A stretch of DNA of 64,000 nt, from assembly GCA_047638815.1 (NCBI GenBank), contig JBLIMR010000002.1:168945-232944 (forward strand), written 5' to 3'. Position numbers and translations under genes: made by a program. The notes under the pieces are model-generated. The model did no database searches. It saw nothing but the letters and a program-made list of their open reading frames with translations, and was not told the origin of the DNA. Below are positions 1-64,000 of this stretch, piece after piece. How positions within the stretch are numbered: the stretch's first letter is position 1; each line of letters starts with the position of its first letter. This stretch comes from Gammaproteobacteria bacterium. GTDB taxonomy: Bacteria > Bacteroidota > Bacteroidia > Flavobacteriales_D > JABDKJ01.

Positions 1-755
1 CATATGACCAACATGTTCCGGTCTTATCTGGTGGTGTTGGTTTGTTAGTGACACAAGATGTTGCCGGAAAAGGGACTTTGAAAACGACATCTGCTACAGG
101 TGTTTATTCATATCAAAGACCAATAAATAGATATTTCTCGATTAAAATAGGTCTTGCCGCGGCATATGTGCAAAAGACGTTAGACTGGGGAAGATTAACA
201 TTTGGGGATCAAATTGACACTAGAAGAGGATTTATTTTTAAAACAAATGAAATTGCGAGAGGGGGTACTAAATCTTTCGTTGATTTCTCAGGTGGTATTC
301 TAGGCTTTAGTGATAAATTTTACTTTGGAGCAGCAGCTCATCACATAAATCAACCAAATGAGTCGCTTGTGCTTGGCACAAGTAGATTACCGATAAGATT
401 CACAGGACACGCAGGAATGGTATTGCCATTGGCAGCTAAAGGGAGAGGGACTAAGGAGTCTTCGATATCACCAAATGTATTATATCAAGTTCAAGATGAT
501 TTGACTCAAATAAATATCGGAGTTTATATCCAAAAAGGTCCATTAGTTTTTGGCGCTTGGCACAGAGTTAACGATTCATTCATAGGATTACTTGGAATTC
601 ATGCGGGGAACATGAAAATAGGATACTCTTATGACCTTACAACCTCTAAACTAACACCTACAACCGGTGGAGCACATGAAGTTTCAGTCTCTACCACACT
701 AAAATGTAAGAAAAGAAAAGTAACAATGAGAGCAATAAATTGCCCATCATTTTAG
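1..755 (+). CDS. PorP/SprF-family type IX secretion membrane protein (5' end outside window)
   Basis: The frame is open to the window edge (YDQHVPVLSGGVGLLVTQDV precedes the tracked TTG at 42). The sequence is beta-strand-rich and ends GGAHEVSVSTTL...INCPSF, an ending I associate with PorP/SprF proteins. It lies directly upstream of gldJ. Confidence 0.6.
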   Translation, partial: YDQHVPVLSGGVGLLVTQDVAGKGTLKTTSATGVYSYQRPINRYFSIKIGLAAAYVQKTLDWGRLTFGDQIDTRRGFIFKTNEIARGGTKSFVDFSGGILGFSDKFYFGAAAHHINQPNESLVLGTSRLPIRFTGHAGMVLPLAAKGRGTKESSISPNVLYQVQDDLTQINIGVYIQKGPLVFGAWHRVNDSFIGLLGIHAGNMKIGYSYDLTTSKLTPTTGGAHEVSVSTTLKCKKRKVTMRAINCPSF

Positions 756-796
756 TTTATTCGAACAAGGAAAATTTAACATAACACAGAAATCAA

Positions 797-2539
797 ATGA
801 AACCAGTATTTCAAAGCATAGTTAAAATTTCTTTCATCTTAGCAATCAGTGGATTTGTTTTGTCTTCTTGTACAAAGGAGACTTCTTCAACTACTGGGTG
901 GAATGTTAATGATGAGAGTAATGGAGGATTTGAAAAGTCACCATATGTTGAACAAGAAACCGGACCAGGGCTTATCCTGATAGAAGGTGGAACATTCACA
1001 ATGGGAAGAACAGAAGAGGATGTAAACTTTGACTGGAACAATGTTCCAAGAAGAGTTACGGTATCTTCATTTTATATAGATGAAACAGAAATCACTAATC
1101 TTCATTGGAACGAATATCTATATTGGTTGAGAAGGGTATATGGAACAAACTACCCTGAAATCTATAGAAAAGCACTTCCTGACACTTTAGTTTGGAGAGA
1201 AAAGATGGCTTACAATGAGCCATATGTCGAATACTACTTGAGGCACCCTGCATATCAGGATTATCCGGTGGTTGGTGTAAACTGGCTACAGGCAAATGAT
1301 TATTGTGCATGGAGAACAGATCGTGTGAATGAAATTATCTTGATAAGAGAAGGTCTTCTAGAACATTTCCCACAACAATATGATAGTGATCACTTCTCTA
1401 CTGATGCTTATTTAGCTGGTCAGTACCAAAGTGGGAAGAAGATTGAAGGAATGCCTTCTTTGAATCCTGATGAGGAATACAGAAACGTTAACATGAATGA
1501 TGGTATTCTTCTACCAAGATATAGGCTACCTACAGAAGCTGAATGGGAATTCGCTGCTTACGGTTTGATTGGAAATTCTTTTCAAGAATTGGTAAACAAT
1601 AGAAAGATCTATCCTTGGAATGGACACTATGTAAGGAATGATGATCCGAATGACAAGCTGTATGGTGCGATGAATGCCAACTTTGTTAGAGGACGTGGAG
1701 ACTACATGGGTGTGGCTGGTAGTCTTAATGATAATGCAGATATTACTGCGCCAGTATATTCCTACCCACCAAACGATTATGGTCTATACAATATGGCTGG
1801 TAATGTTAGTGAATGGGTAATGGATGTTTATAGACCATTGACATCAGAAGATGAAAGTGAGTTTAGACCATTTAGAGGTAATGTTTTCAAGACTAAGGTT
1901 AGAAATAGTGAAGGAGGCTTAGTTGATAAGCATGAAAATGCTTTTTACGATGTGGATGGCGTTCAAAACTATCTTGAGCAATTTCAGACTATTACAGAAG
2001 ATAGACTTAGTCCAGATGAGGTTAATGTTGTTGAAGAGGCTATAAGTATTGTTTCAGAAGCAAAAACCTTTAGTGATGATAGAAAGTTTGATGATGCAAA
2101 TGAAAAGATTTTGCAAGCAGTAGAAATGATTAAGGCCAATGATGTTGAGGTTTCTGCCAAGCTTGTTGATGGCATGTCGGATTATATAGAAAGTGAGCCT
2201 GGAAGTATGAAGTGGAGAGATGTATCTGTGGAAGAAAATATCGATAGAAGGAACTACAGAGAAGCAGATTACATAGGTTATTTGGATGGAGATAAAGCAT
2301 CTAGTATATATTATGATAGAGATGAGGTTGAAGGTAACTTGATGTATGATTGGGGTGTTGTAACCTTGGTTAGCGATAGATCAAGAGTGTATAAAGGAGG
2401 TTCATGGAATGATAGAGCTTATTATCTTGTTCCATCCGCGAGAAGACACCTTGATGAAAGACATGCGAATGCTTCATTAGGCTTCAGGTGTGCTATGGAT
2501 AGAATCGGTAGTCCTCGAGGACTTGGATCTGATTATTAA
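797..2539 (+). CDS. gldJ: gliding motility lipoprotein GldJ (FGE/SUMF1-like domain)
   Basis: Lipoprotein signal (FVLSSC) followed by sulfatase-modifying-factor-like motifs GGTFTMG, RVTVSSFYIDETEITN, RLPTEAEWEFAA, GNVSEWV, YKGGSW and LGFRCA. At 580 aa it is typical of GldJ. Confidence 0.85.
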   Translation: MKPVFQSIVKISFILAISGFVLSSCTKETSSTTGWNVNDESNGGFEKSPYVEQETGPGLILIEGGTFTMGRTEEDVNFDWNNVPRRVTVSSFYIDETEITNLHWNEYLYWLRRVYGTNYPEIYRKALPDTLVWREKMAYNEPYVEYYLRHPAYQDYPVVGVNWLQANDYCAWRTDRVNEIILIREGLLEHFPQQYDSDHFSTDAYLAGQYQSGKKIEGMPSLNPDEEYRNVNMNDGILLPRYRLPTEAEWEFAAYGLIGNSFQELVNNRKIYPWNGHYVRNDDPNDKLYGAMNANFVRGRGDYMGVAGSLNDNADITAPVYSYPPNDYGLYNMAGNVSEWVMDVYRPLTSEDESEFRPFRGNVFKTKVRNSEGGLVDKHENAFYDVDGVQNYLEQFQTITEDRLSPDEVNVVEEAISIVSEAKTFSDDRKFDDANEKILQAVEMIKANDVEVSAKLVDGMSDYIESEPGSMKWRDVSVEENIDRRNYREADYIGYLDGDKASSIYYDRDEVEGNLMYDWGVVTLVSDRSRVYKGGSWNDRAYYLVPSARRHLDERHANASLGFRCAMDRIGSPRGLGSDY

Positions 2540-2566
2540 CCAACAAAAGAGTTTATAAAATTTATA

Positions 2567-2600
2567 AGCCCGTCCCGATTTTTCGGGACGGGCTTTTTTA
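2567..2600 (+). terminator. rho-independent terminator after gldJ
   Basis: agcccgtcccga-tttt-tcgggacgggct forms a perfect 12-bp GC-rich stem, followed by TTTTTTA. Confidence 0.85.
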
Positions 2601-2611
2601 TTTTTGATGAT

Positions 2612-3937
2612 ATGAAATTGGAAAAACTTTATTCACTATTCTTAGAGAACCCGAAAATAAGTACTGACACAAGAAAGATCACAGAGGGTTCTATTTTCTT
2701 TGCCTTAAAGGGGGATAACTTCAATGGAAATAAATATGCCGAAGAGGCACTTGAAAAAGGTGCATCCTATGCTATTATTGATGAAGAGAAATATAGAAAA
2801 TCTGATAATTTCATTATTGTTGATGATGTATTAAAAGCGCTGCAAGATTTAGCAACTTATCATCGATCTCAGCTAACAATTCCTGTCATTGGATTGACGG
2901 GGAGTAACGGTAAGACCACAACAAAGGAATTGATTCGCGCTGTACTTAGTCAAAAACACAACTGTCTGGCAACTGTAGGTAATCTGAATAACCATATAGG
3001 TGTGCCGTTGACTATTCTGAGCATTACGAAAGAGCACGAAATAGCCATCATCGAGATGGGCGCAAACCATGTTGGAGAGATTGAATCTTTATGTAGAATA
3101 GCTTTACCTAACTTTGGATTAATAACAAATATTGGAAGAGCTCACATTGGAGAGTTTGGTGGTTTTGATAACATTATTAAAGCGAAAACTGAATTATATA
3201 AAACAATGCTTCAGTCTAACAAACATTTAATCTTCGATAGTTCTGAGGAACAAAACGATGATAGAGTAATTTTCGTCAATGGAGATGATATGTTATTAAT
3301 GGATAAATCTGACGGTAGAAAGAGACATACTTATGGATCAAAATCAATGTATGATACGGAAGGTGTTTATCATTCGCAAGATCCATTTCTGAATGTAAGT
3401 TGGGAATCAAAAGACATTTTGATTAAAACTCAATTGATAGGGAAATATAACACGGATAATATATTGGCGGCCGTTGCCATTGGAGAGCACTTTAATGTTT
3501 CGGATAACATGATTAAAGAAGCTTTGGAAAACTATACACCAACCAACAACAGATCTCAGATTCAGAAAACGGCAAAGAACACACTCATTATGGATGCATA
3601 TAATGCCAATCCATCTAGTGTAGAGGTGGCCATTGAAAATCTTTTAACCATGGAGGCAAATAAGAAATTCTTCATTCTTGGTGACATGTTAGAATTGGGA
3701 GAAGAATCAGAAAAGGAGCATATTTGTATATATAATCTTATTAAGGACAACAATCTCAATGGTATTTTTGTCGGACCAGAGTTTCAAAAAGCGTTTAAAG
3801 AAAAGGAGGGACTAAAATCTTTTGCATCGACAAAAGAAGCAATTGATGAGATTTCAAAAATGGAGCTTAGTGACCTATTGATTTTACTGAAAGGATCCAG
3901 AGGCATGAGATTAGAAACTATATGCCCGGCACTATAA
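2612..3937 (+). CDS. murF: UDP-N-acetylmuramoyl-tripeptide--D-alanyl-D-alanine ligase
   Basis: Mur ligase P-loop GLTGSNGKTTTKEL, DAYNANPSS motif and C-terminal LLKGSRGMRLE. Confidence 0.9.
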   Translation: MKLEKLYSLFLENPKISTDTRKITEGSIFFALKGDNFNGNKYAEEALEKGASYAIIDEEKYRKSDNFIIVDDVLKALQDLATYHRSQLTIPVIGLTGSNGKTTTKELIRAVLSQKHNCLATVGNLNNHIGVPLTILSITKEHEIAIIEMGANHVGEIESLCRIALPNFGLITNIGRAHIGEFGGFDNIIKAKTELYKTMLQSNKHLIFDSSEEQNDDRVIFVNGDDMLLMDKSDGRKRHTYGSKSMYDTEGVYHSQDPFLNVSWESKDILIKTQLIGKYNTDNILAAVAIGEHFNVSDNMIKEALENYTPTNNRSQIQKTAKNTLIMDAYNANPSSVEVAIENLLTMEANKKFFILGDMLELGEESEKEHICIYNLIKDNNLNGIFVGPEFQKAFKEKEGLKSFASTKEAIDEISKMELSDLLILLKGSRGMRLETICPAL

Positions 3938-3989
3938 AAAATGCTGCCCAGAGATCCTATTGGCATTTAAAATTTCTATGTATAAACCT

Positions 3990-5132
3990 TTAACCTCTTA
4001 GAATAGCTCTAGAGATAACGATTCTGTTTACTTCAGAAGTTCCTTCGTATATCTGTGTGATTTTAGCATCTCTCATCAACCTTTCAACGTGATATTCTTT
4101 AACGAAACCATAACCACCATGCACTTGAACAGCTTCTGTTGCTGTTTTCATTGCTGTTTCTGACGCAAACACTTTCGCCATTGAGCCTGCCAAAACATAA
4201 TCTTTCCCATTGTCTTTGAGCCAAGCGGCCTTAAGACAAAGTAATCTACTTAATTCTATTTCGGTAGCCATATCCGCAAGTTTGAAGGCGATGGCTTGAT
4301 GTTGGTTAATCTCCTTGCCAAATGCTTTTCTTTCCTTAGAGTATGCTAGGGCCAACTCATAAGCTCCTGATGCAATACCCAATGCTTGCGATGCGATACC
4401 GATTCTTCCACCAGCCAAAGTTTTCATGGCAAATTTGAATCCGAATCCGTCTTCACCAATTCTATTTTCTACAGGGACACGAACATCTTGAAACATAAGA
4501 GTGTGAGTATCTGAACCTCGAATACCTAATTTATTTTCTTTGGCTCCAACGATGAAACCCTCCATGTCACGTTCAACAATAAAAGCATTGATCCCTTTGT
4601 GTTTCTTTTCAGGATCTGTTTGAGCTATCACCAAATATGTTGAAGCTGTTCTTCCATTTGTGATCCAGTTTTTAGTACCATTGAGTATATAGTGATCACC
4701 ATCCCTAACAGCTGTTGTTTTTTGCGATGTAGCATCCGAACCTGCCTCTGGTTCACTAAGGCAAAAGGCACCTATTTTTTCGCCCTTAGCAAGTGGCACC
4801 AAGTATTTTTGTTTTTGCTCCTCCGATCCGAAGGTTTCCAAACCCCAGCAAACCAATGAATTATTAACTGATATCACAACAGAAACTGATGCATCTACCT
4901 TAGATAACTCCTCCATAGCTAAAACATATGATACAGTATCCATACCACTTCCACCGTACTTCGGATCTACCATCATCCCTAAGAAGCCCAACTCACCAAG
5001 TTGTTTCACTTCCTCAGTGGCAAACTCTTGTTTTTCGTCTCTTTCAATAACACCAGGTTTAAGTACATTTTGAGCAAAATCTCTAGCTGCATCACGTACT
5101 GATAACTGTTCTTCACTAAGGCTAAAATCCAT
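3990..5132 (-). CDS. acyl-CoA dehydrogenase (short/medium-chain type)
   Basis: 380 aa with GAFCLSEPEAGSD, a QVHGGYGF-type C-terminal region and IYEGTSE motifs. Confidence 0.9.
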   Translation of the reverse strand: MDFSLSEEQLSVRDAARDFAQNVLKPGVIERDEKQEFATEEVKQLGELGFLGMMVDPKYGGSGMDTVSYVLAMEELSKVDASVSVVISVNNSLVCWGLETFGSEEQKQKYLVPLAKGEKIGAFCLSEPEAGSDATSQKTTAVRDGDHYILNGTKNWITNGRTASTYLVIAQTDPEKKHKGINAFIVERDMEGFIVGAKENKLGIRGSDTHTLMFQDVRVPVENRIGEDGFGFKFAMKTLAGGRIGIASQALGIASGAYELALAYSKERKAFGKEINQHQAIAFKLADMATEIELSRLLCLKAAWLKDNGKDYVLAGSMAKVFASETAMKTATEAVQVHGGYGFVKEYHVERLMRDAKITQIYEGTSEVNRIVISRAILRG

Positions 5133-5247
5133 GTAAAATCACGTTTTATAATTCTTTGCGAAAGTAATTCATTAACTCTATAATTCCTACAAACACTACC
5201 TTTTTCATAATTTGATTTATTCTTTTACGGATGGATACTTAAGAATA

Positions 5248-5255
5248 TATCTTTG
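5248..5255 (+). promoter_or_regulatory. candidate Bacteroidetes -7 box (TATCTTTG) for anmK
   Basis: Perfect TAnnTTTG 26 nt upstream of the ATG at 5281. No TTG -33 element occurs at the expected spacing. Confidence 0.3.
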
Positions 5256-5280
5256 GGAAGACGGAAAAATAATCTCAGGA

Positions 5281-6339
5281 ATGTCAAAAAAGTATAAAGT
5301 CATTGGTTTAATGTCCGGAACATCAATGGATGGGGTTGACTTGGCTTATTGTGAATTCGAAAACAATGGTGTTTGGAGTTACAATATTTTGTTCGGGAAG
5401 ACATATGCATACACTCAGAAATGGCAGGACTTGTTGGTTAACATTGTCGATATTGAGGATCGACACATAGAAGTTATACATCAAGATTTAGGGGAGTATT
5501 ATGGGCGTTTAATTCAAAATTTTTGTCAAGAATTTCAGGTTGTCCCTGATTTTGTATCTTCTCATGGTCATACAGTTTTTCATCAACCTGAGATGGGTAA
5601 AACACTGCAGATAGGCAGTGGTAGTAGTATAGGTAGGTTAACCCATTTGACCGTAGTCAATGACTTTAGATCAAAAGATATTAAGCTAGGTGGCCAAGGA
5701 GCACCTTTGGTACCCATTGGTGATCACCTTTTATTTTCTGAGTATGATTGCTGCCTGAATCTAGGTGGAATATCAAATATCTCGTTCCTGGAAGACGGAC
5801 AGAGGAGGGCTTATGACATTTGCCCCATGAATATGGCACTGAATGAATTGGCCAGATTAACGGGAAAAATGTATGATGATAAAGGTTCATTGGCCTCTGA
5901 AGGTCAGCTAAACGAAGATCTGCTAAATCGATTAAATGATCTGGAGTACTATAAAAAAAGTGCCCCAAAATCATTGGGTGCTGAATGGTACAAAGACAAA
6001 TTTAGAGATGTTCTTTTTGAAAAACGATTATTGACATCAGACTGCCTAAGAACAGTTGTTGAACATATTGCCATTCAAATTTCTCTTGCAACCAAACAGT
6101 ACACTAAAGGGAAGATGTTGGTTACAGGTGGTGGAGCGTTTAATGATTTTTTCATCTCAAGACTCAAAGCCCTTTGTGCGCCAGAAATTATTTTACCTGA
6201 AAAGAAGATTATTGATTACAAAGAAGCCATGATTTTTGCATTCTTAGGTGTGCTCAGAATGGAAACCAAAAATAATGTATTGAGTTCTGTGACAGGATCA
6301 TCGAAGGATCATTGTAGTGGGGTAATTCATAACCCGTAA
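5281..6339 (+). CDS. anmK: anhydro-N-acetylmuramic acid kinase
   Basis: The family N-terminus MSKKYKVIGLMSGTSMDGVDLA begins at the ATG at 5281. The tracked TTG at 5212 adds 23 residues that do not look like the family. Confidence 0.85.
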   Translation: MSKKYKVIGLMSGTSMDGVDLAYCEFENNGVWSYNILFGKTYAYTQKWQDLLVNIVDIEDRHIEVIHQDLGEYYGRLIQNFCQEFQVVPDFVSSHGHTVFHQPEMGKTLQIGSGSSIGRLTHLTVVNDFRSKDIKLGGQGAPLVPIGDHLLFSEYDCCLNLGGISNISFLEDGQRRAYDICPMNMALNELARLTGKMYDDKGSLASEGQLNEDLLNRLNDLEYYKKSAPKSLGAEWYKDKFRDVLFEKRLLTSDCLRTVVEHIAIQISLATKQYTKGKMLVTGGGAFNDFFISRLKALCAPEIILPEKKIIDYKEAMIFAFLGVLRMETKNNVLSSVTGSSKDHCSGVIHNP

Positions 6340-6408
6340 TTTTAATTTATCTTCGCGCCCATTATTTATTAGTAGAAATAAATATTAAGAAAATAAAATC
6401 AAGGAGAA

Positions 6409-7638
6409 ATGTTTGAGTTGCTTAAAAAATACGAAGAGAAGACACCAGAAATAGTTTTTGAATGGAAAGATTCTGAAACTGAGGCGAGAGGTTGGGTTGT
6501 AATAAATTCTCTGCGAGGTGGAGCTGCTGGAGGTGGCACAAGAATGAGAATAGGCTTAGACAAAAGAGAAGTCGAGTCTTTGGCCAAAACTATGGAAATC
6601 AAGTTTTCCGTTTCAGGCCCTGCTATCGGTGGTGCTAAATCAGGAATCAACTTCGATCCTAATGACCCAAGAAAAGAAGGGGTTCTGAATAGATGGTTCA
6701 AAGCAGTATCTCCTTTATTGAAAAATTATTATGGCACCGGAGGAGATTTGAATGTTGATGAGATTCATGAGGTGATTCCGATGACTGAAGAATCTGGCGT
6801 TTGGCATCCACAAGAGGGTGTTTTTAATGGTCACTTTCAACCCAACGAAGCGCAAATGATTAAGCGTATCGGAAAATTGAGAATGGGTGTCGTGAAAGTA
6901 TTGGAGGAATTTAAATACTCTCCTGACTTGAGTAGAAAGTACAAGGTAGCAGACATGATTACGGGTTTTGGTGTTTCAGAGGCTGTTAGACACTATTACA
7001 ACATTTGGGGCGGAGACATCAAAGGGAAAAGAGCAGTAGTGCAAGGTTGGGGCAATGTTGGTTCTGCAGCAGCATTTTACCTCGCTCAGGCTGGTGCCAA
7101 AGTGGTCGGAATTATCGATCGAGTTGGTGGACTCATAAATTCAGAGGGATTTACTTTTGAAGAAATCACAGAATTGTTTTTGAACAAAGATGGTAACGCA
7201 TTGAGTCATGATAATATGATGTCTTTTGAAGACGTCAACAAACAAATTTGGGATTTGAATGCTGAAATATTTTTACCCTGTGCTGCATCAAGATTAATCA
7301 CAAAAGAACAGGTCGAGAAGATGATAGCTTCAGGTATTGAAGTTGTTTCATGTGGTGCGAATGTTCCTTTTGCAGATCCAGAAATATTCTTAGGGCCAAC
7401 AGGTGATTTCGCTGACAATAATATTGCCGTTATTCCTGATTTTATTGCGAATTGTGGTATGGCACGAGTTTTTGCTTATTTGATGAGTACCGATGATCTG
7501 AACTTATCAGATGAAGCAATTTTTGAAGACACTTCAGAGATCATCAAAAATGCTCTTGTGGAGCTTAAGGGACAAGTAAATGGGAATAAAGGCTTGTCGA
7601 AAAAAGGACTAGAAATCGCACTAAATAAATTATCGTAA
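6409..7638 (+). CDS. Glu/Leu/Phe/Val-family amino-acid dehydrogenase
   Basis: Catalytic-region GGAAGGGTRM/GGAKSG motifs and a Rossmann GWGNVGS motif; 409 aa. Confidence 0.75.
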   Translation: MFELLKKYEEKTPEIVFEWKDSETEARGWVVINSLRGGAAGGGTRMRIGLDKREVESLAKTMEIKFSVSGPAIGGAKSGINFDPNDPRKEGVLNRWFKAVSPLLKNYYGTGGDLNVDEIHEVIPMTEESGVWHPQEGVFNGHFQPNEAQMIKRIGKLRMGVVKVLEEFKYSPDLSRKYKVADMITGFGVSEAVRHYYNIWGGDIKGKRAVVQGWGNVGSAAAFYLAQAGAKVVGIIDRVGGLINSEGFTFEEITELFLNKDGNALSHDNMMSFEDVNKQIWDLNAEIFLPCAASRLITKEQVEKMIASGIEVVSCGANVPFADPEIFLGPTGDFADNNIAVIPDFIANCGMARVFAYLMSTDDLNLSDEAIFEDTSEIIKNALVELKGQVNGNKGLSKKGLEIALNKLS

Positions 7639-7640
7639 GT

Positions 7641-9101
7641 ATGGAAATTTTAATGTTGGTAATATTCATTGTAGGGTACCTGTTCATTGCATTTGAACAC
7701 ACAATACATATTGATAAAGCGGCTTCAGCTCTATTGGTCGGGATGTTATGTTGGGGGCTATATGCCATAAATCCAGCAGATTTCCTTAAAATTAATCATC
7801 ATGATTCACCCACCGAGTTGGTGGAAGCTTACCAGTCAAACCCAGATAGAGCGGACTTACCAGATCAATCCAAAAAAGTTCTGGAGTTCATGGCAGAGCA
7901 TCATTCTGATGAAAATGGTCACAATGCTGAACATGGAAGTATGTCTGTGATCAGAGAGTACATAGAGTATGGCCTTAGTCATCATCTTTTTGACATTGCC
8001 AATATTCTATTCTTCCTGATAGGCGCCATGACTATCGTAGAGCTAATTGATGCTCATGAGGGATTTGCTGTTATTACAGACAGAATAACCACAAGTAATA
8101 AGGTCAAATTAATGTGGATTCTAGCATTGATTACTTTTTTCTTGTCAGCTGCATTGGACAACCTAACAACTACAATTGTTATGGTTTCATTACTTAGGAA
8201 ACTAATTACCGATACAAAAACGAGATGGTTCTTTGCAGGTTTTGTTGTTATCGCAGCAAATGCAGGTGGAGCATGGTCACCAATTGGCGATGTAACAACA
8301 ACTATGTTATGGATAAAAGGCCAATTGCCTGAAACGCTTGTTATCATAAAAGAACTAATCCTACCTAGTTTGGTAGCCACTATTGTGCCATTGATACTTG
8401 TAAGTTTCTTTATGAAAGGAGATGTTTTAAGGCCAAAATTTTCAGATTCAGATGAGCATTTCTCCAATCCAACAACTGAAAGGGAAAGAAACTTGGTCTT
8501 CTTTTTAGGATTACTTGGACTGTTGTTTGTTCCGGTTTTTAAAACGGTAACACACCTTCCTCCGTTCATGGGCATGATGTTTAGTTTAGGAGTCTTATGG
8601 GCAGTGACTGAAGTACTTCACCGATCTAAAAACACAGAAGTCAAGAGTCATTTATCTGTGATTGGAGTCCTTCGAAAAATTGATACCGCAAGTGTATTAT
8701 TCTTCTTAGGGATATTGTTAGCGGTAGCTGCTTTGCAGGAAGTTGGTCATTTGGCAAAATTGGCAATAGGATTGGAAACAGTCTTCAACAACAACATTTA
8801 TTACATCAATATTGCCATTGGTTTATTGAGTGCAATCGTAGATAATGTGCCTTTAGTAGCAGCAGCCCAAGGAATGTATCCTATTGCAGAGGCTGGAGCC
8901 TTCGCAGAAAGCGGAATATTTTGGCAATTTTTAGCCTACTGTGCAGGCACAGGTGGAAGTGCATTGATAATTGGTTCTGCAGCTGGTGTCGCGGCTATGG
9001 GGTTGGAGAAAATCAACTTCTTCTGGTACATTAAGAACATTTCTCTATACGCCATTGTAGGATATCTAGCCGGTGCTGGTGTATACATGTTGATGCACTA
9101 A
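7641..9101 (+). CDS. nhaD: NhaD-type Na+/H+ antiporter (CitMHS-fold permease)
   Basis: 486-aa polytopic membrane protein with duplicated ALDNLTTT / AIVDNVPL helix-break motifs typical of NhaD/ArsB-fold carriers. It starts 2 nt after the dehydrogenase stop. Confidence 0.6.
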   Translation: MEILMLVIFIVGYLFIAFEHTIHIDKAASALLVGMLCWGLYAINPADFLKINHHDSPTELVEAYQSNPDRADLPDQSKKVLEFMAEHHSDENGHNAEHGSMSVIREYIEYGLSHHLFDIANILFFLIGAMTIVELIDAHEGFAVITDRITTSNKVKLMWILALITFFLSAALDNLTTTIVMVSLLRKLITDTKTRWFFAGFVVIAANAGGAWSPIGDVTTTMLWIKGQLPETLVIIKELILPSLVATIVPLILVSFFMKGDVLRPKFSDSDEHFSNPTTERERNLVFFLGLLGLLFVPVFKTVTHLPPFMGMMFSLGVLWAVTEVLHRSKNTEVKSHLSVIGVLRKIDTASVLFFLGILLAVAALQEVGHLAKLAIGLETVFNNNIYYINIAIGLLSAIVDNVPLVAAAQGMYPIAEAGAFAESGIFWQFLAYCAGTGGSALIIGSAAGVAAMGLEKINFFWYIKNISLYAIVGYLAGAGVYMLMH

Positions 9102-9329
9102 GTTCACATCAATTCAGCGTTTAGCCCAATTGACAAGTTGAGGTTTAAAAGTAGGCTCCTCTTTTAATTTCTATCTAGGGATTAGCTGTAGTTTCATCTA
9201 TTCTTTATTTCTCGAGCATGCATGCAAGTTTCTGAATGTTTTCTATTGATCGCATATTGAAAATTTGAATTCTAATCGATTTTCGAGTAAATAAATATTG
9301 AAAAGAAACGTTAATCCAAAAAGGAAAAA

Positions 9330-10040
9330 ATGAATTTATTGATTTGGTGGCAAATGACAGTGCTTGGTGATTCTACAACTGTTGATGGGGAATTGCTAGT
9401 AGAAGGAGTCGGAACAGAGACTATTTCCATTGTAGATATGATTGTTCAGGGGGGGTGGTATATTATGATTCCATTGGCGATACTGTCGGTCATAGCCATA
9501 TATATTTTCATCGAAAGATTTCTCGCTATTACCAAAGCTTCAAAAATAGAAAAGGACTTTATGAATAGAATAAAGGACTACATTTTTGATGGTAAAATGG
9601 AAACAGCCATGGATCTGTGCAAGCAAAATGATCGCCCACTATCAAGAATGATAGGGAAAGGTATTTCGCGCATTGGTAAACCAACAAGTGAGATAAGTGC
9701 ATCTATTGAAAACGTTGGGAAACTTGAAATATACAAAATGGAGCGGGGATTGAATACACTTGCCACTGTTGCAGGTGCCGCCCCAATGATTGGTTTCCTT
9801 GGGACTGTAATTGGAATGATAGTTACTTTTCATCAAATGAGTATTAGCGCTAATGGTGTTGAAATAAAACAATTATCAGGAGGTATAATGCAAGCAATGG
9901 TAACCACTGTTGCAGGATTGATTATTGGAATTATTGCATATATAGCTTACAACACATTAGTGAGTAAGGTAGATAAAGTAGTTCATGAGTTAGAAGGAGC
10001 TTCTGAGGATTTTATCGATTTACTAGAAGAACCGGCTTAA
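9330..10040 (+). CDS. exbB: MotA/TolQ/ExbB proton-channel protein
   Basis: Three transmembrane segments, a conserved LATVAGAAPMIGFLGTVIGM segment, and exbD immediately downstream. Confidence 0.85.
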   Translation: MNLLIWWQMTVLGDSTTVDGELLVEGVGTETISIVDMIVQGGWYIMIPLAILSVIAIYIFIERFLAITKASKIEKDFMNRIKDYIFDGKMETAMDLCKQNDRPLSRMIGKGISRIGKPTSEISASIENVGKLEIYKMERGLNTLATVAGAAPMIGFLGTVIGMIVTFHQMSISANGVEIKQLSGGIMQAMVTTVAGLIIGIIAYIAYNTLVSKVDKVVHELEGASEDFIDLLEEPA

Positions 10041-10049
10041 TAAAAACGT

Positions 10050-10442
10050 ATGAACTTAAGACCAAGAAATAAAGTAAATCCTACTTTCAACATGTCCTCA
10101 ATGACGGACTTGGTTTTCCTATTGCTCATATTTTTCATTATCTTGAGTACCATGGTTAGCCCCTATTCTCTTCCGGTGGATTTACCGAATGGGAAGAATA
10201 AAAATTCGGAGGTTCAATCGGTATCCTTCAGAATTGGCGCGGATCTTGTATATGCAGTCGGTAATGAAATTATTGATCGGTCTGAAATTGAATCGGCTTT
10301 AACTGAAGCATTAAGCACAAAGAAGGACAAGAGTATTATTCTCAATATAGACAAAAATGTACCTTCAGGTGACATGGTTGAAGTCTTGGGAATAGCAAAA
10401 AGAAATAAGTGGAAAATAGTAGTGGCTACAAAGCCACAATAA
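10050..10442 (+). CDS. exbD: biopolymer transport protein ExbD/TolR
   Basis: 130 aa with N-terminal NMSSMTDLVFLLLIFFI (the ExbD signature TDV/L-FLLLIFF). Confidence 0.85.
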   Translation: MNLRPRNKVNPTFNMSSMTDLVFLLLIFFIILSTMVSPYSLPVDLPNGKNKNSEVQSVSFRIGADLVYAVGNEIIDRSEIESALTEALSTKKDKSIILNIDKNVPSGDMVEVLGIAKRNKWKIVVATKPQ

Positions 10443-10448
10443 TATTAA

Positions 10449-11234
10449 GTGAACGATAATAGCAATAAAAGAGCAGGTATAATTGGAACGGTGATTTTTC
10501 ACCTGTTGTTGCTATTGTTTTTTCTCACTACTGGGTTAACTCAACCTGATCCCTTGCCTGAACAGGAGTCAGCTTCTATAGTGCTGGGATGGACTGATGC
10601 TGGATCGGGAGATGATACGCCAAGTCCTACAACTGATGCCGAGCCCGAGGATGTACCGAAGCCCGCTGAGCCTGAACCAACACCAGTTGAAGAAGCACAG
10701 TCTGAGGAAGTAGAAACGCAGGAAGATAGTCCAGTTGCGGTGAAAAAACCTGTTGAAACCACAAAGCCAAAAACGGATAAGCCAAAAGTGGAGGAACCAC
10801 CAAAAGAAACAGCAGAGGAAATAGCGCAAAGAGAAAAGGCTGAGAGAATTAGAAAGTTAATGGGAAAGCCAGCTGGTGGTGGAAAAGGAGACGATGAAAA
10901 ACCTGGAAGTGTTGGTAAAGAAGATGGTGAAGTTGATGGTAAAGGAGTTTTTGGAACTGGAGGTAACTCTTGGAGTCTAATAGGCAGAAGTTTTAAAGGA
11001 GGAGCAATAGTCACCGAGAAACCAAAGGAGGAAGGGATTATTGTAATAGACATTGTTGTCGGAACAAACGGAAAGGTATTAAGGGCTGACTATAATTCGT
11101 TAAAATCAAAGTCCATTAGTATGCATCTCATTAGTTTGGCAAAAAAGGCAGCAAGAAATGCAAAATTTAATGTTGATCCATCAGCAAATGTTCAACAAAA
11201 AGGGGAATTAACCTTCAATTTCAAGCTGAAATAA
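10449..11234 (+). CDS. TonB-like periplasmic linker protein (GTG start)
   Basis: N-terminal transmembrane anchor, a Pro/Glu/Lys-rich spacer (PEPTPVEEAQSEEVETQ...KPKVEEPPKE) and a small C-terminal domain. It is the third gene of the exbB-exbD cluster. Confidence 0.5.
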   Translation: MNDNSNKRAGIIGTVIFHLLLLLFFLTTGLTQPDPLPEQESASIVLGWTDAGSGDDTPSPTTDAEPEDVPKPAEPEPTPVEEAQSEEVETQEDSPVAVKKPVETTKPKTDKPKVEEPPKETAEEIAQREKAERIRKLMGKPAGGGKGDDEKPGSVGKEDGEVDGKGVFGTGGNSWSLIGRSFKGGAIVTEKPKEEGIIVIDIVVGTNGKVLRADYNSLKSKSISMHLISLAKKAARNAKFNVDPSANVQQKGELTFNFKLK

Positions 11235-11243
11235 CCTTCATCA

Positions 11244-12461
11244 ATGACGTATCAAGAGACCCTCGACTGGCTTTTCGAGCAGTTACCAATGTATCAGAGA
11301 GTCGGTAAGGCTGCTTACAAAGCTGATCTGTCAACCAGTATCGAATTGGCAAGGGCATTAGGAAATCCTGAAAAAGACTTCCGAGGCGTTCATATTGCAG
11401 GCACCAATGGTAAAGGTTCAACAGCACATTACATTGCCTCCATTCTCCAAGAGAGTGGTTTGAAAGTCGGATTACATTGCTCACCACATTACTTCGATTT
11501 CAGGGAGCGTATAAAGATCGATGGAAAGAAAGTTGATGAGAATTTTGTTGTTGATTTTATTCGTCAATATCAAGAATTGAAACTAGAGATAGAGCCATCT
11601 TTTTTTGAAATGACGGTGCTTATGGCATTCGAATATTTCAAAAAGGAAAAAGTGGATATTGCCATTATAGAAACTGGTATGGGAGGGCGACTCGATACGA
11701 CTAATATTATTTCGCCTGAGGTTTCAGTCATAACAAATATTGGACTTGATCACACTCAATTTTTAGGAGATACAATTGAAAAGATAGCCATTGAAAAAGG
11801 AGGAATAATAAAAAAGAACACTCCAATAGTTTTAGGAGAAATGGATCCTTCCGCCATGGAAATTTTAATGACTGTTGCTGAAGATCGAGATGCAGAGGTT
11901 CACCTTTCAGGAAACTATGTAGGAAAAGAAATGAGTGCATTTCAACAGGAAAACATTGCGACTGCAATTCAAACATGTAGGGTTTTGGAAGAATTAGATT
12001 GGGCCATTACGGAAGAAGATTATGCTAGAGGAATATCTTGTGTTTCTGAAAACACCAACTTCATTGGACGTTGGCAGAAAGTTAGTGATAGTCCCTTAAC
12101 CATATTGGACTCCGCGCATAATGTCGATGGGATCATTGCGGTGGTAGAGACACTAGATAAGTACTCTTACGATAAGGTTAGAGTCGTACTTGGAATGGTT
12201 GACGACAAGGACATCAATGGAGTGCTATCAACATTGCCAAAAGATGCCGTTTATTATTTTTGTAAAGCAAAAATTCCAAGAGCTAAAAATGAAAAAGCGT
12301 TGAAAGAGTTGGCCCTGGAATATGATCTAAAGGGATCCGCCTACAACTCAGTTTCTGATGCTTATAATTTTGCAATTCAGGATTCTTCGGAGAAAGATAT
12401 GGTGTTGGTACTTGGAAGTATTTTTGTAGTTGGAGATGTCTTAGAGAATAGTTCAAGCTAA
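11244..12461 (+). CDS. folC: bifunctional folylpolyglutamate synthase / dihydrofolate synthase
   Basis: Mur-ligase-type P-loop HIAGTNGKGST and a DSAHN motif; 405 aa. Confidence 0.9.
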   Translation: MTYQETLDWLFEQLPMYQRVGKAAYKADLSTSIELARALGNPEKDFRGVHIAGTNGKGSTAHYIASILQESGLKVGLHCSPHYFDFRERIKIDGKKVDENFVVDFIRQYQELKLEIEPSFFEMTVLMAFEYFKKEKVDIAIIETGMGGRLDTTNIISPEVSVITNIGLDHTQFLGDTIEKIAIEKGGIIKKNTPIVLGEMDPSAMEILMTVAEDRDAEVHLSGNYVGKEMSAFQQENIATAIQTCRVLEELDWAITEEDYARGISCVSENTNFIGRWQKVSDSPLTILDSAHNVDGIIAVVETLDKYSYDKVRVVLGMVDDKDINGVLSTLPKDAVYYFCKAKIPRAKNEKALKELALEYDLKGSAYNSVSDAYNFAIQDSSEKDMVLVLGSIFVVGDVLENSSS

Positions 12462-12549
12462 CTTAGACGACATTCAAAATCCTACCGTTCTGTAAATCAA
12501 GATTTAAATCAGAATAAATCACTACCTTGTTAGTCTAATCAATGAGCCC

Positions 12550-13266
12550 ATGTTAGACCATATTCGCGTAGACCAAATTCTATTTATTGACATCGAAACA
12601 GTGCCAGAGGTATATTCTTTTGACGATTTATCGGATAGAGGACAATCACTCTGGGCAAAAAAAATGAAATGGCAGATGGATCGTGACAGTCTCTCAGCAA
12701 AAGAATCATACGAAAAAGCTGGAATATTTGCCGAGTTTGCAAAAGTGGTATGTATCAGTGCAGCATTCTATTATAAGCCAGACAAAGAATTGAGAATTAA
12801 GTCCTTTTACGATATTGATGAGAAAAAACTATTGCAGTGTTTTTCTGAAATGCTCGCAAGGTTTTTCGAAGATGACGACCAATATTTGTGTGCACATAAT
12901 GGGAAGGAATTTGATTTTCCATTTTTGGCAAGAAGGTATCTCATCAATGAATTAGAATTGCCATATTGCTTGGATCTTGCAGGAAAAAAACCATGGGAGG
13001 TACAACATCTCGACACGATGAATCTTTGGAAATTTGGTGACTACAAACACTATACTTCATTGGATCTTTTGACCCATGCTTTCAACATTCCGTCTCCAAA
13101 AAGCACAATAGATGGATCTGATGTTGCAAGACTTTTTTACGAAGAAAAAAACTACGAAGCGATAAAAAACTATTGTGAAGACGATGTAATCGCCATGTCG
13201 AGATTACTTATGAAATGGAAAGGCCAGCCGTCAGTCGAAGACAAGAAAATAATAAGAATTACCTAG
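12550..13266 (+). CDS. DnaQ/PolB-exo-like 3'-5' exonuclease
   Basis: ExoI motif FIDIETV, ExoII CAHNGKEFDFPFL and ExoIII YCEDDV, giving a DEDD arrangement. Confidence 0.65.
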   Translation: MLDHIRVDQILFIDIETVPEVYSFDDLSDRGQSLWAKKMKWQMDRDSLSAKESYEKAGIFAEFAKVVCISAAFYYKPDKELRIKSFYDIDEKKLLQCFSEMLARFFEDDDQYLCAHNGKEFDFPFLARRYLINELELPYCLDLAGKKPWEVQHLDTMNLWKFGDYKHYTSLDLLTHAFNIPSPKSTIDGSDVARLFYEEKNYEAIKNYCEDDVIAMSRLLMKWKGQPSVEDKKIIRIT

Positions 13267-13283
13267 ATTATATGATGTTAACT

Positions 13284-14648
13284 TTAGCCAAAAAGCATTG
13301 AAAAAATATCTTCAATTTTTCCTTCCTTGATGACTTCAATGTCATCATATGCTTTGGGTTTTATCGATGAATATTTGGAGATATAAATCTTTTTATAACC
13401 CAATTTTTGCGCTTCTGTGACTCTTTGATCTAGTTTATTTACTGGCCTCACTTCTCCACTCAATCCAATTTCCGCGGCAAAGCAAACTCCTTTATCCAAC
13501 GAGATGTCTGTGTATGAAGATAGAATAGCAATAACCACAGCCAAATCTAGCCCAGGGTCTTCTACTTTGATACCTCCAGCCATATTCAGGAAGACATCTT
13601 TCACACCCAATTTGAAGCCACATCTTTTTTCAAGAACAGCCAGTAACATGTTCAATCTACGAAGATCAAATCCAGTTGCTGAACGTTGAGGGTTGCCATA
13701 AACCGCAGGACTTACAAGACTCTGAACTTCTATCATCATCGGCCTCAAGCCTTCCAGAACACAACCTGGAGCTACCCCAGAAAAATCTTCTTCAAAATTA
13801 GATGTCAAGACCTTCGAGGGATCTGTGACTTCCTTAAGTCCAAGACCTGTCATTTCAAAAATTCCCAATTCATTTGTAGATCCAAATCGATTTTTTATTG
13901 CTCTAAGAAGTCGGTAAGTATGATTTCGATCTCCCTCGAAATAGATCACCGTATCGACCATGTGTTCCAATATTTTGGGTCCTGCAATATTTCCATCTTT
14001 GGTAATGTGACCCACTAGTATTACCGGCACATTTGTTTCCTTCGCATAGCGCAACATTTCACTCGCACACTCTCTTATCTGAGAGATACTTCCAGGGGCA
14101 GAATCAATAAATGAGGAGAAAAGTGTTTGTATAGAATCGATGATAATTACCTCTGGCTGGACTTCTTCTATTTGACTAAAAATTCTTTGCGTTGAGGTTT
14201 CTGTCAGTAATAGACATTTTTCATTTAGCTTGCCCAATCTTTCACCTCTCAATTTTATTTGTTGCAAGCTTTCTTCACCAGAAACATAGAGTATTTTTTT
14301 ATTGGTCAACTTCATGGCCACCTGCAAAAGCAAGGTTGACTTACCAATACCAGGTTCCCCCCCCAGCAACACAAGTGAACCAGGAACAAGACCACCACCA
14401 AGGACACGATTAAACTCCTTTCCCGGCATTTTTATTCTGTTCACGGCAAGCGAATCGACCTCGTTGATAGGAATAGATTTCTTGACCTTGCTTTCCAAAA
14501 AACTGCCTCTTTCTTGCTGAGATTTCTCTTTTGATATTATCTCTTCAATGAGCGTATTCCATTCGTTACAAGAAGGACATTGACCCAGCCATTGGGGTGA
14601 TTCATTACCGCAATTTTTACAAAAAAAAGCTTTTTTAATCTTTGCCAT
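13284..14648 (-). CDS. radA: DNA repair protein RadA/Sms
   Basis: Zinc finger CKNCGNESPQWLGQCPSCNEWNT, Walker A GGEPGIGKST, a KNRFG motif and a Lon-like C-terminal domain. Confidence 0.95.
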   Translation of the reverse strand: MAKIKKAFFCKNCGNESPQWLGQCPSCNEWNTLIEEIISKEKSQQERGSFLESKVKKSIPINEVDSLAVNRIKMPGKEFNRVLGGGLVPGSLVLLGGEPGIGKSTLLLQVAMKLTNKKILYVSGEESLQQIKLRGERLGKLNEKCLLLTETSTQRIFSQIEEVQPEVIIIDSIQTLFSSFIDSAPGSISQIRECASEMLRYAKETNVPVILVGHITKDGNIAGPKILEHMVDTVIYFEGDRNHTYRLLRAIKNRFGSTNELGIFEMTGLGLKEVTDPSKVLTSNFEEDFSGVAPGCVLEGLRPMMIEVQSLVSPAVYGNPQRSATGFDLRRLNMLLAVLEKRCGFKLGVKDVFLNMAGGIKVEDPGLDLAVVIAILSSYTDISLDKGVCFAAEIGLSGEVRPVNKLDQRVTEAQKLGYKKIYISKYSSIKPKAYDDIEVIKEGKIEDIFSMLFG

Positions 14649-15162
14649 GGCCCCTTTTTATTTTATTGATTATGGCAGTGGAGGAGTGGTTCGGTAAAAA
14701 AGGAATACACTTGGTTTCACCATTCCAAGATTTCATTTCATCAGACCCAACAATGTATTTTGGGTCTCCATTTTCTGCCTCGGTAGAATAATCTCCTCCT
14801 TTGACAAGGACATTAGGACGAAGATTCTCGATCAGAGACAAGGGAGTGTCTTCATTAAAAATAACGATCATTGAAGTACTGGACAATGCAGCCAACATGA
14901 TGGCTCTTGTCTCTTCATTATTGATAGGACGATCGTCTCCTTTACCAAGTCTCTTAACTGAAGCATCCGCGTTTAGACCAATTATGAGTTGATCACCGAG
15001 TGCAGCCGCATTGGTTAAGTAGGTAATATGACCAGGATGTAAAAGATCAAAAACACCATTGGTGAAAATCAATCGGTCATTTAAGTCTTTCCATTTTTTC
15101 ACCTGAGAAATAGCTTCTTTAAGTGAAAACAATTTATCCAATATCTGCTGTGGTATTCCCAA
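14635..15162 (-). CDS. RfaE domain II-like cytidylyl/adenylyltransferase (D-beta-D-heptose 1-phosphate adenylyltransferase family)
   Basis: FTNGVFDLLHPGHITYL (HxGH nucleotidyltransferase motif); about 175 aa. Confidence 0.75.
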   Translation of the reverse strand: MGIPQQILDKLFSLKEAISQVKKWKDLNDRLIFTNGVFDLLHPGHITYLTNAAALGDQLIIGLNADASVKRLGKGDDRPINNEETRAIMLAALSSTSMIVIFNEDTPLSLIENLRPNVLVKGGDYSTEAENGDPKYIVGSDEMKSWNGETKCIPFLPNHSSTAIINKIKRGHGKD

Positions 15163-16138
15163 GATAATTTTCGTTCTGTTTGTTGATCAAATATAGAGAA
15201 AGAAGTCCGACTACAATATTAAATACGGCTTGGGCGCACCAGATAATTAAACCAAGCGCCTCACCCGTTGCCGCGCTATACCCAAACAGGCCAATGGCTA
15301 GTCCAACAGCTTTGTGATATGCGCCAGTTCCGCCTGGGGTCAAGACAATAGAAAAAGCGCTAAAAATAAATGCAACGAATATAGCATTGAGCCCGATGTC
15401 TTTTGTTGAATCCAAACTGAGGAATGGAATGTAGAACATCAGTAAGTAACAAAACCAAATGATAAGAGTATGCAATAAAAAGGCCCACTTCTTTTTGGTT
15501 TTAACAATGCTCATGGCTCCTTCCCAAAGTCCTTTCGAAAGGTTTTCAATCTTGTTTTTAACTTTTGGATTTCTGAAGAATAATACAGCCAATACAATAA
15601 TTGAAAGTATTCCAATCCAAACAATTGGTTTATGAATAAAACTCTCTTCTCCACTTCCTTTATTTTTTTCGTAGAGTTCCATGGCATACTTTAAAGCCGT
15701 TTCTCTCTCAATGTAAAAAGTAACAGTCGTAATAATTGCGAGTGCAAGAAGATCGAAAACTCTCTCGGCCGCGATCGTCCCAAAGGCTTTTTCGATGGGT
15801 ACTTTTTCTGCTCTACTGAAAAACACGGCCCTACTTATTTCTCCACCACGAGGGATAAGCATATTGACGACATAGCCAATCATAACGGCATAGAATGCAT
15901 TTTTAAACTTGGTAATATAGCCCAAGGGTTCCATCAAAAACCCCCAACGATATGCCCTACTCATATGACTAATCGCAACCACGCCAAGCATAAGAAGGAT
16001 ATAAAAATAGTTTACATTTTGAAAAGACAAAACAAGTTCTGCTCGTGTAACAGGATCTTGAAAAGTGTCATAAAACAAATAAATCGCTAGTCCAATAGGA
16101 AGGCCGATTTTTAAGAATTTAAGGAATTTCTTTAGCAA
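15134..16138 (-). CDS. UPF0104 / lysylphosphatidylglycerol-synthase-TM-like integral membrane protein
   Basis: 334 aa with about 8 predicted transmembrane helices and a TTG start. The family assignment is from overall pattern only. Confidence 0.55.
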   Translation of the reverse strand: MLKKFLKFLKIGLPIGLAIYLFYDTFQDPVTRAELVLSFQNVNYFYILLMLGVVAISHMSRAYRWGFLMEPLGYITKFKNAFYAVMIGYVVNMLIPRGGEISRAVFFSRAEKVPIEKAFGTIAAERVFDLLALAIITTVTFYIERETALKYAMELYEKNKGSGEESFIHKPIVWIGILSIIVLAVLFFRNPKVKNKIENLSKGLWEGAMSIVKTKKKWAFLLHTLIIWFCYLLMFYIPFLSLDSTKDIGLNAIFVAFIFSAFSIVLTPGGTGAYHKAVGLAIGLFGYSAATGEALGLIIWCAQAVFNIVVGLLSLYLINKQNENYLGNTTADIG

Positions 16139-16150
16139 AATATACGCTTT

Positions 16151-16504
16151 TTAATCCTTGAGTAAATTTGTTTTTGAATCTGGAAAAGCCAAAGATGGTT
16201 TGAAAGATTTCGCTTCTTCAAAATCCATCTGAGCATATGACATTATGATGAGTAAGTCACCTACAGCAACTCTTCTTGCAGCAGCTCCATTCAGGCATAT
16301 TTTACCAGAACCACTTGGTGCGGAAATGATATAAGTTTCAATTCGCTCACCATTATTAATATTGACGATTTGTACTCTTTCACCTTCAATCATATTCGCT
16401 CTATCCAAAAGATCTTGATCGATCGTGATACTTCCAATATAATTTAAATCAGCCTCTGTGACTTTGACTCTATGAATTTTTGATTTTACTACTGTAATTG
16501 TCAT
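16151..16504 (-). CDS. panD: aspartate 1-decarboxylase
   Basis: 117 aa with the self-processing site YIGSITID and the [11 protein letters not shown] motif. Confidence 0.9.
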
Positions 16505-16530
16505 TGGGCAAAAGTAATGCTTTTGAATAA

Positions 16531-17394
16531 TTATCTTTTCGCAGGAATTAATTCCATATTGTCTATTAGTCGAACACCATCAATCCATGCTCCAATGAAC
16601 GCACGAACACCATCTGGTCCTTTCCAGTTTTTGATAGGCTGGAGTAATCTGTTATCTCCTAATTCAAAATATTCTAATTCGAGGGTTGACTCTTTTTCAA
16701 ATTTATCTTTTATAACTGATTTCACAGTGTTCGGAGTCAATGATGCATAATTCCCACTTAGTTCGGAAAGAGTTTTGAAAATAAATGCGGCTTGAATTTT
16801 TCCTTTTTTCGACAACCGCTGATTCCGACTGCTCATCGCTAATCCGCTTTTCTCCCGTACGATTGGAACACCTAGTATTTCTATATTATAGTCCAATTCT
16901 TCTGTCATTTTACGTAAAACTGCGAGTTGTTGAAAATCTTTTTCTCCAAAAAGTGCTTTATTGGGCTCCACAATATCAAATAGTCTAGAAACCACTTCAA
17001 CGACACCTTCAAAATGACCTGGTCTATTGGCTCCTTCCATAACTTGGGCGAGCTTTCCTAAGTTCGCTTCATTCCTCACGAAATCAGAGGGATACACTTG
17101 TTTGACATTTGGAGCGAACAAGACATGACAGCCTACGCTCTTTAATAATGCAGCATCCTTCTTTTGTTGTCTCGGGTATTTCTTTAGATCATCCGCTTTA
17201 TTGAATTGGGTAGGATTTACAAAAATGCTACACACCACAATATCCGCTACACTTAAGGCGTTCTTGATCAAAGTTAAGTGTCCGTCATGTAAGGCTCCCA
17301 TTGTAGGCACCAAGGCGATAGTCTTGCCTTTGTCTCTTTTATGGGTAAGAAATTTTTGTAGGGTCGAAACTTGAATAAAGGTCTTCATTTCCAA
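16531..17394 (-). CDS. panC: pantoate--beta-alanine ligase
   Basis: [11 protein letters not shown] (HIGH-type) motif and SIFVNPTQF. Confidence 0.95.
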
Positions 17395-17427
17395 ATGTGT
17401 TGAATGAAGGCGAAGCTAGTTAATTAC

Positions 17428-17458
17428 TTGAAATATTGCTTTTTTTATCGTACTTTTG
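17428..17458 (+). promoter_or_regulatory. Bacteroidetes sigma-A type promoter (TTG-N20-TACTTTTG)
   Basis: TTG at 17428-17430, a 20-nt spacer and a perfect TAnnTTTG at 17451-17458, 38 nt upstream of the ATG at 17497. Confidence 0.5.
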
Positions 17459-17496
17459 AGCCTGATTTTTCAAACTACATAAAATAATTCTACTCT

Positions 17497-18318
17497 ATGA
17501 AGATATTATATATCTCTCAGGAGATTACGCCTTTCTTGCCGGAAAGCGAAATGTCCAAAGTTAATCGTGAACTACCTCAAAAGATCTCTGAATTAGGACA
17601 TGAAATTCGAGTGTTTATGCCCCGATATGGTGTGATCAATGAGAGAAGACATCAATTACACGAGGTTATCCGTTTGTCCGGAATGAATATGGTTATCAAT
17701 GACAGTGACCACCCTTTGATAATTAAAGTGGCTTCTATTCAACAAGCCAGAATGCAGGTGTATTTCATTGATAACGAGGAGTTTTTCAAAAGAAAAAGCG
17801 TTATTAATGATACGAAAGGGATCTTTATGGATGACAATGATGAGAGATCCATATTCTTTTCAAAAGGATGTCTAGAGACGGTGAAGAAACTAGGATGGAA
17901 GCCTGATGTAATTCACTTGAGTGGATTTATGACCGCATTGGTGCCGATGTTTATGAAGGAACTATATGCTGATGCGCCTCATTTTGAGAATGCCAAGGTG
18001 GTTTATTCAGTATATGACCATGGAACAGATGAGAAATTAAGCGATGATTTGGTTAAGAAATTGGAGTACGATGAAATTAAAGAATCTGCTGTAACTTGTC
18101 TTAAAAACCCTACTATTAACTCAATGCATGAAATCGCGATTCAATATGCTGATGGAGTTATAAAGGGAAGTAAAGATTTACCAAAAGATCTAGAAAAGAT
18201 GATTGATGGCTCTAATGTTCCGGTTCTGGAATTTGTTGAAGAAGAGCTGGATTCTCAAAAAGCTTATGAAAAGTTTTATGAATCTATTGCAGTAGATATA
18301 GCGGTCACTGAGGCCTAA
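17497..18318 (+). CDS. glycogen/starch-synthase N-terminal-domain-like protein
   Basis: The MKILYISQEITPF... start resembles the GT5 starch synthase catalytic N-domain. At 273 aa it lacks the C-terminal GT1 half. Confidence 0.55.
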   Translation: MKILYISQEITPFLPESEMSKVNRELPQKISELGHEIRVFMPRYGVINERRHQLHEVIRLSGMNMVINDSDHPLIIKVASIQQARMQVYFIDNEEFFKRKSVINDTKGIFMDDNDERSIFFSKGCLETVKKLGWKPDVIHLSGFMTALVPMFMKELYADAPHFENAKVVYSVYDHGTDEKLSDDLVKKLEYDEIKESAVTCLKNPTINSMHEIAIQYADGVIKGSKDLPKDLEKMIDGSNVPVLEFVEEELDSQKAYEKFYESIAVDIAVTEA

Positions 18319-18344
18319 ATAATTAAGAAAAATATTATCCATTA

Positions 18345-19670
18345 ATGAGAAATTCTTTTCTGGGAATTTTAGTATTGGCATTTATAACAATGTCATGCGA
18401 AAAACCTGAAAGCAAGATAGGATTGGAATTGTTACCAGATGAGGAAAACTTAGGTTTTGCTCTTGATAGCACCACGGTTAAATTAAGAACAACATTACAT
18501 GATTCTCTAAGAACAGATAGATTGAACTATTATGTTTTAGGAGATATGACAGATCTTGCCATTACTGATAGAATTCAAGCGAACATATATTTTCAGCTCA
18601 GATTAAGTGCTTTAAATGTGGTCTTTGGAGATTCTGCTGTCGTGGATTCAATGGTTCTATCATTGGACTTTCAAGGGGATTACTATGGCGAGTTGACAGC
18701 AATGAATTTTACTGTTCAACAACTTTCAGAATCCTTAAGTTTGGATTCCACTTACTATTCTTACAGTAATTTGGCTGTGATGGACACGAATTTGTTAGGT
18801 GACATGACTTATACAGTGACTCCTGATTTGGAGACGGACGTTGTGGTTGGAGAAGATACTTTGGCTCCTCACATTCGCTTAAAATTAGCTAGTGAAATGT
18901 CCAATAACCTTGGCCAAACTTTTTTAGATGCTGATGCAAGTGTATTTGAAACAAGCACTTCATTTCTTGAATACTTCAAAGGACTTAAGCTTACGGCAAG
19001 TAATCCAACACCTAGTTCAGGCGGAGGATTGATTTATTTAGATCTAATTGAATCTCCTTTAAGTAAAATGACTTTGTATTATCATTTACCCAATCTTGAC
19101 TCTTTGTCTTTTGATTTTGATATCTCCGCAAGCAGTCAAGTTTTTACGGAGTTTAGTCACATGTATGGTCTAGATGTTATAGATCAATTAGAGGATATGG
19201 AAGATTTGGGCACGGTTGATTATGAAGAAGTTTATATCCAGTCTACAGCTGGTTTGGGTGTTGACGTGATTTTACCAAATCTCTTGAATTTTGGAGCAGA
19301 GGAAAACTTCATTATCAATAGGGCTGTATTGGAATTGCCAGTGAACACGGTTGACGCTGAAATGTTCGAACCCTGTGCCGAAATAAAGGCAGTTATGATG
19401 GTGGATGGTGAAGAGCAAAACATACCGGATGCTGTGTTAAGTGGATCTGGAGTAGATTATGTTGGTGGAATCTATGATGAAGAAAATAATGTCTACAAGA
19501 TAACGCTGACAAGATTTGTAGAACAGGTACTGAATGGTCAAATTGAAGAACCTATATTTACAATTGTTCCAAGCTTGAGTAGAACGGTCGCAAACAGATC
19601 CATTATTGATGTTGGAGATGAAACTGAAGATCGAAGAGCCAAGCTTATTATTAACTATACAACCTATTAA
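18345..19670 (+). CDS. DUF4270-like lipoprotein of unknown function
   Basis: Signal plus lipobox (ITMSC). Its position between the synthase-like gene and glmS, and its size, fit the DUF4270 family as I remember it. Confidence 0.45.
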   Translation: MRNSFLGILVLAFITMSCEKPESKIGLELLPDEENLGFALDSTTVKLRTTLHDSLRTDRLNYYVLGDMTDLAITDRIQANIYFQLRLSALNVVFGDSAVVDSMVLSLDFQGDYYGELTAMNFTVQQLSESLSLDSTYYSYSNLAVMDTNLLGDMTYTVTPDLETDVVVGEDTLAPHIRLKLASEMSNNLGQTFLDADASVFETSTSFLEYFKGLKLTASNPTPSSGGGLIYLDLIESPLSKMTLYYHLPNLDSLSFDFDISASSQVFTEFSHMYGLDVIDQLEDMEDLGTVDYEEVYIQSTAGLGVDVILPNLLNFGAEENFIINRAVLELPVNTVDAEMFEPCAEIKAVMMVDGEEQNIPDAVLSGSGVDYVGGIYDEENNVYKITLTRFVEQVLNGQIEEPIFTIVPSLSRTVANRSIIDVGDETEDRRAKLIINYTTY

Positions 19671-19673
19671 AAT

Positions 19674-21518
19674 ATGTGTGGTATTGTAGGGTATATAGGA
19701 AATAAACCAGCCTATCCCATTTTGCTAAAAGGCCTTAAACGTCTTGAATATAGAGGTTATGACAGCGCTGGCGTTGCAATAATAAATGGCACCGAACTTG
19801 AAATGTACAAGTGCAAGGGCAAAGTTGTAAACCTTGAGGGCATTGTCGTTGAGGAAGAAATGACCGGGACCATTGGTATTGGTCATACTCGATGGGCAAC
19901 TCATGGTGTTCCAAATGATGTTAACGCACATCCTCATTTTTCTGAAAATGAAGAGTTGGCGATCATTCACAATGGCATTATTGAAAACTACCACCCCTTA
20001 AAAAAAGAACTTTTGAAAAGAGGATATAGTTTTAAGAGTGACACGGATACAGAGGTGCTTATCAAACTGATTGAAGAAATTCATAAGAATGGTAAGTATG
20101 AATTATTCGAGGCCGTAAGGTTTGCTTTGAAGGAAGTGGTTGGCGCTTATGCTCTTGTTGTAATCAACAAGAAAAATCCAGATCAACTTATTGCAGCAAA
20201 AATGGGAAGTCCATTGGTTGTTGGAATCGGTGAGGAAAATGAATTCTTCTTCGCATCTGATGCTACGCCAATAATTGAATACACAAAGAACGTTGTGTAT
20301 TTGGAGGATGGAGAAATTGCGAGTGTTGATAGAGCGAAAGGATTAAAAATTAAAACAATTAAGAATAAAAACGTAAAGCCTTTTATTCAAGAATTGGAAA
20401 TGAATTTAGAGACATTGGAGTTGGGAGGATACCCACACTTTATGTTGAAAGAAATATACGAGCAACCGCGATCTGTACATGACAGTATGCGAGGTCGAAT
20501 TCAAGTCAACTTAGGAATGGTTGCACTTGGTGGAATGCGCGACTATATGGATAAGATGGCGAATGCCAAGAGGATAATTATTGTTGCTTGCGGTACGTCA
20601 TGGCACTCGGCACTATTAGCTGAGTATTTAATTGAGGATCTAGCTAGAATTCCAGTTGAAGTAGAATATGCTTCGGAGTTTAGATATAGAAATCCAGTCA
20701 TTAACGAGGACGATGTTGTCATCGCCATTTCACAGTCTGGTGAAACGGCTGATACTTTAGCAGCGATCAAGTTAGCTAAGAGCAAAGGAGCGTTGATATA
20801 TGGCATTTGTAATGTCATAGGATCAAGCATTGCTAGAGAGTCTCATACGGGATCTTACACGCATGCAGGCCCTGAAATTGGTGTAGCGTCTACAAAAGCA
20901 TTTACAGCGCAATTAACAGCTTTAATGCTAATGGCATTGGTGCTCGGGAAAGAGAGAGGGACTGTAGAAAATTCTGAGTTCCAACGACTGTTAATCGGGA
21001 TGGACGCTTTGCCAGAGAAACTGGAAAAGGTTCTTAAAACCAATGACCAAGTTTATAAAATTGCCGAGAAATTTCAGGATGTCAGTAACATGCTTTACTT
21101 GGGTAGAGGGGTTAATTTCCCAGTAGCCTTGGAAGGTGCTTTGAAGCTTAAAGAAATCTCATACATACATGCCGAGGGTTATCCAGCGGCAGAAATGAAA
21201 CACGGGCCTATCGCTTTGATAGATGAAAATATGCCGGTGATTATTATTGCCACTAAGGATGCTTCTTATGAGAAGGTCGTAAGCAATATGCAGGAGGTAA
21301 AAGCAAGAGGTGGCGTTGTAATCGCCATTGTTACTGAAGGCGACTCACAAGTAAAAGGAATGGTAGATCATGTGATTGAAATTCCAGATACAGAAAACTT
21401 ATTGGTTCCATTTTTATCCGTTATACCACTTCAATTACTTTCTTACCACATAGCTGTTATGAGAGGATGTAATGTCGATCAGCCGAGAAATTTGGCGAAG
21501 TCGGTTACAGTGGAATGA
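19674..21518 (+). CDS. glmS: glutamine--fructose-6-phosphate aminotransferase
   Basis: N-terminal catalytic MCGIVGY, two SIS domains and the C-terminus KSVTVE. Confidence 0.97.
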   Translation: MCGIVGYIGNKPAYPILLKGLKRLEYRGYDSAGVAIINGTELEMYKCKGKVVNLEGIVVEEEMTGTIGIGHTRWATHGVPNDVNAHPHFSENEELAIIHNGIIENYHPLKKELLKRGYSFKSDTDTEVLIKLIEEIHKNGKYELFEAVRFALKEVVGAYALVVINKKNPDQLIAAKMGSPLVVGIGEENEFFFASDATPIIEYTKNVVYLEDGEIASVDRAKGLKIKTIKNKNVKPFIQELEMNLETLELGGYPHFMLKEIYEQPRSVHDSMRGRIQVNLGMVALGGMRDYMDKMANAKRIIIVACGTSWHSALLAEYLIEDLARIPVEVEYASEFRYRNPVINEDDVVIAISQSGETADTLAAIKLAKSKGALIYGICNVIGSSIARESHTGSYTHAGPEIGVASTKAFTAQLTALMLMALVLGKERGTVENSEFQRLLIGMDALPEKLEKVLKTNDQVYKIAEKFQDVSNMLYLGRGVNFPVALEGALKLKEISYIHAEGYPAAEMKHGPIALIDENMPVIIIATKDASYEKVVSNMQEVKARGGVVIAIVTEGDSQVKGMVDHVIEIPDTENLLVPFLSVIPLQLLSYHIAVMRGCNVDQPRNLAKSVTVE

Positions 21519-21647
21519 TACAATCTTTGAATGATGAAATGCTACAATGCGGTAATGCGATAATAGTTTATCACCTCTTGTTTATTGTTTTTATTAACTC
21601 ATAACCGGAAAGAATTCGTTCCCGATTCTTAGGGACGTAATTCGTAA

Positions 21648-22523
21648 TTAACTCCCACATCCACAATCGATAGATTGCCACAATATTTTTTTGGCTAAAA
21701 TCTTATTGGCCAATTTCAATTTGGATGCTTTTTTAATGCTTGAATTATTCACATGTAAATGAATTTTCTTCATGCTTGGGGTACTTAATAGGTCTTTCAA
21801 GTTATTAATTTCATTTGGGTAGTCTATCAAATTGACATTGAGATTAACCGGCCAATCCCAGGAAAAAGGATCTGTTCTGACACCATTGTAATTTGCAAGA
21901 TAAACGGTTTCAATATTTGGGATTTTCAACACCGATGGAGGAATGCTGTTAAACGAATTGTTACAGAGATCCAATACTTTTAAGCGATTAAGGTTTGCAA
22001 TTTCCAGAGGCAAATCTTCGAGATCATTTTGACGTAAAAACAATCCTTCCAAATTTTTCAAATTAGAAATCTCTTCAGGGATATCTTTAATAATACAGCT
22101 GGAAAGTGATAGACCTTTTAATCTTTCCATTTTCGTAAGACCTATTGGGAAAGTTCTAAAATCAAATCTTGACAATTGTAGATATTCCAAATGGTGTAGT
22201 TGAGTAAGAGACTCCTCGTTAATCTTAATCTCAACAGGATCATGAATTTCCCCATTAATTTTTAAAACCAAAGGCCTTGCTTCTACGATAAGGTGTTTGA
22301 GATTTTTAAATTTCAAAATATCCTCATTGGGAAATTCGCTATCATTATAATTATTCAGGTAGAGAATTTCAACTTCCTCTGGGACTTGCTTATTGGCCCA
22401 GTGTATATTTTTGTTTTGATGATATCGAAATATTTCCTTCTCGACATCGACAGATTGCCCGGTTGTTTTTAGGCATACAAAAAAGAGGATGGAGAAAAAA
22501 ACAATGGATGATTTCAGGTTCAA
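21648..22523 (-). CDS. secreted leucine-rich-repeat protein
   Basis: Signal peptide followed by about 7 LxxLxLxxN/CxL repeats (LKGLSLSSCIIKDIP, LEGLFLRQNDLEDLP, LKVLDLCNNSFNSIP). TTG start. Confidence 0.7.
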   Translation of the reverse strand: MNLKSSIVFFSILFFVCLKTTGQSVDVEKEIFRYHQNKNIHWANKQVPEEVEILYLNNYNDSEFPNEDILKFKNLKHLIVEARPLVLKINGEIHDPVEIKINEESLTQLHHLEYLQLSRFDFRTFPIGLTKMERLKGLSLSSCIIKDIPEEISNLKNLEGLFLRQNDLEDLPLEIANLNRLKVLDLCNNSFNSIPPSVLKIPNIETVYLANYNGVRTDPFSWDWPVNLNVNLIDYPNEINNLKDLLSTPSMKKIHLHVNNSSIKKASKLKLANKILAKKILWQSIDCGCGS

Positions 22524-22581
22524 AATTGAGGCTTAATTTTCCCCTAAGTTAATCAAACTGATTGAGAATGAGATGAAGTCA

Positions 22582-23796
22582 TTAAACCAAAATGGGAATT
22601 ACCTTCTTCAAACCTTTAACAAGAGCATCCACATCTTCGATATTGTTATATATAGAAAGAGACGCTCTAACAGTTCCTGAGATCCCTAATCTATCCATTA
22701 AAGGTTCTGTACAATGATTTCCCGTCCGAACAGCAATACCCATTTTATCTAGTAGCACACCTATGTCATATGGGTGTATCTCGCCAATCAAAAATGAGAC
22801 AACCGACACTTTGTTTATAGAAGTTCCGTATATTTTCAAGCCTTCAATGCTCAAAAGAGACTTAGTTAGATAATCAAGTAACTCTTCTTCATGTTTCTGA
22901 ATCTCCTCCCAAGGGTATGAGTTCACAAAATCTATAGATGCCCCAAGTCCAATTATTCCCGAGATATTCGGAGTCCCCGCTTCAAATTTAAATGGCAAAG
23001 AATTGTAGGTTGTCTTTTCAAAAGTAACACAAGAAATCATTTCTCCACCTCCCATAAAAGGAGGCATTTCTTCTAAGAGATTCTCCTTACCATACAAAAT
23101 TCCAATTCCAGTTGGTCCGTATAATTTATGTCCTGAAAAACAATAGAAATCACAATCTAGCGCTTGTACATCTACTGGAATATGAGCCACTGCCTGCGCT
23201 CCATCAAGAACAACTTTAGCTCCAACTTCATGTGCAAGTTCGATAATCTTATCCACTGGATTTAACGTTCCTAGGGTATTTGAAACATGATTTATGGAGA
23301 TTATTTTCGTCTTAGAGCTTAGAATTTTTTCAAACTCATCAAGCATCAACTCCCCATCATCATTAATAGGAATAACTTTTATCGTTGCTCCTTTCTCTTC
23401 ACAAATCAATTGCCATGGAACAATGTTTGAGTGATGTTCCAATGAGGATAAGATGACTTCATCTCCTTTTCCCAAGACTTTTCTACCGTAACTATTGGCA
23501 ATAAGATTAATGGATCCTGTGGTACCAGAAGTGAAAATTACCTCTTCGATTTTCTTCGCATTGATGAAAGATTTGCATTTGACTCTGCTGGCTTCCATGG
23601 CATTTGTAGCCGTGACGCTAAGATGATGCACCCCTCTATGGACATTGCTATTGTATGATTTATAGTATTTGTCAATGGCATCAATAACCAAATTAGGCTT
23701 TTGAGTTGTGGCAGCATTATCAAGATACACTAAAGGATAAGCATTAACCTCTTGATTTAATATCGGAAATTCATTTCGAACGAGTTTCAAGTCCAT
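22582..23796 (-). CDS. sufS: cysteine desulfurase SufS
   Basis: PLP lysine motif FSGHKLYGPTGIG and active-site RTGNHCTEPL. It is the last gene of the suf operon. Confidence 0.9.
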   Translation of the reverse strand: MDLKLVRNEFPILNQEVNAYPLVYLDNAATTQKPNLVIDAIDKYYKSYNSNVHRGVHHLSVTATNAMEASRVKCKSFINAKKIEEVIFTSGTTGSINLIANSYGRKVLGKGDEVILSSLEHHSNIVPWQLICEEKGATIKVIPINDDGELMLDEFEKILSSKTKIISINHVSNTLGTLNPVDKIIELAHEVGAKVVLDGAQAVAHIPVDVQALDCDFYCFSGHKLYGPTGIGILYGKENLLEEMPPFMGGGEMISCVTFEKTTYNSLPFKFEAGTPNISGIIGLGASIDFVNSYPWEEIQKHEEELLDYLTKSLLSIEGLKIYGTSINKVSVVSFLIGEIHPYDIGVLLDKMGIAVRTGNHCTEPLMDRLGISGTVRASLSIYNNIEDVDALVKGLKKVIPILV

Positions 23797-23832
23797 TCCT
23801 TTGATTTTTTACAGCTTTAAGACAAGCCGCTA

Positions 23833-25107
23833 TTACATTTTGTTCGAGACTAATTCTCTAACAGCTTCGATTGTACAGTGGTCCACAACTTCGGATAAGA
23901 ATGCCTCGGTTAATAGCTTCTTGGCATTTTGTTTTTTAATGCCCCTCGCCATTAGATAGAACATAGCATCTTCATCAAACTGTCCGGTGGTAGATCCATG
24001 ACTGCATTTTACATCATCAGCATAAATTTCCAGCTCTGGTTTTGAGTTAATGTTTGCATCATCACTCATCAATATGTTGGCATTTGTCTGATAAGCATTT
24101 GTTCGTTGAGCATCCGGTTCAACAATAACCTTTCCGTTAAAGACAGCACGACCTTTATCATATATAATTCCTTTGTAGAGCTCATTTGATTCACCATCAG
24201 GCTCACAGTGATCAACCAATGTGTGATTATCGATATGTTCTTTGTTCTTAGGATTATACAAACCATATAGATCCGTATTTGTTCCTTGTCCCTTGGCGTA
24301 AATGTCAAGATTATTTCTAATCCATCCACCCGTTAAAGAAAACGTATTGATACTGAAAAAGCTATCTCTACCTTGTGTTACTGCTTCATTAGAAATATGA
24401 AATGCAGCATCAGATTCCATTTGTAATTTATCGATAGATAAATGAGCGTTGGCTTTAACAACAACTTCCGTGACTTGATTACAAAATACGGCATCCTCAC
24501 TGTCAGAAATAAAACTCTGAATAATGTCTGCTTTTGTATTCGCTTCAGCCACAAAAAGATTTCGTGATTGGGCAGCAACTTTACTATCGTTCGTAATGTT
24601 TACAACATGAACAGGTTTTTCAATATTACCTTTAACGTGAATGAAAATTCCATCTTCACAATACGCTGTGTTTAGTGCTGTAAAGATTTCCGTTTTGTGT
24701 TTTGCAATAGTTCCGAAATACGAATGAAAAACATCAAGATTTTTCCCGGCCAGAAGGCTAAGTGGTAAGACTGTAATGATATCGTTTTCAATAGTCGTAG
24801 AAAGATCAGCTCTATAAAAGCCATTCACAAAGACTACTTCCGTTGCATCCAATCCTGGAATATGATATTTTTTCGAATCAAAACTTTCATCATTTCTGAC
24901 AACACTGAATTGTTGCCCGATGATTTTATTGACACGAGTGTACTTCCAAGCCTCTGTTTTTGAAGTCGGAAATTCAAGATTTTTTAAGGCCTCTTGCGCC
25001 TCTTTAGTAATATCGTTTCCAAACACTTTCACGTCACTTTTAAGTGCACTGAAATTTGCTAAAAACTGATCTTTCTTTGAGATGATATTTTCCACTATAC
25101 TATCCAT
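23833..25107 (-). CDS. sufD: Fe-S cluster assembly protein SufD
   Basis: Lies between sufC and sufS, with a C-terminal SufBD beta-helix region (LMSDDANINSKPELEIYADDVKCSHGSTTG). The ATG at 25107 is preferred to the TTG one codon upstream. Confidence 0.85.
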   Translation of the reverse strand: MDSIVENIISKKDQFLANFSALKSDVKVFGNDITKEAQEALKNLEFPTSKTEAWKYTRVNKIIGQQFSVVRNDESFDSKKYHIPGLDATEVVFVNGFYRADLSTTIENDIITVLPLSLLAGKNLDVFHSYFGTIAKHKTEIFTALNTAYCEDGIFIHVKGNIEKPVHVVNITNDSKVAAQSRNLFVAEANTKADIIQSFISDSEDAVFCNQVTEVVVKANAHLSIDKLQMESDAAFHISNEAVTQGRDSFFSINTFSLTGGWIRNNLDIYAKGQGTNTDLYGLYNPKNKEHIDNHTLVDHCEPDGESNELYKGIIYDKGRAVFNGKVIVEPDAQRTNAYQTNANILMSDDANINSKPELEIYADDVKCSHGSTTGQFDEDAMFYLMARGIKKQNAKKLLTEAFLSEVVDHCTIEAVRELVSNKM

Positions 25108-25120
25108 CAATATTTTTATC

Positions 25121-25864
25121 TCAATTGTTTTTTATCCAATCGTAACCTTTCTCTTCCATCTCCAAAGCCAACTCTTTTTTCCCTGACTTTACAATTTTAC
25201 CATCGTGTAAAACATGAACGAAATCAGGTATAATATAATCCAGTAATCTTTGGTAATGAGTGATTATCAGAAAAGCTCTTTCAGCACTTCGCATGGTGTT
25301 AACACCTTGAGCAACTACCTGAAGGGCATCAATATCAAGACCAGAATCAGTCTCGTCAAGAATGGCGAATTTTGGTTGAAGCATAGCCATCTGAAAAATA
25401 TCATTTCGCTTTTTCTCTCCACCTGAAAAACCTTCGTTTACCGATCGGTTTTTTAGTTTACCATCTAAACCTACAAGGGCTGAATTTTCTTTAACCTGCC
25501 CTAGAAATTCTTTTGCTGATATTGGATCTTGTCCAAGGTAATTTCTCTTTTCGTTAATCGCTGTTTTCAAAAAATTAACATTGCTAACTCCTGGTATTTC
25601 AACCGGATATTGAAAGGCCAGAAACAAGCCTTCTTTTGCACGTTCATCGATTTCCATATCCAATAGATCTTGACCAAGAAACTCAACAGATCCCTCAGTG
25701 ATTTCATAGTCATCTCTACCGGCTAACACAGATGCTAAAGTACTTTTACCTGATCCGTTCGGGCCCATAATCGCATGAATTTCCCCGGCTTTAATTTCAA
25801 GGTTAACCCCTTTAAGGATTTCTACCCCATCAACACTCGCATGAAGATTTTTAATTGTAATCAT
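25121..25864 (-). CDS. sufC: Fe-S cluster assembly ATPase SufC
   Basis: Walker A GPNGSGKST, ABC signature FSGGEKKR and Walker B ILDETDSGLD. Confidence 0.95.
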   Translation of the reverse strand: MITIKNLHASVDGVEILKGVNLEIKAGEIHAIMGPNGSGKSTLASVLAGRDDYEITEGSVEFLGQDLLDMEIDERAKEGLFLAFQYPVEIPGVSNVNFLKTAINEKRNYLGQDPISAKEFLGQVKENSALVGLDGKLKNRSVNEGFSGGEKKRNDIFQMAMLQPKFAILDETDSGLDIDALQVVAQGVNTMRSAERAFLIITHYQRLLDYIIPDFVHVLHDGKIVKSGKKELALEMEEKGYDWIKNN

Positions 25865-25889
25865 TCTTTCTAATGGTTTCTTTTTCTAT

Positions 25890-27332
25890 TTATCCAACAG
25901 AGTTTTCCAAGGAAATCTCCAATAATTTTTGTGCTTCAACTGCAAACTCCATAGGTAGTTTATTCAACACTTCTTTAGCATATCCATTTACGATTAGGCT
26001 TATCGCCTTCTCTTCGGAAATACCTCTTTGCTTGCAATAAAATATTTTGTCTTCTCCAATTTTTGAAGTGGTGGCTTCGTGCTCAACCATAGAACTTTGA
26101 TTGTTCACTTCAATGTATGGGAATGTATGCGCTCCACAATGATCTGTCATTAAGAGAGAATCACATTGACTGAAGTTTCGAGAGTTTGTTGCATTTTTAG
26201 AAATTTGCACTAAACCCCTATAAGAGTTCTGGCTACTTCCAGATGAAATACCTTTTGATATAATAGTGCTCTTAGTATTTTTACCAAGGTGAATCATTTT
26301 AGTTCCAGTATCTGCCTGTTGGAAATTGTTGGTCACTGCCACGGAGAAAAATTCTCCTATTGAGTTGTCCCCTTTCAAGATGCATGATGGATATTTCCAT
26401 GTTACTGCAGATCCAGTTTCAACTTGTGTCCAAGAGATTTTTGAACTTCTATGGCAAATCCCTCTTTTAGTTACAAAGTTAAATACCCCTCCCTTTCCAT
26501 TTTTGTCACCAGGGTACCAGTTCTGTACAGTAGAGTACTTTATCTCAGCATCGTCAAGCGCTACTAGCTCGACAACAGCTGCATGAAGTTGGTTTTCGTC
26601 TCTTTGAGGTGCAGTGCAACCTTCAAGATAACTCACGTAACTTCCTTCATCAGCGATTAATAATGTTCTTTCAAACTGTCCTGTTCCAGCCTCATTTATT
26701 CTAAAATACGTTGAAAGTTCCATTGGACATTTTGTTCCTTTTGGGATATAGCAAAATGATCCATCGGTAAATACAGCAGAATTCAATGCTGCGTAAAAAT
26801 TGTCAGTTTTAGGAACGACAGACCCCAAATATTTTTGCACCAATTTTGGATGTTCAGCAATGGCTTCACTCATTGAGCAAAAAATAATGCCCAGCTCACC
26901 TAGCTTTTCTTTAAAGGAGGTAGCAACAGAAACAGAGTCCATCACGAAATCTACGGCAACACCGGTTAACTTCTTTTGCTCTTCAAGAGAAATTCCAAGT
27001 TTCTCCATTGTTTTGAGTAATTCTGGATCTACTTCGTCCAAGCTATCTAGTACTTTTTTCGCTTTTGGCGCTGAATAATAAGAAATGGCTTGAAAATCAG
27101 GTTTATTGTAACGCACATGTGCCCATTCAGGCTCAGTCATTTTTTGCCAGACGGCCAAGGCATCAAGCCTCCAGTCCAACAACCATTGAGGTTCATTTTT
27201 CTTGGAAGAGATAAGCCTAACAACATCCTCCGTTAGCCCGGGATCAATGGTATCTGATTCTATATCAGTTTGGAAGCCAAACTCATAATCTTTATTGGTT
27301 ACCTCTTTTAATAATTCGTCTTCGGTACTCAT
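25890..27332 (-). CDS. sufB: Fe-S cluster assembly scaffold SufB
   Basis: 480 aa with conserved SufB C-terminal motifs ([24 protein letters not shown]). Confidence 0.95.
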
Positions 27333-27355
27333 AAGTTCTTGGAAATATGTTGAAA

Positions 27356-27682
27356 TTATACGGCAAAGCTCTCACCGCAACCACATGTTCTATTGGCATT
27401 CGGATTGATAAATACGAACCCTTTTCCATTTAGGCCACCAGAATAATCGAGTTCTGTACCTACTAGATAAAGGAAGCTTTTCTTATCAACTACAACTTTT
27501 ACATTGTTGTCCTCCAGCACTTTATCGTTTTCGCTCAATGTTTGGTCAAACTCTAGATTATACATCAAACCTGAGCATCCACCACCCTTAACACCCACCC
27601 GAACAAAAGAGTCCGTTGCAGTATTTTCTTCAGATAGAATCTGCGTAATTCTCTCCTTCGCGTTATCGCTTACTTTTATCAT
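27356..27682 (-). CDS. IscA/SufA/HesB-family Fe-S carrier
   Basis: 108 aa with GGGCSG and C-terminal CGCGESF cysteines. It is the first gene of the suf operon. Confidence 0.85.
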
Positions 27683-27706
27683 TTATACCTACTTAAAAAG
27701 TGTCCG

Positions 27707-27714
27707 CAAATATA
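27707..27714 (-). promoter_or_regulatory. candidate -7 box (TATATTTG) for the suf operon
   Basis: Perfect TAnnTTTG on the minus strand, 25 nt upstream of the ATG at 27682. No well-spaced -33 TTG is present. Confidence 0.35.
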
Positions 27715-27772
27715 ATCATTATTTAGACAAATTCTAAATAAGGAATCGGAGCAATACTATTATCTTTGGCGA

Positions 27773-28813
27773 ATGGAAAAAAGGACGCTTAACGAGCTTG
27801 GGGAATTTGGTCTAATTGAGACAATAACTAAGGACCTAGTTCTTACACAAGACACTACCATAAAGGGAGTTGGTGATGATGCCGCGGTTATCGATAGTGG
27901 TGAGAGATATCAGTTATTGGGAACGGATATGTTGGTTGAAGGGGTACATTTTGATCTAAGATATGTACCGCTGAAACATCTAGGATATAAGGCTGTGGTT
28001 GTAAATCTTTCTGATATCTATGCGATGAATGGTCGACCAGAGCAGATTACAGTTTCCATAGCACTGTCGAGCCGCTTCACATTGGAGGCGATAGAGGAGC
28101 TGTATGAGGGCATTAGATTGGCCTGTAAAATCTATAATGTTGATCTAGTTGGTGGTGACACGAGTACTTCTATCTCTGGTTTGATGATAAGTATTTCAGC
28201 CCTTGGAACTGTTGCTAAGGACAAGGTGTGTTATCGTGATGGTGCAAATGTTGGAGATCTTATTGTGGCCAGTGGAGATTTTGGAGGTGCGTATATGGGG
28301 CTTCAACTCCTAGAACGTGAGAAAGCAGTTTTTCTAGCAACGAAGGGAGTTGGTGTACAACCTGAACTTACAGGATTTGATTATATTCTTGAGCGGCAGT
28401 TGAAACCTGAAGCCCGTAAAGATGTTATTGATCAGTTAACGGATTTGAAAATACAACCCACATCCATGATTGATGTTTCTGATGGATTGGCTTCGGAATG
28501 TATTCATATTGCCAGGCAAAGTGATGTAGGGATTACTTTATATGAAGAAAAAATTCCTATTGATCCAATGACCTACGAAACGGCAAGAGAATTTGGTTTA
28601 GATCCAACGACCTGTACGATGAATGGTGGAGAGGATTATGAATTGTTGTTCACGATCAAGCAGGACGATTACGAAAAGATCGCGGCCAATATGCTTTTAA
28701 AAGTTATCGGTCATTGCACCGAAAAGGAAGAAGGTTATAAGCTTGTGTTGAAAGATAGTAGTGTTCATCCTTTTACAGCACAAGGTTGGGATACTTTTTT
28801 GAAGGCAGACTAA
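27773..28813 (+). CDS. thiL: thiamine-monophosphate kinase
   Basis: N-terminal LGEFGLIE...GVGDDAAV motif and AIR-synthase-like fold motifs (GGDT, GGEDYELLF). Confidence 0.85.
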   Translation: MEKRTLNELGEFGLIETITKDLVLTQDTTIKGVGDDAAVIDSGERYQLLGTDMLVEGVHFDLRYVPLKHLGYKAVVVNLSDIYAMNGRPEQITVSIALSSRFTLEAIEELYEGIRLACKIYNVDLVGGDTSTSISGLMISISALGTVAKDKVCYRDGANVGDLIVASGDFGGAYMGLQLLEREKAVFLATKGVGVQPELTGFDYILERQLKPEARKDVIDQLTDLKIQPTSMIDVSDGLASECIHIARQSDVGITLYEEKIPIDPMTYETAREFGLDPTTCTMNGGEDYELLFTIKQDDYEKIAANMLLKVIGHCTEKEEGYKLVLKDSSVHPFTAQGWDTFLKAD

Positions 28814-28817
28814 ATTA

Positions 28818-30332
28818 TCAGCTTCCGTTTCTATATTTAGGATAGGCTTCTTCTTGAGATTTATTTCTTGCCCAAGCTTCAAAATCGAAGTACTCAAATG
28901 CACTTTGTGAGAACGGATTTGTTTTCAAACTTTTCATTTCATCAGCATACCCTTCATAGAGCACTTTTCTATAGGCCTCTTTTCGGGTCTTAACCACTTT
29001 AGATATTAAATCAATGAATGCGTTTTCGAATTCATCAAGTCTCTTTCTGGTTGATAAATAGCGTTTTAGGGATTTTAATGCATGAATGATATAATCGTCA
29101 TTGGATAATTCTACGTGTATAATCATATGTAGAATTTTCGCATAACAATATTGATCTTCAGCTTCATTTATCCTGACTTCATTTAGAATTTTATTTATCC
29201 AAAATAGGGCTTTTGAATGATCGCCAACGCCAAAATAAATTAATCCTAATGAATAATAAATTCCTGCCAATTTGGTTGAGTTGATTTCATCTTCAAACTG
29301 TGATAAACCTTGCTCAATTTCCGGGATAAATTTTAAGCCATCATCATATTCTGTCCGCATTATATGAGAGGCTAAATTCACCAAGCACCTGTCCGCAAAT
29401 ATTCTCATTTGCAATTCTTTGCCATCATATTGCTTTGCATAAAGTAGCTCGAGTTCAACAAGATATTTATCCGTTTCCTTATCCTTTTTTAATTTTCTAC
29501 TCAAGTATATTGCGTTCGTTAAAATGGACAACATGATGTTGGGTTCGGAAGAAAAATATTCCTTATTGCTTCTCACCAATTCATGATTTTTCTTCATGAG
29601 GGCATATGATTTTTTGGGATCAAGCACACAAAAATAGTATGCACTCATGGTGTGATTATGCAGATATTCGCCTTCAAGGTCCAGGGACATTTGTTTCTTT
29701 GAAGGCAGTTTTTTTATGATGTCTATATAGTGGAGAATATCTTCTTCGCTTCTTGCCTTACCTTTGCCATAAAGCTTCAGGAGCACTTTGCTTTTCACAT
29801 CCCATATAACATGATAAGACTTTATCTTTTCAAGAGAAGCTGTGTCTGCATCGCATATTTCATCAATTACTTTTAGATCAACATTTTCATAATTGAATTG
29901 TACAGCTATTTTTTTCTCCCACTTGGAAATCTGTAAAAAGGTATGATGAAGATCATTACTCAACGCGATTTTCTTGGCAGATTTAATAATTTTAGAACAT
30001 TGATCGAAAAGACCCTTTTCATACAAAAGCTCAATATTTTGAATTTTGTCTTTGACTTGTTTTTCAATTGATTTCTCAGAATGAAATTGATTGAGTGTCT
30101 TTAGAATATGATTATAGAGTCTGTTTTTTATAACCGCTATGTTCCCTCTTTTTTGATTAGGTAGGATCTTACTTAGTATATCATCTTCAGAAAGATTCTT
30201 TTTCGTTTTAATAAGATCAAAAAGCTGAGTCAATTGCTCGTTATGAGCCATAGACATTTTGAAGTATCTCTTTTCACTTTTAGTGAGCGAATGAATGAGA
30301 TCATATAAATGGTTATTTGTGGCAGTGGGCAT
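28818..30332 (-). CDS. all-helical (TPR-like) protein of unknown function
   Basis: 504-aa uninterrupted ORF with no signal peptide. Its N-terminus is LYDLIHSLTKSEKRYFK and the remainder is helical-repeat-like. I recognise no catalytic motifs. Confidence 0.5.
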   Translation of the reverse strand: MPTATNNHLYDLIHSLTKSEKRYFKMSMAHNEQLTQLFDLIKTKKNLSEDDILSKILPNQKRGNIAVIKNRLYNHILKTLNQFHSEKSIEKQVKDKIQNIELLYEKGLFDQCSKIIKSAKKIALSNDLHHTFLQISKWEKKIAVQFNYENVDLKVIDEICDADTASLEKIKSYHVIWDVKSKVLLKLYGKGKARSEEDILHYIDIIKKLPSKKQMSLDLEGEYLHNHTMSAYYFCVLDPKKSYALMKKNHELVRSNKEYFSSEPNIMLSILTNAIYLSRKLKKDKETDKYLVELELLYAKQYDGKELQMRIFADRCLVNLASHIMRTEYDDGLKFIPEIEQGLSQFEDEINSTKLAGIYYSLGLIYFGVGDHSKALFWINKILNEVRINEAEDQYCYAKILHMIIHVELSNDDYIIHALKSLKRYLSTRKRLDEFENAFIDLISKVVKTRKEAYRKVLYEGYADEMKSLKTNPFSQSAFEYFDFEAWARNKSQEEAYPKYRNGS

Positions 30333-30463
30333 ACCTTAAAGGTAGTCCAAACAGGGGGTAAATGCTTGCCAATTAAACAAACGGTATTACTTTAAGAAGT
30401 AACGGTTAAAAATTTAAAATTAGGGGTAATTTGAAGAGGAAATAGCGCTTAAGTTGCTAATTA

Positions 30464-30715
30464 TTAGTCTTTACGTTCTTCTTCTTCTTCGTCATCATCA
30501 TCTTCATCGTCAGTTACATCATCATCATCCACAACAATATCCTCTGTTCGAGCATCATTATCTATAATAACAAGAGCATTAGTAGATTTAGCTGCATCGA
30601 AAGATTCCAGATCATCAAAAGTCTCTAACTCAGTCTTAGTACAAGAACTTAAGCCAAAAGCCATGAATAGCGCCAGGACGGCTAAAAGGGACAATATTTT
30701 TCTTATTTTATTCAA
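30464..30715 (-). CDS. small lipoprotein with poly-Asp/Glu C-terminal tail
   Basis: TTG start gives the signal MNKIRKILSLLAVLALFMAFGLSSC (lipobox LSSC). The tail is DIVVDDDDVTDDEDDDDEEEEERKD. A complete promoter lies 20 nt upstream. Confidence 0.5.
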   Translation of the reverse strand: MNKIRKILSLLAVLALFMAFGLSSCTKTELETFDDLESFDAAKSTNALVIIDNDARTEDIVVDDDDVTDDEDDDDEEEEERKD

Positions 30716-30735
30716 CGAATAATTGATTTACAACA

Positions 30736-30765
30736 CAAATATAGTAAAATCCATCTAGACTTCAA
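30736..30765 (-). promoter_or_regulatory. Bacteroidetes promoter TTG-N19-TATATTTG
   Basis: On the minus strand, TTG (30763-30765), a 19-nt spacer and a perfect TAnnTTTG (30736-30743). It sits between the kinase stop and the acidic lipoprotein start. Confidence 0.45.
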
Positions 30766-30782
30766 AATATTTTTAACGCTTA

Positions 30783-33743
30783 TTATGATGCGCGTTGTAC
30801 GATAGGCATTAGGATCTCAACGGTTGTACCGATGCATTTATTGTTTTTATCAAAAATATCTTTGGGTCCAACGATTTCAAATTTCTTATCTGTCATTTTC
30901 CCAAAGAGCTTGATTCTGTTGTTTATTATCTCAACGCCTTTAGAATCATGATTAACCTGACCTTTCTTATTAATCTGACTTTGACCGATCCCGATACCAT
31001 TATCAGAAATCTTGATCTTAACAAGATCATCTTGCTTTAAGATATCTAAGGAAACGGTTCCTAAGGTTTCTCTGGGTAATAAACCATGCCAAATACTATT
31101 TTCTAAAAAGGGTTGAAACAACATCGGTGGTATTTCAATGGTATTAATATCAATTTCGGGTGAGATATTGATTTTATACTCAAAACGATTTTTGAATCGC
31201 ATATGCTCCATCGATAAATAAAGTTCAATTCTCTCTAACTCGTCTCCAAGCACTGACCAGTTATTTTCCGTACTATCAAGATTTTTCCTAATGAGTTTTG
31301 CAAAATTGGTTAAATAGGTATTGGCCGATCTTTTATCTTCTCGGTTTATGTAGTACTGAATAGAATTAAGTGCATTAAAAATAAAATGTCTATTCATGGC
31401 AGAATTAAGAGATTGCTGTTCTAGATCTAATAGCTTGGAACGAATAATAATCAACTCAGTTTCATTCTTTTTCTTCAAAACAGATTTTCTCCAGCGGTAC
31501 AGCAAATAAGCAAATGCTAAAACTAATAATGAAGAGATAAATAAAAACCAGGTCGTAAGGTAATAAGGAGGTTTTATGGAAAAAGAAAACCTCTTAGGGA
31601 CCGCACTCCAAACTCCATTTTTATCTGCAGCCATCAACTCCAAGGTATAATCACCATGGGCCAAGTATGAGTATGTAACAAAATTAGATGCTGTAGGAGG
31701 AAGCCAATCAGCATCGGCACCATTTAATTTGTACTTATATATTACATCTTCGGGAGAATCGAATGAAATAGCTGTGAAATCAAAAGTGATATGATTGTCC
31801 TTATAATCAAGGATGAGATTCTCATAAAGACCATTTTCTGCAGACAACCCTTCGGAATATTCTTCAAGGTTTTCCTTCAGCATAAAAATCCGAATCCCGT
31901 TAATAAAAACATCTGGAGCGACAGGTTCATTAAGACTAACCAAAACATCTACATCAACAGATACCAGACCTTTGCTGGTCCCAATATACAGATTACCTGA
32001 CTTAGTTTGATAACTGGCATTTAAATTACACTCCAAATTCGGCAACCCACTTGATCTATTAAAATGTCTAATGTTTGAGTTGCCCTGATTCTGGTTTTCT
32101 TTGATTGTTAAAAGATGGAGTCCATTATTTGAACCTATCATAAGCTGATTATCTAAAAGATGTAAAATGTTAACCGGATCATTTTCTCTACTTTTAAAAT
32201 CGTACCTGGTAATAATTTCATCCTTCATCACATCCAATCCACTTTTGCTACCGATCCAAAGGCGGTCATATTTATCCATCGCCAATGCATTAACATCGTT
32301 ATCAGAGAGGCCGTTTTGCTCGTCAAAATGGCTCCAGAAATTTCCATCGAAACGATATATTCCATTTTCATTTCCCACCCATAAAATACCATCATGATGT
32401 ACAATGGATCTCACTCTTTTTATGGGTATTCCCAGCTCCGATCCATGCGCTTTAAATTCCTGGCCATCGAAACTTGAAAGGCCCTCTTTATGACCAATCC
32501 ATATTACTTGATTTTCATCTTGTATCAGAGAAGTGATTCTAGTACCATTGAATATATTTTCATTTTTCAATTCCCTAATTTCACCGTGATCATAAATTTT
32601 CAGTCCGTGAGTATTACCGAGCCAAACCTTTCCAGACAGATCGACCAAGGATGACCACACAGCACCATCTCCAAGCTCTGGAATTTCCACTAAACTATCT
32701 GAGGGACTTAAATAAGCTACGCCATCGCCATATGAACCTAACCAGAGATTGTTTTCTTGGTCCTCACATATGCTCATTATGATGTCGCTATGACTGTTAA
32801 TATTCTTAATGCTAGTTGTAAAAAGCCAACCAGTAAAACGAAATATGCCTTGCCCTTTACTAGCCAGCCAAAGCGATCCATTGGTATCACTTAAAAGAGA
32901 TTCGATATTAGCATTTTCCAAACCGTTGCTCGCATCCAAATTCAAAAATGAATCCCCATCAAAACAGCTTACACCTTCAATTGTTGCAAACCATATTTTA
33001 CCTTTATTGCTTTCAATGTTTCTGACATTGTTATATATAAGCCCTTGTTCCTCTGTATAATTTCGGATCTTCCCATCCGAGATTTTGTATACTCCTTTCC
33101 TAAAAGTGCTTACCCATAGGTTTTCATCAACAACCTCAATATCGGTGATACTTATTGATTTGAGTTCAGGAGCGAGTAATTCTTTGTTTTTAAGATTAGC
33201 GTCTAATGTGAATAGACCTTCCGTTGTTGCGATTATTAACTTGTCTTTGTATGCCACACATTTCCGAACGTAGTCTACATTCTTTATGTCGTAAATAAAC
33301 TGATTGTCATTAATGGAAAACTGAACCACACCTCTTCCATTTGTGCTTAAAATTAGGGTATCTGAATGAATGGAAGTAATGCTGAGAACCCTGAAGTTTT
33401 TGATTTCTTCTGGGAAATTGTATGGAGTGAAACGGCCACCTGAGTGGTGAGAAATCCCGCCTTGCATACCTACCCAAAGTCCTTTTTTAGAATCTTCAAA
33501 AAGACTATAAATCGAGTTGTCAATCAGGCCATCTTTTTTATAATAATTGACGAATTCATGGCTATCGAATTTACTCAATCCATTGGCTGTACCAATCCAA
33601 ATAAAACCATTTTGATCTTGCAACATGGTTTTCGCTTGTGACTGCGCCAATCCGTCTATATTATTGTAATTATCGAATTGATAATACTGTCCAAAAGCAG
33701 ATAAAATAATTGTAAGAAATAGACCAGTAAGTATGAATCGCAT
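30783..33743 (-). CDS. sensor histidine kinase: periplasmic two-component-regulator propeller repeats + Y_Y_Y domain, TM helix, LytS/YehU-type kinase core
   Basis: Signal peptide, then many repeats of the G(L/I)..N.V..I..D..G..W(I/V)GT type. A Y_Y_Y-like region (YKYKLNGADADW) and one transmembrane helix follow, then a His_kinase-type H-box (NRHFIFNALNSIQYYI) and an HATPase N/G box (FLENSIWHG...DNGIGI). Confidence 0.85.
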   Translation of the reverse strand: MRFILTGLFLTIILSAFGQYYQFDNYNNIDGLAQSQAKTMLQDQNGFIWIGTANGLSKFDSHEFVNYYKKDGLIDNSIYSLFEDSKKGLWVGMQGGISHHSGGRFTPYNFPEEIKNFRVLSITSIHSDTLILSTNGRGVVQFSINDNQFIYDIKNVDYVRKCVAYKDKLIIATTEGLFTLDANLKNKELLAPELKSISITDIEVVDENLWVSTFRKGVYKISDGKIRNYTEEQGLIYNNVRNIESNKGKIWFATIEGVSCFDGDSFLNLDASNGLENANIESLLSDTNGSLWLASKGQGIFRFTGWLFTTSIKNINSHSDIIMSICEDQENNLWLGSYGDGVAYLSPSDSLVEIPELGDGAVWSSLVDLSGKVWLGNTHGLKIYDHGEIRELKNENIFNGTRITSLIQDENQVIWIGHKEGLSSFDGQEFKAHGSELGIPIKRVRSIVHHDGILWVGNENGIYRFDGNFWSHFDEQNGLSDNDVNALAMDKYDRLWIGSKSGLDVMKDEIITRYDFKSRENDPVNILHLLDNQLMIGSNNGLHLLTIKENQNQGNSNIRHFNRSSGLPNLECNLNASYQTKSGNLYIGTSKGLVSVDVDVLVSLNEPVAPDVFINGIRIFMLKENLEEYSEGLSAENGLYENLILDYKDNHITFDFTAISFDSPEDVIYKYKLNGADADWLPPTASNFVTYSYLAHGDYTLELMAADKNGVWSAVPKRFSFSIKPPYYLTTWFLFISSLLVLAFAYLLYRWRKSVLKKKNETELIIIRSKLLDLEQQSLNSAMNRHFIFNALNSIQYYINREDKRSANTYLTNFAKLIRKNLDSTENNWSVLGDELERIELYLSMEHMRFKNRFEYKINISPEIDINTIEIPPMLFQPFLENSIWHGLLPRETLGTVSLDILKQDDLVKIKISDNGIGIGQSQINKKGQVNHDSKGVEIINNRIKLFGKMTDKKFEIVGPKDIFDKNNKCIGTTVEILMPIVQRAS

Positions 33744-33749
33744 AGTATT

Positions 33750-34508
33750 CTATTTCATTACTATTTCTAAGAAAGTTGACATTTTTCTTCTCGCAATAGG
33801 CACGCGAATATTGTTGGTCAAAACAGCCACATTCCCCTCTCTTCTTTCATATCCTTTGAGGTGATGGTGGTAGTTGATAATATGAGATTTATGTGTTCTG
33901 AAAAAAGTGCTTCCGCTTAGTTTTTCCTCGTACACACGAATGTTTTTACTGCTGATATGCTTATCTCCGTTCTCAAGATAAATCATCGTATAACTTTCGT
34001 TGGCTTCAAGGTGAACGATATCTTTACTTTGAAGAATGGCATAACCATCTTTTGTTGGAACACTTATTTTAGAATTATCGACACCTGGTCCATCCTGAGT
34101 CAACAGTCGCTCTAGTTTTATTGATAGATCAACTTGACCTTCGGATTTTTGTCGTTCTAATATTTTTTGTCCACATGATTCCAAGTCATCTATTGAAATA
34201 GGTTTTTCTAAATAATCAAGTGCATTTTCCTTAATTGCCTTTATACCATAATCATCATGTGCAGTGGTAAAAACTAGATGAAAATTTCTGTGTGGAAGGT
34301 TTTCCAAAAATTCAAATCCGTTCATTCCAGGCATTTTTATATCCAGAAAAATCACTTCAGGTTCAAACTCTTCAAATCTTTTCAATGCAGTTTCTCCAGA
34401 ATCCGCTGTTGCAACTATTTCCAGGTCTGGAGTATACTCTTTGATCATCATTTCAAGGTTTTCACGACCATTGAATTCATCATCTATTATAAGGGTTCTT
34501 AGCTTCAT
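33750..34508 (-). CDS. LytTR-family response regulator
   Basis: Receiver domain (LIIDDE...FLDIKMPGMNG...KP) plus a LytTR DNA-binding domain (FFRTHKSHIIN). It ends 6 nt before the kinase start. Confidence 0.85.
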   Translation of the reverse strand: MKLRTLIIDDEFNGRENLEMMIKEYTPDLEIVATADSGETALKRFEEFEPEVIFLDIKMPGMNGFEFLENLPHRNFHLVFTTAHDDYGIKAIKENALDYLEKPISIDDLESCGQKILERQKSEGQVDLSIKLERLLTQDGPGVDNSKISVPTKDGYAILQSKDIVHLEANESYTMIYLENGDKHISSKNIRVYEEKLSGSTFFRTHKSHIINYHHHLKGYERREGNVAVLTNNIRVPIARRKMSTFLEIVMK

Positions 34509-34640
34509 TATTTTGTCACATTAGAAATTCAAGGTCAGAATTATTATTGACTTTTACAATGAATTACAGTGAAGGGCATCTCTCATTTATTGAAGGCTAC
34601 CTTTGATTGATTAAAAGAATTGAATGCAATACTTGGGGAA

Positions 34641-35426
34641 CTAGACTTTGCCCATACTTTTTATTCTAGCGACAAAATCTTTGACTCTTTTTTTGGAAAC
34701 GGGGAGCTTTAGTCCATCCTTCAAAATAGCATAATTACCTCTATCCCTTCTATACTCTTCCAAAAAATTCAAATTGACAATATAGGATCGATGAATTCGA
34801 AAGAACATATTTTCTGGAAGGAAGTTTTCGTAAACACCCAAAGTCCGTGTGTCAAGAAAATTGCTGCCATCCGTTAGTACAATGTTGGAGCAGTTACTTT
34901 TGGCTTCAACGAACAATATTTTGCTAGGATCTATCAGTTTGATTCCCTTAGAGTGACTGATACTTATTTTATTGAATCTGATGTTAGAAAATTGCTGATA
35001 TACTTTTTTTAGAGAATCGATATAATCATCCTTCATCTCCGGATTTTCGATTATTGAATGCCGCAATTTGGATACTTTATTGACGGCAGCTTCAAGATCA
35101 TTAATATCAATAGGTTTTAATATATAATGAATAGCATTTGCATTCATTGCCTCGACAGCATAATCCTTGAAGGCAGTAACAAAGATCACCAGGAAGCTAG
35201 GGTCATTGAATTTTGTGAGCAAATCAAAGCCTTCGGTCCCAGAGGGCATTCGAATATCCAAAAAAATTAAATCAGGATCATGCTTGATTATTTCTTCATA
35301 CGCCACATCAATATTACCGGCCTTCGCGACAATATTAATTTCAGGACAAAACTCATCCACCATCATGGCCAAATTCTCTCTAGCCAATTCCTCATCATCA
35401 ATTATAATAGCACGAATCGTTTTCAC
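34641..35426 (-). CDS. LytTR-family response regulator (second copy, GTG start)
   Basis: Receiver domain (IIIDDEE...FLDIRMPSG...KP) plus a LytTR domain (FFRIHRSYIVN). Confidence 0.85.
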   Translation of the reverse strand: MKTIRAIIIDDEELARENLAMMVDEFCPEINIVAKAGNIDVAYEEIIKHDPDLIFLDIRMPSGTEGFDLLTKFNDPSFLVIFVTAFKDYAVEAMNANAIHYILKPIDINDLEAAVNKVSKLRHSIIENPEMKDDYIDSLKKVYQQFSNIRFNKISISHSKGIKLIDPSKILFVEAKSNCSNIVLTDGSNFLDTRTLGVYENFLPENMFFRIHRSYIVNLNFLEEYRRDRGNYAILKDGLKLPVSKKRVKDFVARIKSMGKV

Positions 35427-35710
35427 TTATATCATAGTATGGTATAAAAGTATATTAATTGAGGACATAAATTGTGTTTAACCTTTAATTGTTAAATCAT
35501 GCCCATTGGTGAAAACGCGACAAATTTTTGAGAACAATGATCTTATCTTGCATTAGAACAATAAAATCTCCCTCCCATGAATGATAAAAAACAAAACCTT
35601 AAGTTTTATTGGATCTTTAACGATCGATAAAAGAAATGACTGGTTGAAGAAGTCGCTCTGAGCAAATCTTCAAATTATTTGGTTAATAATTCTGTGTTGT
35701 TATAATTGTA

Positions 35711-35741
35711 AACCCCGTTCCTGCTAGAGCGGGGTTTTTTT
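35711..35741 (+). terminator. rho-independent terminator with no annotated upstream gene
   Basis: aaCCCCGTTC-ctgcta-GAGCGGGG forms an 8-bp stem with one G-U pair, followed by TTTTTTT. Only sub-30-codon ORFs lie upstream on this strand. Confidence 0.8.
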
Positions 35742-35791
35742 GTAACAACTTTTAAGATGGCACGTATAAAAAAGTAGCTAAAACATGGAAT

Positions 35792-36037
35792 ATGAAAACA
35801 TTAGAGACCGTAGGTGTCATTGTGCACGGGCTTCAGAAGTTAATCAAACTTGATTATCAACCGATTTCACAAAAGGCGATGTACGATATTTGCGACCTCA
35901 ATGGACGCGTCATTCTATCTGGGAACATCCAAGATGAAATAACTCAAATAAATATTAGCGACCTCATCAGCAAACAATATATTCTTTTGATATTGGATGG
36001 TGATATGGCGGTAAGTCGGAAGTTTGTTGTTTCTTAA
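35792..36037 (+). CDS. stand-alone T9SS C-terminal-sorting-domain-like ORF (possible gene remnant)
   Basis: The 81 aa resemble only a type-A Por secretion tail (YDICDLNGRVILSGNIQDEITQINISDLISKQYILLILDGDMAVSRKFVV). There is no signal peptide or cargo domain. An in-frame stop lies at 35753. Confidence 0.4.
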   Translation: MKTLETVGVIVHGLQKLIKLDYQPISQKAMYDICDLNGRVILSGNIQDEITQINISDLISKQYILLILDGDMAVSRKFVVS

Positions 36038-36176
36038 ATAGATTTTTTCAATCAATCATTAAAAAACCCAATTCAATGAATGAAGTGCGGCTTTTGATTG
36101 ATTGTGCCCATTAGGGCTTACTTCGATTCAACTGCGTTCCGCTCAGCATAAATACTTCGACAAGCTCAGCACATCG
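36031..36176. repeat. decayed copy ('unit 0') of the 146-bp tRNA-3'-end repeat
   Basis: gtgcccattagggct (36104-36118) matches the tRNA end gtgcgcccactagggct. The flanks show patchy homology to the repeat unit (aaaaccc..gaatg.aag; cgttcc.ctca..ataaa) with similar spacing. It also holds a 10-bp inverted repeat, caatcaatca / tgattgattg (36049-58 / 36095-104). Confidence 0.6.
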
Positions 36177-36554
36177 CTTCTCGCCCAGTAAAATTTCAGC
36201 CAAAAGAAAACCCCTACATTGTTGAATGTAAGGGTTTCTAATTAGTGCGCCCACTAGGGCTCCCCGAAAGTTATTTTCTAAATATTTCGTTCCTCAATAA
36301 AGAAAATATCAATCGGGATAAACTTCTCGCCCAGTAAAATTTCAGCCAAAAGAAAACCCCTACATTGTTGAATGTAAGGGTTTCTAATCAGTGCGCCCAC
36401 TAGGGCTCCCCGAAAGTTATTTTCTAAATATTTCGTTCCTCAATAAAGAAAATATCAATCGGGATAAACTTCTCGCCCAGTAAAATTTCAGCCAAAAGAA
36501 AACCCCTACATTGTTGAATGTAAGGGTTTCTAATCAGTGCGCCCACTAGGGCTC
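36177..36554. repeat. tandem repeat, 146-bp period, 2.6 copies, each carrying the last 17 nt of the tRNA plus its terminator
   Basis: Units 36177-36322 and 36323-36468 differ at one base (T36243 / C36389). The partial third unit (36469-36554) is identical to unit 2 and runs into the real tRNA. The 17-mer tgcgcccactagggctc occurs at 36246, 36392 and 36538. Confidence 0.95.
36491..36530 (-). terminator. rho-independent terminator of the tRNA (copies at 36345-36384 and 36199-36238)
   Basis: The minus-strand RNA GAAACCCUUACAUU-CAAC-AAUGUAGGGGUUU forms a stem of about 13 bp with one G-U pair, followed by a UCUUUUGG tail. It starts 7 nt after the tRNA 3' end. Confidence 0.8.
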
Positions 36555-36611
36555 GAACCTAGGACCACCTGATTATGAGTCAGGTGCTCTAACCAACTGA
36601 GCTATGGGCGC
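36538..36611 (-). tRNA. tRNA with anticodon CAT (elongator Met or lysidine-type Ile2; not initiator)
   Basis: 74-nt cloverleaf. Acceptor GCGCCCA/TGGGCGC; D arm GCTC-AGTTGGTTA-GAGC; anticodon arm CCTGA-CTCATAA-TCAGG. Variable loop TGGTC, T arm CTAGG-TTCGAGC-CCTAG and discriminator A; CCA is not encoded. The G1-C72 pair and the absence of a GGG/CCC anticodon stem argue against an initiator. Confidence 0.95.
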
Positions 36612-36690
36612 AATTTGTCGTAAAACAAATTTGGTCGGCAAAGTTAATTCTTTAGTATTTCTAAACAAATATTATTTTATTTGTTCATTC

Positions 36691-37323
36691 ATGAAATATT
36701 CTCAATTCGATACAATAATATTTGACCTCGGTGGAGTCCTTCTAAATATTGATTACACACTCACAGCCAATGCCTTCAAGGATCTAGGAATACGTGATTT
36801 TGACGGGTTATATTCTCAAGCAAAGCAAAATTCTGTGTTCGATGATTTGGAAATTGGGAAACTATCACCTAAAGGCTTCATTGATTATATCAACCTAACG
36901 TGTTCCAGCAACTTTAGCCAAGATCAAGTAATTGCTGCCTGGAATGCCATGTTGTTGGACTTTCCGATTGAAAGGATGATTTTATTGGAGAAACTGCAAA
37001 AAAGCCATAATCTTATTCTCATGAGCAATACCAATGAAATTCATATTATGGCCTTTAAAGAAATCATGGAAAAATCTTTTGGATATCAGAGGTTTGAGAA
37101 CGTGTTTGATAAACTCTATCTCTCCTCACAAATTGGCAGACGAAAACCTGATGAGAGTACCTTTGAATGGATATTATCCGAAATCAAATTGAATGCTACA
37201 CAATGCCTCTTTATTGATGATAGCGAGCAACATATTATTGGAGCTAGAAAAATAGGGATTACTTCTCACCATCTACAACACAATGAAGAAATAACTGAGT
37301 TATTTAAATCGGAAGATTTTTGA
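36691..37323 (+). CDS. HAD-superfamily hydrolase (subfamily IA)
   Basis: Motif I FDLGGVL, motif II SNTN and motif IV FIDDS. The start is set at ATG 36691 because the tracked start at 36604 overlaps the tRNA. Confidence 0.75.
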   Translation: MKYSQFDTIIFDLGGVLLNIDYTLTANAFKDLGIRDFDGLYSQAKQNSVFDDLEIGKLSPKGFIDYINLTCSSNFSQDQVIAAWNAMLLDFPIERMILLEKLQKSHNLILMSNTNEIHIMAFKEIMEKSFGYQRFENVFDKLYLSSQIGRRKPDESTFEWILSEIKLNATQCLFIDDSEQHIIGARKIGITSHHLQHNEEITELFKSEDF

Positions 37324-37735
37324 TTTCCTTTTTGGTATTTTTTTCCTGACAAAGCTCCACCAATACTCCCGAGGTATCTTTTGGATGCATGAAGGCGATC
37401 AATTTATTATCAGCACCTTCTTTTGGCTTTTTATTTAAAAGGCGATAACCAAGTTCGGTTAAGCGCTTAATTTCTTCTTCAACATTATCAACAGCAAAGG
37501 CAATATGATGCATTCCTTCCCCTTTTTTTTCAATAAATTTAGCGATAGGGCTATCCTCACTGGTAGCTTCTAAAAGTTCTATTTTAGATTCCCCAATTTT
37601 GAAAAAAGAGGTTTTAACGCCTTCAGATTCAACGAATTCTTCTTTGTAGGACTTCACACCTAAAAGATCTTCGAAAATTGTTTCGTTCTCCTTTATGCTC
37701 TTAACGGCAATGCCAATATGTTCAATTTGATTCAA
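37304..37735 (-). CDS. methylmalonyl-CoA epimerase (VOC/glyoxalase fold)
   Basis: IEHIGIAV, KIELLE, GEGMHHIAF and GVLVEL motifs in 143 aa, with a TTG start. Confidence 0.8.
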   Translation of the reverse strand: MNQIEHIGIAVKSIKENETIFEDLLGVKSYKEEFVESEGVKTSFFKIGESKIELLEATSEDSPIAKFIEKKGEGMHHIAFAVDNVEEEIKRLTELGYRLLNKKPKEGADNKLIAFMHPKDTSGVLVELCQEKNTKKEIKNLPI

Positions 37736-37782
37736 TGTCTATTTGATGTTTTAGACAAATTTACGAATAAATACGTGTGAGT

Positions 37783-38589
37783 CTAGTTGATGACAATCTT
37801 GTCGTAGAGGTTGTCAAAATTTACAAAATAGACACCTTTCTTTAAGGAGAAGAGATCCACATTAGTTCCGACTCCCTTTTTACGTAAAACTCCGTATTCG
37901 TTAAATATTTCGTACCGGGTATTTTCGTTAAATACTATGACGTTTTTTGGTTCGTTATGGATAAATCTTACAGGGGAATAAGAGTCTCTGAAAACGGTGA
38001 CAATATTCGACCGTCTTGGAACATTCGTATGATCCTTTTGAGTAATTCTCACTTTATTTTTACCAGAGTTAAGATCTACATCAAAGCTATATTCGTTGTG
38101 ATCTGCTGTTCCAATGCCTTGAATTTCTCCTAGCTTAACCCACTTATTCCATCTAAACTGTTCTACCATGAATGGTAGTGATCCGTTTTCATTATTGGTT
38201 TGCCAAACCAACTTGCCTTTTCTGTCAAGTTTCAAATCTAACACCTCAAAAGTACTAAGTGGCATCAAAGATTCAGGATTAAGAATGATTGGTTCGTTGC
38301 CTTCTTGATGAAGGAGTTCAATGATGATTTCATCACCAATTTTAAAATTATAGATTGAAAGATCAACAATAAATGCGCTTGAATTTATATCGTCAGAACT
38401 TACCTGACCATTGACTAGTGACTTGTTAACAGAGTATCCAACACCATTGATGTTCATAGGATTTTGGATGTAGACATCCTTTCCCCGATATTGACCTTCG
38501 AGAACTAAACTTTTAGCCTCACAATTCAAACCAATGAATGTGACCAAAAGGCTCAGTCCAATAACGATATAAATTTTCAACAAAGTCAT
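37783..38589 (-). CDS. secreted protein of unknown function with T9SS C-terminal sorting domain
   Basis: The ATG at 38589 gives the signal MTLLKIYIVIGLSLLVTFIGLNCEA. The C-terminus YEIFNEYGVLRKKGVGTNVDLFSLKKGVYFVNFDNLYDKIVIN matches the type-A Por tail pattern. Confidence 0.6.
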   Translation of the reverse strand: MTLLKIYIVIGLSLLVTFIGLNCEAKSLVLEGQYRGKDVYIQNPMNINGVGYSVNKSLVNGQVSSDDINSSAFIVDLSIYNFKIGDEIIIELLHQEGNEPIILNPESLMPLSTFEVLDLKLDRKGKLVWQTNNENGSLPFMVEQFRWNKWVKLGEIQGIGTADHNEYSFDVDLNSGKNKVRITQKDHTNVPRRSNIVTVFRDSYSPVRFIHNEPKNVIVFNENTRYEIFNEYGVLRKKGVGTNVDLFSLKKGVYFVNFDNLYDKIVIN

Positions 38590-38610
38590 TCTACACAAAA
38601 TCCAATTCAA

Positions 38611-39159
38611 CTATTTATTCATTACAATTTCGTTATTAACATCTATGGTGGCAGCGGATTTCATCATCCGATCAACATGTGCTTTACGAAATTGTCCATT
38701 CGATGCACTTCTGACTATGACAGGAGCATCATCAACGTTCTTGTTCATCATAAAATTCACAAAACTCTGAGAACCATCGGGCAAACTTTTTTCAAAGATC
38801 ACTTGATTTTCGTCCTTCGATAAGATTGTGATTTTGTAAAAGATATCTTTGCCCAAATCACTAATCGTCTCCTCTATGTTTAATTTTCCTTCAAGAATTT
38901 CGAGATGAAAGTTTTTACCAATTTTCATATTGGTTACACCAGAATTACCCGTGGATACTTGTGGTTCTTTCCCCACGAGATCAACACCGGGCACTTGGAT
39001 CTTAACCTTCGCGTCAACCAATGATATTTCATGAGTATCATAGCCTTCATAAGGGTTTTCTTGAATCTCTTTTTCTTGATTTATCTCCACATTATCAGTG
39101 TGTTTTGATTGACATTGAGCTAAAATCAAAAGAAAAAATAAGTAAATCGTATATTTCAT
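38611..39159 (-). CDS. lipoprotein of unknown function
   Basis: Signal plus lipobox MKYTIYLFFLLILAQC; 182 aa. Its stop abuts the downstream CTD-protein gene. Confidence 0.5.
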   Translation of the reverse strand: MKYTIYLFFLLILAQCQSKHTDNVEINQEKEIQENPYEGYDTHEISLVDAKVKIQVPGVDLVGKEPQVSTGNSGVTNMKIGKNFHLEILEGKLNIEETISDLGKDIFYKITILSKDENQVIFEKSLPDGSQSFVNFMMNKNVDDAPVIVRSASNGQFRKAHVDRMMKSAATIDVNNEIVMNK

Positions 39160-39506
39160 AATCCATCTTCCTTGTTCAGGAGAAAACCCCTAAATTCTTC
39201 ATGTTTATGTATTGTTTTACGAAATATGCCTAATTTGGTTACATCAGTGAGTTTTGTAGCTATTCTAGGCCATAAAACCGATTAATTATCATGTGATTTA
39301 GCGCTGAATAGAGGAGGCCATAAATTGGTTTCTAAATTCCTTATTGATGGTGAGTATTCAAGTGATGTTCACCATTCTTATTTTATTGGGCCTTATTTCT
39401 GGAATATGTACTAATAAATCATCAAGAATTGATTCGAATAATATCATTTTATACAAATGATTTATAGCTATGATAATCGTTCGCATAGTGTTACTTTTGT
39501 TGGCTA

Positions 39507-41294
39507 ATGAAGAATATCAGAAATTTTTGCATAATCGCTCACATTGACCATGGTAAAAGCACCTTGGCTGATAGATTATTGCAACAGACGGGGACGATTA
39601 CTGAGCGTCAGATGCAGGAGCAGACCTTAGATGACATGGATCTTGAAAGAGAACGTGGTATCACGATTAAAAGTCATGCAATTCAAATGAAACACAAATT
39701 TGAAGGGGAGGATTATACACTTAATCTTATTGATACCCCTGGCCATGTGGATTTTTCCTATGAAGTTTCACGTTCCATTGCAGCATGTGAAGGGGCGCTA
39801 TTAATCGTTGATGCAACTCAAGGTATTGAGGCCCAAACTATCTCTAATTTGTATTTAGCCCTGGAAAATGACTTGGAGATTATTCCAGTTTTAAATAAAA
39901 TGGATCTTGATTCGGCTATGGCTGAGGAAGTAACTGATCAGATCGTAGAATTGATCGGATGTGATCCAGAAGATGTCATACCAGCCAGCGGTAAAACTGG
40001 ATTTGGGGTTGACAAAATTCTTGAAGCCGTGATACATAAAGTTCCTGCTCCAAAGGGAGATGTTGATGCGCCATTGCAAACCATGATTTTCGATTCAACT
40101 TTCAACTCCTTCCGAGGTATTATCGCCCTAATAAGAGTGATGAATGGGACCATTAGAAAAGGTGATTTGGTAAAATTCATGAACACTGGCCAAAAATATA
40201 AGGCAGATGAAATTGGAGTTTTGGGATTGGATTTAATTCCAAAGCCAGAACTTAGTGTAGGGGATGTTGGATACATCATCTCCGGAATTAAAATAGCGAA
40301 GGAAGTAAAAGTAGGGGATACAATTACACATATTGATAATCCGGCAACAGAGGTGATTCAAGGTTTTGAAGATGTAAAACCGATGGTTTTCGCTGGGGTG
40401 TATCCTGTAGATACTGATGAATTTGAAGAGTTGAGAGCTTCCTTAGAGAAGTTACAACTCAACGATGCTTCCTTGGTATATGAACCAGAGTCTTCGAATG
40501 CACTTGGATTTGGATTTAGATGTGGCTTTCTTGGAATGCTCCACATGGAAATTATTCAGGAGCGTTTGGAGCGAGAGTTCGATATGACCGTGATCACAAC
40601 GGTTCCGAATGTATCATATTTCGCATACACTACATCTGGAGAAAAGTTATTGGTTAACAACCCTTCTGACCTTCCTGAACCAAGTTTATTGGCACATATT
40701 GAGGAACCATATATCAACGCACAGATTATTACAAAGGCAGAGTATACAGGTCAGATAATGAGTCTTTGTATTGAACGAAGAGGAAATTTATTGAATCAAG
40801 TGTATTTGACTTCAGATCGAGTTGAATTGAGCTTTGATTTACCACTTGGAGAAATCGTATTTGATTTCTACGATAAATTAAAAACGGTATCGAGAGGATA
40901 TGCTTCCTTTGACTATTCACCGAAGGATTATCAAGTTTCGAAACTAATCAAACTTGACATACTCTTAAATGGTGATCAAGTAGATGCATTGTCTGCGCTG
41001 ATCCACAGAGACAGGGCATATGATTTGGGTAAAAAGATATGTTTGAAGTTAAAAGAACTTATTCCAAGACAACAATTTGACATCGCCATTCAAGCAGCGA
41101 TTAGTACAAAAGTAATTTCTAGAGAAACAGTAAAGGCTCTGAGGAAAGATGTAACGGCAAAATGTTATGGTGGAGATATATCCAGAAAGAGAAAGCTTCT
41201 GGAAAAACAGAAGAAGGGTAAAAAACGAATGAGACAAGTGGGTAATGTGGAAATTCCTCAAAACGCATTTATGGCAGTTCTAAAATTGGATTAA
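39507..41294 (+). CDS. lepA: translation elongation factor 4 (LepA)
   Basis: [19 protein letters not shown]1 motif, DTPGHVDF and NKMD motifs, and the LepA-specific C-terminal domain. 595 aa. Confidence 0.97.
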
Positions 41295-41298
41295 GATT

Positions 41299-41613
41299 AT
41301 GACGGATAAAAAGATTTTAGAAACGAATATCATTAGTGCCCTTAAGAGCATTTTTGATCCAGAAATTCCAGTTGATATTTATGAGTTAGGTCTTATTTAT
41401 GATATCATTATTGATGATGAGAATAACACCAATATCAATATGACACTAACCTCACCCAATTGTCCTGTGGCGGAATCTTTGCCTGCTGAGGTTGAGGAAA
41501 AAGTTAGATCTGTTCCTGGCGTAAAGTCTTCTGAAGTGAAAATAGTTTTTGATCCAGCATGGGAACACAGCATGATGAGCGAAGAAGCGAAATTTGAACT
41601 AGGAATGTTATAG
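41299..41613 (+). CDS. DUF59/SufT-like Fe-S assembly protein
   Basis: 104 aa with DPEIPVDIYELGLIY and TLTSPNCPVA motifs. Confidence 0.75.
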   Translation: MTDKKILETNIISALKSIFDPEIPVDIYELGLIYDIIIDDENNTNINMTLTSPNCPVAESLPAEVEEKVRSVPGVKSSEVKIVFDPAWEHSMMSEEAKFELGML

Positions 41614-41621
41614 AAACGATT

Positions 41622-42137
41622 ATGCAAGATGAAATAATCAATAGAGTAGCGAATAGCGGATTGCTGACAGTGGATTTGGCAGATCTGTATGATGGTTATG
41701 ATCCTGTTGAGTTGGATTTTCGCGCCTTGCTGCACGAAGAACTCATTCTTAGAGAAAAGCCATTTAGAGAATTCATCAAATCCAATGATTGGAGTAAATA
41801 TGCTGATAAATGGGTTTGTATTTATAGTTCGGTTGACGCTATTATCCCAAGTTGGGCATTTATGCTATTAAGTGCTGCAATGACAGACTTTACGGATAAT
41901 ATAATTCAAGGTAGCCCGGATGAATTGAGAAAAGCATACATATTGGATAAAATAAATCATTTAGATTTATCTATCTACAAAGATGAAAGAGTCATAATAA
42001 AGGGTTGTGGAGAGATACCCATTCCTGATGCAGCCTACGTTGCAATAACTAAGAGACTAAAAAGTGTTGTAAAATCTTTGATGTACGGTGAAGCTTGTTC
42101 TGCCGTGCCTGTCTATAAGAAAAAGATTAAATCATAG
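41622..42137 (+). CDS. DUF2480-like protein
   Basis: 171-aa ORF that habitually follows the DUF59 gene in Bacteroidetes, as I recall. There is no motif-level proof. Confidence 0.45.
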   Translation: MQDEIINRVANSGLLTVDLADLYDGYDPVELDFRALLHEELILREKPFREFIKSNDWSKYADKWVCIYSSVDAIIPSWAFMLLSAAMTDFTDNIIQGSPDELRKAYILDKINHLDLSIYKDERVIIKGCGEIPIPDAAYVAITKRLKSVVKSLMYGEACSAVPVYKKKIKS

Positions 42138-42315
42138 CGTTGAAACTCTCAACAATAACGTCTTTATACATGTGCCCATATGTGGCTAGACACCAAATCT
42201 GTAAAGTCAATCTATCTTCCTTTTTAATCCAAGAAATGGCTTTGTTTAATTCTTTTTTGAATAATCTTCTGTCAAAACTAACCTTGTTAAGTAAGGTTTT
42301 ACTGTAGTCTAACAT
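42127..42315 (-). CDS. small hypothetical protein (62 aa)
   Basis: An intact ORF convergent with the previous gene and overlapping it by 11 nt. The sequence is protein-like and helical, but nothing further supports it. Confidence 0.35.
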   Translation of the reverse strand: MLDYSKTLLNKVSFDRRLFKKELNKAISWIKKEDRLTLQIWCLATYGHMYKDVIVESFNAMI

Positions 42316-42505
42316 ATTCCCCCAGTGTTTTTAAGTTATTTAATAATTCCCTTGCTAAGATAATCGCAGTCAATTGTATGCGTCAAGCATATTTCGATTA
42401 AACCAACGCTGATGAAGTTAAATAATATAAAAACAACATCCAACAGCTAATCCAATTAGTTATCCCCAATAGCCTTAGAATGTAATTACGGTTAATCTTA
42501 AAGAC

Positions 42506-43123
42506 TTATTGTGCGATTTGACGTATAATTTTGAACATTAGCACAGAATGGTACTGTCCAGCTTGGATAGGTCCAATAGGATCTCCCTCAAAATCACGAA
42601 AAGGGATAAATGAATTACTGAATCTCGTTTGGAATTTCCACCTGTCATTCAGGTCATATTCGAAACCCAATAAAAAGCTGAAATCAAGGTCGTTAAACGG
42701 TCCAAAGTCATCTTCAGAAGCAAACCCAACTTCAGTTTCCTCTGAACTTTTTAATAAAAAAGCAACAGATAATCCAACATCAAAGCTAAATCTATCCTGA
42801 TAGTATGTCATATATACAGGCAATTCTACATAATGTATAGACATTCTATAAAAACTAAAATCATTGACTTTAGGTCTAGCAACCTTTCGACTTCCTTTTT
42901 GAATATAGCCAATATCCATGCCGAGTCCAATGGTTTCAGAAAATTTGGTTTTAACGCCAAGACCACCTTGAAAACCCAACTTGTTGAAGCCAGCATATCT
43001 GTCTCCACCCACTTGACTGGTAACCACTCCTATATAAATATGAGGCTTAAATACATTTTCTTCTTGAGCTTGAACACAAGTCGCAATCAGAATGAATATG
43101 AACGTGGTAAGTTTCTTAATCAC
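42506..43123 (-). CDS. small outer-membrane beta-barrel (porin_2 / OMP_b-brl_2-like)
   Basis: Signal peptide ending VQAQ, an alternating amphipathic strand pattern, and 205 aa. Confidence 0.6.
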   Translation of the reverse strand: MIKKLTTFIFILIATCVQAQEENVFKPHIYIGVVTSQVGGDRYAGFNKLGFQGGLGVKTKFSETIGLGMDIGYIQKGSRKVARPKVNDFSFYRMSIHYVELPVYMTYYQDRFSFDVGLSVAFLLKSSEETEVGFASEDDFGPFNDLDFSFLLGFEYDLNDRWKFQTRFSNSFIPFRDFEGDPIGPIQAGQYHSVLMFKIIRQIAQ

Positions 43124-43134
43124 AATATATTTTC

Positions 43135-44061
43135 TTACAAAGATACATCCTCTTTAACTACTTGTATAATATCAAAAACACCATTGTCCAAATCTTGCTT
43201 GTAGACGTATATGATTACTTCACAGTCCTCAATTTCAATATCCGGATTTGGAACATCTGGATTATCAAATGAGCCAGGTAAATAGTAATGTCCCTCGACA
43301 TTATGAAGATCTAAATCTATTGGATCTGTCGAGAAGACGGTTCCGAAAGTACCGTTTAGTGTTCCTCTGAAGACTTCTTTTTGAACATAGTCCAAAATGA
43401 TCGTGCCAGCATTATCTTGTGCCGTTATCACTTCCTTTTCAACTAAGTTTATGGAAAAAGCATAAGTGCCTTCAAGGTCCTCTAGAATCTCAATTGAGAA
43501 ATTCATACTAAGCGTGTCATTTAGAAAGCTAACATCGGCAATATCTAATTTCACAGGCGAAAGATCATTGATTAGCGCTTCAACATTCGCGCCCCAGTTT
43601 TCATAAGCAATTGGTAAAAATCCATCCACAGCCGACCTATTAATCAAACCTGAAGGCAGGGCTGAAATTCCAAATTGAGGAAAATATATTTCTCCGTCTT
43701 GCGTTCTAAGATCCACATCAAATGGAGTTCCTGGATCAGGTTCAGCGAAAGATTCCGAAACATGTAAAGACATTACGACTAATTGTTCACCGTATGTATC
43801 TCTAAGATCATCAGCAACTTCATGAGCTTCAGGACAATTAGTGCACTTGAAGCCAGTGTAATCTTCAAGAAGAATGTTTTTCGCTACTGGTCCAGAGGCT
43901 AAACTGGGATCTATAACAGTGTCAATGACAAGCGTACCAATAAATGGCTCGGATCCATCACCAGGGTCATTAGTAGGTCCACCTTCTGGATAAGGATCAT
44001 CCACTTTGTCGCAAGAAGCCATTAGAATGATGAAACCGAATAAAAACGTTAAATTTTTCAT
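43135..44061 (-). CDS. Omp28-related / thioredoxin-like lipoprotein with CxxC
   Basis: Lipobox LMASC and a CTNC motif in a YTGFKCTNCPEAH context. The family name is from memory. Confidence 0.45.
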   Translation of the reverse strand: MKNLTFLFGFIILMASCDKVDDPYPEGGPTNDPGDGSEPFIGTLVIDTVIDPSLASGPVAKNILLEDYTGFKCTNCPEAHEVADDLRDTYGEQLVVMSLHVSESFAEPDPGTPFDVDLRTQDGEIYFPQFGISALPSGLINRSAVDGFLPIAYENWGANVEALINDLSPVKLDIADVSFLNDTLSMNFSIEILEDLEGTYAFSINLVEKEVITAQDNAGTIILDYVQKEVFRGTLNGTFGTVFSTDPIDLDLHNVEGHYYLPGSFDNPDVPNPDIEIEDCEVIIYVYKQDLDNGVFDIIQVVKEDVSL

Positions 44062-44082
44062 AAATACTTGTATTGATTCTAT

Positions 44083-45819
44083 TTAAAAACTACTGGAGAT
44101 AGAAAAGGCTAAACCGTTGGAAGCTGGAACGACTCTACAAACGCCACCCACACAAAAGATACCTGCCCTTTGCTTACCATATCTCACTTCCAATCTTGTG
44201 GATTTCTTCAGAAATCCGGCCGAAACAATTGGGTAATGAATTTTCTGTTCTTCAACGTCATTGCCATAGTTGTATTGATCCATTACTGTTAGAAACCAAT
44301 GTGGTGAAACCGTATATTCAATCAATGCAGTCCCCCAGTCTCCTTGATCTTGCTTTGACGTCAGGTTTTGCAACTCTACTCGAAGATTATGTTTTTTATT
44401 TATTTTGTATGACACATCTGCTACATGAATGTCAGCAAAAATTACAGGTTCCTTATCGCTAAACACACCTTTTTGTATTAGGCTCTTATCAAATACTAGA
44501 TTGAAGTAAGTGTATTTAAACTTCCATTTTTTATTGATTTTTTTATCAATTTCAATGTTCAGATCCTTGATCATATTCCTTCCTGCTAAACTGAAAAGTT
44601 TAGTCGTATAACCCTGTCTGCTTGGATCCGCCTCAAATTGTTCAACTTCGGTGGCATCATCACTACTAAAATGAGTCGTATCTAGGGTATTTGCTTGAGC
44701 ATATCCAATAGTAACCTTAGTTCCATACTTGCCTCCTAATAGTTTATCTATACCAGAGACGGCATTCTTAGTCTTTTTAAATTTGTAGATAACTTCACCA
44801 CTTAAACCAATTTCACCATTAATAGCAGTTGCATATGGATATAAAGTTGCAGGTAAATTGTATGTATGTTGCTTCATGACAGGTGGAACGAAATTCACAT
44901 TTAGATCAAATGGGGAAGATGGGTAACGCGAAGAACTAAAAGACATATTGTCAATTATTTGAGCCTTAGCTAAAACCGAAAATCCTTTTTGTGAAAAAAC
45001 CGCGGTTCCAGTTAGTCCCTGACCCGGTTTAAAAATGTTATTGTTGGATCCGTTGGGATCATTAATTTTATAGGCATACTCTCCTGAGAGACTAACCTTG
45101 CTTTTTCTGAGTGTCAAACGGGCCCCATAAGCGGCAACATTTTTTGGTAGTTCAAAGTCTGAAGATAAAAATCCTTGATATCTACTTATAAAACTTGATC
45201 CAAAAGTTACTTTGGTCTTTTTGCTTTTCATTGATTCAATAAGCTCATTAAAATTAACCTCTAAATCACCACCTCTAAGAATACCGCTACCACTTATAAT
45301 TTTAGAATCAAATGCAAGTCTTTGTCGTCCATAGACTCCTTTCAGATAAACACCTTTATATGGATTGTATCTAATACGAACACCGTCCATGGCATTATCC
45401 ACACCTAAGAACCGTTCTTCATAGGCTCTGAAGATCATTCCGCTTCCGAATTGCTCATAAAAATTACCAACAGTAATTTCCATGTCATCATTTTGATAAG
45501 ATGCAAATCGATATCCGATTCCACTGCCATCCCACGCAGAACCTGCAGGATATCCCAGCAAGGATGGACCATAGAACTCATAACGACCACCAACTTGGAA
45601 TCCGCCCTTCGAATAAGTTAAGTATCCGTAAGCATTCATGGCCTGCTGCTCCTCAGGTTGTATAGCCCCTATTAAGCTATCTTCGTTATAGTATTGTGTG
45701 TCTATTTGAAAATTACCCTGAATGGAACCGGCATCATTGCCTTGAGCGTTTAGGTTCAATGAGCAAAGGCCTCCGAGAATAAATACTGCGATTGTTAGGA
45801 GTTTATAAATTGGTTTCAA
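44083..45819 (-). CDS. large predicted outer-membrane beta-barrel (DUF6029-like)
   Basis: Signal peptide ending LNAQG. The 578 aa are rich in Y/G/F beta-strand pairs and end in an aromatic residue (ISSSF). TTG start. Confidence 0.45.
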   Translation of the reverse strand: MKPIYKLLTIAVFILGGLCSLNLNAQGNDAGSIQGNFQIDTQYYNEDSLIGAIQPEEQQAMNAYGYLTYSKGGFQVGGRYEFYGPSLLGYPAGSAWDGSGIGYRFASYQNDDMEITVGNFYEQFGSGMIFRAYEERFLGVDNAMDGVRIRYNPYKGVYLKGVYGRQRLAFDSKIISGSGILRGGDLEVNFNELIESMKSKKTKVTFGSSFISRYQGFLSSDFELPKNVAAYGARLTLRKSKVSLSGEYAYKINDPNGSNNNIFKPGQGLTGTAVFSQKGFSVLAKAQIIDNMSFSSSRYPSSPFDLNVNFVPPVMKQHTYNLPATLYPYATAINGEIGLSGEVIYKFKKTKNAVSGIDKLLGGKYGTKVTIGYAQANTLDTTHFSSDDATEVEQFEADPSRQGYTTKLFSLAGRNMIKDLNIEIDKKINKKWKFKYTYFNLVFDKSLIQKGVFSDKEPVIFADIHVADVSYKINKKHNLRVELQNLTSKQDQGDWGTALIEYTVSPHWFLTVMDQYNYGNDVEEQKIHYPIVSAGFLKKSTRLEVRYGKQRAGIFCVGGVCRVVPASNGLAFSISSSF

Positions 45820-45842
45820 AGCGTTGAGATATAAATTTTTAT

Positions 45843-45874
45843 AAAAAAAAATGCTTGTCTAAATAGACAAGCAT
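45843..45874 (-). terminator. rho-independent terminator downstream of the TlpA-like gene
   Basis: The minus-strand RNA AUGCUUGUCU-AUUU-AGACAAGCAU forms a perfect 10-bp stem followed by UUUUUUUU. Confidence 0.8.
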
Positions 45875-45955
45875 AAAATTAGATATTTATTTGAGGTAGC
45901 TCTATGTAGAATTAAAATAGCGTTGGATTCCTAAGTAGTTCAATACTTATGGGCA

Positions 45956-46453
45956 CTATTTCACTAGCTCTAAAACTTTTTCATAAAGCTCATCTTCATC
46001 ACCTTCGCTGTATCCCACATGCTTATATACTATTTCACCCTTTCCATTTACAAGGAACGTAAATGGCGGAGAAGTAACATTCATTGCTCTCTTTAGATCC
46101 GAGTTTTCATCCAATAAGATTTCGAAATCCCATCCAGAAGCATCTATATATGGCTTCACTCTAGAAGAAGATCTACTATCATCTATAGAAACTGCAATTA
46201 TTTTCACTCCAGTCTCTTCAACCCAATCATCATAGACATCGGCAATATTATTAAGTTCTTTCTTGCAAGGTGAGCACCAAGTTGCCCAAAAGTTAATGAT
46301 TATTGGCTTTCCGTCATTTTCAATGCTAGAAATGTCAATATTGGTGCCATCCATAGTTTTAACCTCAACGGAAGGTACTTTGCCCATTTCTTGAGCAGAA
46401 ACTGAAGAGGTTAAGATAACCGCTAATAAGAGTATGATAGATCTTTTAATCAT
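45956..46453 (-). CDS. TlpA-family periplasmic thiol:disulfide oxidoreductase
   Basis: Signal peptide and a thioredoxin active site, FWATWCSPCKKEL. Confidence 0.85.
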   Translation of the reverse strand: MIKRSIILLLAVILTSSVSAQEMGKVPSVEVKTMDGTNIDISSIENDGKPIIINFWATWCSPCKKELNNIADVYDDWVEETGVKIIAVSIDDSRSSSRVKPYIDASGWDFEILLDENSDLKRAMNVTSPPFTFLVNGKGEIVYKHVGYSEGDEDELYEKVLELVK

Positions 46454-46583
46454 GATATGAGTTAAGTTTTTTAAATAATAGCAACTTACATGCCAAAATC
46501 CTTGGCAAGATTATGCCAAATATTAATGTCGAAGATATAAATTTCTTCTTTTAGTTGATTTAAAAATGTGCGCCAAGCGATGC

Positions 46584-47285
46584 TTAGGTATCCAATAGAG
46601 TAGGGATAATTTTATTTTTGAAATAGATCATACCTTCACTGGCACCAAGGGGAATCATAATGGCCTTATTTAACCCAAGACCTTCATCAGGGTTTATGCA
46701 ATAAACAGGCGTGCCTTTTTCAGCAAAATCTACCAACCCAGCTGCCGGATAAACTTGCATTGAAGTTCCAATAATGCAAAGAATATCAGCTGAGCGAACA
46801 ATTTCAGATGCGACTTCAATAAGCGGAACTGCTTCTCCGAACCAGACTATATGTGGCCTTAGAGGATGTCCATTTGGGCCTAAGTCATGCATAGACAGCG
46901 CTTTGTATTTCACATCAAGAATGGTTTTCGGATTATGCGTACATCGAACTTTCGTGAGCTCTCCATGTAGATGAAGAATTTCTGAAGACCCCGCTCTTTC
47001 ATGAAGGTCATCAACATTTTGGGTGATAATAGACACTTCAAGGGTTGCTTCCAGTTCAGCTAGAATTTTATGTCCATCATTGGGGTACACTTCACCAAGC
47101 TGGGCTCTTCGTTGATTATAAAACTTGTTTACCAATTCTGGATTTGATTGCCATGCCTCAGGTGTGGCAACTTCATAAATATTATGGTTTTCCCAAAGAC
47201 CATCATTATCCCTAAAAGTTTTCAAACCACTTTCCGCGCTCATTCCAGCGCCTGTTAATACAACTAGCTTTTTGTTGCTTTTCAT
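46584..47285 (-). CDS. cobB: NAD-dependent protein deacylase (Sir2 family)
   Basis: GAGMSAESG, QNVDDLHERAG and HG motifs, plus GTS...VYPAA. Confidence 0.85.
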   Translation of the reverse strand: MKSNKKLVVLTGAGMSAESGLKTFRDNDGLWENHNIYEVATPEAWQSNPELVNKFYNQRRAQLGEVYPNDGHKILAELEATLEVSIITQNVDDLHERAGSSEILHLHGELTKVRCTHNPKTILDVKYKALSMHDLGPNGHPLRPHIVWFGEAVPLIEVASEIVRSADILCIIGTSMQVYPAAGLVDFAEKGTPVYCINPDEGLGLNKAIMIPLGASEGMIYFKNKIIPTLLDT

Positions 47286-47457
47286 TTAGTGCATTTTTTG
47301 GATAATTAACGGTGATATTTTTTTGTTAAATATAGCTTGACATTGGCCCCATTGTAATTAAAAGAATGTAATGATCAATTCTTTAATAAAATTACTAATT
47401 TTACGATCGTTTTGGCCAATATCAGACAAAGCAAGAATACCACTCTAATCCAGCATT

Positions 47458-48060
47458 TTGATAACATTTATAGAAGGAAAATTAGTAGAAAAATCACCAA
47501 CTCATGCGGTTATAAGCTGCAATGGTGTTGGCTACCTGCTTAATATATCTATGAATACGTTTTCAAAGGTGAAAGACGAAGAGATGTGTAAGTTACTTAC
47601 GCATTATGCGGTTTCTGTTGATGTAAGATCCGGAGCCAGCAGTCATAACTTGTATGGTTTTGCAGATGAAACCGAAAGATTTTTGTTTCGAACGTTGATA
47701 AAAATATCTGGAGTTAGTAGTAATATGGCTAATATTATTTTGTCGACAATGAGTCCAAATGATCTGCAAAATGCTGTTGCGAATAAGGATTTAGATAAAA
47801 TTAAATCGGTGAAAGGTGTGGGTCCCAAATTGGCACAAAGAATACTTATGGAGCTCAGTGGAAAATTGGATTTACCGGATTTGGTTGGAAATATATATCC
47901 TCCTGCGGGCAATACCATTAGAAATGAAGCGTTAAGCGCTTTATGTTCTTTAGGATTTGATAAATCTAAAGTTGATACTGTCTTGAAACAAGTTATTGAA
48001 AAAACCACTCAAGATAGCACTGTAGAGGAATTAATTAAAGAAAGTTTGAAAGTTTTATAG
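47458..48060 (+). CDS. ruvA: Holliday junction DNA helicase subunit RuvA
   Basis: The TTG start gives MITFIEGKL...CNGVGYLLNIS (the RuvA OB domain). HhH motifs include KSVKGVGPKLAQRI. Confidence 0.9.
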   Translation: MITFIEGKLVEKSPTHAVISCNGVGYLLNISMNTFSKVKDEEMCKLLTHYAVSVDVRSGASSHNLYGFADETERFLFRTLIKISGVSSNMANIILSTMSPNDLQNAVANKDLDKIKSVKGVGPKLAQRILMELSGKLDLPDLVGNIYPPAGNTIRNEALSALCSLGFDKSKVDTVLKQVIEKTTQDSTVEELIKESLKVL

Positions 48061-48067
48061 AGCCATT

Positions 48068-51000
48068 TTGACAAACTCCCCCTCGAAAATAAATAAGACT
48101 TTGCAATATGTGCTTGCTACTATGATGGTAGGTTGCTTATATGCATTCACCTTTGCGGAAACAACCGATAACGTTTCATGGAAAAAAACCGAGCTATATC
48201 TGCCGGTCGATTCGCCTGAGATTGTTCTTCCTTATCCTATAGACGACACCTACAATCCATATGGAGGTGGTGGATTGATAGATCTAAATACACCAACTAA
48301 TATATCGGATAGTATGTCTTATGATCCAGTTTCTGGGGAGTATAACTTCTTTCAGACAATGGATGGGATTAACTTTAGAAATCCAAGTTCGATGACTTCT
48401 GATGAATTTTTGGATTACTCTTTAGATGACATTATTAAATCCAACTGGCAGGACTTTGTGCAATCAAGTAATACTGAAGATCAACAAGACAACAATCCAA
48501 ATCCATTTAGGCCTACGTTAGATATAGAAAGTAAGTTGTTTAATGACATTTTTGGGAGTAACAAGATTGAAATTAGACCACAGGGGTCCGCTGAATTAAC
48601 TTTTGGAGTAAATTATTCCAAAACGGAGAATCCAAGGATTTCGGTTCGTCAACAAAGGAACACTGTCTTTGATTTTGATCAGAAAATTCAATTAAATCTT
48701 ATTGGAAATATTGGGGATAAGATGAAACTTCAATTTGATTACAACACGGAATCATCTTTTGATTTTGAGAATCAGATGAAGCTGGAATACACTGGAAAGG
48801 AAGATGAGATTATTCAGAAAATTGAGGCTGGAAACGTGACGCTACCATTATCAGGATCTCTTATTTCAGGTAGTCAAAGTTTATTTGGGATTAAAGCTCA
48901 GACCAAGTGGGGTAAATTAACGTCAACAACTATCCTATCTCAGGAAAAAGGCGAGCGTAAAGAAATCAATGTAGAAGGTGGCGCACAAACTCAAGATTTT
49001 GAAATCACCGGAGATGACTATGAAGCGAATAGACACTATTTCTTAAGTAACTATTTCCGTGACCAGTATGATGATGCAATGTCTGATCTACCTATTGTAA
49101 ATTCGGCAGTAGGTGTAACTAGAATTGAGGTATGGGTAACCAATAAAAGAGCCGCCTTTGAAGAGAATAGAAATATAGTAGGGTTTACAGATATAGGAGA
49201 GGATCAGATTTATTGGAAGGCAAATGACATTCCTGTTGGACAGGTGGATCTTAGCCCAACAGCTTTTCCAGATAACGAAAACAACAGTTTGTATGCCTCA
49301 GTTGCAGGTAGCCCTGCCATTAGATCATTTTCCCAGGCTTCAGGAACTTTAACAGCGTTGGGTTACAGCCCATCAAATTTATTTGAGGATTTAGAAAGTG
49401 CAAGAAAATTGACAACCAATGAATACTCTTTAAATTCAAGGTTGGGTTTTATTTCATTAAACCAATCATTAAACAATGATGAGGTATTAGCGGTAGCCTA
49501 TGAGTATACCTTGAATGGTCAGACCTATCAGGTGGGTGAATTTTCGACAGATGGAATCGAGCCGCCCAATGCATTAATGGTAAAGTTATTGAAATCTACC
49601 ATTACAAACCCGAACAATATGCTTTGGGATTTGATGATGAAAAACATCTACTCAATTGGTGCGTATCAAGTCAATAAGCAAAATTTCAGACTTGATGTAT
49701 GGTACAATGATCCAACGGAAGGCTTTGACATTCCTTTTATCCCAAAAGAAGGGGTAGATCAATTACCATTAATTAATGTTCTTAATTTAGATAGGATAGA
49801 TCAAAACGGAAATGGAACACCAGACGGAGTTTTCGATTATGTTCCAAATGCTGAGAGTACTGGTGGAACCTTGAACGAGAAAAATGGTAGAGTTTATTTT
49901 ACTTCCGTTGAGCCCTTCGGGTCTTTATTAGATTCAAAACTTGAAGCCGCTGGTCTTTCAGAATCTGACAGAAATGACATAGTATTTCAGGCCTTATATG
50001 ATTCAACCAAAGTTGCAGCACAACAGATTCCTGAGCTCAATAGATTCAAATTAAAAGGGACATATCAATCGGCATCTTCAGATGAGATATCGTTGAACGC
50101 AATCAATGTGCCACAAGGTTCTGTTAAAGTTACTGCCGGTGGTGTTCAATTAACTGAAAATTCAGACTATACCGTAGATTATAATTTGGGGAGAGTGAAA
50201 ATTCTGAATTCTGGACTCCTGGAATCTGGCACACCTATAAAAATTTCGCTAGAGAGTAATTCAGGGTTGAACTTTCAAACAAAGACAATGGTCGGGAACA
50301 GGTTCGATTATGAAGTCAATGAGAATCTTCTTGTTGGAGGTACAATATTGAATCTAAGTGAAAGACCACTTACTCAAAAAGTAGATGTAGGATCTGAGCC
50401 AATCAGTAATACTATATGGGGAGCAGACGTAAACTATTCAAAGGAGTCAGAGTTCGTAACAAAGTTAGTGGATAAACTGCCATTTTATGGAACGAAAGAA
50501 ACTTCAAATGTCAACTTCTCAGCAGAATTTGCACAACTTCTTCCTGGCCACTCTAGATCTATTTCAAAAGAAGGGATATCCTATGTGGATGACTTTGAAG
50601 GAAGTTACTCAACAATAGACCTAAGATCATGGACGAGATGGTCTTTGGCGAGCACGCCACAGGGGCAAGATGTTTTGTTTCCTGAAGGAAACTTGATAGA
50701 TAGTCTAGCATATGGATTCAATAGATCTCATGTGTCTTGGTATACCATAGATAATTTATTTTATGGGCAAAATAGTTCTGCACTCCCACCGAATGTTAAT
50801 GCGGATATGCGATCAGATCATAGAATGAGAGAGGTACGTGAAAAAGAAGTTTTTCCATCCAAAGAATTACCTCCAGGATCATTACCAACCTTAGCAACAT
50901 TTGATTTGACATACTATCCAGATGAAAAGGGGGCATATAACTTCAACTCCAATGTCACTTTAAATGCAAATGGAACAATAGGTTATGGTATTGGTGACTC

Positions 51001-54000
51001 ACCTTCTGAAAAGTGGGGTGGTATTATGAGAGATCTTACTACGACTGACTTTGAACAAAGTAATATCGAGTTTATCCAGTTTTGGATGATGGATCCATTT
51101 AATGAGGATTCCGAGAACACTTCAGGTGGACAGTTATATTTTAACCTTGGAAATATTTCGGAAGATATCCTTCGAGATTCTAGAAAAAGTTTTGAAAGTG
51201 GCTTGCCAAGTGAAAGTGATCAAACTGTAAATATTGAAGAAACGGCATGGGCTACTGTACCAACCAGTCAGGCAATTGTAAATGCTTTCGATAATACGAC
51301 TAATTCTAATGCGGACCAAGATGTAGGTTTGGACGGAAGAAGTGATGCCAAGGAGGCAGAATTTATGGCTCAGTACTTGGGTGAGCTTCCAGGTCCGATT
51401 GCCGACATTGCTATTCTTGATCCAGCATATGATAACTATCACCACTTTCGAGGTACAGATTATGATGATGATGAACTTGATATTCTTCAACGATACAAAC
51501 GATACAACGGGTATGAAGGGAATACAGTAACAGCAAGTGATTCTCCGGAGAATTATCCTACTCAATCTCCACTTGGGCCAAGTACCGAAGATGTAAATCA
51601 AGATCAAAACTTGAGTAAAACAGAGAGTTATTTTCAATACAAAGTGAACTTAGTTCCCTCTCAGATGTCTGTGGGTAATAACTACATTACTGATAGACAA
51701 GTTAGAGCTGTAACGACTGCTAATGATGAAACGAGAGAGGTCATTTGGTATCAGTTCAAGATTCCGGTTAGAGATTTAAATAGAGCTTCAGCAGAAAGAA
51801 TTGGTGGAATTCAAGATTTCCGATCCATCAGATTTATGAGAATGTTCATGAAGGGTTGGTCTGAAGATGTAACCCTGCGTTTTGCTAGATTAGAGCTTGT
51901 GAGAGGAGAATGGAGAAAGTATAATGGATCTCTTGAATCTGTTTTTGGACAGCCTAATGAGACGGATCCAACTTTCGATATTTCAGCAGTGAATTTGGAG
52001 GAAAATAGTAATAAAACACCTATTAATTATGTGCTCCCTGATGGTATTACTAGAGAGTTGGCAGTTGGTTCGACAGCGGCAACGCAACTTAATGAACAAT
52101 CACTAGCACTTAATGTTTGCGACTTATCAGATGGTGTTTCGAAAGCAGCCTTCAGAAATTTGAATATCGACATGAGACAGTACAAAAAACTTAAAATGTT
52201 TATTCATGCTGAGGATGCTACCAACAACGGAAATATGGGATATGGAGACTTGACTGTCTATGTCCGATTAGGGTCTGATTTCAAAGACAATTATTACGAG
52301 TATGAGGTGCCAGTTTATCCAACAGCATGGGGTGATAATCAACCAGAACAGGTGTGGCCCCAAGAGAATGATATGGAGATAGTTTTTGCGGATCTTAAAA
52401 GAGCAAAGACCGAAAGAGATTTCAATCAGTGGCCAGTGAATGTTCCATATGAAGAGATTATTGAAAATGGAACAAGAAAGCTCACGGTAGTTGGAAATCC
52501 AGTGCTTAGTGCCGTGAAGACCATAATGATTGGAATTAGAAATCCAGCTGCAAATAGTAATCCTTGGATGGCTAGTGATGACGGTCAGGACAAATGTGCT
52601 GAAATATGGGTTAACGAACTTCGATTGTCTGATTTTGATGAAAGAAGTGGGTGGGCGGCAGTTGCAAGAGTAAATACGCAGTTAGCAGACCTTGGAAACT
52701 TGTCAGTGGCTGCGAATATGAGTACACCAGGTTTCGGTAGTATTGAGAAGAAGGTTAACGAAAGACAGAAAGAAGAGATTCGAGGAATTGATGCATCATC
52801 AAATATTGAATTGGGTAAATTTTTGCCTGAGGAATCTGGGATTAAAATTCCACTATATATGGGATATTCAGAAACGGTTTCTAATCCGCAATTTGATCCA
52901 TTGTCCCCAGATATTGAAACTAGTGATGTTAGTGGGAGTCTTACTGGAGAAGAAAGAAGAGCTTATTTAAGAAGAAGACGAGATTTCCTAAAGAGAAGAA
53001 GTATAAATCTTACTAATGTGAGGAAGGAACGTGCCAGCGGTGCATCCAAACCTCATTTCTATGACATTTCGAACTTTAGTGCATCATACTCCTATAGTGA
53101 AATAACGGCATATGATATCAATACTGAGTTTAATAATACAAGAAACTACCATGGAGGTTTAACATATAATTTTGCTCCAAAGCCGAAGACATTTAGTCCA
53201 TTTGCTTCTGTTGGGTTTATTAATAAGTCCAAATGGTTTAAATTAGTGAAAGATTTCAATGTGAATCTAGGGCCTAAGCAATTCTCTTTTAGAACCGATG
53301 TTGATAGAACTTATAATGAGTTTCAAGCAAGAAACAACTCAACATCTTTTAACTTTCCACCACAATCTCAATATACAAAGACTTTCAATTGGACTAGAGT
53401 TTATGATTTGAAATATGATTTAACAAAATCACTTAGGGTCAATTTCTCGGCCAACAACAGGGCGATTATTGGAGAACCTGCTGGAATCGTTGATAGAGAA
53501 GATGATAGTTACGCGGATCTTAAAGAGGAAGTATGGGGTAACATTGAGAACTTTGGTGAGACTACAAATTATAACCACACCTTTAATGTCAGTTATAAAC
53601 TACCATTAGATAAGCTACCACTCACAAATTGGTTAACTGTAAATACAGGATATGCCGGAACTTATGATTGGCAAAGGGCTCCATTTGCACAAGATTCATT
53701 GCTCGCAAATACTATTCAAAATTCAAGAAACATGAATGTGAATGGACAGGTGAATATGCTTAATCTGTACAACAAGGTTCCATTCTTGAAAAAGGTTAAT
53801 AAGGCTTCTAAAAGTAAAAGAGGGAGCAGAGGATCGAAAGGTAAAGTCAAGAAAGATGCTAGTGGTGACGAAGATGAGGAGAAAGAAAAAGAAAAAAGCA
53901 ATTTCAAGATTGGTCATGAGGCAGCCAAGTTCTTAATGATGTTGAAGAACATTAATGTGACATACACTCAAACAGAAGGACAGCTTCTTCCTAGTTATAC

Positions 54001-55273
54001 ACCAACTACAAATGTCTTGGGGATGGATAATAATTTTAGCGCTCCTGGTTTTGGTTTTGTATTTGGTAGTCAGGATGAAGATTATCCTTTTTATGCAGCA
54101 AGAAGAGGTTGGATAAGTCAGAACAATAATCAAAATATTGCGCATACGAATATTTACTCGGAGAATTTAAACCTGCGAGCCAATATCGAACCGATAAAGT
54201 ATTTCAGAATAGATCTTACTGCGACCAAAACACAGGGAAGGAACAATTCAGGATTTTTCAGATTCAATGAAGATCTACAAGATTATGTTGATGACAATAA
54301 TGTTGAAACTGGAAATTACAGCAGTTCAATCATATCTCTAGGGACAACCTTCTCTAAGGATGATGACAATAATATAAGCGAAATTTTCGGTGATTTCATA
54401 AACAACAGAAGTGTTATTTCTGCAAGATTGGCAAACTTGGATCCGAATGGAGAATTTAGGCCAGGATATGGAAGTAGTTCTCAGGATGTTGTTATTCCTG
54501 CATTTATTGCGGCATATACAAACAAGAGTCCACTGGAAGTAAATCTTAGTCCACTATCAGTAAATCCAATGCCTAACTGGAGAATTACTTATGATGGTCT
54601 GTCCAAAAACAAGAAGATCAAGAAATTATTTAAATCATTTACACTCGGTCACGCTTATCGTTCGACATATACCCTATCTTCTTATACCTCTAACTTAAAC
54701 TTCAGATCTGAAGGGGATAGAGCAACAGATATAAACGGAAACTTTATTTCTGAACTACAGATCCAAGGGATCACCATTTCTGAGCAACTTAGCCCATTGA
54801 TCAATGTTGATATGACTTGGCAAAATAGCTTGATCTCGAAAGTGGAATTGAAAAGAAATAGAACATTGAATCTATCCTTATCGAATTATCAACTTACTGA
54901 GAATAGAAGTAATGAGTTGGTTGTAGGTTCGGGATATAGGTTTAAAAATGTGAAATTCCCATTTAAAATTCAAGGTAAAAAACGTCCTGAAAATGATTTG
55001 AATGTAAGGGCGGATTTGTCTATTAGAGATAACCTGATTATCACACGTATCATTGTTTCTGATGATGAAGGAAATGAAGTGGAACAGAACCAGTTAACTT
55101 CAGGTCAAACAATATTTTCATTGAAAACTTATGCGGACTATACCCTAAATAATCAATTAAACTTTAGAGTATTTTACGATCATCAATTTAATCAACCTCA
55201 ACTTACGTCTATATCCTTTCCAACAACTAATGTAAGTGCGGGTATAGCTATTAGATTTACACTAGCACAATAA
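48068..55273 (+). CDS. sprA: T9SS translocon / gliding protein SprA
   Basis: A single 2401-aa ORF following ruvA. Its size, giant beta-barrel-like composition and C-terminal SAGIAIRFTLAQ fit SprA (Sov). Confidence 0.9.
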   Translation: MTNSPSKINKTLQYVLATMMVGCLYAFTFAETTDNVSWKKTELYLPVDSPEIVLPYPIDDTYNPYGGGGLIDLNTPTNISDSMSYDPVSGEYNFFQTMDGINFRNPSSMTSDEFLDYSLDDIIKSNWQDFVQSSNTEDQQDNNPNPFRPTLDIESKLFNDIFGSNKIEIRPQGSAELTFGVNYSKTENPRISVRQQRNTVFDFDQKIQLNLIGNIGDKMKLQFDYNTESSFDFENQMKLEYTGKEDEIIQKIEAGNVTLPLSGSLISGSQSLFGIKAQTKWGKLTSTTILSQEKGERKEINVEGGAQTQDFEITGDDYEANRHYFLSNYFRDQYDDAMSDLPIVNSAVGVTRIEVWVTNKRAAFEENRNIVGFTDIGEDQIYWKANDIPVGQVDLSPTAFPDNENNSLYASVAGSPAIRSFSQASGTLTALGYSPSNLFEDLESARKLTTNEYSLNSRLGFISLNQSLNNDEVLAVAYEYTLNGQTYQVGEFSTDGIEPPNALMVKLLKSTITNPNNMLWDLMMKNIYSIGAYQVNKQNFRLDVWYNDPTEGFDIPFIPKEGVDQLPLINVLNLDRIDQNGNGTPDGVFDYVPNAESTGGTLNEKNGRVYFTSVEPFGSLLDSKLEAAGLSESDRNDIVFQALYDSTKVAAQQIPELNRFKLKGTYQSASSDEISLNAINVPQGSVKVTAGGVQLTENSDYTVDYNLGRVKILNSGLLESGTPIKISLESNSGLNFQTKTMVGNRFDYEVNENLLVGGTILNLSERPLTQKVDVGSEPISNTIWGADVNYSKESEFVTKLVDKLPFYGTKETSNVNFSAEFAQLLPGHSRSISKEGISYVDDFEGSYSTIDLRSWTRWSLASTPQGQDVLFPEGNLIDSLAYGFNRSHVSWYTIDNLFYGQNSSALPPNVNADMRSDHRMREVREKEVFPSKELPPGSLPTLATFDLTYYPDEKGAYNFNSNVTLNANGTIGYGIGDSPSEKWGGIMRDLTTTDFEQSNIEFIQFWMMDPFNEDSENTSGGQLYFNLGNISEDILRDSRKSFESGLPSESDQTVNIEETAWATVPTSQAIVNAFDNTTNSNADQDVGLDGRSDAKEAEFMAQYLGELPGPIADIAILDPAYDNYHHFRGTDYDDDELDILQRYKRYNGYEGNTVTASDSPENYPTQSPLGPSTEDVNQDQNLSKTESYFQYKVNLVPSQMSVGNNYITDRQVRAVTTANDETREVIWYQFKIPVRDLNRASAERIGGIQDFRSIRFMRMFMKGWSEDVTLRFARLELVRGEWRKYNGSLESVFGQPNETDPTFDISAVNLEENSNKTPINYVLPDGITRELAVGSTAATQLNEQSLALNVCDLSDGVSKAAFRNLNIDMRQYKKLKMFIHAEDATNNGNMGYGDLTVYVRLGSDFKDNYYEYEVPVYPTAWGDNQPEQVWPQENDMEIVFADLKRAKTERDFNQWPVNVPYEEIIENGTRKLTVVGNPVLSAVKTIMIGIRNPAANSNPWMASDDGQDKCAEIWVNELRLSDFDERSGWAAVARVNTQLADLGNLSVAANMSTPGFGSIEKKVNERQKEEIRGIDASSNIELGKFLPEESGIKIPLYMGYSETVSNPQFDPLSPDIETSDVSGSLTGEERRAYLRRRRDFLKRRSINLTNVRKERASGASKPHFYDISNFSASYSYSEITAYDINTEFNNTRNYHGGLTYNFAPKPKTFSPFASVGFINKSKWFKLVKDFNVNLGPKQFSFRTDVDRTYNEFQARNNSTSFNFPPQSQYTKTFNWTRVYDLKYDLTKSLRVNFSANNRAIIGEPAGIVDREDDSYADLKEEVWGNIENFGETTNYNHTFNVSYKLPLDKLPLTNWLTVNTGYAGTYDWQRAPFAQDSLLANTIQNSRNMNVNGQVNMLNLYNKVPFLKKVNKASKSKRGSRGSKGKVKKDASGDEDEEKEKEKSNFKIGHEAAKFLMMLKNINVTYTQTEGQLLPSYTPTTNVLGMDNNFSAPGFGFVFGSQDEDYPFYAARRGWISQNNNQNIAHTNIYSENLNLRANIEPIKYFRIDLTATKTQGRNNSGFFRFNEDLQDYVDDNNVETGNYSSSIISLGTTFSKDDDNNISEIFGDFINNRSVISARLANLDPNGEFRPGYGSSSQDVVIPAFIAAYTNKSPLEVNLSPLSVNPMPNWRITYDGLSKNKKIKKLFKSFTLGHAYRSTYTLSSYTSNLNFRSEGDRATDINGNFISELQIQGITISEQLSPLINVDMTWQNSLISKVELKRNRTLNLSLSNYQLTENRSNELVVGSGYRFKNVKFPFKIQGKKRPENDLNVRADLSIRDNLIITRIIVSDDEGNEVEQNQLTSGQTIFSLKTYADYTLNNQLNFRVFYDHQFNQPQLTSISFPTTNVSAGIAIRFTLAQ

Positions 55274-55279
55274 ACAAAT

Positions 55280-55657
55280 ATGAATATTCCCAAAGAACTT
55301 AAATATACGGAAGACCATGAATGGTTAAGTATAACAGATGGTGTTGTAACTGTAGGTATAACTGATTTTGCACAAGGCGAATTAGGCGACATTGTTTTCG
55401 TAGAAATCGACACCGAGGGAGAATCCTTAGAAGCGGCAGAAGTGTTCGGTACCATAGAGGCCGTGAAAACTGTATCCGATTTGTTCTTGCCTGTGGAAGC
55501 AAAGATCATTGAAGTTAATGAAGCTATTCAGGACAACCCCGAATTAATCAATTCTGACCCATACGGTGAAGGCTGGTTGGTGAAAATTGAAGTTAAGGAT
55601 CCAGCAGCGCTCGATGCTTTAATGAATCATGAAGCCTATCAGGAATTGGTGGGATAA
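55280..55657 (+). CDS. gcvH: glycine cleavage system H protein
   Basis: 125 aa with a YTEDHEW start and the lipoyl-lysine motif IEAVKTVSD. Confidence 0.95.
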   Translation: MNIPKELKYTEDHEWLSITDGVVTVGITDFAQGELGDIVFVEIDTEGESLEAAEVFGTIEAVKTVSDLFLPVEAKIIEVNEAIQDNPELINSDPYGEGWLVKIEVKDPAALDALMNHEAYQELVG

Positions 55658-55665
55658 TCTCCTCC

Positions 55666-56052
55666 ATGCTGAATTTCTTCCGAAACAATTTTATTGGTCT
55701 TGTCTGGTCACTTTTGGCAGTGACCCTAAGTGTAATGCCGGGTAAGGATTTACCTGAGGTTGACATTGTTAATTTCGATAAAATTGCTCATTTAGTATTT
55801 TACGCTTTGTTCTATATCGCAGTGCGTTTTGGTTTGCAGAGGAACTATGCGATAAGCGTCTGGAAAGTCCAAATCTATGCATTCTTATACACGTCTCTTT
55901 TTGGATTGCTGATGGAGTTTATTCAAGGAAATTTTACAGCAGATCGTCATTTTGATTGGTATGATGCCATAGCCAATGTTCTTGGCGTGATTCTTGTTGC
56001 ATTTATGTTCTCTACTATTACGAAGCTTAAATATCTTTTTGCCAAGAATTGA
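55666..56052 (+). CDS. VanZ-like membrane protein
   Basis: 128 aa with 4 transmembrane helices and KIAHLVFY / D.IAN motifs. Confidence 0.6.
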   Translation: MLNFFRNNFIGLVWSLLAVTLSVMPGKDLPEVDIVNFDKIAHLVFYALFYIAVRFGLQRNYAISVWKVQIYAFLYTSLFGLLMEFIQGNFTADRHFDWYDAIANVLGVILVAFMFSTITKLKYLFAKN

Positions 56053-56123
56053 ACCTAATTCCCTTTAGGGGGTATCTCTTTTTGGTTGGCTTAATTTGTT
56101 TAACATAATTAATACCAAAAACG

Positions 56124-56813
56124 ATGAGAAAGCAAAGAAGAAAAGTGAATGTGTATGAACGCCTTAACACACTAAAATTTATGGGCATAATGGCAGCGTG
56201 TGCCTTTACGTTAGTTGCCTTTGAATGGAAATCCTATGATGAGGTTCCTACTCTGGATTATTACCGAACAAGTGATTTGCCACCAGAGGATGCACCGAGG
56301 CCAGTCCCTAAGCCTAAAGTTAAAGAAGTTCTTGCTGTTACAATCACAAAGAATAGGGCTGACCCTAATAACCTCATCATTGTAGATAATAAAGATGAGA
56401 TTCTAAAAACAGGCCCAATTGTGTTTGTACCAGATTCAATGCCTTATGTCCCCAATATTGAACCTGATTTTTTTGAGGAGGAAATAGTGAAACCAGTGGA
56501 ATTTCCACATGTAATAGCCGAATTTCCAGGAGGGGATAGAGCGTTATTAAAGTTCCTGGGCAACGAAATAAATTATCCGAGCCCAGCATTCGAAGTAGGC
56601 TTACATGGGAAAGTGTATCTCCAATTTGTCGTAAGGAAGAATGGTAGCATTGATCAAATTACTGTACTGCAAGGGATTGGTGGAGGATGTGAGGAGGAAT
56701 CTGTAAGAGCCTTGAAAGAATCACCGAAGTGGAAACCGGGAAGTGTAGACGGTAAGGCAGTGGATTCATATTTCAAGTTACCAGTTAAATTTACTTTGAG
56801 TAGTGGATTTTAG
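56124..56813 (+). CDS. TonB C-terminal-domain protein
   Basis: N-terminal anchor, a Pro-rich linker and a C-terminal EFPGGDRALLKFL...GKVYLQFVV...GIGGGCEEE...KWKPG domain. Confidence 0.8.
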   Translation: MRKQRRKVNVYERLNTLKFMGIMAACAFTLVAFEWKSYDEVPTLDYYRTSDLPPEDAPRPVPKPKVKEVLAVTITKNRADPNNLIIVDNKDEILKTGPIVFVPDSMPYVPNIEPDFFEEEIVKPVEFPHVIAEFPGGDRALLKFLGNEINYPSPAFEVGLHGKVYLQFVVRKNGSIDQITVLQGIGGGCEEESVRALKESPKWKPGSVDGKAVDSYFKLPVKFTLSSGF

Positions 56814-56873
56814 TATTAGCAAGATTAATTTTAAAATAAATTTGTACTTTAGTACAGTCTAAAAATAGATAAT

Positions 56874-57551
56874 ATGGAGTTGAAGAAAAATCCCGATGCG
56901 GATATAAATAGAAAATCAAGACCACTGTGGTTAATGGGCCTAATGGCATCATTGGCGATTGTTTTGGTTTCATTTCAATGGAAGCAATATGATATGAGTC
57001 TAGCTACATTGGGCCAGGATAATGATGACATGCTTGAAGAGGAATTTATTCCACCAAGTGAGCAAGTCAAACCACCTCCACCTCCACCTCCACCGCCACA
57101 AGTGGTTACGGTAATAGAAATCATTGAAGATGATTCTGAGGAAGAAGAGACTATCGAAGCAGTGGATATGGAGGTTGATGAGGATACGGAAATCGACATA
57201 GTTGAAATAGTTGAAGAGGAGGAGCCCGAAGAAGATCAAATTTTCATGTCAGCGGACGTCCAACCAGAATTTCCTGGAGGTCAAGCAGCATTTGGCAAGT
57301 TTCTTATGAAGAACATTGCATATCCTGATTTAGCAATGGAAACAAATACACAAGGTAAAGTGTATGTGAAGTTCGTTGTTCAAAAAGATGGGTCGATCAA
57401 CAAGGTTCAAGTTCTTAAAGGAATTGGTGCTGGATGTGATGAGGAAGCTGTAAGAGTGATCAAGAGTGTTCCAAAATGGAAACCAGGAGAGCAAATGGGC
57501 AAGGCGGTGAACGTATGGTATACTGTTCCTGTGAATTTTAGACTCCAATAG
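56874..57551 (+). CDS. TonB C-terminal-domain protein (poly-Pro + acidic linker)
   Basis: Anchor, KPPPPPPPPPQ, a long Glu/Asp tract, then EFPGGQAAFGKFL...GKVYVKFVV...GIGAGCDEE...KWKPG. Confidence 0.8.
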   Translation: MELKKNPDADINRKSRPLWLMGLMASLAIVLVSFQWKQYDMSLATLGQDNDDMLEEEFIPPSEQVKPPPPPPPPPQVVTVIEIIEDDSEEEETIEAVDMEVDEDTEIDIVEIVEEEEPEEDQIFMSADVQPEFPGGQAAFGKFLMKNIAYPDLAMETNTQGKVYVKFVVQKDGSINKVQVLKGIGAGCDEEAVRVIKSVPKWKPGEQMGKAVNVWYTVPVNFRLQ

Positions 57552-57576
57552 AAAGACATAAAAATTGCAAATTGAA

Positions 57577-57607
57577 GGCCTCTTGTTTTAACAAGGGGCC
57601 TTTTTTT
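57577..57607 (+). terminator. rho-independent terminator
   Basis: GGCCTCTTG-ttttaa-CAAGGGGCC forms a 9-bp stem with one G-U pair, followed by TTTTTTT. Confidence 0.85.
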
Positions 57608-57744
57608 GTTTTCCTAAAATGTGCTATGAAAATGTGATTTAAAGGGTTTGGGGAAAAATTCACTTGTTCATATTGGTTTCAAATTGTTAACCCGCCCAAT
57701 ATTTCACGCTTTCACCTACCTTTGAATCTCCTTAAATTAACACT

Positions 57745-59103
57745 ATGAGAATCATACTTGCCATAATAATATTGGTTACATCAATCAATTCCTTTTCTCA
57801 AAAAGACTCCGTATTTATAAGGAATATATACGATGAAGCCTTGGAAAAAGGAGAGTCCTATGAAAACCTTCGAAGTCTTTGCAAAGACATTGGGTCAAGA
57901 CTAACGGGTTCGGCTGAGGCTGAAATGGCAGTGAAGTGGGGAGAGAGACTCCTGAATTCATATGGTTTTGACAAAGTCTACCTACAAGAGATTCAGGTGC
58001 CTCATTGGGAAAGAGGAACAAAGGAGGCCGCATGGATAGAAGATGAGAATGGAAACATTCAAAAATTGAATATTGTAGCATTGGGACATTCTGTTGGGAC
58101 TGACGGCCTAATGAGTGGAGAAGTGATTCAATTTGATAATCTTGAAGAATTAAAAAAAGCAGATATAAGTAAAGTCAAAGGAAAGATCGTATTTCTGAGT
58201 AAGGCTTTTGATCAAAAGCAGATTAAAACTTTTAGAGCTTATGGTGCCTGTTACCCACAACGTGGCAATGGCGCTGCTGAAGCTGGTAAATTAGGAGCAA
58301 AGGCTGTCGTCATAAGATCTTTGGGATCTTCCAACGATGATTTTCCACATACCGGAACAATGAGATACGCTGAAGAGGGTGTTAAGATTCCTGCCGCGGC
58401 CATGAGCACGAATGACGCCAACCTTTTAAATAGTTGGTTGAAGAAAGGAGTAGTGACATTGAAGGTTGAAATGGATTGTAAAATGCTTCCTGATGTCACC
58501 TCTTATAATGTCATTGCCGAAATGAATGGGCAAGATGATAAGATTATTACTTGGGGAGGTCATTTAGATTCATGGGATGTTGGTGAAGGTGCTCATGATG
58601 ATGGCGCAGGAATTGCTCATAGTATTGAAGCACTAAGAATATTAAAAAAACTCGGATATCAACCCAAGCATAAATTGCGCTGTGTGTTATTTATGAATGA
58701 GGAAAATGGCAATATGGGTGGTAAGACCTATGCTACTTGGTGTAAAGGAAACAACGAAAAACACATAGCAGCATTGGAGACAGATAGAGGAGGCTTTTTG
58801 CCAATTGGTTTTGATATTTCAGGCTCAGAGGAGCAGGTAGCATTCGTGCAACAGTTTAAAGATCTTCTTTATGATTTCCAGTTATTCGAATTTGGCGCAG
58901 GATATAGTGGTGTTGACATACGTCCACTAATGACGGAATATCCAGAGATGATTCAATTGGGGATGACCATAAACTCACAAGAGTATTTTGATTACCACCA
59001 CTCTGAAGCCGATGTTTTTGAAGCAGTTAATAAAAGAGAATTGGAATTGGGAGCTGCCGCTATGGCAACAATGGTTTATTTGTTGGATCAACATTTGGAT
59101 TAA
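57745..59103 (+). CDS. M28-family aminopeptidase
   Basis: Signal peptide, a PA-like insert and zinc ligand motifs (GGHLDSWDVGEGAHDDGAG, FMNEENG). Confidence 0.8.
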   Translation: MRIILAIIILVTSINSFSQKDSVFIRNIYDEALEKGESYENLRSLCKDIGSRLTGSAEAEMAVKWGERLLNSYGFDKVYLQEIQVPHWERGTKEAAWIEDENGNIQKLNIVALGHSVGTDGLMSGEVIQFDNLEELKKADISKVKGKIVFLSKAFDQKQIKTFRAYGACYPQRGNGAAEAGKLGAKAVVIRSLGSSNDDFPHTGTMRYAEEGVKIPAAAMSTNDANLLNSWLKKGVVTLKVEMDCKMLPDVTSYNVIAEMNGQDDKIITWGGHLDSWDVGEGAHDDGAGIAHSIEALRILKKLGYQPKHKLRCVLFMNEENGNMGGKTYATWCKGNNEKHIAALETDRGGFLPIGFDISGSEEQVAFVQQFKDLLYDFQLFEFGAGYSGVDIRPLMTEYPEMIQLGMTINSQEYFDYHHSEADVFEAVNKRELELGAAAMATMVYLLDQHLD

Positions 59104-59147
59104 TATTTGTTTTTCGCAAAACCATTATCTTCAAGAGAAATCTGACT

Positions 59148-59903
59148 ATGATGAAATTAAAATCTAGAATTGGCTATTTGTTATCAATCTTATTTATTGT
59201 TTTATTTTTAACTGATCTATCGGCCCAGAAAAAGAAATACCAAATAGAGAAAAACCCTGATGTTGTGGCAAGTTATATTGAAGGGCAGAATGAGTTAGAT
59301 AAATTTCTAAAGAAAAATATAGATTACAATAAGGTAATTGGCGATAAGGGGAAGGTGAATATTGGATTTGTAGTCGAAAAGGATGGAAGTAGCAATAGTA
59401 TGTTCTTGGCTGATAAAAATGGTGTTGGCTTTGCGGTGGAGGCAGCCAGAGTTCTTTCATTAATAGACAATTGGCTACCTGCAAAGAAGAGTAAGGAATT
59501 GGTTAGATCATTGCATTATATCAGCGTTAAATTTAAGAGACCAAAAAACTTCAAATTCCCCGAGGTTGTTCCCATTGATAAGAGTACGGTTAATAATGGT
59601 GTGGGTGCTAGACAACCTCAGTTTCCAGGAGGACCTTCTGCTTTTGGCAAGTTCTTAAGTGAAAACATAGTTTACCCAGGTTTAGCAATGGAGTATAATA
59701 TTCATGGAAAGGTGTATATAAAATATATTATTCAAAAAGATGGACAGATAGCGAACGCTGAGGTCTTGCGAGGAATAGGTCACGGATGTGATTTAGAAGC
59801 TTTGCGACTTATGGCATTGAGCCCTTTGTGGGAGCTTGGATTTCAGGAGGGTAAAGCTGTTAATGTTTGGTACACGATACCAATAAATTTCCAGTTACAG
59901 TGA
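59148..59903 (+). CDS. TonB C-terminal-domain protein (degenerate + canonical domain)
   Basis: The C-terminal half QFPGGPSAFGKFL...GKVYIKYII...GIGHGCDLE...AVNVWYTIPINFQLQ is close to the 56874 paralogue. The N-terminal half is a weaker copy of the same fold pattern. Confidence 0.7.
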   Translation: MMKLKSRIGYLLSILFIVLFLTDLSAQKKKYQIEKNPDVVASYIEGQNELDKFLKKNIDYNKVIGDKGKVNIGFVVEKDGSSNSMFLADKNGVGFAVEAARVLSLIDNWLPAKKSKELVRSLHYISVKFKRPKNFKFPEVVPIDKSTVNNGVGARQPQFPGGPSAFGKFLSENIVYPGLAMEYNIHGKVYIKYIIQKDGQIANAEVLRGIGHGCDLEALRLMALSPLWELGFQEGKAVNVWYTIPINFQLQ

Positions 59904-60298
59904 ATTGCAATGCACTTGAAACAACTCATTCATACTTTATACGATTACTATGAATGCGATTGCAATTTCGCAGAACGAAATCAAAATCCATTCGATTCAT
60001 TAAGATCTAAGTAATAAAACGTTACACAATTGTGCTCGGAATCTTAACAATATTGTTACATACATGGTTAGATACAGCTTTAACTTTAAAAAAACATACA
60101 ACACCTTCCTAAGTAGCAGCAAGTCAGGGTGAAATGTCAAACCATGTAATTAATTCTACCAATATTGGTTTTTTGTAAATAGGTGACTTAATCTAAAACC
60201 AGCACTTTTTTAATTGGTCGACAAAAGTTAATAATCCCACGGATATTACTTTTAATTCAACGACTAATATATAACAAACCAAAAATTGTTGAAAAACT

Positions 60299-60329
60299 TT
60301 GTTAGTTAGAAAAAACAAATGTAATTTCG
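60299..60329 (+). promoter_or_regulatory. candidate promoter TTG-N20-TAATTTCG for rplM-rpsI
   Basis: TTG at 60299-60301, a 20-nt spacer and a 7/8 match to TAnnTTTG at 60322-60329. This would give a leader of about 110 nt. Confidence 0.3.
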
Positions 60330-60445
60330 CAGCCCCTAAAGAAACAGGGAAAGTACCGTTCAATCGGCAATAAACAATTTGAAACGAGCTAATCAGCTGG
60401 GATAATTGTGACTGAGAGGCGGAAATAACAAAACATTGTAATAAA

Positions 60446-60889
60446 GTGGATACACAAAGTTATAAGACATTATCAGGAAAAAAGGAAACTGCTGACAAGA
60501 AGTGGTTAGTACTTGACGCTGAAGGAAAGAAATTGGGTCGTTTAGCTTCTGAAGCTGCGAAACTTCTTAGAGGAAAGCACAAAACGAACTTCACGCCACA
60601 TGCTGATTGTGGGGATTACGTTATCGTAATCAACGCAGAGAAGATTGAGCTAAGTGGTGCAAAATGGACGGATAAGAAATATATTCGTTTCACTGGTTAC
60701 CCGGGAGGTCAAAGAATCATTAGCGCTAACCAATTGATGGCCAAAAAGCCATTTGCAATGGTTGAGAAAGCGATTAAAGGTATGCTTCCTAGCAATACTT
60801 TGGGTGCAGCTATTTACAGAAACTTACACGTTGTTGTGGGACCTGTGCACAAGCACGAAGCACAAAAACCAAAAGAACATAAATTTTAA
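60446..60889 (+). CDS. rplM: 50S ribosomal protein L13 (GTG start)
   Basis: KKWLVLDAEGKKLGRLASEAAKLLRGKHK and GMLP motifs. Confidence 0.95.
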   Translation: MDTQSYKTLSGKKETADKKWLVLDAEGKKLGRLASEAAKLLRGKHKTNFTPHADCGDYVIVINAEKIELSGAKWTDKKYIRFTGYPGGQRIISANQLMAKKPFAMVEKAIKGMLPSNTLGAAIYRNLHVVVGPVHKHEAQKPKEHKF

Positions 60890-60903
60890 ATATACCTCTC
60901 TGC

Positions 60904-61290
60904 ATGGACGTAATTAATAAAATCGGAAGAAGAAAGTCATCAGTAGCGAGAGTATATCTATCTACTGGAAAAGGTAACATGACCATCAACAAAAAAGATG
61001 CGAAAGATTACTTCAAAGTGGACACGCTTCACTACAAATTAAATCAACCATTTATGCTAACAGATACTGAAAAACAGTTTGATGTTAATGTAAACGTGAG
61101 CGGTGGTGGTATCAATGGTCAAGCAGAAGCAATTCGTTTAGGTATCTCTAGAGCGTTAGTTGAACTTGATCCAGAGAACAAACCAAAACTAAAGGCAAAA
61201 GGATTAATGACTCGTGACCCGAGAATGGTTGAGAGAAAGAAACCTGGTCAGAAGAAAGCCCGTAAGAAATTTCAATTTAGCAAGCGTTAA
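60904..61290 (+). CDS. rpsI: 30S ribosomal protein S9
   Basis: GRRKSSVARV start, GGG..GQA..IR.GI.RAL motif and a C-terminal KKARKKFQFSKR. Confidence 0.95.
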   Translation: MDVINKIGRRKSSVARVYLSTGKGNMTINKKDAKDYFKVDTLHYKLNQPFMLTDTEKQFDVNVNVSGGGINGQAEAIRLGISRALVELDPENKPKLKAKGLMTRDPRMVERKKPGQKKARKKFQFSKR

Positions 61291-61383
61291 TATTTTCGCT
61301 GGTTTAGTATCCAAATTGTACAGATTCCTTGTGACTACTGTATGATTGCTATTAATTAGAATGTAAACCTAAATACAATTAAA

Positions 61384-62142
61384 ATGTCAAAACAAATTTT
61401 TGATGAACTTCTAAATGCAGGAGTTCATTTCGGTCACCTAAAGAGAAAGTGGAATCCAAATATGGCACCTTACATCTTCGATGAGAAGAAAGGTATCCAC
61501 ATAATTGATCTTAATAAAACAATAGCGAAGCTTGAAGATGCGCAACGTGTTCTTAAAAACATGGCTTCATCTGGAAAGAAAATATTGTTTGTAGCTACAA
61601 AGAATCAAGCGAAAGATATCGTTACGAAGTATGCTGAGGAAATGAAAATGCCTTACATTACGGAAAGATGGTCTGGAGGTATGTTGACAAACTTTGCTAC
61701 TATTAGAAAGGCAATCAACAAAATGAAAACCATCGACAACATGGGTAACGATGGTACGTTGGAGATTCTTTCAAAAAGAGAGAGGCTTCAAATCACTCGT
61801 ACAAGAGCTAAATTGGAGAAAAACTTTGGGAGTATTGCTGATCTTACAAGATTGCCACATGCAGTCTTTATTGTAGATGTTCATCGTGAGCACATTGCTG
61901 TAAGTGAAGCAAGAAAATTAAACTTGCCAACTTTCGCACTTTGTGATACTAACTCTGATCCAGATCTAATCAATTTCCCTATTCCTGCAAACGATGATGC
62001 TTCAAAGTCTATTGACACTTTGATGAAGTATATTTCTGATGCTGTAAAAGAAGGTTTAGCCGAAAGAGACAAAGTGAAAGCTGAAAGAAAAGGTAAAAGC
62101 GAAAAGAAAGAAGAAACTGTTGAGGCTCCTAAAGCTGAATAA
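61384..62142 (+). CDS. rpsB: 30S ribosomal protein S2
   Basis: LLNAGVHFGH start and a WSGGMLTNF motif, with an acidic/lysine-rich tail. Confidence 0.95.
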   Translation: MSKQIFDELLNAGVHFGHLKRKWNPNMAPYIFDEKKGIHIIDLNKTIAKLEDAQRVLKNMASSGKKILFVATKNQAKDIVTKYAEEMKMPYITERWSGGMLTNFATIRKAINKMKTIDNMGNDGTLEILSKRERLQITRTRAKLEKNFGSIADLTRLPHAVFIVDVHREHIAVSEARKLNLPTFALCDTNSDPDLINFPIPANDDASKSIDTLMKYISDAVKEGLAERDKVKAERKGKSEKKEETVEAPKAE

Positions 62143-62187
62143 TTCGAGACAGTAAAATAAATTTCAAAACAATAAATATATTTCAAG

Positions 62188-63009
62188 ATGGGTATCACTG
62201 CTGCAGATGTAAATAAATTAAGAAAGCAAACTGGTGCTGGAATGATGGATTGCAAGAACGCGCTTGTTGAGGCAAGTGGAGATTTTGACAATGCAATCCA
62301 AATTCTAAGAAAGAAAGGCCAGAAAGTAGCTGCAAAGAGAGGCGATAGAGATGCAACCGAAGGGGCTGTTATTTCTAAGACTTCTTCTGACGGTAAAACA
62401 GGAGTAATCGTAAGATTGAACTGTGAGACAGACTTTGTTGCAAAGAATGATTCTTTTATTGAGTTCGTCACTAAAATAGCAAACATCGCATTAGAAAATA
62501 ATGTGCAATCATTGGACGAGTTGAAAACGATGAAATTTGATGAAATGACTATTTCGGAAAAAATCATTGAGCAAACTGGTGTTATTGGTGAGAAACTTGA
62601 TTTGTCTGCATTTGATAGAATTGAGAGTGAAACAGTATTTGGTTACATTCACCCAGGAAACAGCGTTGCTGCATTGGTTGGATTGAACAAAGAAGGGAGA
62701 GCTGATGAAGCAAAGGACGTTGCTATGCAAGTAGCTGCTATGTCTCCTCTTGCTCTTAATAGAGAAGGTATATCGCAAGATATAATCGACAAAGAAATAG
62801 AATTAGGTAAAGAAATGGCTATCAAGGAAGGTAAGCCAGCTGAGATGGCGGAGAAAATTGCTATGGGAAGATTGAATAAATTTTTCAAAGAGGTTACTCT
62901 TCTAGATCAACAATATATTAAGGACAACAAGAAATCTATTTCACAGTATCTTGAAGAAACTGAAAGTGGATTGACGGTAACTGATTTCAAAAAATTCAGT
63001 TTGTCTTAA
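62188..63009 (+). CDS. tsf: translation elongation factor Ts
   Basis: ITAADVNKLRKQTGAGMMDCKNAL (UBA-like N-terminus) and LLDQQYIKD. Confidence 0.95.
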   Translation: MGITAADVNKLRKQTGAGMMDCKNALVEASGDFDNAIQILRKKGQKVAAKRGDRDATEGAVISKTSSDGKTGVIVRLNCETDFVAKNDSFIEFVTKIANIALENNVQSLDELKTMKFDEMTISEKIIEQTGVIGEKLDLSAFDRIESETVFGYIHPGNSVAALVGLNKEGRADEAKDVAMQVAAMSPLALNREGISQDIIDKEIELGKEMAIKEGKPAEMAEKIAMGRLNKFFKEVTLLDQQYIKDNKKSISQYLEETESGLTVTDFKKFSLS

Positions 63010-63050
63010 TTGTTAAATACAACAGTAATTTAGCAACATACGAAAATGAA

Positions 63051-63078
63051 AAAGAGAGTCAACTGACTCTCTTTTTTT
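63051..63078 (+). terminator. rho-independent terminator after tsf
   Basis: aaaGAGAGTC-aact-GACTCTCttt followed by TTTTTTTA. Confidence 0.8.
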
Positions 63079-63103
63079 ATTTCTACATTTGCCATGAATG
63101 TGA

Positions 63104-63847
63104 TTGAATAGTTCAACTAAAAATCTAAAGGAATTGAAGTATAAAAGAGTGCTGCTTAAACTCAGTGGAGAGTCCTTAATGGGAGCCAAAAGTTTTGGTA
63201 TTGACAATAGCCGATTGGCAAGTTATGCAAAACAGATAAAGGAGGTAGTTGATTTGGGTTTGGAGTTGGCGATCGTGGTCGGTGGAGGTAATATCTTTAG
63301 AGGTATTCAGGCCGAAGAAGGAGGAATGGAAAGAACCCAAGGTGATTATATGGGAATGTTAGCAACCATGATTAACAGTATGGCCTTGCAGGCATCACTT
63401 GAGAAGATTGGGCTCAAAACCAGATTGCAATCCGCAATAGAAATGAAAACGATTGCAGAACCTTTTATTCGAAGAAAGGCCATGAGACACTTGGAAAAAG
63501 GAAGAATAGTAATATTTGGATCTGGAACAGGAAACCCATTTTTCACTACTGATACAGCGGCTTCACTAAGAGCCATTGAAATAGAAGCTGAGGTTATTTT
63601 AAAAGGAACAAGAGTAGATGGCATATACTCTGCTGATCCGATGAAAGATCCGGATGCCGTTAAATACGAGACAGTTTCGTTCAAAGAAGTATTGCGTAAC
63701 GATCTGAAAGTGATGGACATGACGGCTTTCACACTGTGTAATGAAAATAAGTTGCCGATTATTGTGTTTGATATGAATACTCCAGGTAATTTGCGAAAAG
63801 TAATAGAGGGAGCATCAATTGGCACATTAGTTGAAGCCGAAGCTTAA
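63104..63847 (+). CDS. pyrH: UMP kinase
   Basis: [23 protein letters not shown] and [10 protein letters not shown] motifs. No ATG is available; the start is the TTG at 63104 or a downstream TTG. Confidence 0.93.
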
Positions 63848-63860
63848 TAAAATCTAATTT

Positions 63861-64000
63861 ATGACTGAAGAGATAAATCTAATACTGGACATGACCAAAG
63901 AGAATATGGATAGTTCCATGACTCATTTGGATAAAGAGCTACGATCCATTCGTGCAGGTAAGGCCAACCCTAGTATGCTAGAAACTGTTAAAGTTGATTA
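63861..64000 (+). CDS. frr: ribosome recycling factor (3' end outside window)
   Basis: MTEEINLILDMTKENMDSSMTHLDKELRSIRAGKANPSMLETVKVD is a typical Frr N-terminus. The gene follows pyrH. Confidence 0.9.
   Translation, partial: MTEEINLILDMTKENMDSSMTHLDKELRSIRAGKANPSMLETVKVD

Follow-up and report, generated by a model that had tools for sequence, protein, structure and literature searches.

A tandem array of tRNA(CAT) 3' ends and terminators that may derive from cargo-free integration scars

The window, i.e. the 64-kb stretch of DNA that was analysed, originates from an uncultured Flavobacteriales-like bacterium and contains one tRNA gene, tRNA(CAT), which is followed by a short array of copies of its own 3' end and terminator. 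With a probability of about 0.55, this array consists of cargo-free scars of site-specific integration at the T loop of tRNA(CAT), similar to very small CIMEs, which were amplified by unequal or ordinary recombination. The reading is based on unrelated sequences that meet a constant 17-nt core at the same T-loop boundary, on the terminators that follow the cores and on the variable number of repeat units in nearly identical genomes.

Structure of the array downstream of tRNA(CAT)

The single tRNA gene of the window, with the anticodon CAT, was located on the minus strand at 36537/8-36611 by ARAGORN and Rfam. The amino acid of the tRNA is Met or lysidine-Ile2, and CCA is not encoded in the gene. 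Upstream of the gene, TTTG is separated by 19 nt from TAACTTTG, an arrangement which we take to match the promoter consensus of Bacteroidetes. In the direction of the tRNA, the order of the locus was determined to be tRNA[...core]-T-H-core-T-H-core-T'-D-core'-hairpin, followed by the end of a convergent 81-aa gene. The coordinates of the elements are presented in Table 1.

The core is the 17-mer GAGCCCTAGTGGGCGCA, which corresponds to tRNA positions 57-73. It starts at base 4 of the T loop, ends with the discriminator base and has a small palindrome, GCCC-N4-GGGC, inside it. In addition to the copy within the tRNA gene, two exact copies and one copy with 3 mismatches were detected, all four of them on the minus strand. 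The four core matches with up to 3 mismatches stand against 0.02 expected by chance in the window, and none of 100 shuffles gave four. No further copy of the core, T, H or D was found elsewhere within the 64-kb window.

The repeated region was delimited by TRF to 36177-36554, with a period of 146 bp, 2.6 copies, 99% matches and no indels, and the same 146-bp register was obtained by a second repeat search. The units framed as T+H+core, 36392-36537 and 36246-36391, were 100% identical. Within the repeated 378 nt the sole difference was located at 36243, with CTAATTAG in the trailer in place of CTGATTAG.

The 129-nt segment between the cores was resolved into a 69-nt terminator block (T) and a 60-nt hairpin block (H). 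T opens with a 7-nt trailer, which leads into a 14-bp stem that has a loop of 4 nt; the TTTTCTTTT tract comes next, and a tail of 25 nt completes the block. The terminator begins 7 nt after each perfect core. The make-up of an intrinsic terminator, a GC-containing stem-loop with a U tract, was found three times (z -5.0), and A and T tracts flank the stem on both sides. H is nearly entirely occupied by an imperfect hairpin, the 17-nt arms of which are 82% complementary and 21 nt apart (z -2.8 and -3.5 for the two strands). All the H copies were identical, without sequence variants. The inter-core intervals were 129 and 126 nt long and had no real ORF. The sequence-only reading of this DNA had reported the recurrence of the 17-nt tRNA end at 36392-36408 and 36246-36262, the 146-bp period, the tRNA's own terminator hairpin at the opening of each segment and a second long imperfect hairpin, and these observations were confirmed.

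The statement that the same 129 nt follow each copy was valid for the first two cores, whereas the third core is followed by T' (69 nt) and then by D. The best match in the local alignment of H and D was 11 nt (P 0.045), and D has no hairpin (z +0.6). On these grounds the possibility that D is a diverged H was rejected, as the hairpin is missing from D though the adjoining core' is still 82% identical. The fourth, heavily diverged copy described previously was found to be a diverged core (14/17) and not a diverged unit. The proposed age gradient was not supported: only one core is degenerate, and as the adjoining T' matches T at 68 of 69 positions, greater age alone does not describe the third module. 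The farthest core is indeed the degenerate one, with a weak hairpin, bordered by A and T tracts, behind it. As read from the sequence, the changes in core' would break the pairing of the T stem and the acceptor stem, and core' is probably the displaced original 3' end of the tRNA. The hairpin after core' is a candidate for the decayed original terminator and is possibly also the terminator of the convergent 81-aa gene.

Table 1. Coordinates of the tRNA(CAT) gene, its likely promoter and the elements of the array in the window
Feature	Position	Strand	Basis
Likely Bacteroidetes-type tRNA promoter (TTTG, 19 nt, TAACTTTG)	36639..36669	-	sequence read directly
tRNA(CAT) gene	36538..36611	-	ARAGORN; Rfam RF00005, 75.1 bits
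Core 1, part of the functional tRNA, positions 57-73	36538..36554	-	17-mer match
T copy 1 (69 nt): tRNA trailer, terminator stem 36499-36530, 25-nt tail	36469..36537	-	
H copy 1 (60 nt): imperfect hairpin, arms 36409-36425 and 36447-36463	36409..36468	-	
Core 2, exact copy, left flank H and not tRNA	36392..36408	-	17-mer match
T copy 2, same sequence as copy 1, also in the G at the third trailer base; stem 36353-36384	36323..36391	-	
H copy 2, identical to copy 1; unit missing from L001/L032	36263..36322	-	
Core 3, exact copy	36246..36262	-	17-mer match
T', 68/69 identical to T, differs at 36243 (CTAATTAG); stem 36207-36238	36177..36245	-	
D (57 nt), unrelated to H, internal direct repeat TGCTGAGC...TCGAAGTA twice	36120..36176	-	
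Core', degenerate AAGCCCTAATGGGCACA, 14/17	36103..36119	-	17-mer match; pairing read from sequence
Hairpin with A and T tracts directly after core'	36049..36104	-	z -2.9, minus strand

Copy number in sister assemblies and the locus in relatives

The same locus was reached by exact-protein look-up in many independent assemblies, which evidently represent one near-clonal population. Two units were present in contig L008/L033, which was identical to the window over 11.9 kb. One unit was present in contig L001/L032, in the layout tRNA-T-H-core-T'-D-core', and this contig was otherwise 100% identical to the window over 20.7 kb. In L006 at least two units were detected, with the contig ending in the array. 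The copy-number differences between strains that the sequence-only reading had suggested to look for were observed as one versus two units in otherwise identical assemblies. The difference is probably a true polymorphism, the collapse of repeats in short-read assemblies being a possible alternative; the copy numbers were all taken from short-read assemblies, and the exact number is uncertain. The H-core-T(G) junction was present in the window and in the independent JGI assemblies L008/L033 and L006.

In contig L002, which belongs to the same strain as the window (1 mismatch in 3.9 kb), H-core is joined to a different strong terminator, T2 (z -6.1). The basis of this junction is a stretch of 46 nt at the end of a single contig, and its placement in the genome is putative. 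The protein search with the ORF spanning T2-core-H resulted in only a 30-aa core-H ORF, on contig L034, which starts at the core. The 40-aa ORF on the minus strand was not on record, and no element was reached beyond T2.

The HAD gene beside the tRNA is on record as a 239-aa gene call, the exact 210-aa protein not being on record, and its nearest homologues were 54-60% identical. The same tRNA adjoins the HAD gene in L025, L027-L029 and L030. In L025 and L030 the tRNA is identical to tRNA(CAT) of the window and sits behind a conserved TTTG-N19-TAnCTTTG promoter; the putative promoter is kept upstream of the same tRNA also in L031. The relatives have a single core each and their own unrelated terminators, and therefore the array is lineage-specific and recent. 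The view of the array as a conserved structural spacer was rejected, since only one core occurs in the relatives in which this tRNA adjoins the HAD gene.

Origin of the junctions and alternative explanations

Three unrelated left flanks of the core were identified, namely the tRNA body, H and D, together with three right flanks, T/T', the decayed hairpin and T2 of L002. The H|core and D|core' junctions are non-homologous, and they share the T-loop boundary (position 57/58) within 1 nt. The intact cores are followed by strong terminators (T, z -5.0; T2, z -6.1) and the degenerate core by the weak hairpin with A/T tracts. A terminator after every core fits with each core having been a working 3' end of the gene. 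The T+H and T'+D sequences showed no similarity to tRNA positions 1-57 (P 0.85 and 0.77, respectively), and the 17/22 match between the 3' end of H and the promoter region of the tRNA was not significant (P 0.10). Therefore the units are not decayed tRNA genes, and both candidate explanations of this kind, decayed tandem tRNA genes and a unit of promoter plus truncated tRNA, were rejected. The diversity of flanks around a constant core is typical of attachment-site junctions and not of decayed tandem tRNA genes, in accordance with the recombination-type junctions that had been proposed earlier.

When an element enters a tRNA gene, the copy of the gene's 3' part that it brings restores the gene, and the former 3' end is displaced. 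Elements that target tDNA cross over at subsites in the anticodon loop, in the T loop or at the T/acceptor junction; those in the T loop and at the T-stem junction are the norm for tDNA islands (PMC4383910). At the ssrA gene of Dehalococcoides, a mid-T-loop boundary occurs with a series of 20-bp repeats (PMC3146451). The abrupt end of the similarity inside the T loop, noticed by the sequence-only reading, corresponds to the 57/58 boundary and hence to a known crossover subsite (PMC4383910; PMC3146451).

If the array is composed of integration scars, the incoming DNA would have carried its own copy of tRNA positions 57-73 and a terminator, the T block. The integration would have restored the tRNA gene and left the previous 3' end shifted downstream, and the oldest displaced end would be core' with its decayed terminator. 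In the course of one or more integrations, the integrated DNA would have decayed to about 60 nt per module, first in D and then in H. Each module would represent a minimal CIME-like remnant with two att-type cores around DNA without integration genes. We infer that a recombinase made the junctions and that more DNA had originally been integrated than is left now; the array itself presumably has no function. An effect of the array on tRNA processing or a role as decoy att sites, as had been suggested, is speculation.

In the one-unit state, tRNA-T-H-core-T'-D-core', core+T is present as a direct repeat of 86 bp, the copies of which are separated by H. Unequal exchange between them would produce the second identical 146-bp unit and the difference in copy number, and this source of the second unit is well supported. 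Either homologous recombination or an integrase provided in trans and acting at the core might account for this exchange. In the middle T the variable base is G, as in the tRNA-proximal T, and not A, as in T'; therefore, if the two units came from one, the exchange occurred within the core plus 2 nt, i.e. within 19 of the 86 nt of the repeat. A homologous crossover at a random position would fall in these first 19 nt in about 22% of the cases, whereas the exchange by an integrase that acts at the core would do so every time. The position of the exchange speaks slightly for exchange at the core; this hint is mild, and it is lost if the A arose by later mutation. The repeated addition of units at the tRNA-proximal end, proposed in the sequence-only reading, was not demonstrated, unequal exchange between the 86-bp core+T repeats being the simplest explanation of the second unit. 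The H-core-T2 junction of L002 would be expected if another element had accreted at an internal att site, and it is regarded as a hint only. Accretion at attR of a CIME would yield a junction of this type (PMC5704250).

The interpretation as integration scars has its weak points. T' hardly differs from T, but H has no relationship to D; either two different elements had the same 69-nt arm, or conversion made T' uniform with T. It is not parsimonious to assume that decay to about 60 nt took place twice independently. The identity to the tRNA begins at G57, and only 4 of the 7 T-loop bases are common. In agreement with the earlier reading, no integrase was found in the 64-kb window by the Pfam scan of 30 ORFs and the precomputed Pfam annotation of the neighbours.

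The element sharing the core as attP, for which the sequence-only reading had suggested a search, was not recovered from any collection searched. In GTDB genomes, JGI metagenome contigs, IMG/VR and the phage and plasmid collections no attP-bearing element, no other core with a flank and no T, H or T2 were found. The exact matches in IMG/VR were 0 for each of the core, T, H and T2, and blastn of the two units resulted in no match in the phage and plasmid collections. The partial-core pattern DGAGCCCTAGTGGGCGCA, which excludes true tRNAs (the core is not preceded by the T-loop C), had 4 matches in GTDB genomes and 9 in metagenome contigs, all in unrelated contexts and none near a tRNA. Most of these were located in GC-rich contigs, and three were in a reading frame with a dUTPase-like motif according to our own translation. 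The missing attP partner is weak evidence against integration scars; the searched collections apparently do not contain this population.

The coincidence of the non-homologous H|core and D|core' junctions within 1 nt makes it unlikely that the array arose without any site-specific recombination. In such a case the tRNA 3' end and the terminator would have been duplicated by illegitimate or slippage events, filler DNA and unequal crossing-over would have contributed, and the T-loop boundary would be coincidental. Template switching could be favoured by the palindrome of the core, but simple slippage gives no 86-bp duplication split by 60 nt of unrelated DNA. The 146-bp units act like an ordinary tandem repeat of variable copy number, and the lack of a recombinase in the window and of attP in the collections searched is in favour of this origin. 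However, T2 is joined as a third right flank at the same core, and the orientation of the fragments and their downstream position match the signature of integration (PMC4383910).

It is quite unlikely that the 146-bp module (core+T+H) is a living, cargo-free, non-autonomous integrative element, the circle of which is excised and re-integrated, at the regenerated core of the tRNA or at internal cores, by an integrase encoded elsewhere. Such an element would multiply at the site, the internal cores would serve as extra landing sites for other elements and H-core-T2 would be a snapshot of this process. The two units are 100% identical, the middle T has the tRNA-proximal variant, which is consistent with exchange in the core, and the copy number varies among otherwise identical genomes, but homologous unequal exchange between the 86-bp repeats accounts for these observations with no recombinase involved. 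For integrase synapsis with arm sites, a circle of 146 bp is very small. H forms an imperfect inverted repeat, a feature common among protein-binding arm sites. The H-core-T2 junction in L002 suggests an internal core as a target; however, neither an integrase nor a second locus bearing the module was found in the window and the collections searched, and T equals the resident T', which is unexpected for a foreign module. If the 146-bp module were a living element, it would be the smallest att-to-att unit known.

A functional RNA array is highly unlikely. A promoter in H would drive the synthesis of an RNA of about 55-60 nt, consisting of the tRNA 3' end and the terminator, or the stacked terminators would insulate the tRNA from the convergent 81-aa gene. 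H ends in TAACTTTC, 3 nt before the core, which is one base off the TAnnTTTG box of the tRNA promoter, and ATTG is located 21 nt upstream; however, both putative boxes and their spacing are off the consensus, and the comparison of H with the upstream region of the tRNA was not significant (P 0.10). The core with the terminator gave a weak Rfam match to NsiR1, a tandem-repeat sRNA (23.4 bits, E 0.19), but the match is carried by the terminator and is far under the gathering score of 39. The A and T tracts on both sides of the stem of T could allow termination of transcription in both directions, whereas the array is not conserved in any relative and its copy number varies within one clone.

The mis-assembly of a single tRNA-terminator region into repeats is barely credible: although many contigs of the population break inside the region (L002, L006, L007, L009-L011 and L034) and the assemblies disagree on the copy number, H-core-T' and H-core-T(G) reach beyond the 17-nt core and therefore cannot be made by an assembler from a single-copy locus, and because the junctions, of which H-core-T(G) needs at least two units, recur in independent assemblies of different samples (the window, L001, L006 and L008), the array is not an artefact of one assembly.

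Comparison with known systems

From its sequence features, the array may be regarded as a small cargo-free case of a known phenomenon which combines tDNA fragment scars, CIME-like accretion and copy-number change of a tandem repeat. The tDNA islands of Islander/TIGER (PMC4383910), among them tandem islands at a single tRNA, resemble it in the intact tRNA gene with copies of its 3' end in the same orientation downstream, in the boundary in the T loop or T stem, in the new trailer of the regenerated gene and in the most distal fragment being the most damaged. Here the intact tDNA is accompanied by three extra cores on the minus strand, and the fragment extends from G57 in the T loop, a crossover subsite, to the discriminator base 73. 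In contrast to these islands, in which an integrase lies between the tDNA and the fragment and the length is 2-200 kb, the array has neither integrase nor cargo. Its intervals of 129 and 126 nt, with a period of 146 bp, do not reach 2 kb, two of its modules are identical and no cognate element was found in the collections searched. Island finders that need an integrase and a length of at least 2 kb miss such arrays.

CIMEs consist of att-type repeats around DNA without integration genes and are subject to site-specific accretion (Pavlovic 2004, summarised in PMC5704250). Similarly, the DNA of the array lies without integration or transfer genes between repeats of the attL/attR type, with exact 17-nt cores flanking T+H and presumably having the function of att sites. 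The H-core-T2 junction at an internal att-type core resembles accretion at attR of a CIME and is the sole hint that the integrase of a related element might mobilise the array. However, the described CIMEs are kb-scale decayed ICEs or IMEs with recognisable parents (PMC5704250), while the modules of the array are made of a terminator and a 60-nt hairpin with no known parent. With regard to descent from a recognisable ICE or IME, no sequence similar to the array was found in the phage, plasmid, viral, genome and metagenome collections, from which the population is apparently absent. Mobile elements would have a small natural landing pad in the array if its internal cores are active att sites today.

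The repeats at ssrA of Dehalococcoides (PMC3146451) are comparable in that a series of short 3'-end repeats is located downstream of a tRNA-like gene, some of the intervals have no integration modules and the number of repeats varies by strain. Unlike the array, they delimit gene-carrying islands over up to 100 kb and have a known serine integrase, DsiB; the intervals in the array are 129 nt and no recombinase is known.

The likeness to NsiR1 of Nostocales (RF02399) is limited to tandem repeats each ending in a terminator and to the weak match of the covariance model. The scores of 23.4, 23.4 and 20.5 bits against the gathering threshold of 39 place the array outside this family, which moreover belongs to an unrelated phylum; for the array there is neither promoter evidence nor conservation. 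In annotation, short arrays of tRNA fragments should not be named pseudo-tRNAs or sRNA genes.

With VNTR-type repeats, the copy number of which changes by unequal crossing-over or slippage, the array has in common the identical 146-bp units, one or two of which occur in otherwise identical genomes. The founding 86-bp repeat, split by 60 nt, and the varied flanks of the core need a separate origin, in contrast to repeats of this type. If the interpretation as integration scars is true, the locus would be a compact example of layered scars, each keeping a former 3' end and its terminator, and would indicate that such scars turn into ordinary variable tandem repeats.

Divergent sequences in other contigs

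L002, a contig of the same locus from another assembly, was identical to the window apart from the flank of the second core, the 17-nt repeat of tRNA(CAT) positions 57-73. There the core was followed by a different strong terminator, T2 (CTAATACAGTAAAGGGATTGAGAGCATTTGACTCTTGATCCCTTTT; z -6.1), at which the contig ended. T2 and T', the terminator block of the array, had only CTAAT in common, and the T2 sequence had no other occurrence in the collections searched, IMG/VR among them.

Two Logan contigs from different runs, L003 and L004, both stopped at their position 1 within the tRNA, on the 5' side of the anticodon loop (window 36579/36580). These ends suggest that another sequence in the corresponding samples has the first 32 nt of the tRNA and then diverges.

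The closest relative, L025 (NCBI GCA_024279715.1, JAJRRH010000163.1), was compared over positions 1683-3630 with window 35792-37323. The tRNA was identical, but together with its promoter it had the opposite orientation with respect to the 81-aa and HAD genes on either side. The 81-aa ORF was kept beside the locus with unchanged length, and a uracil-DNA glycosylase gene, absent from the window, was located between it and the tRNA.

Core-like motif in the terminator tails

The motif TACTGGGCG, carried by the 3' tails of the T blocks, matched core positions 7-15 (TAGTGGGCG) at 8/9 nucleotides, and the pattern TA.TGGGCG had only 3 further occurrences in the window, counting both strands; against shuffled sequence, P was 0.04. 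The motif may be the remnant of a still older core, or it may be due to chance. The D block, preceding the degenerate core', contained an internal direct repeat, TGCTGAGC...TCGAAGTA, present twice in versions of 19 nt and 30 nt.

Features of the locus and its surroundings (window coordinates unless stated)
Feature	Coordinates	Strand	Remarks
3' tails of T blocks	36469-36493, 36323-36347, 36177-36201		each with TACTGGGCG
D block	36120-36176	-	
T2 after second core	L002:1-46		contig end; JGI 3300057242, Ga0535639_0000453
81-aa stand-alone ORF	35792-36037	+	weak Por_Secre_tail (T9SS C-terminal sorting domain) match
Y_Y_Y/His_kinase hybrid sensor (986 aa), then two adjoining LytTR response regulators (252 + 261 aa)	30783-35426	-	
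83-aa ORF	30464-30715	-	lipoprotein-like N-terminus; extremely acidic C-terminal run (DDDDVTDDEDDDDEEEEE)
Very large ORF, 2401 aa	48068-55273	+	

tRNA identity and neighbouring genes

The tRNA(CAT) may be either Met or lysidine-Ile: it shares C4:G69 and C5:G68 with E. coli tRNA-Ile2, and its D arm resembles that of elongator tRNA-Met. The opposite strand of the gene (36537-36611, +) matched the Rfam Plastid-ycf2 5'UTR with 53.8 bits, short of the family's gathering threshold (65.7); presumably, the match arises from a tRNA(CAT) gene antisense to that plastid region. The sensor and LytTR group is situated immediately upstream of the array.
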